From: Puniceicoccales bacterium
GTDB taxonomy: Bacteria > Verrucomicrobiota > Verrucomicrobiia > Opitutales > UBA9783
Assembly: GCA_031283895.1 (NCBI GenBank)
Contig: JAITAV010000010.1
Location: 43,823-107,822, forward strand
Reading direction: 5' to 3'
Length of the DNA: 64,000 bases
Under the pieces are notes generated by a model that saw nothing but the letters and a program-made list of their open reading frames with translations, was not told the DNA's origin and ran no database searches. Below, piece after piece: positions 1 to 64,000 of this stretch; position 1 is the stretch's first letter, and each line of letters opens with the position of its first letter. A program made the translations under genes and the position numbers.

Positions 1-97
1 CTGGCAAATAAGGCTTTTTTTCATACGCCCTATTCAACGGGAACACAGCCATCTTAAAGCGACGATTAATCCGAGTCGTAGGTCCAATGTAACGCAT
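1..97 (-). CDS. rpsD: 30S ribosomal protein S4, first 32 codons only (gene runs off left edge)
   Basis: Open-ended, so absent from the ORF track. The reverse strand from ATG (97..95) reads MRYIGPTTRINRRFKMAVFPLNRAYEKKPYLP, an S4-like N-terminus. It lies directly after rpsK, as in alpha operons. Confidence 0.75.
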   Translation of the reverse strand, partial: MRYIGPTTRINRRFKMAVFPLNRAYEKKPYLP

Positions 98-115
98 CTT
101 AAAAATCTTTAAATG

Positions 116-631
116 TTAAACTCTTCGCCTCTTTGGAGGACGACACCCATTATGAGGAACAGGGGTAACATCCTTAATACTCAAAACAGTTAATCCCAAC
201 GTTTGCAACGTTCTAATTGCAGAATCACGCCCCATACCTGGCCCCTTGACTTCAACCGTAATTTCTCTTAACCCGTGCCCCATGGCGATTTTAGCAGCTT
301 CTGTGGTTACCACTTGCGCTGCATAAGCCGTCGATTTCCGTGATCCTTTAAAATTACACCGTCCAGCACTTGACCAAGCCAACACATTTCCATGTACGTC
401 AGAAAATACAACTTTCGTGTTATTAAAGGAAGCCAAAATGTGACAAACCCCCACAGTAACATTCTTGCTACCTTTAGCACGCTTAATTTTTAAACCCTCT
501 TCTAATCCTTCCTGAATTAACAAAGAATTAGCACTTTCTTTTTCAACTGCATTTTTTACACCCTGGTCGGCAACCGTAACGGGCCCTGCTTCTACTTTTT
601 TTTCAGATTTTGAATTTTCATCCATAAACAT
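116..631 (-). CDS. rpsK: 30S ribosomal protein S11 with ~40-aa N-terminal extension
   Basis: 171-aa ORF. The C-terminal ~125 aa are canonical S11 ([35 protein letters not shown]). It lies between rpsM and rpsD. Confidence 0.97.
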
Positions 632-646
632 TGTTCGCTCATAATG

Positions 647-1021
647 TTATTTTTTCGTGACCACACCCACCGTTTTTCGAGCTCCTTTACGCGTACGTGC
701 ATTGGTTTGCGTACGCTGACCACGCACGGGTAAACCTCTCAAATGACGCAACCCACGATAGCACCGAATCGCCTGCAAACGTTTAATATTTCCAATAATT
801 TCCCGACGTAAATCACCTTCAATTTTATAACCCGAATGCGCGATGGTTTCGGTAATTTTATTGAGCTCTTCTTCATTTAAATCACGTGCCCGTTTGTTCG
901 GATCTAACTGGGTAGTCTTAACGATTTCCAATGCACGCGTCAATCCAACACCGTAAACGTAACGCAATGCATAAGCCAATTTTTTATTTCCTGGTATTTC
1001 AACTCCGAGTAAACGAGGCAT
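647..1021 (-). CDS. rpsM: 30S ribosomal protein S13
   Basis: 124 aa; [14 protein letters not shown]...[25 protein letters not shown] is the S13 family pattern. Confidence 0.97.
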
Positions 1022-1072
1022 AATAATCTACTTTTTTTATAACTTTTGTTTTGTAATGTTAAAAGGAATGCG

Positions 1073-1837
1073 TTAATTTTTTAGACTTGTCAATATTTCT
1101 GGTAAATCTTTTGTAATTAACACCGTATGTTCAAAGTGGGCACAATAATTGCCATCTTGGGTGACAATCGTCCACCCGTCCGACAAAGTTTTTATCGCCG
1201 GAGATCCTAACGTTAACATAGGTTCAATGGCAATAACCATGCCAGCACGCAACAAAGGCCCACTATGTGGTGCACCAAAGTTAGGAATCTGAGGTTCTTC
1301 GTGCATCTCACGGCCCACGCCATGACCCACCAATTCACGCACTACACCTAGGTGATTTTTTTCGGCAAAAGATTGAATAGCCCACGAAACATCTCCCACC
1401 CTATTACCTGCACGCGCTTGTTCTATGCCTTTATGGAGAGCCTGTTCCGTCACCGCAAGTAAATTTTTAACCGGTTCTGCCAATTGCCCTAATCCAATAG
1501 TACACGTATTGTCCCCAACAAATCCATTATAATTAAGCGCCACATCCAAACTTACGATGTCGCCCTCCTTCAAAATTTTTCCTTTACTTCCAATCCCATG
1601 TACCAATTGCTCATTGACCGAAACACACATGTAAGCGGGAAATTCATTGCCTTTGCGGCCATAACCATAAGTCGAACTCACAGCGCCACTTTCTTCAATA
1701 GCTTTTTTGGCAATTTGATCCAAATCGTACGTGCTTACCCCCAGTGTAACCGATCTTTTTACCTGATCAAGTACCCATGCAGCACAAGCTCCTGCTTCCC
1801 GTATTTTAGCAATTTCTTGATCCGTTTTCGCAATCAT
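1073..1837 (-). CDS. map: type I methionine aminopeptidase
   Basis: 254 aa; metal-ligand motifs DIVSLDV, VGHGVGREMHEEPQIPN, IEPML and FEHTVLIT. It follows secY, as in spc operons. Confidence 0.95.
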   Translation of the reverse strand: MIAKTDQEIAKIREAGACAAWVLDQVKRSVTLGVSTYDLDQIAKKAIEESGAVSSTYGYGRKGNEFPAYMCVSVNEQLVHGIGSKGKILKEGDIVSLDVALNYNGFVGDNTCTIGLGQLAEPVKNLLAVTEQALHKGIEQARAGNRVGDVSWAIQSFAEKNHLGVVRELVGHGVGREMHEEPQIPNFGAPHSGPLLRAGMVIAIEPMLTLGSPAIKTLSDGWTIVTQDGNYCAHFEHTVLITKDLPEILTSLKN

Positions 1838-1860
1838 TTAAATTTCACTTTACCTCAATA

Positions 1861-3375
1861 TTAAAGCAATGTCGTATTTAAGATCCACGCCAACAGTCCC
1901 ATAACAAACACGACAAGCACCGATATCCACAGTAACCGTAAACTTCTGTCTTCTGTATCGGTCAATTTTTGCATTTGGGACATAAAAGCAAAACGTCCTT
2001 TTATTTTACCTTTTGCCAAAAATCCATCATAATTTCTTTGCAGCAGATAAGTTTCCAATTGCTTGATCGTATCCAATAAAACCCCCACCGTAATAAGAGT
2101 TCCCGTACCACCAAAAAATAAAGCTACTTTGTAAGGTATCTTATACAAGAAATACAGTAAATCTGGAAATAAAGCTATAACTGTCAAAAATATTGCACCC
2201 GCCAATGTCAATCGGGTCATCACAAAATCTAAAAACTGAGCTGTACCATTGCCGGGTCGAACGCCCGGGATATATCCGCCATTCTTTTTTAAATCATCCG
2301 CCACTTGCAGCGGCTTAAACATGATGGAAACCCAAAAATAACTAAACCCTAATATTAGCAGACCGTAAACCGTGTAGTACAACCCAGAACCTTGCATAAG
2401 AATCATGGACCATTTTTGAAATACACTGACATCAAATGCAGCTCCCAAGTAAGCTAACAATTGTTGGGGGAACATGATGAGAGCACTGGCAAAAATCACC
2501 GGCATTACGCCTGCATAATTTACTTTTAAGGGTAAAAATGAACTCTGTCCTCCATACATTTTGCGGCCCACAACGCGCTTTGCATACTGCACAATAATCT
2601 TCCGTTGGGCTTGCGTAACCGCAATCATCGCCGCCACTACAGCAAATAATAAAATAATCATGAGTACTCCCTGAAGAAGGCCAAAATGCGTTTCATCTTC
2701 CAGTCCCAAAGGTTTTACAAATAAACTTCCAAATAAATATACACTTTGGGGTAACCCCGATAATATGCCCACCGTAATTAACAGAGAAATACCATTGCCT
2801 ACACCGCGCTGCGTAATTTGTTCCCCCAGCCATGTCAAAATTAATGTTCCCGTCGTTAGCAGCAATGTAGATACAAGCAAAAATGAAAAACCATTGTATA
2901 AAGCAATGGGACCATAGGTATTGACATCAAACCCCGGAAATAATTTGTCAGGATAATTGGTAAACGCCATCACCAACAACCATCCCTGAATAAAACAAAT
3001 TATCAGAGTAAGATACCTCGTATATTGCATTAATCGTTGACGTCCAAATTCTCCCTCCTGTTGTAACTTGGCTAGAGAAGGCAGCATGGCACCTAGTAAC
3101 TGAAATATAATCGACGCACTGATGTAAGGCATAATCCCAAGACCAAAAATGGCACCTTTTAAAAAAGCTCCTCCTGTAAATAAGTTGTATAAGCCTACCA
3201 ATTGCCCTCCACCTAACATTTTTTGACTTTCAAAAAAGGATTTTAAAGTTGTGGGATCAATACCGGGCAATGGAATATTACAACCTATTCTTGCAACAAA
3301 AAGTAAAGATAAAGTAAACACTATCCGTTGCTTTAATTCCGGAATTTTTAAACAATTCAAAAAAGCAGCAATCAT
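1861..3375 (-). CDS. secY: preprotein translocase subunit SecY (with 43-aa extra C-terminal tail)
   Basis: 504 aa; SecY multi-TM pattern (GIMPYISASIIFQLL, GGYIPGVRPG, RLTLAGAIFL, ...YDGFLAKGKIKGR). It lies downstream of rplO. Confidence 0.96.
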   Translation of the reverse strand: MIAAFLNCLKIPELKQRIVFTLSLLFVARIGCNIPLPGIDPTTLKSFFESQKMLGGGQLVGLYNLFTGGAFLKGAIFGLGIMPYISASIIFQLLGAMLPSLAKLQQEGEFGRQRLMQYTRYLTLIICFIQGWLLVMAFTNYPDKLFPGFDVNTYGPIALYNGFSFLLVSTLLLTTGTLILTWLGEQITQRGVGNGISLLITVGILSGLPQSVYLFGSLFVKPLGLEDETHFGLLQGVLMIILLFAVVAAMIAVTQAQRKIIVQYAKRVVGRKMYGGQSSFLPLKVNYAGVMPVIFASALIMFPQQLLAYLGAAFDVSVFQKWSMILMQGSGLYYTVYGLLILGFSYFWVSIMFKPLQVADDLKKNGGYIPGVRPGNGTAQFLDFVMTRLTLAGAIFLTVIALFPDLLYFLYKIPYKVALFFGGTGTLITVGVLLDTIKQLETYLLQRNYDGFLAKGKIKGRFAFMSQMQKLTDTEDRSLRLLWISVLVVFVMGLLAWILNTTLL

Positions 3376-3384
3376 GACCCCAGG

Positions 3385-3831
3385 TTACATCGCAATAAAC
3401 TGACCACCCGCAGCTTCAAGTTTAGACTTAGCGCTGGCGGTAATTTTATCGACTTTAACAGAAAACGCACGCGTAACTTCTCCATCCCCCAGCAATTTTA
3501 TGGGCATCGCTTGGGTATTGACCAAACCTGCATGAAATAAGACATTATAATCCACAATACCCGAAAAATCTTGGGCTAGTTTCTCTTCCAAATCCGCCAA
3601 AGAAATTAACTGATAATGCGTTTTAAATTTTGCATTATTAAAACCTCTCTTGGGGAACCGACGATAAATTGGAATACCCGAAAAATTAGTAGGCGTAGTA
3701 TACCCAGAACGGGCGTTCCCTCCCTTATTTCCACGGGAAGAAGTCTTCCCATGGCCACTTCCACGACCACAACCCAAACGTTTTACTTTTTTCGAACGAC
3801 CCGCAGTCTTTGGCAACTCACTCAACTTCAT
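3385..3831 (-). CDS. rplO: 50S ribosomal protein L15
   Basis: The track ORF (to 3882) overlaps the rpsE 3' end. I trimmed it to ATG 3831 (MKLSELPKTAGRSKK...), which is preceded by GAAGGAG. Gly/Arg-rich L15 N-domain (GRGSGHGKTSSRGNKGG). Confidence 0.93.
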   Translation of the reverse strand: MKLSELPKTAGRSKKVKRLGCGRGSGHGKTSSRGNKGGNARSGYTTPTNFSGIPIYRRFPKRGFNNAKFKTHYQLISLADLEEKLAQDFSGIVDYNVLFHAGLVNTQAMPIKLLGDGEVTRAFSVKVDKITASAKSKLEAAGGQFIAM

Positions 3832-3853
3832 CCTAAAAACTCCTTCAACCCGT

Positions 3854-4420
3854 TTACGCGTCTCCTTGATCCACATCCGCACTTCTCAGAGCCTTCACCT
3901 GCTCTTTTGTGCGTAATTTCAACAAGGCATCCAATGTTGCATGTACCATAGCAAGGTGATTATTGGAACCCAATGACTTGGATAAAACATCTTTCACACC
4001 AATTACCTCCAATACAGCCCGAACACCTCCCCCAGCAATAACACCGGTACCTGGACAAGCGGGTTTTAAAATGACGCGCCCACCGTCCGCACATCCTATG
4101 GTAACATGCGGGATCGTAGCATTGAGTAAAGAAACTTGAAAGACCCTCTTCTTGGCGCTTCCACTCGCTTTACGAATAGCGTCCGACACTTCCTTAGATT
4201 TACCTTGACCAATCCCTATCAACCCATTCTTGTTCCCAGCTACCACCAAAACTCCAAAACTAAAACGACGGCCTCCTTTGACAACTTTGGCACAACGATT
4301 AATATAAACCACCTTCTCGTTCCAACCTTGAATAGGTTCCGAGACAAGCAATTCAGATTGACTCCCTAAATTTTCAAATTCTCGCGTAAATTTACCCTCT
4401 TCTTTGACCTTCGTAACCAT
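3854..4420 (-). CDS. rpsE: 30S ribosomal protein S5
   Basis: 188 aa; INRCAKVVKGGRRFSFGVLVVAGNKNG and GTGVIAGGGVRAVLE are S5 motifs. Confidence 0.97.
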   Translation of the reverse strand: MVTKVKEEGKFTREFENLGSQSELLVSEPIQGWNEKVVYINRCAKVVKGGRRFSFGVLVVAGNKNGLIGIGQGKSKEVSDAIRKASGSAKKRVFQVSLLNATIPHVTIGCADGGRVILKPACPGTGVIAGGGVRAVLEVIGVKDVLSKSLGSNNHLAMVHATLDALLKLRTKEQVKALRSADVDQGDA

Positions 4421-4429
4421 AAATACTTT

Positions 4430-4792
4430 TTAAAAATGAATATCTTGCGCTCTGACAGCCTCCGCAAAAGCCTTTACACAACCATGATACGAGCGACCAG
4501 AACGATCAAAAACAACCGACACAATGCCCTTTGTTTTCAAATAAGCTCCAAAAGCTTTTCCAAAAGCCTCGGAACCTGAATAATTAGGCTTCAAATGTTG
4601 TTCTTTTAAATCCTTTGACAAAGAAGATAACGCTTCGAGAGTTTTCCCAACCGTATCATCGATACATTGTGCATATATATGCTTATTGGAAAGACATAAC
4701 GCCAAGCGAGGCCGCTTCAAAGTGCCCTTTACTTTCGAACGAATTCTAAAACGTCGATTTTTTTCCAAACGTTGCTTTTCAAACAATTTCAT
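4430..4792 (-). CDS. rplR: 50S ribosomal protein L18
   Basis: 120 aa; RPRLALCLSNKHIYAQCIDD...VVFDRSGRSYHGCVKAFAEAVR. Confidence 0.96.
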   Translation of the reverse strand: MKLFEKQRLEKNRRFRIRSKVKGTLKRPRLALCLSNKHIYAQCIDDTVGKTLEALSSLSKDLKEQHLKPNYSGSEAFGKAFGAYLKTKGIVSVVFDRSGRSYHGCVKAFAEAVRAQDIHF

Positions 4793-4800
4793 ATCTTCAA

Positions 4801-5337
4801 CTAAGCCTTTTTCTTACCTTCCTTATGACGAACAAACTCACCTGCAATGCGTACCCCTTTACCTTTATAAGGTTCAACCGGATAATAATATTTAATATGC
4901 GCCGCAACCTGCCCAACCAAATATTTATCGGCCCCTTCCACATGAACTTTCGTACCGTCTTTAACCTGAATGGCAATGCCTTCGGGAATTTTGTATTTTA
5001 TAACATGCGAAAAACCCAAAGATAAATCCAATACGGTTCCATTTAAGGCAGCTTTAAACCCTACACCTTGTATTTCCAGATCTTTAGAAAATACTTCTTG
5101 TACACCCTGTACCATGTTTGCCAGTATAGAACGCGCTGTGCCATGCATGGCCTGCGACAGTCGGTCCGATCCCAAAGGAATGACGGTTAATGTGTTGGAA
5201 TCTTGCTGAATTTTAACGCAAGCAGCAAACGTCTTCTTTAAAACGCCTTTAGGTCCTGTCACCGTAACTTCTGAACCCACAACACTTACCTTAACCTTGT
5301 CTCCCAAAACAATGGGAAGCTTCCCCTTCCTGCTCAT
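4801..5337 (-). CDS. rplF: 50S ribosomal protein L6
   Basis: 178 aa; MSRKGKLPI...VTVTGPKG...QGVGFKA...YKGKGVR. Confidence 0.96.
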   Translation of the reverse strand: MSRKGKLPIVLGDKVKVSVVGSEVTVTGPKGVLKKTFAACVKIQQDSNTLTVIPLGSDRLSQAMHGTARSILANMVQGVQEVFSKDLEIQGVGFKAALNGTVLDLSLGFSHVIKYKIPEGIAIQVKDGTKVHVEGADKYLVGQVAAHIKYYYPVEPYKGKGVRIAGEFVRHKEGKKKA

Positions 5338-5341
5338 ACTC

Positions 5342-5731
5342 TTACCACACTTTACAAATTAATTCACCACCCACACACATTTGTCTAGCTTGTTTCCCAC
5401 TTAAAATACCCCTCGACGTAGACAAAATACACATACCTAAGCCACTTAACACACTTGGAATTTTATTTTTCCTTACATACCAACGCGCACCTGGCTTACT
5501 ACAACGTTGCAAAACATTTAAGACCGAAACCCCTTTCACGTACTTCAGTTGAATTTCCAAATCTTTGAACCCATTTTCGCCACAAATCTCACTGACATTC
5601 GCAATATAGCCTTCTTGTTTTAGAAGCAAAGCCACCTCTTTGCGCATGTTTGAAAATTGTGCTTTACACGCTGACTTCCGCGCACGAACCGCATTACGAA
5701 TTATCGTCAAAAAATCACCTATCGTATCCAT
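5342..5731 (-). CDS. rpsH: 30S ribosomal protein S8
   Basis: 129 aa; DTIGDFLTIIRNA...ILSTSRGILSGKQARQMCVGGELICKVW. Confidence 0.96.
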   Translation of the reverse strand: MDTIGDFLTIIRNAVRARKSACKAQFSNMRKEVALLLKQEGYIANVSEICGENGFKDLEIQLKYVKGVSVLNVLQRCSKPGARWYVRKNKIPSVLSGLGMCILSTSRGILSGKQARQMCVGGELICKVW

Positions 5732-5735
5732 ATCG

Positions 5736-6041
5736 TTACCAAGAAGCTTTTGTTACACCCGGCAGTAAGCCTTTTAATGCAAATTCACGCAAGGTTAAAC
5801 GCGAAACACCAAATTTTCTAAAATATCCACGTGCACGCCCAGTAATTGAACAGCGATTTCGTACGCGTATACGTGAAGAATTTCTAGGTAGCAAAGCCAA
5901 CGCGCGTTGGGCTTTAAAAAACTCCTCATCCGAGACCTCTAAAGTCAACAATTTGGACTTCAATGCTCGACGCCTCTCCGAGTGTTTTTCAACCAAATAC
6001 ACACGCTTTTTATTCCGCTCCACAGAAGATTTTTTCGCCAT
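5736..6041 (-). CDS. rpsN: 30S ribosomal protein S14 (long, non-zinc form)
   Basis: 101 aa; [26 protein letters not shown]...KASW. Confidence 0.96.
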
Positions 6042-6049
6042 AAAACTCC

Positions 6050-6610
6050 TTATTTCCTAAATACTACGCCTAATCCTTCCAATAAACTCAACCCTTCTTT
6101 GTCAGAACGCGCAGTTGTTACGATGGCAATATCCATCCCAATATTCTGACGATTGCTAGACTCCACCTTAATTTCTGGGAAAATGGTATGATCTACTATA
6201 CCCACATTTAAATTACCTCGACGATCCATTTTCTTGGATACACCTCTAAAATCTCGGATCACCGGCAAAGCAATGTTGATTAAACGATATAAAAAATCGT
6301 ACATGCGATTTCCACGCAAAGTTACCTTAACTCCGGTAGGGATCCCTTGCCGAAGTTTAAAATTTGAAATACTCTTTTTGGCCTTCGTAATCAAAGGCTT
6401 CTGCCCAGCTATCAAGCTCACTTCTTTAACCAATTGTTCCACATGTGCCTTATCGGCATCCGCATTAATTCTGGAATTTAAAACAACTTTCTCAACCTTT
6501 GGCACAACGTGAATGTTTTTGTAACCAAATTGTTCCTTCAAAATTGGAACCACTTGCTTAAAATAATAATCCTTCAATGCAGGTACCGTCTTCATTTGAT
6601 TGCTTCCCAT
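6050..6610 (-). CDS. rplE: 50S ribosomal protein L5
   Basis: 186 aa; [28 protein letters not shown]. Its position in the spc cluster fits. Confidence 0.96.
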
Positions 6611-6637
6611 TTAAAATATCCTACATATCATTACCAA

Positions 6638-6901
6638 TTAACGAGCTGACTTTTTTTGAGCTCTTCTTTCCACTTCTGCCAAGGACATAACATTGGAATA
6701 ATGAATCGGCATCTCTCTTTCCACAATACTTCCCGCAGTATTCTCCTGTGTCTTTTTTAAATGTTTTTTGCGCAAATTGACACCTTCCACAATTACCTTC
6801 TGCGTTTCGCGAAAAACCTTTAAAATTCCCCCCTTTTTTCCCTTGTGAGCCCCCGAAATAATTACAACATCACTACCTTTTTTTAAATTATACTTCATCA
6901 T
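6638..6901 (-). CDS. rplX: 50S ribosomal protein L24
   Basis: 87 aa; KOW motif [20 protein letters not shown]. It lies between rplN and rplE. Confidence 0.94.
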
Positions 6902-7263
6902 ATAACCTCTGGAGCCAACGAAATAATTTTCATAAAATTCTTTTGACGCAATTCGCGAGCGATGGGACCAAACACACGTGTCCCCTTAGGATTGTCGTTG
7001 CCATCAATAATAATGCAGGCATTCGAATCAAATCGTAAAAAACTCCCATCTTTGCGGGCAATTGGATGTTTTGTTCTAACAATCACGGCGCGTACAACGC
7101 TTCCTTTTTTTACATTTGCCTCTGGAGTGCTTGCTTTAACAGCTGCGATAATCACATCACCCACTTTAGCGGTACGTTTATTTTGACCTAAGCGACGGAT
7201 CATCGTTACATATTTTGCTCCCGTATTATCTGCAACTTCCAATCGACTATTCATCTGTAACAT
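6898..7263 (-). CDS. rplN: 50S ribosomal protein L14
   Basis: The track ORF (to 7311) overlaps rpsQ. I trimmed it to ATG 7263, giving the canonical [17 protein letters not shown] start (122 aa). Confidence 0.95.
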
Positions 7264-7276
7264 AATTCCACCCTTT

Positions 7277-7546
7277 TTATGCTTGAACCTTGTCCAATAC
7301 ACGAACAACACGCCAACGCTTCATGTGACTCAGGGGACGTGTGGACATAATCTCTACTTTATCTCCCACATTGCAAACATTATCGGCATCGTGGACATGC
7401 AATACCGTTTTACGTTTTACCTCTTTACGATAAAGACCATGGGGCCGTTTATAAAAGAAAACGACCTTAATCGATTTATCACCCGAACGACTTGTAACGC
7501 TCCCTACCAAAGTTTTACGCTGTTTTCTCTCTACCAAATGATTCAT
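7277..7546 (-). CDS. rpsQ: 30S ribosomal protein S17
   Basis: 89 aa; [18 protein letters not shown]...[21 protein letters not shown]. Confidence 0.96.
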
Positions 7547-7576
7547 ATATGTAAACGCATTTTTTATACTGTAACC

Positions 7577-7765
7577 CTACGTAATCTGTCGCGACAACGC
7601 CATTTTCATACGCGCTATATTTTTACGTAAGCTGCGCATTACCGAAGGACTTTTAAGCTGCCCTAATCCTTTTTTCATTCGCAATTCAAAATATTGTTGC
7701 GAAAATTCAGCAATTCGTTCACGCATTTCTCCCGGTGTTAACTTTAAAATATCCTTAGTTTTCAT
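7577..7765 (-). CDS. rpmC: 50S ribosomal protein L29
   Basis: 62 aa; ELRMKKGLGQLKSPSVMRSLRKNIARM. It lies between rplP and rpsQ. Confidence 0.93.
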   Translation of the reverse strand: MKTKDILKLTPGEMRERIAEFSQQYFELRMKKGLGQLKSPSVMRSLRKNIARMKMALSRQIT

Positions 7766-7778
7766 TACAAAATTTTAC

Positions 7779-8210
7779 TCAAAAACGTTGCATTAAAGTT
7801 TCTCTACTTAAAAAACGGCAACGAAGGCCCAATTTTCTATCCGCCAAACTCATAGCTTCCCTAGCTATGGCCAACGAAATTCCCGCTAATTCAAACAAAA
7901 TAGCACCTGGTTTTGCCACGGCTACCCAATATTCTACATTTCCCTTACCTTTACCCATACGTGTTTCAGCGGGCTTCTTTGTGATTGGTTTTTGAGGAAA
8001 TACACGCATCCACATTTTTCCTTTTCTTTTTAAATGGCGGTTAATCGCAACTCGTGCAGCTTCCAATTGTGCAGCTGTAATTTTTCCTCGTTCCATAACT
8101 TGAATCCCAAAATCCCCAAAAGCTAACGCGCTACCACCCTTTGCATTACCGTAAATACGCCCTTTTTGGACTTTACGATATTTCGTCTTAGCTGGAAGTA
8201 AAATCGCCAT
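7779..8210 (-). CDS. rplP: 50S ribosomal protein L16
   Basis: 143 aa; [15 protein letters not shown]...[17 protein letters not shown]. Confidence 0.97.
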
Positions 8211-8222
8211 ACAAAACCTACT

Positions 8223-8846
8223 TTAATTATTACCGTGACAAATCCAACATTTCACACCAATGGTTCCATAAACGGTCTGAGCTTCGTTAAAACCGTAATC
8301 TACATCGGCACGTAATGTATGCAAAGGTACACTCCCCGCTCGTTGCGATTCCGTTCTTGCGATTTCGGCCCCACCTAAACGGCCAGAACACTGAACACGA
8401 ATTCCTTTGGCACCCATACTCATTGCCAACTGGATGGCCTTTTTCATGGCACGTCTAAATGAAATTCTTTTCTCCAATTGCAAGGCAACATTTTCCGCAA
8501 CCAATTGGGCTATCAAATCAGGATTTTTAAGATCTTGTACATCCAACAAGACATCCTTGCACACCAATTTTTGTAGCTGATTCTTAATCTTTTCGAGTTC
8601 CTGACCCTTCCTGCCAATAATAACCCCCGGCCGACCACTTAAGACGGTAATTCTGATGCGAGAACCCGCACGCTCCAACAAAACATCCTGTACGGAAGCA
8701 TAACGTAACTTCTTGTGCAAAAACTCGCGAATTTTGTGATCTTCGGCAATCCACAAAGCATAACGATTCCCTGAAGCATACCAACGCGAACGCCAATCCC
8801 TACGCACCGAAAGACGAAAACCAATAGGATTTACTTTTTGTCCCAT
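8223..8846 (-). CDS. rpsC: 30S ribosomal protein S3
   Basis: 207 aa; MGQKVNPIGFRL, a KH domain, GRLGGAEIARTE. Confidence 0.97.
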   Translation of the reverse strand: MGQKVNPIGFRLSVRRDWRSRWYASGNRYALWIAEDHKIREFLHKKLRYASVQDVLLERAGSRIRITVLSGRPGVIIGRKGQELEKIKNQLQKLVCKDVLLDVQDLKNPDLIAQLVAENVALQLEKRISFRRAMKKAIQLAMSMGAKGIRVQCSGRLGGAEIARTESQRAGSVPLHTLRADVDYGFNEAQTVYGTIGVKCWICHGNN

Positions 8847-8849
8847 AAT

Positions 8850-9209
8850 TTACTTCTTACAATCCTTTTCATTCTCATCCTTGGAGGTCAATACAATTTT
8901 GATATGACTTGTCCGCTTTCGAATAGGATGGGCTGACCCACGCGCAACGGCTTGAAACCTTTTAATAACAGGCCCCTCATTCACAATGGCTTCCGATAAA
9001 GTCAATTGATCTATCGATAAATTAAAATTATTTTCAGCATTTGCCACGGCACTTTTTAAAGTCTTAAACATCAAACGAGCTGATTTTCTAGGAATCCACT
9101 TTAAACTTTGCAAGGCACCATCCGCAGGCATACCCACCAAATTTCTTGCCAAAGCACGTGCCTTCAATGGAGAAATTCGCACATATTTTGTCACAGCTTG
9201 AACTTTCAT
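8850..9209 (-). CDS. rplV: 50S ribosomal protein L22
   Basis: 119 aa; [19 protein letters not shown]...[18 protein letters not shown]. Confidence 0.96.
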
Positions 9210-9481
9210 AAGGCCTTTTGTGTATGAGGATTATGCGATTTAAAAGTCCGCGTCGGTGCAAATTCACCCAATTTGTGGCCCACCATGTTTTCCGTAACGT
9301 AAACCGGAAAAAAACTTTTTCCATTATGTACATTAAAATTCAAACCCACAAACTCTGGCGTAATAGTAGACCGGCGGGACCAAGTTTGAATGGGTTTTTT
9401 GTTTCCGGATTTTTGAAATAAATCCACCTTATCCATCAATTTTGGATCCACAAAAAAACCCTTCTTTAACGAACGTGCCAT
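9206..9481 (-). CDS. rpsS: 30S ribosomal protein S19
   Basis: 91 aa; [12 protein letters not shown]...[30 protein letters not shown]. Confidence 0.97.
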
Positions 9482-9488
9482 AGTCTTT

Positions 9489-10331
9489 CTATCTCCTCTT
9501 TAATTTCTTTCCATTACGACGTATTAAAATGTATTTATTAGTAACATTCTTACGTTTCCGCGTTATGTAACCTTTTGCAAGTTGCCCCCACGGAGACACC
9601 GGATGGTTTCCTCCGCCCGTTTGACCACCTCCCATTGGATGATCTACGGGGTTCATGGCTACACCCCTAACACTGGGCCGACGACCTTTCCAACGCTTAC
9701 GACCCGCCTTTCCAAGAATTACATTCTGATGATCAATATTACCTACCCTACCAATCGTAGCCCGACAGCGTGCATCCACCAAACGGATTTCGCCACTGGG
9801 CATTTTTAAAGAAGCATATCCATCTTCAAGACTCACCAATTCTAATCCAACACCGGCTCCCCGAGCTAATTGAGCTCCTTTACCCGGAACTAATTCAACC
9901 GCATGCACATTCATGGCCAACGGAATACACGACAACGGGAAACTCATGCCAACACGATAATTAGAAACAGGGTTATTTAAACTCACTACGGAATCACCGA
10001 TCGCTAAACCTTCGGGCGCTAAAATATAACATTTTTCCCCATCAACGTACTTCAAAAGTGCCAAATGCGCAGAACGATTCGGATCGTACTCTATGGACTC
10101 TACTGTTGCGGCAACATTACATTTATCTCGTTTAAAATCAACTAAACGATATAAACGTTTGTGCCCACCTCCACGATGACGACATGTAATACGCCCGTAA
10201 CAATTACGTCCACGATTATATTGAAAACCTCCCGTTAACTTTGGCTCCGGCTCTTTTTTAGACGTCCATGACTTATTTTTTACCAAAAATCGTTGTCCCG
10301 GCGTCAAAGGCGTACTTTTTATCAATATCAT
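9489..10331 (-). CDS. rplB: 50S ribosomal protein L2
   Basis: 280 aa; [28 protein letters not shown]. Confidence 0.97.
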
Positions 10332-10344
10332 ACCAATTCTACCC

Positions 10345-10656
10345 TCACATCATGTCAATCTTGTAGCCCTTTGCCAAGACAACCATCGCCTTTTTCATAC
10401 CTCCCACGTAACCGGGACGAGCACGCCGTATACGACTGCGTTTCATTTTAGCTTTCCTATTTAAAATCCTAACCTGCTTGACCTTCACTTTGAACGCATT
10501 TTCTACCGCCGCTTTCACTTCCAAACGATTTGCCTCTTGGATAACTTCAAACGTATAGCATGCATCCTTCGAAGTAAGTAAGCTTGCCTTCTCCGTTACT
10601 CTGCACTCTTTTACCACTTTACAAGGTTCTATCATAGTAAGATTTTTTATCAACAA
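10345..10656 (-). CDS. rplW: 50S ribosomal protein L23
   Basis: The track ORF starts at TTG 10656 and overlaps the rplD stop; the alternative ATG is at 10635. RVTEKASLL...FKVKVKQVRILN is the L23 pattern. Confidence 0.92.
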   Translation of the reverse strand: MLIKNLTMIEPCKVVKECRVTEKASLLTSKDACYTFEVIQEANRLEVKAAVENAFKVKVKQVRILNRKAKMKRSRIRRARPGYVGGMKKAMVVLAKGYKIDMM

Positions 10657-11273
10657 ATTCGATCCAAAAATAAGAGTAACGCACGCTCAGAAAACAATAT
10701 ATTGGCATAACGGCACAAATCCAATGCATTTAAAGACGACGTATCAACCGTATATACACGATCTAAATTGCGCGCAGACAGCAAAGCATTTTTTTCGAAT
10801 TCGTTATCAACCAACAAAATCTTGCCTTTAGCTATCCAATGATGCAACCACTGTACCATTAAAGAAGTTTTGGGACAATCAAACTGTCTCAGGCGCTCTA
10901 CAACTGACAACTTACCTTCAGAAACCGTATCAAATAAAGCACGCTGCAAGGCCAATTTTTTTTCTTTTTTATTGATAGAAACAGAAAAATCTCGCGGTTT
11001 TGGACCAAAAACAACACCCCCTCCTCGCCAAATCGGACTTCTTCTTTCACCCTGACGCGCCATGCCGGTTCCCTTTTGACGGTAAGGTTTTTTCCCCGAT
11101 CCCTGCACATCACCTCGCGTTTTTGTGCAAGCGTTCCCTTGGCGCAAATTAGATTGATAAGCCAACACAACATCTTTCAATGTCTGAAGACCACGACCTT
11201 TTTCAAATGTAGGAATGTTATACTCCCGTTCTTCTCGAAAAACGCCATCAATACCATAAAAATTAACCTTCAT
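10650..11273 (-). CDS. rplD: 50S ribosomal protein L4
   Basis: 207 aa; GSGKKPYRQKGTGMARQGERRSPIWRGGGVVFGPKPR. Confidence 0.97.
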   Translation of the reverse strand: MKVNFYGIDGVFREEREYNIPTFEKGRGLQTLKDVVLAYQSNLRQGNACTKTRGDVQGSGKKPYRQKGTGMARQGERRSPIWRGGGVVFGPKPRDFSVSINKKEKKLALQRALFDTVSEGKLSVVERLRQFDCPKTSLMVQWLHHWIAKGKILLVDNEFEKNALLSARNLDRVYTVDTSSLNALDLCRYANILFSERALLLFLDRIC

Positions 11274-11284
11274 ACGCTTCTTTC

Positions 11285-11917
11285 CTACGCTTGCTTGGCT
11301 TGCCTTATCATCACAAAACTGCCCTTAAAACCAGGAATACTTCCCCTGACCAAGATCAAACCTTTTTCTGGCACCGTTTTAACAATCACTAAATTGCGTA
11401 CAGTCGTACGCACTGCCCCCATGTGTCCTGGCATTTTTTGGTTCTTGGTAATGTGTCCCATGCGACGAAAATGGCCAAATCCTCCACCACGTCTATGCGA
11501 CATAGAACCGTGCGAAGCACGTCCTCCAGCAAAATCATAACGTTTCACGAGTCCTTGAAAGCCCTTACCTTTTGATTGAGCAATAACGTCAACTTCTTGG
11601 CCCTCCTGAAAAAGATCAACCGTTAATGTCTGACCTAACGAAAAACAGTCTACATCTTCTGTGGTAAATTCTCTAAAGGAAGCCAATTTATCCGATACTT
11701 CAGCCTTTTTCAGGTGACCCACAATGGACTTACTCACACGATTTTTTGCCTGATAGGCAAATTGTACTGCCTTGTATCCATCTTTTTCTTTCGTCTTAAT
11801 TTGAGTAACTCTACAAGGCTCTGCTAAAATGACCGTAACAGGCAACAAACAACCATTTTCATCAAACAATTGCGTCATACCTATTTTTTTCCCCACAATT
11901 AATAATTTGTTTTGCAT
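11285..11917 (-). CDS. rplC: 50S ribosomal protein L3
   Basis: 210 aa; GKKIGMTQLFDENG, GKGFQGLVKRYDFAGG. Confidence 0.97.
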   Translation of the reverse strand: MQNKLLIVGKKIGMTQLFDENGCLLPVTVILAEPCRVTQIKTKEKDGYKAVQFAYQAKNRVSKSIVGHLKKAEVSDKLASFREFTTEDVDCFSLGQTLTVDLFQEGQEVDVIAQSKGKGFQGLVKRYDFAGGRASHGSMSHRRGGGFGHFRRMGHITKNQKMPGHMGAVRTTVRNLVIVKTVPEKGLILVRGSIPGFKGSFVMIRQAKQA

Positions 11918-12008
11918 AGCATTAAACGGTCAATCCTCGTCTTCTTATAACATACTCACACTCGACACAAAATAAATACACCTTCCCTGTCAACGCTATT
12001 TAAAAAAA

Positions 12009-12317
12009 TTAAAGATGAATTGCAATTTCTATGCCTGCAGGCAAATTCAACTTCTTTAAATCGTCCACCGTTTGTGGTGTAGGATCTATAATTATAATCA
12101 GGCGACTGTGGGTACGTAGTTCAAATTGATCCATAGATTTTTTATCGACATGCGGCGAACGATTCACCGAAAATCGTTCAATTTTAATAGGCATTGGAAT
12201 AGGTCCACAAATTCTGGAACCCGACCTCTTAGCCGTATCAACAATTTCAAACGTAGACTGATCAACCGTACGATAATCAAATCCTTTTAATTTTATTCTA
12301 ATTTTTTGCCCAGCCAT
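12009..12317 (-). CDS. rpsJ: 30S ribosomal protein S10
   Basis: 102 aa; [16 protein letters not shown]...[24 protein letters not shown]. Confidence 0.97.
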
Positions 12318-12364
12318 CTGAATTCTTTCTTTAACTTTTTGCGAATATTTTATCCAACATCCTA

Positions 12365-14515
12365 TTACGACCTTGCCGGTGCGCGCGATACAGTTTCAAC
12401 AATTTTAGCCAGCAAACTTGCGGGTACTTGTTCAAAATGTGAGGGCTCCATCGAATAAGAAGCACGCCCTTTCGTCAGAGAACGAACATCCGTTGCATAA
12501 CCAAACATCATTTCCAAAGGAACAAAAGCCATAATAATGCCCGCAGTTCCCTTAGTTTCCATACCTTGTATTTGTCCACGACGGCGGTTTAGGTCTCCCA
12601 TAACATCCCCTTGATATTCTTCGGGTGTTGCCACCTCAACTTTCATGATGGGTTCCAAAAGAATTGGATTCGCCTTTTTCATAGCATCTTTGAAAGCAAA
12701 AATTCCAGCCATTTTGAATGCCAATTCCGAAGAATCCACCTCGTGAAAACTACCATCCACAATACGAACTCTAAAATCTACGACAGGATATCCTGCCACA
12801 ACACCATTTTGAGCACCTTCCATAAGGCCCTCTTGCGTAGGTTTTATAAATTCACGAGGGATAACACCTCCAACAATTTCATTGATAACTTCAATACCTT
12901 TGCCTTTTTCGAGCGGCTCAAGTTTAATGACAACGTGCCCGTATTGTCCACGACCTCCACTCTGACGAATAAACTTACCTTCGCCTTCTGCAAATTGAAC
13001 AATCGTTTCACGATAAGCAATTTGAGGACGACCTGCATCCGCCTCTACCTTAAATTCACGAAACAATCGATCCCTAATAATTTCCAAATGCAGTTCGCCC
13101 ATACCAGAAATCAACGTTTGCCCCGTTTCCGTATTACTGCTGACTCTAAACGTAGGATCTTCCTCAGCCAAACGCTGTAATCCCATGGATAGACGTTCCT
13201 GATCCGACTTGGTCTTGGGCTCAATGGACATGCTAATAACGGGCTCCGGAAATGTTGGAGGCTCCAATTGCACGTTCAAATCTTTATCGCACAAGGTATC
13301 ACCCGTCACAATCTCCCGAGGACCAATTAAAGCACAAATATCACCCGCAAAAGCCTCTTCTATGTCCGCCCGTTCGTTGGCTTTCATAACCACCAATCGG
13401 CTGATTCTTTCCTGTTTACGCGTACGCGGATTGTACAAAACCATACCTTTACGAATCACCCCAGCATACACACGATAAAAAATTAATTTGCCCACATAAG
13501 GATCCGTCATCAACTTAAACACCAATCCCACAGGCTTACTGCGATCATCCGGAAAAATTTCCACCTTCTCCTCATCCCGATCACCTTGCGTAGGGGGCAA
13601 ATCTAGGGGACTTGGCAAGTAATCTACAATCGCATCCAATAACATCTGAACCCCTTTATTCTTAAAGGCACTTCCTGGAATAACACCCAGAAATTTCATT
13701 GACAGGGTTGCTCTACGCACCGCCCCTTTAAGCGCATCGATGGATAAAACTTCACCTTCTAGGTATTTGACCGCCAAATCATCATCGCAATCTGCCAAAG
13801 TCTCTATCAATTGTTCCCGATATTGACGTGCTGATGCTACGTATTCATCAGGGATGGCAACACTCTCATAACGCATTCCATGAGGATCTTGTTCATCGTA
13901 AATGTAAGCCTTTTCTTCAATCAAATCAATAAGCCCACGAAAATTATCCTCCTGACCGATGTTCAAAAATAATGGATGTGCATTGCCTCCCAATTTCTCA
14001 CGAATATCTTTGATGGCATTTAGAAAATTTGCGCCCGTACGATCCATTTTGTTGACAAAAGCCAAGCGAGGCACACGGTATTTGTCCATTTGCCGCCAAA
14101 CTGTCTCCGATTGAGGCTGCACTCCGGCAACCGCACAAAACACTCCCACGGCGCCATCCAATACACGCAGAGAACGTTCCACTTCCGCCGTAAAATCGAC
14201 ATGGCCTGGTGTATCAATAATGTTAATACGATGAGGTACCCCTTCAAAAGGGCCTTTTTTGTTTGTCCAATCACAACTAATGGCCGCTGCCGTAATGGTG
14301 ATGCCTCGTTCTCGTTCTTGCTCCATCCAGTCGGTTACGGTTTCACCTTCGTGCACTTCCCCCACTTTGTGCACTACACCTGTATAAAACAAAATACGCT
14401 CCGTCGTCGTAGTTTTACCGGCATCAATATGGGCGGCAATACCGATATTACGTAAATACTCCAATGGATTTTTGCGTTGGGGAGCATTTGCGACGGAAAG
14501 ATTTTCTTTGCTCAT
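12365..14515 (-). CDS. fusA: translation elongation factor G
   Basis: 716 aa; GTPase motifs [17 protein letters not shown] and NKMD, plus EF-G domains II-V. It follows rpsG. Confidence 0.97.
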
Positions 14516-14537
14516 GATTTAACTTTATTTATCTCAT

Positions 14538-15011
14538 TCAAGACCAACGCAAATGTGCAAACGCACGGTTTGCTTGGGCCATACGGTGGACTTCTTCCTT
14601 CTTCTTAACAACTTCTCCCGAACTGTTATACGCCTCTATAATTTCACTTGCCAACGTTTCCACCATGGCTCCCTTACGCTTGTTTGCAGCTTGGACTAAC
14701 CAACGAAAAGCCAAACTTACCTGACGCTCATACCCCACTTCCACAGGAACTTGATAGGTCGCCCCTCCGACACGGCGACTCTTAACCTCTAACTTTGGAC
14801 GTACATTTTCAAGTGCAGCCAACAAGAAATCCATGGGATCCCCTTTACCCAAATTCTCGCTTACACGCTCAATGGCACCATATACAATACGCCTTGCCAA
14901 AGATTTTTTACCGGAACGCATAACGCGATTCGTCAATTGTTCAACCAACGTACTTTTATAACGAGGATCTTCCTTTAATTTTCTACGTACTGCTCTTCTA
15001 CGACGTGCCAT
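14538..15011 (-). CDS. rpsG: 30S ribosomal protein S7
   Basis: 157 aa; MARRRRA...VKSRRVGGATYQVPVEV...AFAHLRW. Confidence 0.97.
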   Translation of the reverse strand: MARRRRAVRRKLKEDPRYKSTLVEQLTNRVMRSGKKSLARRIVYGAIERVSENLGKGDPMDFLLAALENVRPKLEVKSRRVGGATYQVPVEVGYERQVSLAFRWLVQAANKRKGAMVETLASEIIEAYNSSGEVVKKKEEVHRMAQANRAFAHLRWS

Positions 15012-15022
15012 AACTTAAAAAT

Positions 15023-15409
15023 CTATTTCTTTTTACTCTCTTTAGGCCGTTGGACCCCATATTTTGAACGACTACGACGGCGTTTCTCAACGCCTTGCGC
15101 ATCCAATATACCACGAACAACATGATACCGCACTCCCGGCAAATCGGGAACACGACCACCACGTACCAATACCACACTGTGCTCTTGCAAATTATGCCCC
15201 TCATCGGGGATATAGGCAATAATTTCCACCCCATTTGTCAAACGGACTTTGGTTACTTTACGAACAGCAGAGTTAGGTTTCTTGGGTGTACGTGTCATCA
15301 CTTGTACGCAAACCCCACGCTTGAATGGATTCTTCCCCAATGCAGGCGCTTTCGACTTCGCGTAAACCTTTACTCTTGACTTTAAAATTAACTGATTAAT
15401 CGTAGGCAT
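15023..15409 (-). CDS. rpsL: 30S ribosomal protein S12
   Basis: 128 aa; [42 protein letters not shown]. Confidence 0.98.
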
Positions 15410-15504
15410 CTTATATTAACTCACAAGAAAGTTAGCGTTAACATCCCATATGTTGCAAGCCTTTTTTAATAAAAAAGCAACCACAAAATTCTTCATTTTA
15501 TGCG

Positions 15505-18500
15505 CTATTCCTCCCCTTGGCATGCAAAGTCACCGGTTGATTCGCACAAAGACCGAATGGTCATACGGCGATATTTTGCCATACCTGTCCCCGCAGGAAT
15601 TAGATTACCCATGATAACATTTTCTTTAAATCCTTTCAACAAATCTGTCTTTCCTAGAGTTGCCGCCTCGGTTAGCACGCGTGTTGTTTCTTGGAATGAA
15701 GCTGCCGAAATAAAACTATCCGTTTCAAGGGAAGCCTTCGTAATACCCAACAAGATAGGCTCTCCTTCCGCAGGTTTACCACCCGCGGTCAAAACTTTTT
15801 CATTAGCGGTTAAAAAGTCCGCCCGATCCACCTGTTCTCCCCAGAAATAGTCTGTATCACCCGGATCTGTTACACGTACTTTACCCAACATACGCGCAAT
15901 GATAACCTCCAAATGCTTATCATCAATGGTCACACCTTGCAAACGATAAACTTTTTGGATTTCCGTTAACAAATACTCTTGTAAAGCGTGTACCCCTAAA
16001 ACGGTCAAAATTTCATGAGGATCCGCAGCACCTTCTGTCAAACACTGACCCTTTTTCACCAAATCTCCCGGATAAACAACTAATTGCTTACCGTGCGGAA
16101 TTAAGTGTTCCTCGTTCTCTTCCGTCTCTGGATTTGTTATCAACAAGCGCTTTTTACCACGAACCATCCCTGAAGTCACCGATACAATGCCTTCAATCTT
16201 GGCTATTTCCGAAGCATCTTTGGGTCTTCGCGCTTCAAATAATTCGGCCACACGAGGCAGTCCACCCGTAATATCTTGGGTCCGAGACGCCGAGCGTGGA
16301 GTTTTCGCCAGCAATGCTCCAGGATATATCTCATCACCCACGTTAACAATGACTTGGGCACCTACCGGAATAGCGTACGTAGCCAATACTTTCTGGGCAT
16401 CCTTTTTGTCCATAATTTCAATGGAAGGATTCAAATCTTCTTGATGTTCCATGACAACACTCGTTATTAGACCACTAGAATCATCCACCGCACGGCGGAT
16501 CGTAATCCCAGACATCATATCTTTAAAACGGACCATGCCTCCCTTTTCGGATAAAACCGGGATGTTATGCGGATCCCACATGGTTAAAACACGGCCACTT
16601 TCAATAAAATCACCGTCGGCAACCGTCAAAAGTGAACCTGCAAAGATGTGAATCGTTTCAACTTCACGACCTTCCTCATCCATAATGCAGACGGTCCCCC
16701 TCTTGTTCAAAACAATGGTTGCATTATCGGCCGTCTTTACGGTACGCAATCCATTATATTTAACGCGTCCCGAATGTCTTACGCGACTTTCTGGAGACTT
16801 TAACACTTGACTAGCAACACCACCAACGTGGAAAGTACGCATCGTTAATTGCGTGCCCGGTTCTCCAATCGATTGGGCGGCGATGATACCCACCGAAGTT
16901 CCCTCCTCAACCAAATGATGCGTCGATGGATCCAAACCGTAAGCTTTAGCAGGAATACAATCTTTGTTCATGTGGGTCAATGGAGATAAAACTTTTACGC
17001 GGATTATACCCATTTCTTCCACTCGTTCAGCCATTTTTTCCGTAATTATTTCACCACGACGAATAATGACTTCTTCTGGATTAATCGGATTCACAACATT
17101 TTCACAAGAACAACGACCTATAATCCGTTCCGATAACTTGACGATCTCTTCGTCGCCTTCATAAATGGCTTGTTTCCATACCCCTTTATTGTAATCCAAG
17201 TTGTCGGTATCGGGTTCAATCACGCAATCCATCGCAACGTCGCACAATTTACGCGTCAGATAACCCGCATCCGCCGTTTTTAGGGCGGTGTCCGCCATAC
17301 CTTTACGAGCACCATGCGTTGAAATAAAATATTCAAGGACATTCAATCCTTCCCGAAAAGATGATAAAATAGGTTGTTCAATAATTTCACCGGATGGCTT
17401 AGCCATTAAACCACGAGCCCCACACAATTGACGTACTTGTTGACGATTCCCACGCGCCCCCGAATCCATCATCATGTACACAGAATTGACTTCCCCATCG
17501 CGTATACCTTCGAGGCCTTTAAATGCCATTTTGGCAATTTCATCGGTAGCACTTGTCCAAACGTCTATCACCTTATTGCATCGTTCGCCGTTGGTAATGA
17601 TACCTTTTTTAAATTGAGATTCAACTTCCTTAATTTTTTTACGGCTCTTTTCAATAATTATCGATTTTTCTTTTGGAACCACCATATCATCAATACTTAT
17701 GGAAGCACCTATTTTTGTAGCCATTAAAAAACCCATTTGTTTCAAAGAATCCAGCACGTGTACAGCTTCCAAACGATCTACTAAATTGTAAGACAAAGCA
17801 ATTAACTCGGACAATTTATTCTTACCCACAGGTTCATTGATAAAACCCATGTTCGTAGGCCAAATGGTGTTAAAGACAGTCCGACCAATCGTTGTACGAA
17901 TGAACCTAACATCTTTATTGCCAAACTGCGTATGCTTACCGTAATCCGGATTTGGCATATCCACCCAATCGTGCAGTGTTAACATACCTTCGGCTTGTGC
18001 CATTAATGCTTCCTGAATACCGGATACGACGGGAACACGAACCAATTTCGCGGGCTTTTCCGTTAAACTTAACGTCAAATAATAGATTCCCAGCACAATA
18101 TCCTGTGAAGGCGTTAAAACAGGCTTACCACTCGAAGGAGCAAACATGTTATTCGTTGAAAGCATCAATAAGCGCGCTTCCATAATGGCTTCCGTCGACA
18201 AAGGTACATGTACGGCCATTTGATCTCCATCAAAATCGGCATTAAACGCGGAACATACCAACGGATGCAAACGAATGGCATCGCCTTCAATCAATACGGG
18301 TTCAAAAGCTTGTATGGATAATCGGTGCAACGATGGTGCACGATTGAGCAACACCGGATGTCCTTTGGTAACTTCAGCCAAAATATCCCATACTTCCGGC
18401 GCTTTATTTTCAATCAATTTACGCGCTGAACGTACCGTATGCGCAAACCCTAGTTCTTTCAAACGACGAATAATAAACGGCTCAAATAAAATTAAAGCCA

Positions 18501-19623
18501 TCTTTTTTGGCAAACCGCATTGATGCAATTTCAAATCAGGGCCAATCACAATAACAGAGCGACCACTGTAATCAACACGCTTGCCTAACAAATTTTGCCG
18601 GAATCGACCCTGCTTACCTTTCAGCATATCACTCAACGACTTGAGAGGTCGATTACCTGAACCCGTTACAGGACGTGCACCGTGGCAACCATTATCAAAA
18701 AGTGCATCTACGGCCTCTTGCAACATACGTTTCTCATTGTGAATAATCACATCGGGCGTCTTCAATTGCAGCAAGTTACGCAAACGATTGTTACGATTAA
18801 TAACACGACGATACAAATCATTCAAGTCACTGGTGGCAAACCTTCCTCCTTCAAGGGGAATCAGTGGCCTCAAATCGGGTGGAATGACGGGAATAACATC
18901 CAAAACCATCCATTCGGGTCGGGTACCCGATTGCAAAAAACCGTTCATCATCTTTAAACGCTTTGCCAATTTTTTCTTAATTTGTTTCGAACGTGTATTG
19001 TAAATTTCCATTTGCATGGACTCTATTTCCGCCGATAAGTCAATTTGCGACAACAAATCTTTAATGGCCTCAGCCCCCATTTTGGCTACAAAAGCGTCTT
19101 CTCCAAACTCTTCTTGAGCCATTTGATATTGTTGTTCTGTCAATAATTGCTTTTCTTCCAAAGACGTACGCCCCGCATCAATTACGATGTAATTTTCATA
19201 ATAAATGACTTTTTCCAGATCGCGCATGGTCATTTCCAACAACAAACCGAAACGGCTTGGCATCGTTTTTAAAAACCAAACATGCGCTACGGGAACAGCT
19301 AAATTGATATGCCCCATCCATTCACGACGTACACGCGACAGTGTCACTTCCACACCGCAACGGTCACACACAACTCCTTTATATTTGATACGTTTGTACT
19401 TGCCGCAACCACATTCATAATCCTTAACAGGACCAAAAATTCGTTGGCAAAATAATCCTCCCGATTCAGGTTTAAATGTACGATAATTGATCGTTTCAGG
19501 ATTTTTTACTTCACCTTTAGACCACCGACGAATGGTATCCGGAGACGCCACCGCAATACTCACCGAATCAAAATTTTGTTCTTCGTCAAAACCAAGTACT
19601 TCACGAACTTCTTCTTTAGTCAT
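15505..19623 (-). CDS. rpoC: DNA-directed RNA polymerase subunit beta'
   Basis: 1372 aa; catalytic [13 protein letters not shown]-terminal zinc motif CGCGKYKR...CDRCGVEV. Confidence 0.98.
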
Positions 19624-19631
19624 AATTCCTT

Positions 19632-22600
19632 TTAGAATCGAACGTCTTCTAAGAGTTGCTGCTGTTTAGATCCCAATCGTACATCCAAACACAACCCCTG
19701 CATTTCTTTTACTAAAACATTAAAAGACTGAGGTATTCCCGCCTGTAAAGAATGATGTCCTTTTACAATAGCTTCGTACACACGTGTACGCCCCTGCACA
19801 TCATCTGATTTTACGGTCAATAACTCTTGTAAATTATAAGCAGCACCATAAGCTTCCAAGGCCCACACTTCCATTTCTCCGAAACGTTGGCCACCGTATT
19901 GCGCCTTTCCACCCAATGGCTGTTGCGTAATTAAACTGTAGGGGCCTACCGCACGCGCATGAATTTTATTGGCAACCAAGTGATTAAGTTTCATCATATA
20001 AATGCAGCCAACCATCACCTTTTGAAAAAACGCTTCACCCGTACAACCGTCGTATAAGGTTATTTTACCACTTTCAGGCAAATTTGCCTTTTTCAAATAC
20101 GTACGAATGGTATCTTCCGAAACGCCATCAAAAACCGGTGTCGCAATTTTAATACCCAAAGCACGACAAGCCCAACCTAAATGCGTTTCCAAAACTTGTC
20201 CCACATTCATACGACTTGGAATACCTAGTGGATTTAAAATGATATCCACCGGTGTCCCATCGGCTAAAAAAGGCATGTCTTGCACGGGCACAATCTGGGC
20301 GACAACCCCTTTGTTGCCATGACGACCCGCCATTTTATCGCCCACTTGAATCTTACGCTTTACGGCAATGTAAACTTTTACATTTTTAATGGTACCCGTT
20401 TCTTCACCTTCTTCTTCAACGTGTCGAATTTTTGCTTCGTATTCTTCCTCCAAAAGTTCAAAACGCTTCTTGAACTGATTCAAAATGTCAACAATCTTAA
20501 CTTTCACAGGTGATTGTTCTATCTGTAAACTATCGGGGGCCGAAGCTAGACGGCGTAGCAAAGTTTTAGTAATTTTACGATTTGCCGGAATAATAATTTC
20601 ACCTGTCTTTTGGTGGGTGATATTTAAAGGGATTTTTTCGCCCAATAAAATATTGGACAAAGCTTCCGTTAATTCTTCGCGCAAATGTTCCTTTGCAGTC
20701 CTCTGTTCTTCCGTAATTTTCTTAAGCTTACGACGGTAATCTACCGTTTCAACAGACCCTTCTTCATCTTCCTTATCGGCATGCACCGATGTTCGGACAT
20801 CCATGACGATTCCTGAACAACCGGGAGGTGCGATCATTGAAGAGTCTTTAATATCGGCTGCCTTTTCACCAAAAATTGCTCGCAATAATTTCTCTTCTGG
20901 CGCCAATTCAGTTTCACTTTTAGGTGTAATCTTGCCAACCAAAATATCCCCCGGATGCACCTCAGCACCCACACAGATAATGCCATTGCGATCCAAATTT
21001 TTAAGCGCTTCTTCGCCCACATTGGGAATGTCACGTGTAATTTCCTCAGCTCCCAATTTTGTATCGCGAGCAGTCACTTCAAATTCCTCAATGTGAATGG
21101 ATGTAAAAACATCTTCTTTGACGAGACGCTCACTCAAAATAATAGCATCTTCAAAATTGTAACCATTCCAAGGCATAAAAGCAACCAAGACATTGCTTCC
21201 CAACGCCAATTCTCCGTCCTGCGTTGCGGCACCATCTGCCAAAATTTGACCTTTCTTCACCGTATCATCCAAACGTACCAAAGGTCTTTGATTAAAACAG
21301 GTAGTTGCATTGGAACGAATAAATTTGCACAAATTGTAAACGTAAACGCCTTTCTTGCGGTCCATCTTTAAAGACTTATCCATACGCGATGGCAAAGTCC
21401 CACCCGTTGCAACAACAATATGTTTTCCGTCAACTTCGACGACTTTTCCATCTGCTTCGGCAACCACTACGGTACGAGAATCTTGAGCCACCTTAGCTTC
21501 AAGACCCGTTCCTACGAAAGGCGCTTGAGCTCGCAATAATGGAACTCCTTGACGTTGCATATTCGATCCCATCAAAGCGCGACTCGCATCGTCGTGTTCA
21601 AGGAATGGAATCAACCCCGTGGCAACGGAAATCAACTGCTTTGGAGAGACATCCATATAATTAACTTCTTTGGGATCCACTTCAATTACTTCAAATCTTT
21701 TACGCGCCGTAATTCTTCCTTCCAGGCGACCTTCTTTATTGATGAAAGAATTGGCTTGGGCAACAATTACTTGTTCCTCCTGATCTGCTGTCAAATAATG
21801 AACTTCATCGGTTACCATCCCCTTCTTTACTACCCTATAAGGGGTTCCAATGAAACCAAATTCGTTGACATTTGCGTACGTCGTCAACGAATTAATTAAA
21901 CCAATATTGGGCCCCTCCGGTGTTTCAATGGGACATATACGTCCATAATGCGAAGCGTGTACATCACGCACTTCAAAACCAGCTCGATCACGGTTTAATC
22001 CTCCCGGACCCAACGCTGACAAACGACGTTTATGCGTTAACTCGGCCAATGGATTAATTTGATCCATTAATTGCGATAATTGACTACGCGCAAAAAAGTC
22101 ACGTACAACGGTTGCCAAAGCTTTGGTATTCATCAAACGCTGCGGCGTGACGGCATCCACCGTTTGATCATACAATGCCATGCGCTCTTTCACAATGCGC
22201 TCCGTACGAGATAATCCTAAACGACACTGATGATATAGCAATTCTCCCACTGGACGTACTCTACGGCTTCCCAAATGATCGATGTCATCCACCACACCAT
22301 TGCCTTTTTTCAAACTGCACAAATAACGCGTCGCTTGAACGATATCATTGGGTTGCAGCAAACGTTTAAATAAATTGACATTTTCGCCAAATTTTTGATT
22401 TAAACGATAACGCCCTACACGCCCTAAGTCATAACGCTTCTCATCAAAAAACAACCTTTTAAATAAACTTTTAGCGTTTGCCAAAGTCGCTGGATCTCCT
22501 GGACGCAAACGCCTAAAAATCTCTCTCAACGCTTCTTCTTCATTGGGAATTGTATCTTTTTTTAAACAACGAATAATGGCCCCTTCATCCACACTGCTGT

Positions 22601-23420
22601 CTACAATCCATACATTTTCAACATTAGACTGCGTAAACGCTTGTAAGACCGTTTGTGTCACAGGTTCAAACGCACGTGCTAACACTAATCCCTTGGTTGC
22701 ATCAATCACATCTTCAACCAAAATGTACCCCGTCAAATCTTCTTTTAATAACAACACCTGGACGGATACTTTTTCTGGTGCATAAAAAAGCTTTAAAATA
22801 TCCATATCACTGCTAAATCCAAGTGCACGTAAGAATGTAGTCACCAAAAATTTACGACGACGACGACGACGATCCAAATAAACGTATAATAAATCGTTGG
22901 GATCAAATTGTACCTCAATCCAAGTACCACGGTCAGGAATAATGCGAAAAGAGTGCAGTACTTTACCTGTTGTGTGCGCCTCTTGTTCAAAACAAATACC
23001 GGGCGATCTGTGCAGTTGACTGACAACTACTCTCTCGGCTCCATTAATGATAAAAGAACCTCTTTCCGTCATCAATGGAATTTCACCCATATAAATTTCA
23101 CTTTCCTGAATAGATTCTTCAGCTTTAAGCCGCAAGGTTACATATAAGGAAACAGAATAAGTACTGCCCTCTCTAATGCATGTATAATCCGATTGCTTCG
23201 GTTCCACAAGCTGATAAGACACGTACTCCAAATGAAACTTATTGTCGTAACTTTCGATCGGAAAAACTTCTTGGAATACAGCTTCCAGTCCAACATTTTC
23301 CCGTTGACGTGGCGCTTTATCCGCCTGTAAAAACTCCTTAAAAGAAGCGAGCTGCAATTGTATTAAATCAGGTGGTAGAATAACCTCATTTAGCTTTCCA
23401 AAATTAATGCGATGTGACAT
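19632..23420 (-). CDS. rpoB: DNA-directed RNA polymerase subunit beta
   Basis: 1262 aa; [43 protein letters not shown]. Confidence 0.98.
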
Positions 23421-23469
23421 AAAATAAACAAAATCTTAACAAGGATTTTCTCTCCATCCTATCCTTGTT
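23421..23469 (-). terminator. rplL-rpoB intergenic hairpin plus T-tract (attenuator/partial terminator candidate)
   Basis: On the minus strand, AACAAGGAT (23469..23461) pairs with ATCCTTGTT (23446..23438). This is followed by AAGATTTTGTTTATTTT immediately before the rpoB start. Confidence 0.45.
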
Positions 23470-23497
23470 CACACAAGACACGTTCACAAATCAAAAA

Positions 23498-23875
23498 TCA
23501 CTTAACTTCAACCTTTGCACCAGCTGATTCAAGCCTTTTTTTGAGATCTTCCGCCTCTTGTTTTCCTATACTTTCTTTGACAGCTTTCGGAGCTCCTTCT
23601 ACTAAGTCTTTAGCCTCTTTTAAGCCTAAACCTGTAATGGCACGAATCTCTTTAATAACATTGATCTTATTGGCGCCAGCATCTGCCAAGATAATGTTAA
23701 ATTCCGTTTTCTCTTCAACGGCTTGCTCGGCAACTACAGGCGCTGCGGCAACCGCAACCGGAGCGGCGGCACTCACACCCCACTTTGCTTCAAGCTCTTT
23801 AACCAAATCAGCAATTTCCAAAACTGACTGATTACTCAACCATTCAATAACTTGATCCTTTTTTAGATTACTCAT
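23498..23875 (-). CDS. rplL: 50S ribosomal protein L7/L12
   Basis: The track ORF starts at 23890. I trimmed it to ATG 23875 ([13 protein letters not shown]), preceded by AGGAGGAAAT. Ala/Val hinge and C-terminal [17 protein letters not shown]. Confidence 0.96.
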
Positions 23876-23934
23876 ATTTCCTCCTAGCACAGATTAGCGT
23901 TCATCTTTTATTCTTTTTTTCTCAGACGAAGCAT

Positions 23935-24492
23935 TTAAGGAGATAAAATCTCCCTAACCTGACCTGAAAAATTATTTTGTGATACGGCTCCTTTTTCGTA
24001 CGCTTTTAGCAGAGTCAAAAAACTCTGCGGGATACCTTGCATGATGTGCAAACATTGACGATAAGGTGTCCATAACAAGGATAAAAACATAGCCCTTAGC
24101 GTTGCTAAATCAGGCAGTTTTGATAAAGCATCCAAAGCCATAACATCGTACAACTGTCCTTCCACACAACCCCCTTTCGCGTTTAACTTTTCTTTATCCT
24201 TAGCAAACCGCAGCAACAGTTTAATGACACCTGATGGATTATCACCTCCGTACACAATGGCGGTTTGGCCTTCCAACCACTGCACAAAAGAAGGCCATTT
24301 GAGATCCTCTCCCACTTTACGTAAAATTGCATTTTTAACAACGTGAAAATAAGCCCCTTCTCCAGATAACTCTGCTCGTAGTTGTGCAATTTCCGAAACC
24401 GTTACACCTCTAAAATCAACCAAATACCAATAATTTGAATCCTTAACGCGGTTTGAAACTTCGCGCACCAAGAATGTTTTTTCTATTCTCAT
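23935..24492 (-). CDS. rplJ: 50S ribosomal protein L10
   Basis: 185 aa; YLVDFRGVTVSEIAQLRAEL..HVVKNAILRK. It lies upstream of rplL. Confidence 0.95.
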   Translation of the reverse strand: MRIEKTFLVREVSNRVKDSNYWYLVDFRGVTVSEIAQLRAELSGEGAYFHVVKNAILRKVGEDLKWPSFVQWLEGQTAIVYGGDNPSGVIKLLLRFAKDKEKLNAKGGCVEGQLYDVMALDALSKLPDLATLRAMFLSLLWTPYRQCLHIMQGIPQSFLTLLKAYEKGAVSQNNFSGQVREILSP

Positions 24493-24512
24493 CCAATTTT
24501 TCTTTCTAAAAC

Positions 24513-25229
24513 CTATTTTCCGTAACGAGCCAACAAAGTTTCATGCAAAGTGAGCCCTGGGCTCATTGTGGTCGAAACCACTGCACGTTTGACAAATTTA
24601 CCTTTCAAAGATGTGGGATGCGCGTGTTGAATAGCTTGCAATGCACTTTCTGCATTTTCTACGAGCTTCTGAATACCTAAAGAACGTTTTCCTATACCCA
24701 TTTGCACATTGGCACTTTTATCCATTTTGAACTCCACACGCCCTTTTTTCAAAGCTTCAATGCAAGTTACCAAGTCGTCTGTTATCGTACCCGTCTTTGG
24801 ATTGGGCATCAACCCACGCGGTCCCAATATACGCGCAACGACTTTTACTTCTTTCATCGCTTCAGGCGTAGCAACGGCCACATCAAAATCCAACCAACCT
24901 TCTTTAACTTTTTCAATCAAATCAGCCAATCCGGCTGCGCAAGCACCCGCACGTACAGCTTCTTCGGGTCTAGTCGTAAACGCAACAACGCGCACCTCTT
25001 TACCGCTACCATGAGGCAGTTGAACAATACCTCTCACCATCTGATCACTTTGCTTGGGATCAACTGCCAAATGCATTGATAATTCAACCGTTTCATCAAA
25101 TTGAGCCGCCGGCATTTCTAACAAACATTGAAAAGCGTCCGCAAGTAATTCGTACGATTTTCCTTCTTTCACTTGTTTCAAAGCTAATCTATAACGTTTA
25201 CTATGTTTTTTCATTGCTTCTCTTACCAT
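24513..25229 (-). CDS. rplA: 50S ribosomal protein L1
   Basis: 238 aa; KKHSKRYRLA..., RILGPRGLMPNPKTGT. An alternative start is ATG 25214 (MKKHSKRY). Confidence 0.96.
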   Translation of the reverse strand: MVREAMKKHSKRYRLALKQVKEGKSYELLADAFQCLLEMPAAQFDETVELSMHLAVDPKQSDQMVRGIVQLPHGSGKEVRVVAFTTRPEEAVRAGACAAGLADLIEKVKEGWLDFDVAVATPEAMKEVKVVARILGPRGLMPNPKTGTITDDLVTCIEALKKGRVEFKMDKSANVQMGIGKRSLGIQKLVENAESALQAIQHAHPTSLKGKFVKRAVVSTTMSPGLTLHETLLARYGK

Positions 25230-25234
25230 TACTA

Positions 25235-25666
25235 TCAGTCTATCACCTGAATACCCATGTTACGGGCCGTTCCCTCAATCATCCGCACAGCACTCTCCAC
25301 AGAGTGTGAATTTAAATCCGATTGCTTGATATTCGCTATTTCTTCCACTTGCTTGCGAGTTACCGTACCTACTTTTATCTTATTGGGTTCTCCCGAACCT
25401 TTTGGAACCTTAGCGGCCTTACACAACAGTATGGATGCCGGAGGCGATTTCAAAATAAACGAAAAAGACTTATCTGCATAAACTGTTATTACTACCGGAA
25501 TCACTAAGCCTGTCTGATCTTTGGTTTGCGCATTAAACTCTTTGCAAAACGCCATAATGTTAACACCCTTCGCCCCCAGCGCTGGTCCCACTGGCGGTGC
25601 AGGATTAGCCGCACCTGCAGGCAACTGCAAACGTATTTCTCCAATAACCTTTTTTTTGATCGACAT
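25235..25666 (-). CDS. rplK: 50S ribosomal protein L11
   Basis: 143 aa; [33 protein letters not shown]. Confidence 0.97.
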
Positions 25667-25683
25667 AACTTAACAACCCATCT

Positions 25684-26259
25684 TCATTCTTTTTCCCTTT
25701 GAACTTGCCAATACTCCAATTCAACGGGGGTGAAACGTCCAAAAATAGAGACTGAAATCTTTAATTTTCCTCTTTCGGGATCCACAACATCAATTTTACC
25801 GGTTAAATTTAAAAATGGCCCATCTATAATTTTAACCATTTCTCCAACTTCATACGCAACCTTCAAAACTTTTTTACCTTTGGTCTCTTCCACTTGTCCC
25901 AGTATGCCTTCCATCTCTCTCTTTTTAAGGGCAATGGGATGGTCTCCTCCCATAAAATTTAAGACTCCCTGAATGTTTTTTACGTACGAAGCAACCTGCT
26001 GTAACATTTCTCCCTTCTCGTCGTAAAGCCGCATATGAAGGAAAATGTAACCCGGATAAAATTTATGAACCTTACTACTCTTTTTACCATTTTTAACCTC
26101 TATGACCGTCTTGGTAGGAACTAAGACGGTCCTTATGTATGCCCCCAATCCCTCAATGGTGGTAAAATGATCCAAATGACGCTTAATTTTTAATTCCTGA
26201 TTAGAAGCCGTTTGAACCGCATACCATTTAAAACTATCATCTTCTGTTACTTCGGTCAT
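25684..26259 (-). CDS. nusG: transcription termination/antitermination factor NusG
   Basis: 191 aa; WYAVQTASNQE NGN domain and C-terminal KOW (GEMVKIIDGPFLNLTGKI). The secE-nusG-rplK order fits. Confidence 0.95.
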   Translation of the reverse strand: MTEVTEDDSFKWYAVQTASNQELKIKRHLDHFTTIEGLGAYIRTVLVPTKTVIEVKNGKKSSKVHKFYPGYIFLHMRLYDEKGEMLQQVASYVKNIQGVLNFMGGDHPIALKKREMEGILGQVEETKGKKVLKVAYEVGEMVKIIDGPFLNLTGKIDVVDPERGKLKISVSIFGRFTPVELEYWQVQREKE

Positions 26260-26297
26260 CTTAATATGTATATTCTCTATTTTGGGGGATTACATGA

Positions 26298-26501
26298 TCA
26301 ACGACTTACACAGCGTATCAATAGATCGACCATTTGAAATAATGAAAAATCGACCATACTTACAAAAAATCCTAAAAATAATACCCCTAATAAGACAATC
26401 ACTGAAGATTTACGCAATTCATACCAACTCGGCCAAGACGCTTTTTTCAATTCTTCGACCATTTCACGTCCAAAAGTACGTATTTTTTTAAAAATTTTCA
26501 T
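26298..26501 (-). CDS. secE: preprotein translocase subunit SecE
   Basis: The track ORF (to 26546) runs into tRNA-Trp. I trimmed it to ATG 26501 (MKIFKKIRTFGREMVEELKKASWPS...), which has a single C-terminal TM. It lies between tRNA-Trp and nusG. Confidence 0.85.
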   Translation of the reverse strand: MKIFKKIRTFGREMVEELKKASWPSWYELRKSSVIVLLGVLFLGFFVSMVDFSLFQMVDLLIRCVSR

Positions 26502-26516
26502 CTTCGTTTTACACCT

Positions 26517-26592
26517 TGGCAGGAGAAGAGGGACTCGAACCCCCAACCGACGGTTTTGGAGACCGCTGCGCTACCAATTGCGCCATTCTCCT
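26517..26592 (-). tRNA. tRNA-Trp (anticodon CCA), 3' CCA encoded
   Basis: The reverse complement AGGAGAATGGCGCAATTGGTAGCGCAGCGGTCTCCAAAACCGTCGGTTGGGGGTTCGAGTCCCTCTTCTCCTGCCA folds as a cloverleaf. The anticodon loop is CTCCAAA. Confidence 0.93.
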
Positions 26593-26683
26593 ATTCGAAA
26601 TTCCACCTTCATGCCCAATAACCTTTCTGGAAGTCTTATTTTTTTTGTCAACGAAAATCGTCCCCAAACGTTACCCCAAGCAC

Positions 26684-27874
26684 TTAGGCAATAACTTCAA
26701 CAATACGTCCTGCACCAATGGTTCTTCCGCCCTCGCGCATGGCAAAACGCTGCCCTTTTTCCATGGCAACCGCCTTCTGCAATTCAATTTCAATGGACAA
26801 ATTGTCCCCCGGCATCACCATTTCGACCCCATCTGGTAAGGCACAAACCCCCGTCACATCGGCTGTACCAAAGAAAAATTGAGGACGGTACCCTTTAAAG
26901 AAAGGCGTATGGCGGCCACCTTCATCTTTTGTTAAAACATAAATCTCGGCCTTAGCCTTCGTATGCGGTGTAATAGACCCAGGTTTCGCCAAAACTTGAC
27001 CGCGTTCGACATCTTTTTTTTCAATACCTCTCAATAAAACACCCACGTTGTCACCTGCCTGCCCACGATCCAACAACTTATGAAACATCTCAACCCCTGT
27101 ACACGTTGTACTGTGCGTTGGACGCAATCCTACAATCTCCACCGTATCACCTACTTTAATGCTACCCCGTTCAATGCGACCCGTTACAACAGTACCTCTT
27201 CCCGTAATGCTAAAAACATCTTCAATGGACATTAAAAAAGGCTTTTCTAAATCGTGCTGAGGCTCAGGAATATCCTTATCAACGGCCTCCAACAAACGGC
27301 TGACGGAATCTACGCCTTCGGGTTTTCCTTCCAAAGCTCCCAAAGCAGACCCACGAATAATCGTAATATCATCACCTTTATATTCGTATTTGTTCAAAAG
27401 GTCCCTAATTTCCATTTCTACCAATTCGAGCAACTCCGGATCATCCACAAGATCTACTTTATTGAGAAAAACAACTAAATTAGGTACGCCTACCTGACGC
27501 GCCAGTAAAATGTGTTCACGGGTTTGAGGCATAGGACCATCGTAGGCACTGACCACCAAGATAGCACCATCCATTTGCGCAGCCCCCGTAATCATATTTT
27601 TTACAAAGTCCGCATGTCCCGGGCAATCTACGTGTGCGTAGTGACGAACCGTCGTTTCATATTCAACGTGTGCAACGGCAATTGTAACGATTTTGGAAGC
27701 ATCCCGAACGGTACCTCCTTTTGCAATTTCTGCATAAGACTTACATTCTGCCAATCCTTTGTCCGATTGAACTTTAAGAATAGCCGTTGTGAGTGTTGTT
27801 TTACCATGGTCCACATGACCAATTGTTCCCACATTAACATGTGGTTTTGTTCTTGCGAAGGTTTCTTTAGCCAT
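26684..27874 (-). CDS. tuf: translation elongation factor Tu
   Basis: 396 aa; [21 protein letters not shown]. It carries the [21 protein letters not shown] variant of the switch-I region. Confidence 0.98.
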
Positions 27875-27909
27875 ACAAAAAAATTGAGGTTAAGATAAAA
27901 TTTGGCTGA

Positions 27910-27985
<76 letters not shown>

Positions 27986-28190
27986 AACTTCTCATCCACT
28001 TCTGGCTTTTGACCAAAATACTGTGAAAGTTAAACTTTTGATACCTAATTGCAAACAGTCAACCTTTTATTTAAAAAAATATTAAAAAACAAGGATAATT
28101 AATCTTTTCGATTACCATTGCACGCATCTGAAAATTTTCAAAACGCATGATCATCCTCCATCCCCAATCATTTAACCCATTCAACGTTCT

Positions 28191-28928
28191 TCAAAATACT
28201 TTCACAGCATTTCCCAGACAATGTAACTGCAATTTGATTTCGGCAAACTTATTGCGATAATGCTGACCTTTTGCCCACAACATCACCTTTGACAAGATCC
28301 AATATCTACCATAGTTAAAATAACTTACACGTGTAAAAAGATTCTTTTTAGGTAGGTACAATTGCGACTTATAAAATGGAACATTCCCTTTTTCTATGAT
28401 GGCCACTAAAAATTGTTCCAAATTTTTTTCATTATTCAGCATTGCTTCCCATTTAACAATGGGTTCGCGAAGCATGGCAAGATACTTTGTATCATCTTGA
28501 TCGAGTTCTATCACTTTCCGTATCACAGCATCCAAATTGTCATATTCGTGACAATTAATAAAAGCCTTTGTATTCAACAATGTGCCTATACCTGGATCTC
28601 CCCAATAAATTGGAATAGAATTTGCCATGAAAGGATGTACCAGTTTTTCGGTTACGTAGCCTTCACTGGAAGCATTTTCAAAGGCAATTGTAAACTTATA
28701 ATCTTTGATAAAATCTATCTTACTCTCCCACGCATTACCACCTCCTCGCGGAACAATGGCCCGTTGCATGTTATTTAAAACACGTCCAGGACAATCCACC
28801 TTTTTGTAATGCATTAATTTCTTAGCAAAATCCTGCCTTAAAATGGCTCCGTCGCCTTTGGAAGCATTGCAGTATACAAAATTACAAAACTTTCGATGCA
28901 GACATGTTTGATCCACTTGCAAACGCAT
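28191..28928 (-). CDS. GT10-family alpha-1,3/4-fucosyltransferase-like protein, C-terminal catalytic fragment (gene interrupted by an in-frame TAA)
   Basis: 245 aa; YKFTIAFENASSEGYVTEKLVHPFMANSIPIYWGDP matches the GT10 FxxxFENxxxxxYxTEK...IP(V/I)YxG motif known from Helicobacter FucT. Confidence 0.8.
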   Translation of the reverse strand: MRLQVDQTCLHRKFCNFVYCNASKGDGAILRQDFAKKLMHYKKVDCPGRVLNNMQRAIVPRGGGNAWESKIDFIKDYKFTIAFENASSEGYVTEKLVHPFMANSIPIYWGDPGIGTLLNTKAFINCHEYDNLDAVIRKVIELDQDDTKYLAMLREPIVKWEAMLNNEKNLEQFLVAIIEKGNVPFYKSQLYLPKKNLFTRVSYFNYGRYWILSKVMLWAKGQHYRNKFAEIKLQLHCLGNAVKVF

Positions 28929-28967
28929 ACGTTCACAGGATTTAAAAATCGGAATATCTGAATTATG

Positions 28968-29327
28968 TTAAAAATGACGTGATCCAAAGCGAATTGGATG
29001 GCACGTAATGGCATAATCGCATTCGTTGAAATTGGGCATAACATTTTCTTCCGTGTAAAATATTTTAACGCAATTGGTATATTGCCTAAAAGCATCTCCC
29101 CAGCAGGAATAAAACAAAAAATCAGCGTTCGGGCCTATTTCAACGTGGTAATACTTTTTTAATATAGCAACAAACTTTTGCCCTTGGATATCCGATGGCC
29201 CCGATATACCCGCACAAAAATCGGCAAAAGCAATTCTTATCGTCTGCTTTTCCGCAGGTAGAGCAAACGTTACTGCAAAAGAAATAATAATCAACCAAGC
29301 GATGCGGTTCAAATGTGGCCCCCTCAA
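28968..29327 (-). CDS. GT10-family fucosyltransferase-like protein, N-terminal fragment (ends at in-frame TAA 28970..28968)
   Basis: 119 aa; N-terminal hydrophobic anchor (IAWLIIISFAVTFALPA), then IRIAFADF... and KIFYTEENVMPNFNECDYAI, colinear with the FucT N-domain. TTG start, only 22 nt after tRNA-Leu. Confidence 0.7.
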   Translation of the reverse strand: MRGPHLNRIAWLIIISFAVTFALPAEKQTIRIAFADFCAGISGPSDIQGQKFVAILKKYYHVEIGPNADFLFYSCWGDAFRQYTNCVKIFYTEENVMPNFNECDYAITCHPIRFGSRHF

Positions 29328-29349
29328 TCCTTACGCATATTATAAATGC

Positions 29350-29433
29350 TGGTGCTTGAAAAGGGACTCGAACCCTTACACCTTGCGGCACTAGATCCTA
29401 AGTCTAGCGTGTCTACCATTCCACCATTCAAGC
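29350..29433 (-). tRNA. tRNA-Leu (anticodon TAG), long variable arm, 3' CCA encoded
   Basis: The reverse complement is GCTTGAATGGTGGAATGGTAGACACGCTAGACTTAGGATCTAGTGCCGCAAGGTGTAAGGGTTCGAGTCCCTTTTCAAGCACCA. The anticodon loop is CTTAGGA. Confidence 0.92.
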
Positions 29434-29491
29434 AAAAACATATACTCCTCGCTGCCTTCATAACCCGTACACCTCCATCATCAAAAGTTTT

Positions 29492-31081
29492 TCATTTGAT
29501 GCAAACCTGAACAAAAGATTTAAATAAAGGGTGCGCTGCATGTGGCTTAGATTGGAACTCTGGATGGTATTGCACACCTATAAACCACGGATGTCCTTCC
29601 AATTCAACGGCCTCAATAACGTCTAAGTTGCGGCACATACCAGCAATTTTCAATCCTTTTTCAGTCCAAAGATTGCATAATTGTTTATTAACTTCGTAAC
29701 GATGACGGTGTCGTTCAAAAATGGTATTTGCTTGATAAACCTCTTCCAATAAAGAATGGGGAACTATATTACATTCCATCATGCCCAAACGCATGGATGC
29801 TCCCTTACGCATATTTTCTTTTTGTTCTTCCATAAGACCAATGATGGGTGTCGTAGTTTGCGCATCAAATTCGGTACTGGTTGCGCCTGGTAAGTCGGCA
29901 ACGTGACGTGCAAACTCAATCACAGCCAGTTGCATACCCAAACAAATTCCTAAATAAGGAATGCCTTTTTCGCGCGCGTAACGGATCGCCATTATTTTCC
30001 CCTCAATGCCTCTTATCCCAAAACCTCCGGGGACTAAAATTCCGTCTAGATCTTTTAAATTCTTGTCCACACGATTTTGCTCCAACCATTCCGCATCTAT
30101 CGGTTTCACTTCGACGGTACACTCATTGGCAATGCCCGCGTGAAATAAAGCTTCATAAATAGATTTATAAGCATCCTTTAAATCAACATATTTGCCGATT
30201 ACACCAATTTTTACACGGTACTTGGGAGAGCAGATCTTACTCACAATCGTTTTCCACGTATTTAAATTGGAGGGACGATAAGGCATTCCAAAATGCGCTA
30301 AAACCAATTGATCTAACTTTTCCTTATGTAAACAAAGCGGTAATTCATAAATGGAGATTTCAACATCCTTTTCCTCAATCACCGACTCCACCGAAACGTT
30401 GCAAAACAAACTTAACTTCTGCCGAATAGATTTTTCAAGCGGCCTTTCGGTTCTACAAACCAAAATATCCGGCTGAATGCCAATTTCACGTAATTTTGCA
30501 ACGCTCTGCTGAGAAGGTTTTGTTTTCAACTCCGAAGAAGCTTTTAAAAATGGGACTAACGTAACGTGCAAAAATAAAACATTGGTTCGACCAAAATCCA
30601 AAACTAATTGCCTCAATGCCTCCAAAAAAGGTAACCCTTCAATATCGCCAACCACACCCCCAATTTCGGTAATTAAAATATCCGTGTCATCGTTGGCTCC
30701 CGATAAAATACGCATTTTAATTTCATCTGTAACATGCGGAATAACTTGAACCGTATTACCCAAATATTGTCCTTGCCGCTCTTTCTTAAGCACACTTTCA
30801 TAAATTTGACCCGAAGAAACACTGTGCTTTCTGGACAAAGCAACGTTGGTAAAACGTTCGTAATGCCCCAAATCCAAATCGGTTTCCGCTCCATCTTTTA
30901 AAACGTATACCTCTCCGTGTTGAAATGGACTCATGGTTCCCGGATCCACATTTAAATAAGGATCAAATTTTTGTAACCCTATGCGTAATCCTTGTTCCTC
31001 CAACAGGGCCCCCAAAGATGCTGCCGTTAGACCTTTTCCTAACGACGATACAACGCCTCCCGTCACAAAAACCAATTTCAT
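29492..31081 (-). CDS. pyrG: CTP synthase
   Basis: The track ORF starts at GTG 31123. I trimmed it to ATG 31081, giving the canonical MKLVFVTGGVVSSLGKG. The GATase domain has GICLGMQ. Confidence 0.95.
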   Translation of the reverse strand: MKLVFVTGGVVSSLGKGLTAASLGALLEEQGLRIGLQKFDPYLNVDPGTMSPFQHGEVYVLKDGAETDLDLGHYERFTNVALSRKHSVSSGQIYESVLKKERQGQYLGNTVQVIPHVTDEIKMRILSGANDDTDILITEIGGVVGDIEGLPFLEALRQLVLDFGRTNVLFLHVTLVPFLKASSELKTKPSQQSVAKLREIGIQPDILVCRTERPLEKSIRQKLSLFCNVSVESVIEEKDVEISIYELPLCLHKEKLDQLVLAHFGMPYRPSNLNTWKTIVSKICSPKYRVKIGVIGKYVDLKDAYKSIYEALFHAGIANECTVEVKPIDAEWLEQNRVDKNLKDLDGILVPGGFGIRGIEGKIMAIRYAREKGIPYLGICLGMQLAVIEFARHVADLPGATSTEFDAQTTTPIIGLMEEQKENMRKGASMRLGMMECNIVPHSLLEEVYQANTIFERHRHRYEVNKQLCNLWTEKGLKIAGMCRNLDVIEAVELEGHPWFIGVQYHPEFQSKPHAAHPLFKSFVQVCIK

Positions 31082-31279
31082 CGACCTGTTCATACCTCTT
31101 GACAACGATTTTGAATCAAGCACAAAACTTCGATAACATCAAGTATGTATCCTCAAATTCATCAAAAGGTTTTCTGTTACAATACCGTAATCTCTCTAAA
31201 ACATAAATCATTCTCCTGATACGGCATACGGTACTTAATTTTGATTTGTAAAACAGAAAATCTAAAATAGAATAAGTGT

Positions 31280-31753
31280 ATGCATATTTTTATAGGAGCC
31301 GACCACGGGGGTTTTGAACTTAAACAAAAAATTGTACATTGGCTGCAACAAAATCGATATCTCGTCGAAGATGTGGAACCTTCTGCGCAAAACCCCTGCG
31401 ACTACCCTTTAATTGCTCAAAAAGTTGCTCTGCGCGTACAAAACAATGATCAACATTTGGGTATCCTTATCTGCACTTCAGGCATTGGCATGTGCATCAT
31501 GGCCAACAAATTCAAAAATGTTAGGGCAGCACTCGTACATACCCCTGAAGCAACACAAAAAGCGCGCGAACATAACCACATCAATATTCTTTGCCTTGCA
31601 GGCACCCTAGATGCTGATACCGCCTACCTCATTGTTCAAAAATGCTTGATGGCCACACCCAGCATGGAATCCCGACATCTAAGGCGCCTAAAACAAATTC
31701 AAGATATTGAAGATCTACAAAAAGCATCCAGCAGACATCGTTGCAAGACATAG
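31280..31753 (+). CDS. rpiB: ribose-5-phosphate isomerase B (RpiB/LacAB family)
   Basis: 157 aa; IFIGADHGGFELKQ, DYPLIAQKVA, GILICTSGIGMCIMANKF, ARAHNHINILCLAG-like segment. Confidence 0.88.
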   Translation: MHIFIGADHGGFELKQKIVHWLQQNRYLVEDVEPSAQNPCDYPLIAQKVALRVQNNDQHLGILICTSGIGMCIMANKFKNVRAALVHTPEATQKAREHNHINILCLAGTLDADTAYLIVQKCLMATPSMESRHLRRLKQIQDIEDLQKASSRHRCKT

Positions 31754-31885
31754 GCATTTTGCTCAACAAGAGCATTGCTAAAAAATCACTTCGACACTTC
31801 TACAAATCATTTTTTCACGATACCGACATCGCCTCTTGTGTCTTCTGATTTGCATTTCTATCGCATTCACCTAAGACTTAACCCA

Positions 31886-33643
31886 ATGCTACAAAAAAAA
31901 CAACGAGGCAGTCTCATATTAGGTATCATGCTACTAAGTACCCTTGGCGCCCTCGTATTCGTCTGTACCTACAAGCAAAATTCTCTGCATAAACAATGGG
32001 TATTCAAAATAAATGCACTACGAGCAGAAAAATTAGCCTTATGGACCTGCCATCACGCACTTAAAAAGTTGTCGAAAAAAGCTACAGCCGATACCATAGC
32101 CACCTATTGTGATGAAAATCCAACACGCCCCATCGTCCAATTTTATGATACATTGAATGGTAATCACTTAAAACCTATCGTGTCCAAAGGTGAATCATCC
32201 ATTCAGGTCAATGTCGATAAAAATAAACGCAATCCCATAGCGTTATCTCTGGAGCAAAAAACAAACAACGTTGCAATCGCTTATGGTATATTAGAAGGAG
32301 ATCTTCTTAAAAATCATACCGACAAAATTCCAATTTGTAATGCAAAACAGGGAGGCTTACGCGAACTTTTTAGTGAAGCAATCTGTAAGTCACCTCCCAA
32401 AAATTTTCCAGGCTCAGAAGCATTATGGAACAAAAACCGCCAGAGACTTCTAAATCTTGAAGACACTCATCAACCCTTAAGTACCATGAATGGTTTTTTG
32501 CCCGTTTTACTTCGTTCTACACTAAGTTTCAGCGAACAAAGCATAACCGTAGAAAACCTTTGGTGGAACCCTTATGATCGAGAATTGCAGGGTGTAATGG
32601 ATTTTCAAATTACACTTGTAATACACTCAGACAGTGGACATACCGCCACCTATCCTACATTTCAATCAACCATAAACATACAACCTGGAAATGTGCATCC
32701 GGATAACCCAGTTAATCTGCCCATCGACCTCAAAGATAAAAAAAATATTTTTCTCAATAGCCTACAAATTCAAACGGGTACTTCGTGTAATCAATGCACG
32801 TATCATATGGATCATATTGCATGTGATCGCTTACCAAAAACGATTACGATATCCTTAAACATTGATGCGCATTGTGATTTTCACGCCATTAACTTGTGGG
32901 CATCTCCCAATGAGATTCCTACCATAGCATCTTCTACCAAGCAGCCTGGATGGAAAAAATCTAAACCATCAGCACCTCAGGTGAAGTCAACACCAAGTAC
33001 CCAACGTTTATGGACATTGGACGAAAAGTTCAAAGACTTCTCTTTTCTATCAAAACAAACGCCTTACTTGACACAAACCTCCTTTCAACGCATGCAAGCT
33101 TGCTTTCTGAAACCTGACCAAATACCGTATGCCTGCATTGGTTGGCCAAATACAGATGGGAATGATCGCATCGGTGCTTACAATCAATTTTTCTGGGATT
33201 ATTACCATTGTGCTCACGCCATGCCACCCCTGAATGTAAACACCGTATCTAACGACTGGTGCATGTATTTTGAAGACGTTTTTAAATCGTTAGGATACGC
33301 GCACAATGCCTCAGCTTTAGAGTATTTTATAGAGAAATTGCGGGCACACGTTGTAAAAAGGAGGCCCTTCCTATCCATAGAACAATTTATTCAATCGGGC
33401 ATTTTGCAAACAACACTTAATGAAGTAGATGAATTTAAAAAGGTTCGCCAAAGCGATATACTTTCCTATTTAAAAAATCCTTTATCGGTACGTTCTGAAT
33501 GCTTTATCATCATCGGCACTGCCGTTGTAAAAAATGGTGGCGAAACTTTTCAAAAAACCTGTAAAATGCTTGTCCACCGCGAAGCTTCAGCTTCAGACGC
33601 AACAAAACGTCTATGGGTAATCGACGGTATTGCCTGGCTGTAA
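31886..33643 (+). CDS. large hypothetical membrane-anchored protein, GspK-like minor pseudopilin candidate
   Basis: The track ORF starts at TTG 31775; ATG 31886 gives MLQKKQRGSLILGIMLLSTLGALVF, a pseudopilin-type N-terminus lacking Glu+5. PPLNVNTV resembles the GspK INxNTA motif. The C-terminus (RRPFLSIEQFIQSG... SVRSECFIIIGTAVVKNG...MLVHRE) is also GspK-like. Confidence 0.35.
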   Translation: MLQKKQRGSLILGIMLLSTLGALVFVCTYKQNSLHKQWVFKINALRAEKLALWTCHHALKKLSKKATADTIATYCDENPTRPIVQFYDTLNGNHLKPIVSKGESSIQVNVDKNKRNPIALSLEQKTNNVAIAYGILEGDLLKNHTDKIPICNAKQGGLRELFSEAICKSPPKNFPGSEALWNKNRQRLLNLEDTHQPLSTMNGFLPVLLRSTLSFSEQSITVENLWWNPYDRELQGVMDFQITLVIHSDSGHTATYPTFQSTINIQPGNVHPDNPVNLPIDLKDKKNIFLNSLQIQTGTSCNQCTYHMDHIACDRLPKTITISLNIDAHCDFHAINLWASPNEIPTIASSTKQPGWKKSKPSAPQVKSTPSTQRLWTLDEKFKDFSFLSKQTPYLTQTSFQRMQACFLKPDQIPYACIGWPNTDGNDRIGAYNQFFWDYYHCAHAMPPLNVNTVSNDWCMYFEDVFKSLGYAHNASALEYFIEKLRAHVVKRRPFLSIEQFIQSGILQTTLNEVDEFKKVRQSDILSYLKNPLSVRSECFIIIGTAVVKNGGETFQKTCKMLVHREASASDATKRLWVIDGIAWL

Positions 33644-33656
33644 AATATCTCATCCG

Positions 33657-34397
33657 TTAAAGTGGCGTAGCATCTTTAGATTTTAAATAAATACGGTGTT
33701 CCTGCAACGCAATTTCCAAGTAGGCAACCGCAAAACAAATATTGGCAGTCGTCACACAAAATTTTGCATTGGCCACCCCGACCAAAGCGTACCATAAGGC
33801 GCACATACTTAGACAAATTTGAGGAATTGCGCGGTTCATATCCCGTCTTACCATGGCAAAATAAGGTGCTAAACAAATAAGAGGGAAAGCCCAAAGTGAT
33901 GTTCCGCCTGCAGCTAAGCCGGCATGCAGCATCCCAAGCGCTATGAGCACAATGGGTTCCTTTAAAAGGGCCAACAATAAAGGCGTCAAAGAATGCGTAC
34001 ATTTTATTTCTTTTAAAATTTTTCCAAAACTCGGAAGTACATCCAAAATACCTTTATTGAGTCGATGGGCCATGAGTAAATTTGCGAAGCCAAAACAAAC
34101 ACTGCAAACAAAACCTACAAAAGCTTCGTTAATCATCGCGAATAAAGCCACCATTAAACAAGCGTAGCCCATCATTTCCAATCCCCAACAGGGATCGTTA
34201 CCAGCTTGCTGCAAAACACCCAAAATGCCTTTCCAATTTTTTTGCGTACACGTCACCAACCAGCGACTCAAGACGATGAGCATCAACGTCATCACCATAA
34301 CCACAAAGGCCAATGGACTGACTAAAGCAAAAAGACACGTATTCCCCAGAGCAAAAAAAGTTCCCGGATCCTTCAAAATCAAACGAATCATATTCAT
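33657..34397 (-). CDS. hypothetical polytopic inner-membrane protein
   Basis: 246 aa with about 6 hydrophobic helices and no recognisable family motif. It is convergent with the previous gene (13-nt gap). Confidence 0.5.
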   Translation of the reverse strand: MNMIRLILKDPGTFFALGNTCLFALVSPLAFVVMVMTLMLIVLSRWLVTCTQKNWKGILGVLQQAGNDPCWGLEMMGYACLMVALFAMINEAFVGFVCSVCFGFANLLMAHRLNKGILDVLPSFGKILKEIKCTHSLTPLLLALLKEPIVLIALGMLHAGLAAGGTSLWAFPLICLAPYFAMVRRDMNRAIPQICLSMCALWYALVGVANAKFCVTTANICFAVAYLEIALQEHRIYLKSKDATPL

Positions 34398-34661
34398 CTA
34401 GATCACCGTAGCATTATAGGATGCTTTTGACAACAAACAAGTAAAAGTACAAGTTTTTTTAATTCCAGCGCTTGCAATTTTTCAAATATATTCTTTGGGA
34501 ACGTACATTTTTACTGCCACAACATTACAATCTCTCTACGAGTAAAATCCCCCAGGCGGAGAAATTAAATTCGATACAAGATTTAACCCCTATTCACTTT
34601 TTGAGTCGCATACGGACTTGTTTTGCAAAGTTACAAAAGGTGTAAATTATGATCTCACACT

Positions 34662-43956: not shown

Positions 43957-44919
43957 TTGATGGAAATAAATGCAAAAATGGAACGTATCATTAACATTCT
44001 GGCAAAATCAACCGATGAAGGCGAACGTGTTGACAAATTTCTAACAACCCAACTGCAAGGACAAATAAGTCGTGCAGTCGTGCAGTCTATAATCGCCAGG
44101 GGAGAAATTGTTTGCAATGGTAAGACAGGCATTCAACAAAAGTATCGCGTAAAACGGGGTGATCACTTTGCAATTAAACTCAAAGAAAAAATTGCCTGCG
44201 AATTAATTGCGTCGCACGCTTCCGTAAAGATCATATACGAAGATGAATTTCTGTTAATCGTGGACAAACCTGCAGATATGGTGGTACATCTGGGACACAG
44301 TGTAGAACAAGGTTCTACGTTGGTGGAAGCTTTGCTGTCTCATTGCCCACTCAGCATGGCGGCAGGTATCAACCGGCCAGGAGTTGTTCATCGCATCGAC
44401 CAAGCAACTTCTGGACTTGTTTTGTTGGCTAAAACCGACGAAATTTATTGGAAATTAACGCGGTTATTTGCCGAAAGACAGATACATAAAGTTTATTACG
44501 CATTGGTATGGGGCATACCACATTTGCAATCGGGAACCATTGAATTACCTGTGGGTCGTAGTTCCAGAGATCGTACAGCCATGTGCATCTGCACCAAAGG
44601 CCGATACGCATTGACGCATTGGTCGCTCAAAGAAGCTTTTAAAAACACCCACAAATCGCTACTCGCATGCGAACCTAAAACAGGACGCACGCATCAAATT
44701 CGAGTGCATCTAAAATCTGCGGGACATCCCATTGTAGGCGATCTTAAATATGGACAAATTCAGGATAAGCGTTTGTATTTACACGCTTACCAATTAAGCT
44801 TTCATCACCCCATAACGCGTATGAGCATGACGTTCCAATCGGATTTGCCCACTTCCTTTAAAGATGAAATTCAAAAATTGCGCTTACTAGAGTCCGGTTT
44901 AAAATCTGGCGACCCATAA
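43957..44919 (+). CDS. rluD: RluA-family 23S rRNA pseudouridine synthase (RluD-type, N-terminal S4 domain)
   Basis: 320 aa; ERVDKFLT S4-like, catalytic HRIDQATSGLVLLAKT, GRTHQIRVHL. Confidence 0.88.
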   Translation: MMEINAKMERIINILAKSTDEGERVDKFLTTQLQGQISRAVVQSIIARGEIVCNGKTGIQQKYRVKRGDHFAIKLKEKIACELIASHASVKIIYEDEFLLIVDKPADMVVHLGHSVEQGSTLVEALLSHCPLSMAAGINRPGVVHRIDQATSGLVLLAKTDEIYWKLTRLFAERQIHKVYYALVWGIPHLQSGTIELPVGRSSRDRTAMCICTKGRYALTHWSLKEAFKNTHKSLLACEPKTGRTHQIRVHLKSAGHPIVGDLKYGQIQDKRLYLHAYQLSFHHPITRMSMTFQSDLPTSFKDEIQKLRLLESGLKSGDP

Positions 44920-45003
44920 AAAAAGTTATCTGTACTAAAAGTTTTCGAAAATGCTTGCCATTTGTCTTTGCACACAGTTCTCTTAAAGTTGAAAAAGTAA
45001 TTT

Positions 45004-45321
45004 ATGAAAGCGGTCATTCAAACCCAAGGTAGACAATTTACCGTTCAAGCGGGAGATATTTTCAAGGTGAATCGTTATCCTCATACGGAAGCGGGAAGCG
45101 TCTTAACGATTAAAGATGTTTTAATGTACGAAGATGCATCGGGTGTTTATTTTGGAACTCCCGTGTTGGATAATGCTACCGTTTGCCTTCAAGTATTAGA
45201 AAACAAACGCGATAAAAAGCTTACAATTCTAAAACATAAGCGTCGTAAAGGATATCAACGCAAGCGTGGACACCGTCAGTCATTGTCGGTTGTTAAAGTA
45301 CAATCTATCGAAATAAAGTAA
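45004..45321 (+). CDS. rplU: 50S ribosomal protein L21
   Basis: 105 aa; MKAVIQTQGRQFTVQAGD...KRRKGYQRKRGHRQ. Confidence 0.95.
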   Translation: MKAVIQTQGRQFTVQAGDIFKVNRYPHTEAGSVLTIKDVLMYEDASGVYFGTPVLDNATVCLQVLENKRDKKLTILKHKRRKGYQRKRGHRQSLSVVKVQSIEIK

Positions 45322-45341
45322 TTTTTTAGAAAGGTTTAACG

Positions 45342-45584
45342 ATGGCACATCATAAAGGGCAAGGTTCATCAAAAAATGGACGCGACAGTAAATGTAAAAA
45401 TTTGGGTGTAAAACGTTACGGTGGTGAGTATGTCCAAGCCGGTACCATTTTAATGCGCCAACGTGGCACCGTGTATCATCCGGGACAAAACGTCGGATTG
45501 GGGCGCGATTTCACCTTATTCGCATTGGTTACCGGTACGGTGGCTTGGGATAAACCCCATCGTAAAGTATCCGTACATGCGTAA
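45342..45584 (+). CDS. rpmA: 50S ribosomal protein L27
   Basis: 80 aa; [38 protein letters not shown]. Confidence 0.96.
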
Positions 45585-46055
45585 GATATTTTATTAAAAG
45601 CTAAACTTTAAAAAATCGGTAGCAAGAAGAGGAAGCTTTAGTTTTGATAGATTGCAGAACATATTACCGTATCAGGTAAAAAGCTTTATTTTTAACTCCC
45701 CATTATTAACCATAAGCATTTGGGTATTTTAGTATGCTCTCTTTGATGATTCCGCTTATTGCTTGCATATGGAATTTTCAAACTCATTGCCCTAATGTTC
45801 CCTTTTTTAGCTTCAAGTAACTACGTCAGGGACGTCATTAGAATCACTGCTATAAAAGGACAAACAGCAAAGTCGTTGCAAACAAAGTTAGGTGGGGAAA
45901 AGGGTGTAAAATATCCCCAACTTATTTGTTAAAACCAATAGATGGTCAAATAAAACGACAATCTTACTGTGCACATGTTTTATATTAATTTTACGAATAA
46001 AAAACAAGCCTCTTTATAAATTAACCCTAATAATCACAAAAGTGTCACACCCTTT

Positions 46056-47057
46056 CTATTGTATATTAGATAATTGTATCATTTCTGCAAACTTACCATA
46101 GTTTGCTTTAAGATAAGACAAAGTCTCTATGTCGATAATCTTCCCCTGATCCATGTAAATGATCTTATCGCACGTTTTCAGTGTGGATAGACGGTGCGCG
46201 ATGGCAATAATTGTTATTGTACCTCTGAGATTATCAATAATAGTCGAGATTTCTTTTTCTGTTGTAATATCCAAAGAAGAGGTCGCTTCGTCTAAAATTA
46301 AAAGCTTTGGGTTACGATATAAAGCTCGTGCAAGAGCGATTCTTTGCTTTTGGCCACCAGAGATAGTTTTACCAAATTCTAAAAGCTTTTGTTGAGGATC
46401 AAAATCTTTCAACAGACAAATATCCATAACTTCTGCAACGCGTTTATAATCGATTGTAGACTCCGCAAATGCAATATTATGAGCAATCGTATCCGAAGTT
46501 AAATAGGGGAATTGTGTAACATAACCAAAAAGAGGATATAACCTTTCTAGTTCCCATGGCTGAACGGGCTTATCATCAATGAAATATTGTCCTCCATCGG
46601 CATTTAATAATCCTAAAATAATTTCTATCAGAGTTGTTTTCCCAGAACCCGAAGCCCCTACGATACCTACAAATTCCCCTTTGATAATTTCTAAATTTAT
46701 GTTGTTCAAGCCAAACTCTTGATTAGAAGAATATTTAAAAGAGACATTTTTTAACCGAATCGTTTTATTAAATGCGCTAGCTTTCTTGTTACCATCAACC
46801 GTACTAGAAACAAGAGTTTTTTGAAAACATAACAATTCCTCGTATTCATTATTAAGGCTTTTTAATGATCCTCTGTGAGCTTTAACAACGCCAACAGCAG
46901 TCCAGAAACGATTTAATGCAGGTGCTAGGCGAAAAAATACAACAGCGATAATACCCAAATTTTCAATCAGCTTTGTATTTATACCTATACCCTGCGCATA
47001 AGCCATAAAAAGGCAAAATATGCAAAGAGAGATCACAGCGGTCGTTTCAACAAACAA
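46056..47057 (-). CDS. ABC exporter, C-terminal part (last TM helices plus ATPase domain); frame-shifted relative to the upstream fragment
   Basis: 333 aa; Walker A GASGSGKTT, signature SGGQKQRIALARAL, Walker B LLILDEATSSLD, H-loop IAHRL. The TTG 'start' lies 11 nt inside the upstream ORF. Confidence 0.85.
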   Translation of the reverse strand: MFVETTAVISLCIFCLFMAYAQGIGINTKLIENLGIIAVVFFRLAPALNRFWTAVGVVKAHRGSLKSLNNEYEELLCFQKTLVSSTVDGNKKASAFNKTIRLKNVSFKYSSNQEFGLNNINLEIIKGEFVGIVGASGSGKTTLIEIILGLLNADGGQYFIDDKPVQPWELERLYPLFGYVTQFPYLTSDTIAHNIAFAESTIDYKRVAEVMDICLLKDFDPQQKLLEFGKTISGGQKQRIALARALYRNPKLLILDEATSSLDITTEKEISTIIDNLRGTITIIAIAHRLSTLKTCDKIIYMDQGKIIDIETLSYLKANYGKFAEMIQLSNIQ

Positions 47058-47850
47058 AGGAAGGGAAATTCTGCAAAAAAATACCGTATTGTTCTAACTG
47101 ATTTAGCTTATTCGAAACCAACGAAAAATTTTTTAAAATAAAAGGTTCTGCTTGCCAAATTTTTATTTCTTTAATGGCAAGGATGCTTTTTTGTAATATG
47201 CTTACATTATTCGTATTCATTTGAATAATATGGCAATTTATGTCGCCTATTTTGTTTTTAACTAGTTTATGTTGGAAATAATAAATAAAGATGCACAATA
47301 GGCATATAAGAATCGTTGGTAGAAAAAAGTTGTATGTTATAAACCCACCTAATAATAATGTTATTAACAAATAGGTAAAAGCTTGTTCAAGGTAAGTTAG
47401 GTAAGGATGAATAACATAACGTGTTGTGTTATCAATTGTATTGATAAGAGAATCCGAATTTTTTTTCAGGAAAAAAGCATAATGACTGTTAAATAGGCGT
47501 TGCATAAAACTGAGGCAAATTTTATTTTTTAGTGAGCAAGAAAATTGGTAAATAATGTATTGATGGGATATCATGTAAACATTTTTCACGAGGAATATGC
47601 CAAGTACAAAGCATAGGCTAATGGTAAACACAAAAAATGTAATATTGCAATTAATGGCTTCAGAGAATTTTTCCATAAATGTGAACTTTACACCGCTAGG
47701 GTCGGCAAGCATACCAATTAGAGGGATAATAGCCGCTATTCCAATTAATTCCAAGATACCTGCAAAGAAAGAAATCAACAACAGGCATACAATTTTCCAT
47801 TTAAAGTCCGTGCAAAAATTTCTATAAAACATTCTTAGATCTTGAAACAT
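47047..47850 (-). CDS. ABC exporter, N-terminal transmembrane-domain fragment
   Basis: 267 aa with hydrophobic helices, colinear with type I ABC exporter TMDs. It stops at TGA 47049..47047 shortly after a T7 run on the coding strand (A7 at 47075..47081 on plus). Confidence 0.7.
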   Translation of the reverse strand: MFQDLRMFYRNFCTDFKWKIVCLLLISFFAGILELIGIAAIIPLIGMLADPSGVKFTFMEKFSEAINCNITFFVFTISLCFVLGIFLVKNVYMISHQYIIYQFSCSLKNKICLSFMQRLFNSHYAFFLKKNSDSLINTIDNTTRYVIHPYLTYLEQAFTYLLITLLLGGFITYNFFLPTILICLLCIFIYYFQHKLVKNKIGDINCHIIQMNTNNVSILQKSILAIKEIKIWQAEPFILKNFSLVSNKLNQLEQYGIFLQNFPSFVC

Positions 47851-48127
47851 AAAGTACGACAGTCAAAATTGCATAGAATTAGATTAGGTAGCTTCCATGA
47901 TAAGTTAAAAAATGTACATCTATTGATTGCGCTAATTTTAACCTTATGTACTTGAATTCCCTGCTTTTAACTTAAAATTTTTCCGACTGTTCATAATGGC
48001 TTTTTGTTTTTCATAAAAATAATGGATTTCGTAAAACAACCACGGCTGCAAAATTCATTCCAGAAATATCTACTTCTAAACTGTTAGCAGAAATACTGCA
48101 CAAAATCAAACCGATTGTACAACGATA

Positions 48128-49900
48128 CTACTCATACAAGGTACCATCGGGTTTAATGCCCAATTGCTTCAATTGAGAAATAAAATCGAGTTTTTCCTGT
48201 TTTCGATTCGGTTTTTGGAAGCTATCGAAACTCGCTTCTTGTTGTTCAACTTCGCCTTCCAAAAATCCTTTAAACTGACGTATACGTGTGGGGTGACGCA
48301 TTTTACGTAAAGCTTTTGCTTCAATTTGCCTAATGCGCTCCCGAGTCACATGGAAGGTTTTGCCTACTTCCTCTAGCGTACGACTGTAACCGTCGTGCAA
48401 TCCAAACCTCAAAGATAAAACTCTACGTTCGCGATCCGTTAAAGTATCCAAAACACCTATCAACTTTTCTTTCAATAAAGTGTAAGCCGTCATATCGTAA
48501 GGATTATCCGCAGATTTATCTTCAATAAAATCTCCAAAGCAACTATCTTCGCTTTCTCCAACGGGACTCTGCAAGGAAATAGGCTGTTGAGCCATTTTTA
48601 TGATAGATTCAATGCGATTTACGGGAACTTGCAACTCTTCTGCGACCTCTTCGGGGGTAGGATCGTATCCCAATTCCTGTACCAACTGTTTTTGGACTTG
48701 AATAACTTTATTCAAGGTTTCGATCACGTGAACAGGGATGCGAATGGTGCGTGCCTGATCGGCAATAGAACGTGTAATAGCTTGGCGAATCCACCATGTG
48801 GCATAGGTTGAAAACTTGTAACCGCGACGGTATTCAAATTTTTCAACGGCCTTCATGAGTCCCATATTGCCTTCTTGAATGAGATCCAAAAAAGACAACC
48901 CACGGTTTGTGTACTTTTTAGCTATACTGATAACAAGCCGCAAATTGGCTTCCACCATTTCTGTTTTTGCCCGATGTGCTTCCTTCATGTGTTTACGAAC
49001 ACCTTTCACCAACTCAACCAACTCTTGGGGGGATAAACGTAATTCTAATTCAATATCTCGAAGTCGTTTCGTCATCTTATCCGCATCGATTGTTTTAAAA
49101 CGAACAACACTTTGGTTGCGATGCACCGATTGTAAACAGTCTGCAATAGTTTCTATCTCACGAATAAGCGGGGAAAAACGATTCAAGAATTCTTCAAAAA
49201 CCTTTAATTTAAAACAATATTTTCTAAAAATCGGCTTTAATTGCGCCTCATATTTTTTATAACGCGCCAGAAGCTTTTTCTTTTCTTCGTCATCCTCGGT
49301 ACTTAAGTATTCCTGCCAAATTTTATCCAACTGATCGCCGATTGTATCGCACTGCTTGACTAATTTTTCCAAAATTTGATAATATTCCTCACGACTTTCA
49401 ATTTTCTTATCAACGACCAACTTATCAAACCGTTCGTTCTTTTCCAAAAGCTTTCGAGCTAAATCTTGCTGAAAATTGAGCGACAAAGCTACTGAAAATA
49501 ATTTATCTTGAGCCGCATATTCCGCCTTTTCAATGCGCTTAGAAATTTGTACTTCCTCATCACGCGACAACAAGGACACCTGTCCCATCTGCTTTAAATA
49601 CATGCGGACGGGGTCTTCTAAATTGTCTTCACCCTCTATCGATTGACCTTCTTCGGCGTTTTCAATTTTTTTCCTGTAATGTTCTGCCTCATCGTTATCT
49701 AAGATATTTATCTCTAAATTTTCTAAAATATTAATTACATTTTCAATTTCTTCCGGTTTTTTAACACTTTCCGGCAAGTAACGATTAATATCTTGGATCG
49801 TCAAGAACCCCTGCTGCTTGGCAAGCGTTATTAACTGACGAATCTTCTCGTTCAAGATATCTCTAGCTTTTATAACTTTTACTTTTCTTTGAATAATCAT
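48128..49900 (-). CDS. rpoD: RNA polymerase primary sigma factor (sigma-70 family, group 1)
   Basis: 590 aa; regions 1.2-4.2, including [37 protein letters not shown] and [29 protein letters not shown]. Confidence 0.97.
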
Positions 49901-49921
49901 CAGAAAAACGCAATAATAAGG

Positions 49922-51778
49922 TTATTGTTCGTTCCAGCGAACTTCTAAATGCACATTGACAAGTGCTTTTTTCAATTGATAACGTTCTGTTCGGAGCTGT
50001 TCCATTTTACTCGCATTGATGATAGAACTTTTTGCCATTTCTTTGTCAATTGCGGAAATACATTTTTTTAAAAACTTTTTATACAATTGCTGCAAAATTG
50101 TCACTAACATTTTTCGTTCATCTTCAATTTGAAAAGGTTCTGCTAAAATCTGATACCATAATTCCTTCTCAGATTCACTTAAGTGCAAAACTTCAATTTT
50201 CACCAGCGTAAGAGGCTCAATGCCGTTGGCAATAAACTCGTGGACGATTTTAAACAGTAGCTGACCGACTAAAACGGACGTATCCATCCAATCCAAAGAC
50301 AAAACTTCCAAAATACACGCCGTATATTCTGGCTTGTGAAACAGGAATCCCAAGAGCTGTTTTTCTACAGAATCTCGATAATGTTCAACTTTTGTAGGGA
50401 GGTTTCGCGCGCTGACGTTGTATTGAAACGCATTTTTTACATCTAATTTTCGGAAATCTTCTTCTAAAACTTTTAGCGGAATTCCCGTCTCACCCGACAA
50501 CGTGCGGATACTTTCATATTTTATAATTGCCGAAGGGCACTTCGCCAAAATGGAATAAATAAGATCTATCGCCAAACGTTCTGCCCTCTTTTCATTCATC
50601 TCCAACCGCCGAAAAGCTTTTATTATAAACGGGACTGGCATCAAAGATTTTTCCAGCAATGACTCGTACGTACACGCACTTTTCTGCAGTGCAAACAAAG
50701 CATCGGGATCTTTATCCAAATCCAGCAAAACGTATTGTAACTGCAAACCTAAAGGCAATCCTAAATCCATTAAACGGAGACCTGCTTTTACACCCGCACT
50801 GTCACCATCAAACATACCTGTGATAAAACCCGAATATCTTTGCAACAATTTTAATTGCATTTCGGTAAGTCCCGTTCCTTGGGGGGCAACGGCCGTTTTT
50901 AACCCACATTCCCAGCACCGTACGACGTCGAGCGGGCCTTCGACCAAAAAAAATGGTTTCGTGCCATCAAAATTTTGGCGCGCCTGATGCAAATTAAATA
51001 ATTGATTCCCTTTTATAAAAATAGGTGTTTCCGGAGAGTTAACGTATTTGGCTTCATGTGTTGGATCTTCTACACTCTTTACAAAAGGGAGATGTCGACC
51101 TGAAAAGGCAATTGTACGCCCCTGAATATCTTTAATAGGTAAGATCAATCGACCTTGATAACGACATACTAAATCTCCTTGTGCTACATTTTTAGGAATA
51201 TAGAATAATCCACTTTGCTGCAAAACGGCGTGATCGTATCCATCACGACGCAAACATTTATACAACTCAAAACGATCCAAGGGTGCGAAACCAATAGAAA
51301 AAGTTTGCGCAGATTCTTTACTAAACCCACGCGTTTTGTTCCAATAATCGCGTACTTGGACACTATAACTATCGGAAATCCAGAAATATTTTTTAAAAAA
51401 TTGTTCCGCTTTGGAATAAATGTCCCACAAAACCTTCTTGTTCGGTTGAGCTACATTTTCCACAAAATATTTCCCATCGCGTTCGTATTCAAGTGGGACA
51501 TTAAATCTTTCCGCAATCCATTCGACGGCTTCACCGAATGATAATTGCTCTTTCAGTTCCAAAAATCTAAACATATCTCCCGCATATCCACTACTGAAAC
51601 ACTTAAATACATTTTTCTGTGGATCCACAAAGAAGGAAGGCGTTTTTTCGTTGGAAAAAGGGCTGAGTCCTTTAAAAGCATGCCCTGCGGGCTTCAACTG
51701 TACATAGGGCGACACGATATCAACGATGGAAACTCGCTGACGGATCTGTTCTAAACAAGTACGTGAAACAAAAGGCAT
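49922..51778 (-). CDS. dnaG: DNA primase DnaG (zinc-binding motif degenerate)
   Basis: 618 aa; SPFSNEKTPSFFV...FKCFSSGYAGD aligns to the CHC2 zinc-ribbon region. The TOPRIM domain is present (FLVEGPLDV..., FDGDSAG). Confidence 0.92.
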   Translation of the reverse strand: MPFVSRTCLEQIRQRVSIVDIVSPYVQLKPAGHAFKGLSPFSNEKTPSFFVDPQKNVFKCFSSGYAGDMFRFLELKEQLSFGEAVEWIAERFNVPLEYERDGKYFVENVAQPNKKVLWDIYSKAEQFFKKYFWISDSYSVQVRDYWNKTRGFSKESAQTFSIGFAPLDRFELYKCLRRDGYDHAVLQQSGLFYIPKNVAQGDLVCRYQGRLILPIKDIQGRTIAFSGRHLPFVKSVEDPTHEAKYVNSPETPIFIKGNQLFNLHQARQNFDGTKPFFLVEGPLDVVRCWECGLKTAVAPQGTGLTEMQLKLLQRYSGFITGMFDGDSAGVKAGLRLMDLGLPLGLQLQYVLLDLDKDPDALFALQKSACTYESLLEKSLMPVPFIIKAFRRLEMNEKRAERLAIDLIYSILAKCPSAIIKYESIRTLSGETGIPLKVLEEDFRKLDVKNAFQYNVSARNLPTKVEHYRDSVEKQLLGFLFHKPEYTACILEVLSLDWMDTSVLVGQLLFKIVHEFIANGIEPLTLVKIEVLHLSESEKELWYQILAEPFQIEDERKMLVTILQQLYKKFLKKCISAIDKEMAKSSIINASKMEQLRTERYQLKKALVNVHLEVRWNEQ

Positions 51779-51785
51779 AGGTAGA

Positions 51786-52916
51786 CTATTTGGGAGCTAA
51801 TTGCTTGTATAAAAAGACGCCTACGATTAGCATGAGCGTATTGGGTAACCAAGCGGCCAATAGAGGATTCAAAATACCCTGAGCACCCAATGTACGTCCC
51901 AAGCTGCTGAAGATGTAGTAACAAAAAAACAATCCTGCTGCCTTCGAAATTCCAACCACAGGATTATTACGTACTCCTGTCAAAGAAAAAGGGACTGCCA
52001 ACAAAACAATCATAAAAAGAATCAATGGACTGGAAAGAATAGAATAGTACTTTACACGGTGCTCAAAAAAACACGCATGGTGCAGCGGTGCAAACTTTAA
52101 AATCAATTTTAAATCATTCATATTAAGATTTTTAAGCGGCGTGTTGGCAATTTTCATCAAATGCGGTGTATCGTCACAACGTATAGCATATTCATCGAAT
52201 GCAATAAAACGTGCAGGTTCATAGTGATTTTTGTCAAAAATCCAACGCTTCCCTTCGTTAAAAATCCAAACGTTTCGATAATTATCAAAACGCACCGATC
52301 GCGCGTTTATACGTTCAACTTCTTTGCGTTGTTCATCTAACAAGCATACGGTGGCATAAGTGCCACTATAAGTGTACAAACTAAACTGAGAAAAAAACCA
52401 CAAACGATGTTCTTTAGCATTGTAGAAACTTAAATTAGATTCCATCCCAATGGCGTTGGGCGTCAGATGACGCCTTTTCTGATCATTGTAATCGATGGAA
52501 CGTACAATCGATTGTATACGATCTGCCGCATAAGGTAAAATTTGAATATTAAAAATGAGCATGCAAACGGTCAGCAATGCGGCTATGCACCAAAAACTAA
52601 GCGTAATTCTAAAAATGGTTAATCCCGCTGCACGTAAAGTAACCACTTCATTGTGGGCTTGCATATCATTAAGTACATACAAAACAGACATGAAAAAGGC
52701 GATGGGTAAAATGGCGTGAAAACAATTCGGAATCATGAAAGTATAATATGTCATCAATGTGGACAAAGACGCCCCTTTTTCAATAAACGTCTTTAAATAC
52801 TTATACATGTCCTCCAAGATAAGTATACCCATAATGAGCATTAAGGCAACTCCCATTGCTTTGCACCATTCTTTGAATATGTAACGATCAATTAAAGTAA
52901 CCATAGGGTAATGCAT
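51786..52916 (-). CDS. LptF/LptG-family lipopolysaccharide export permease
   Basis: 376 aa; an N-terminal LIDRYIFKEW start, 3+3 TM helices with a large periplasmic insert (YjgP/YjgQ architecture). The alternative start is ATG 52904; both overlap the end of the upstream gene. Confidence 0.8.
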   Translation of the reverse strand: MHYPMVTLIDRYIFKEWCKAMGVALMLIMGILILEDMYKYLKTFIEKGASLSTLMTYYTFMIPNCFHAILPIAFFMSVLYVLNDMQAHNEVVTLRAAGLTIFRITLSFWCIAALLTVCMLIFNIQILPYAADRIQSIVRSIDYNDQKRRHLTPNAIGMESNLSFYNAKEHRLWFFSQFSLYTYSGTYATVCLLDEQRKEVERINARSVRFDNYRNVWIFNEGKRWIFDKNHYEPARFIAFDEYAIRCDDTPHLMKIANTPLKNLNMNDLKLILKFAPLHHACFFEHRVKYYSILSSPLILFMIVLLAVPFSLTGVRNNPVVGISKAAGLFFCYYIFSSLGRTLGAQGILNPLLAAWLPNTLMLIVGVFLYKQLAPK

Positions 52917-54081
52917 CCGCTTGGGAAGTATTGTTCCAAGAATCGCAGGGCAAAGGTATCCTCTTCCCTGTCTGCGTATCGTATACTACCAACTTACGCT
53001 TACCAACATCTTTTTCTGTACACACAATATGGCGTCCATCTGCCAACCAACAACCTTCCACATGATCCAAGGGACCTTGGGTTACAAAGCGGGCTTCCTT
53101 GGAATTTAAATCCCATATGCCCAACTGGAATGTTTTATGGATTGTTGCCGTAAAAAGAAGTTTATTCTTATCTAAATTTAAAGCGGCTTCATCCACAAAA
53201 TGACTCAAAGAGATTTGTATCTTTTGGAAATGATTAAGGAAAATTTTCTCCTTCAATGTTGATATTTTATACAGCTGTGGACCATAACCACTTTCGTCCC
53301 ACCCAAAGATTAGATTTTGCTGATCAAACCAGATGGGTGAAGTCTTTATACCATTGCATTGCGTAATGGCATGCAAATTTTTACCATCCATATCGGATAT
53401 ATAAATTTGAGGAATCCCTTTTACGGACAATACCATGGCTAATTGTTTACCTGAAGGACTGAAGCAGGCCGATGCGTTTATGCCACGATATTGTGCAATG
53501 GCCGTGACTGATCTTGAAGCCAAGTGCATGCAATAAATATCCGGGAAACCGGACTTACCACACGTCGTATAAACAATGTGTGTGCCTTTAGGATGCCATC
53601 GTGGACGTAAAACCGCAGCATGATCCCGTGTCAGCTGAACCACCTTTTCGAACAGTAAATTGGACAAATATAATTCAGAATGCCCTGAAACGTCCGAAAC
53701 AAAGACCAACGTAGAATGGAAAAATCCAGGTGTCCGAAACATATAGGCGATAATACGATTACACGCGTCGATGTATGTTTTTAACGCATCTGGTCCCTCA
53801 CAAATCAATTTACTCAATTTTGTGCTTTCTTTAAACAAATAAACCTTGATCCGAGATTGTCGTACATCAATTGTAATCTTCAGTTGTCCTTGGATACTTG
53901 ACTTGCTTAATCCTCCATGTAATTGCAAAATCTGCTCAAAAATTTCCTGCAGCTGAGGATTGTTAGATACCACAAAGAAAGTATACGCACCCCCATCTTC
54001 CAAATTGGATGCACGGTTCCCATGCAAGGTAACATTGACCATAAGGCCGTACAATACGCAAACAATCCTCAAAAACTTCAT
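52888..54081 (-). CDS. tolB: TolB-like periplasmic beta-propeller protein
   Basis: 397 aa; a signal-like N-terminus and repeated PxWxPxG / FSPSGKQLA / PIWF blades, typical of the TolB C-terminal propeller. No pal gene is adjacent. Confidence 0.6.
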   Translation of the reverse strand: MKFLRIVCVLYGLMVNVTLHGNRASNLEDGGAYTFFVVSNNPQLQEIFEQILQLHGGLSKSSIQGQLKITIDVRQSRIKVYLFKESTKLSKLICEGPDALKTYIDACNRIIAYMFRTPGFFHSTLVFVSDVSGHSELYLSNLLFEKVVQLTRDHAAVLRPRWHPKGTHIVYTTCGKSGFPDIYCMHLASRSVTAIAQYRGINASACFSPSGKQLAMVLSVKGIPQIYISDMDGKNLHAITQCNGIKTSPIWFDQQNLIFGWDESGYGPQLYKISTLKEKIFLNHFQKIQISLSHFVDEAALNLDKNKLLFTATIHKTFQLGIWDLNSKEARFVTQGPLDHVEGCWLADGRHIVCTEKDVGKRKLVVYDTQTGKRIPLPCDSWNNTSQADALPYGYFN

Positions 54082-54238
54082 ACCAATTATGGCGTACGAC
54101 TATCACCTGTATTTAACCTAACTTCAAGTAAAATACTTAAAAACACTCAAGGTCCAAATGAAAAAAATGCAAATGTACTTGCAACGCAGTTCGTATCTTC
54201 GAAAAGAATAAAGTTATCATCAATAACCGTATTATCCA

Positions 54239-64000: not shown

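What the first reader, a model, noticed from the sequence alone, without database searches (positions are those of the whole stretch)
28191..29327. GT10 (Lewis-type) fucosyltransferase-like gene wedged between tRNA-Thr and tRNA-Leu and broken by a single in-frame TAA
The two track ORFs (28968..29327 and 28191..28928) are in the same frame. They are separated by the TAA codon at 28970..28968 plus 13 sense codons (...GSRHF*HNSDIPIFKSCERMRLQ...). Read through, they are colinear with Helicobacter-type alpha-1,3/4-fucosyltransferases, matching IRIAFADF / FYTEENVMPNFNECDYAI / ...FKYKFTIAFENASSEGYVTEKLVHPFMANSIPIYWGDP. GT10 enzymes are patchily distributed in bacteria and are linked to host glycan (Lewis antigen) mimicry. 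The gene sits in the only non-core slot of an otherwise conserved tRNA-Thr/tuf neighbourhood. It begins with TTG just 22 nt after tRNA-Leu, which suggests a tRNA-associated insertion now inactivated by one point mutation, or one expressed by stop-codon suppression.
Basis: partly seen in the sequence, partly recalled or inferred. Interest (0 to 1): 0.55.

Follow-up and report, generated by a model that had tools for sequence, protein, structure and literature searches.

The report
Recently broken fucosyltransferase gene (pseudogene)
A sugar-adding enzyme gene (GT10 fucosyltransferase) in a termite-gut Puniceicoccales bacterium was knocked out by one C-to-T change that turned a glutamine codon into a stop; two sister lineages have broken the same gene in other ways, so this is ordinary loss of an accessory gene.

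Summary
On the minus strand, 28191..29312 is one GT10 alpha-1,3/4-fucosyltransferase gene interrupted by a single in-frame TAA (28970..28968). It lies between tRNA-Leu(TAG) and tRNA-Thr(GGT).

The window comes from a termite-gut Puniceicoccales MAG. GenBank annotates the two halves as separate hypothetical proteins, LBB19_01575 and LBB19_01570. Five sister genomes, about 90% identical in DNA, carry the gene in the same slot, and all have CAA (Gln) where the window has TAA. Three are intact at 373 aa. Two are broken by different lesions: one by CGA>TGA plus a 1-bp deletion, the other by at least five indels plus a ~280-bp deletion.

An independent Logan assembly of run SRR14710909 reproduces the TAA. 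TAA is the commonest genuine stop in the window. All 45 family-invariant residues are retained, and pairwise dN/dS is 0.09-0.19, so the knock-out is recent.

The only informative outgroup has the same synteny but a 203-nt tRNA-Leu/tRNA-Thr spacer with no remnant of the gene. The nearest homologues outside the clade are at most 54% identical and come from other phyla. This fits an old single-gene horizontal gain, though no mobile-element marks are present.

I found no evidence for suppression or recoding. Verdict: an ordinary early-stage pseudogene of low interest.

The parts
28191..29312 (-). Full-length GT10 alpha-1,3/4-fucosyltransferase pseudogene: 373 codons from the conserved TTG start to the TGA stop at 28193..28191, broken at codon 115
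   Evidence: It is colinear without indels with the intact 373-aa orthologue P0001 (89% identity). All 45 family-invariant residues are retained.
28968..28970 (-). Premature TAA stop (codon 115); the ancestral codon is CAA (Gln), so this is a single C>T transition
   Evidence: CAA is present in all five relatives L001-L004 and L045. The TAA is also present in the independent Logan contig L044.
28965..28967 (-). Adjacent window-specific substitution TAT(Tyr)>CAT(His) at codon 116, 3 nt from the nonsense change
   Evidence: relatives read CAA TAT; the window reads TAA CAT.
28971..29312 (-). 5' fragment of 114 codons. It holds an N-terminal hydrophobic segment and most of the FucT_N (acceptor-side Rossmann) domain, including the Glu equivalent to H. 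pylori E95. GenBank LBB19_01575 is called from TTG 29327 as 119 aa.
   Evidence: (E89 invariant).
28191..28928 (-). 3' fragment ORF (245 aa from internal ATG = Met129). It holds the GDP-fucose-binding GT10 C-terminal domain (FEN...YVTEK motif) and a basic/amphipathic C-terminal tail. GenBank LBB19_01570.
   Evidence: No Shine-Dalgarno-like sequence lies before this ATG (direct reading).
29319..29325 (-). Shine-Dalgarno-like GAGGGGG, 6 nt upstream of the conserved TTG start at 29312
   Evidence: Direct reading. It is conserved as GAGGAGG or GAAGGAG in the relatives.
29350..29433 (-). tRNA-Leu(TAG), the upstream boundary of the slot
   Evidence: The same tRNA flanks the gene in L001-L004 and L045, and flanks the empty slot in outgroup L046.
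27910..27985 (-). tRNA-Thr(GGT), first gene of the tRNA-Thr-tuf-tRNA-Trp-secE-nusG cluster and the downstream boundary of the slot
27986..28090 (-). Region upstream of tRNA-Thr, part of a block (28090..27800) that is 86% identical to the outgroup. It contains TTGACT at 28062..28057 and is a likely promoter of the tRNA-Thr/tuf unit. It marks the distal edge of the DNA absent from the outgroup (about 28091..29349).
   Evidence: The promoter role is inferred.

Best explanation
This is a very recent loss-of-function allele (early pseudogene) of an accessory GT10 alpha-1,3/4-fucosyltransferase. In the intact orthologues, a 373-aa two-domain GT-B enzyme would take fucose from GDP-beta-L-fucose, bound by the C-terminal domain (N213, Y219, E222, K223 in orthologue numbering). 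It would transfer the fucose with inversion to a glycan acceptor held by the N-terminal domain, with general base E89 (equivalent to H. pylori E95), most likely decorating LPS or another surface glycan. In the window, a C>T transition changed Gln115 CAA to TAA, so ribosomes stop after 114 residues. The base-carrying N-fragment is separated from the donor-binding domain, and no active enzyme is made. The gene entered the tRNA-Leu/tRNA-Thr spacer once, before the six known lineages of this termite-gut Puniceicoccales clade diverged, probably by horizontal transfer from another gut anaerobe. It was kept under purifying selection and is now being lost repeatedly: 3 of 6 lineages are broken by unrelated lesions. 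SHOWN: the domain identity, the fold of the orthologue, the ancestral codon, the independent lesions, the synteny, the empty outgroup slot, and the use of TAA as a stop. INFERRED: the enzymatic specificity and cellular target, the lack of activity of the fragments, the direction (gain rather than loss in the outgroup), and the selective reason for loss.
For: Pfam FucT_N and Glyco_transf_10 both score above their gathering cutoffs, and H. pylori FucT matches at E 1e-25 with E95/N240/Y246/E249/K250 aligned to identical residues. The AlphaFold model of orthologue P0001 (pLDDT 84) best matches 2nzw (E 5e-21, TM 0.62-0.66), then plant and human GT10 enzymes, then generic GT-B folds. All five relatives have CAA at the site, and three are intact. 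L004 has CGA>TGA plus a 1-bp deletion. L045 has a 5-bp deletion, a 17-bp insertion, 12-bp and 7-bp deletions and a ~280-bp deletion. On the flanking 11.5 kb, the window is nearest to intact L001 and L004 is nearest to intact L003, so the lesions are independent. Pairwise dN/dS is 0.09-0.19, including pairs with the window, and 45/45 invariant residues are retained, so inactivation is recent. The Logan contig is identical across the TAA. TAA terminates 26 of 51 long ORFs. All other genes compared in the ~16-kb neighbourhood have the same lengths as in the relatives, so this is not a generally error-ridden assembly. The outgroup slot is empty. The nearest non-clade homologues are 50-54% identical and come from Alphaproteobacteria, Desulfovibrionaceae, Lachnospiraceae and Gastranaerophilales.
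Against: Raw read counts at the site were not available. The Logan contig probably comes from the same read set as the MAG, so it excludes an assembler artefact but not a consensus drawn from a mixed population. Only one lesion is present and everything else is intact, so residual function through read-through, reinitiation or fragment complementation cannot be formally excluded. The excess of nonsynonymous changes on the window's terminal branch (7 N: 9 S, against 7:27 and 9:21 in two intact lineages) is small, and intact L003 shows a similar ratio (9:12), so relaxed selection is not demonstrated. The polarity of gain versus loss rests on a single syntenic outgroup. Enzyme activity and acceptor are unknown even for the intact orthologues.
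Confidence: 0.85

Rival explanations
1. Sequencing, assembly or consensus artefact, or a minority allele: the real population carries CAA and an intact gene.
For: The source is a short-read MAG and read depth at the site could not be inspected. The change is a single base, and GenBank simply calls two ORFs.
Against: An independent assembly (Logan, a different assembler) of SRR14710909 gives a 1475-bp contig that is 100% identical from tRNA-Leu to tRNA-Thr, including the TAA and the neighbouring TAT>CAT change. The neighbouring genes in the ~16 kb compared are all full length. Sister lineages show that the gene is dispensable.
Confidence: 0.05
2. The gene is still expressed as a full-length enzyme by stop-codon read-through, a suppressor tRNA or recoding of TAA (for example to Gln, the ancestral residue).
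For: The ancestral codon is Gln, and TAA>Gln reassignment exists in some eukaryotic codes (background knowledge). The stop is followed by C, a comparatively weak termination context in E. coli (background knowledge). The rest of the ORF is unblemished.
Against: TAA is the most used terminator of conserved genes in the same window, at 26 of 51 long ORFs including many ribosomal protein genes, so it is not reassigned. The window has only three tRNAs and none is a suppressor. No Rfam recoding element or other RNA family hit lies near the site. Spontaneous UAA read-through in bacteria is very low (background knowledge). An intact remainder is also what a very recent pseudogene looks like.
Confidence: 0.03
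3. A functional split enzyme: the two ORFs are translated separately and reassemble as a two-chain GT-B transferase, as Alg13/Alg14 do for a MurG-like enzyme.
For: In the model of the orthologue, the break falls near the boundary of the two Rossmann-like domains. The stop is at residue 115, right after strand 113-115. The internal Met129 lies in helix 118-130, just before the first strand of the C-domain at 141-144. Met129 is present in 4 of the 5 sequences with a readable frame.
Against: No Shine-Dalgarno-like sequence precedes ATG 28928. Fourteen residues (115-128), including most of a predicted helix, would be missing from both chains. No relative has a conserved two-gene arrangement: the intact ones are single ORFs, and the other broken ones are broken at different places and by frameshifts or deletions.
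Confidence: 0.04

Closest known systems
Helicobacter pylori alpha-1,3/4-fucosyltransferase FucT/FutA (CAZy GT10; PDB 2NZW, 2NZX, 2NZY, 5ZOI)
   Same: Both Pfam domains are present in the same order. Sequence match is E 1e-25, with the general base Glu and the N/Y/E/K donor-binding residues identical. The predicted fold of the intact orthologue matches 2nzw best. The C-terminal tail is basic and amphipathic (direct reading), as I recall for the H. pylori enzyme.
   Different: Identity is only about 25-27%. I saw no heptad-repeat region of the H. pylori type. There is an extra ~22-residue N-terminal hydrophobic segment that most homologues lack. On/off switching in H. pylori uses homopolymer slippage (background knowledge), whereas here the lesion is a plain nonsense substitution with no repeat at the site. 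Acceptor specificity is unknown.
Uncharacterised GT10 proteins of gut anaerobes (Alphaproteobacteria, Desulfovibrionaceae, Lachnospiraceae/Butyrivibrio, Gastranaerophilales, Bacteroidales MAGs)
   Same: These are the closest sequences outside the clade, at 44-54% identity over ~80% of the length with the same two domains. The mix of phyla in a rough tree is typical of horizontally exchanged glycosyltransferases.
   Different: They sit in different genomic contexts and most lack the N-terminal hydrophobic extension. None is from Verrucomicrobiota.
Orthologues in sister termite-gut Puniceicoccales MAGs (Pcl387_bin165 LBD69_01015, Cd354_bin116 LBF43_03840, Gx481_bin184 LBJ78_01020, Cc175_bin121 LBE99_03385/90, and the LBH52_00785 remnant)
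   Same: They occupy the same slot between tRNA-Leu(TAG) and tRNA-Thr(GGT). Identity is 87-91% at the amino-acid level and about 90% at the DNA level across the neighbourhood.
   Different: Three are intact. The two other broken copies carry different lesions, and none shares the window's TAA.

Membership tests
CAZy GT10 / Pfam Glyco_transf_10 fucosyltransferases | C-terminal GT10 catalytic (donor-binding) domain scoring above the curated threshold | tested here: met
   PF00852 E 2.9e-18, 66.6 bits against a cutoff of 23.9, on the 245-aa ORF.
CAZy GT10 / Pfam Glyco_transf_10 fucosyltransferases | Bacterial FucT-type N-terminal domain preceding the GT10 domain in one polypeptide | tested here: not met
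   The PF18025 domain is present (E 7.8e-22) and colinear with the GT10 domain. In the window, however, the TAA at codon 115 separates the two domains. The feature is met in orthologues L001-L003 and P0001. The window copy is therefore a GT10 pseudogene, not a GT10 enzyme.
CAZy GT10 / Pfam Glyco_transf_10 fucosyltransferases | Conserved catalytic and GDP-fucose-binding residues (H. pylori E95, N240, Y246, E249, K250; the FEN...YVTEK motif) | tested here: met
   All align to identical residues. They are invariant in a 36-sequence family alignment (E89, N213, E222, K223; Y219 nearly invariant) and unchanged in the window.
CAZy GT10 / Pfam Glyco_transf_10 fucosyltransferases | GT-B fold (two Rossmann-like domains) | tested here: met
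   The AlphaFold model of orthologue P0001 (pLDDT 84.3, pTM 0.76) has 2nzw, 5zoi, mango FUT13, human FUT9 and Arabidopsis FUT11 as its top Foldseek hits, followed by generic GT-B enzymes. The test was done on the intact orthologue, which is 89% identical to the window copy.
CAZy GT10 / Pfam Glyco_transf_10 fucosyltransferases | Inverting transfer of L-fucose from GDP-beta-L-fucose in alpha-1,3 or alpha-1,4 linkage | not testable with these tools
   This needs an enzyme assay. It is not known even for the intact orthologues.
tRNA-targeted genomic island / integrative element | Integrase gene and direct repeats duplicating the tRNA 3' end at the island borders | tested here: not met
   The 1.36-kb slot holds only the fucT gene. 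No direct repeat related to either tRNA was found; the longest direct repeats are 13-16 nt chance-level pairs. GC3 is 0.349 against a gene mean of 0.379 and lies within the range of window genes.
Programmed stop-codon read-through / codon reassignment | The stop codon concerned is not used as a terminator of conserved genes, or a dedicated suppressor tRNA or recoding signal is present | tested here: not met
   TAA ends 26 of 51 long ORFs. The window holds only tRNA-Trp, tRNA-Thr and tRNA-Leu. There is no Rfam hit apart from the tRNAs and a sub-threshold antisense RNA elsewhere. The whole genome was not available to search for suppressor tRNAs.

The most novel reading that the evidence does not exclude
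The TAA allele is not dead. Either low-level read-through or reinitiation at Met129 yields a two-chain GT-B fucosyltransferase, split almost exactly at the inter-domain boundary (Alg13/Alg14-like). That would be a naturally occurring split GT10 enzyme caught at its origin.
Probability: 0.04. Interest if true: 0.6.

Novelty: new member of a known kind. Interest (0 to 1): 0.2.

Why it matters
The practical value is an annotation fix. LBB19_01570 and LBB19_01575, and likewise LBE99_03385/03390 and LBH52_00785 in sister MAGs, are fragments of one GT10 fucosyltransferase pseudogene, not independent hypothetical proteins. Biologically, it gives a small, clean example of an accessory surface-glycan gene that was gained once in a tRNA spacer and is now being lost in parallel in half of the known lineages of a termite-gut Puniceicoccales clade. 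This hints that fucosylated surface structures are under fluctuating or host-dependent selection there. It opens no long-standing question and involves no new mechanism.

Tried and rejected
1. I looked for further strains or lineages to see polymorphism at the TAA site. An IUPAC pattern across the site found nothing in metagenome contigs. A protein-guided scan of the same collection returned only distant homologues, at most 54% identical. The 90% protein cluster contains only the six lineages already found.

2. The 114-aa product from the second TTG is not on record as a called gene in the look-up of encoding contigs collection. The cluster listing does hold a 114-aa JGI/IMG member, P0252, on the same 166,440-bp contig.

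3. More distant outgroups for polarity were uninformative. pyrG homologues at 68-71% identity sit in other contexts (pyrG-OmpA-LpxK-holA, or pyrG next to a Glycos_transf_4/Mur-ligase cluster).

4. Mobile-element marks: the repeat search and promoter/terminator scan of 27800..29600 gave only chance-level hits.

5. Compositional evidence for foreign origin was rejected. GC is 0.373 and GC3 is 0.349, within the spread of the window's genes.

6. NCBIfam gave no family for the orthologue.

7. Literature searches on Puniceicoccales in termites and on bacterial GT10 pseudogenes returned nothing relevant.

8. Phase variation was rejected. There is no homopolymer or repeat tract at the lesion: the change only lengthens a T4 run to T5 by substitution, and L004's deletion is in a T4 run.

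Full report
**What is in the sequence**

On the minus strand, an ORF of 119 codons (28968..29327) and one of 245 codons (28191..28928) are in the same frame. They are separated by TAA at 28970..28968 and 13 sense codons.
- The first ORF matches Pfam FucT_N (E 7.8e-22). The second matches Glyco_transf_10 (E 2.9e-18). Both score far above the curated cutoffs.
- The read-through sequence carries both domains in the normal order.
- It matches the solved H. pylori alpha-1,3-fucosyltransferase (2nzw, 5zoi) at E about 1e-25. The general base E95 and the donor-binding residues N240, Y246, E249 and K250 align to identical residues.
- tRNA-Leu(tag) lies at 29350..29433 and tRNA-Thr(ggt) at 27910..27985, followed by tuf, tRNA-Trp, secE, nusG and the ribosomal and rpoBC operons.

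**Where the window comes from, and the relatives**

A scan of species-representative genomes found four syntenic relatives, all termite-gut Puniceicoccales MAGs: L001 Pcl387_bin165, L002 Cd354_bin116, L003 Gx481_bin184 and L004 Cc175_bin121. They share 87-91% protein identity with the window copy and about 89-90% DNA identity over more than 11 kb. A sixth lineage, L045 (JGI 3300042596; NCBI tag LBH52), was reached through pyrG.

An exact look-up shows that the window's two ORFs are GenBank MDR2769228.1/LBB19_01570 (245 aa) and MDR2769229.1/LBB19_01575 (119 aa). They are annotated as separate hypothetical proteins on a 166,440-bp contig.

In all six genomes the gene sits between the same tRNA-Leu(tag) and tRNA-Thr(ggt).

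**The lesion**

In the DNA alignment, all five relatives read CAA TAT where the window reads TAA CAT. The stop therefore arose by one C>T transition from a Gln codon, with a second substitution (Tyr>His) 3 nt away.

L001-L003 are uninterrupted, and database entries of 373 aa exist for all three lineages. The 'two conserved genes' alternative is excluded.

The start conserved in all sequences is the second TTG (29312), which follows GAGGGGG. The first TTG (29327) is out of frame in L002. The stop is thus codon 115 of 373.

**Is the TAA real?**

- A Logan contig assembled independently from run SRR14710909 (L044, 1475 bp) spans tRNA-Leu to tRNA-Thr and is 100% identical to the window, including the TAA.
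- The other genes in the ~16 kb compared with relatives are all full length.
- I could not inspect read counts, so a mixed population is not excluded.

**Is TAA a stop here?**

Of 51 long ORFs in the window, 26 end in TAA, 13 in TAG and 12 in TGA, and many of these are ribosomal protein genes. The window has no suppressor tRNA and no recoding RNA family nearby. Read-through or reassignment has no support.

**State of the rest of the gene**

- There are no indels relative to the intact orthologues.
- All 45 residues invariant across a 36-sequence family alignment are retained.
- Pairwise dN/dS is 0.09-0.19 for every pair, including those with the window. The gene was under purifying selection for nearly all of the divergence, so the knock-out is recent.
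- Among codons where the other four sequences agree, the window's terminal branch has 7 nonsynonymous and 9 synonymous changes. The intact lineages L001 and L002 have 7:27 and 9:21. Intact L003 has 9:12, so this is suggestive of relaxed selection but not significant.

**Parallel decay**

| Lineage | State of fucT | Source |
|---|---|---|
| Window | one nonsense change, CAA>TAA at codon 115 | |
| L001, L002, L003 | intact, 373 aa | |
| L004 | keeps Gln115; CGA>TGA at codon 140 plus a 1-bp deletion | |
| L045 | keeps CAA; 5-bp deletion, 17-bp insertion, 12-bp and 7-bp deletions, loss of ~280 bp at the 3' end | |

On the flanking 11.5 kb, the window is closest to intact L001 and L004 is closest to intact L003. 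No lesion is shared. Three of the six lineages therefore lost the gene independently. This is the strongest argument that the window's allele is simply the youngest of several pseudogenes.

**Structure and consequence**

The AlphaFold model of the intact orthologue P0001 has mean pLDDT 84.3. Its best matches are 2nzw (E 5e-21, TM 0.62-0.66), then plant and human GT10 enzymes, then generic GT-B transferases.

The stop follows strand 113-115 of the N-terminal domain. The internal Met129 lies in helix 118-130, just before the C-terminal domain. The general base (E89) is therefore on the 114-aa fragment, and the donor-binding residues are on the downstream ORF. That ORF has no Shine-Dalgarno-like sequence before it. 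I infer that neither piece is active alone. Fragment complementation is a low-probability alternative.

**Origin of the gene**

The only outgroup with the same synteny (rpiB-pyrG-tRNA-Leu-tRNA-Thr-tuf) is L046, from GCA_964316805.1, with pyrG 74% identical.
- It has just 203 nt between the two tRNAs and no detectable fucT remnant.
- Homology to the window resumes about 105 nt upstream of tRNA-Thr, around a conserved TTGACT.
- More distant relatives have pyrG elsewhere.

Outside the clade, the best homologues are 44-54% identical and belong to Alphaproteobacteria, Desulfovibrionaceae, Lachnospiraceae, Gastranaerophilales and Bacteroidales from guts. None is from Verrucomicrobiota.

This favours a single-gene horizontal gain into the tRNA spacer before the clade diversified. 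There is no integrase, no att-like repeat and no compositional anomaly, so the mechanism of insertion is unknown. With only one outgroup, a deletion in that outgroup cannot be excluded.

**Verdict**

This is an ordinary, recently inactivated GT10 fucosyltransferase gene in a termite-gut Puniceicoccales MAG. It is mis-annotated as two hypothetical proteins and is part of a pattern of repeated loss in its clade. It is a new member of a known kind and of low interest.

Noticed in passing
window 61341..62222 (-), with neighbours 60017..61215 (+): A 293-aa protein has a central hydrophobic stretch and a weak, sub-threshold Pfam hit to the type III secretion translocon protein SctB2 (E 0.0021, 18.9 bits against a cutoff of 26.5). 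The flanking ORFs have no Pfam hit and a higher GC (0.45-0.49) than the window mean of 0.41. This may be a secretion-system or effector locus in a gut-symbiont genome.
   Followed up: partly
window ~31753..31776; L002 4446..5586, L003 4470..5541, L004 1009..2175, L045 4391..5224: A ~1.1-kb segment encoding a 277-aa protein with no Pfam or NCBIfam hit lies between rpiB and the 569/622-aa hypothetical gene in four relatives. It is absent from the window and from L001. This is a second presence/absence slot close to the finding, so the fucT slot is not the only variable one.
   Followed up: partly
window 28191..29312 versus flanks 20200..31700: Gene-tree discordance. For fucT, synonymous divergence is smallest between the window and L004 (dS 0.27) and L003 (0.33). 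On the whole 11.5-kb region, the window is closest to L001 (p-distance 0.088). This could reflect recombination among lineages or noise in a star-like radiation.
   Followed up: partly
window 29247..29312 (-), residues 1-22 of the protein: The clade's enzyme has an N-terminal hydrophobic, signal-anchor-like segment (NRIAWLIIISFAVTFALPAEK). It is conserved with conservative I/V changes in all relatives but absent from most homologues, which start at the first beta-strand, and it is modelled with low confidence. The topology this implies for a nucleotide-sugar-dependent enzyme is unclear.
   Followed up: no
window 27795..27948 (+): A sub-threshold Rfam match to the Helicobacter antisense RNA family HPnc0260 (44.4 bits against a gathering score of 59, E 0.0054) lies antisense to the 5' end of tuf and part of tRNA-Thr. 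It probably reflects conservation of the tuf sequence rather than an RNA gene.
   Followed up: no
window 31775..33643 (+) and 33657..34397 (-): Two sizeable ORFs (622 aa and 246 aa) are conserved in the relatives and in outgroup L046 (568 and 243 aa), next to ybeY/prfA. They have no Pfam or NCBIfam match.
   Followed up: no
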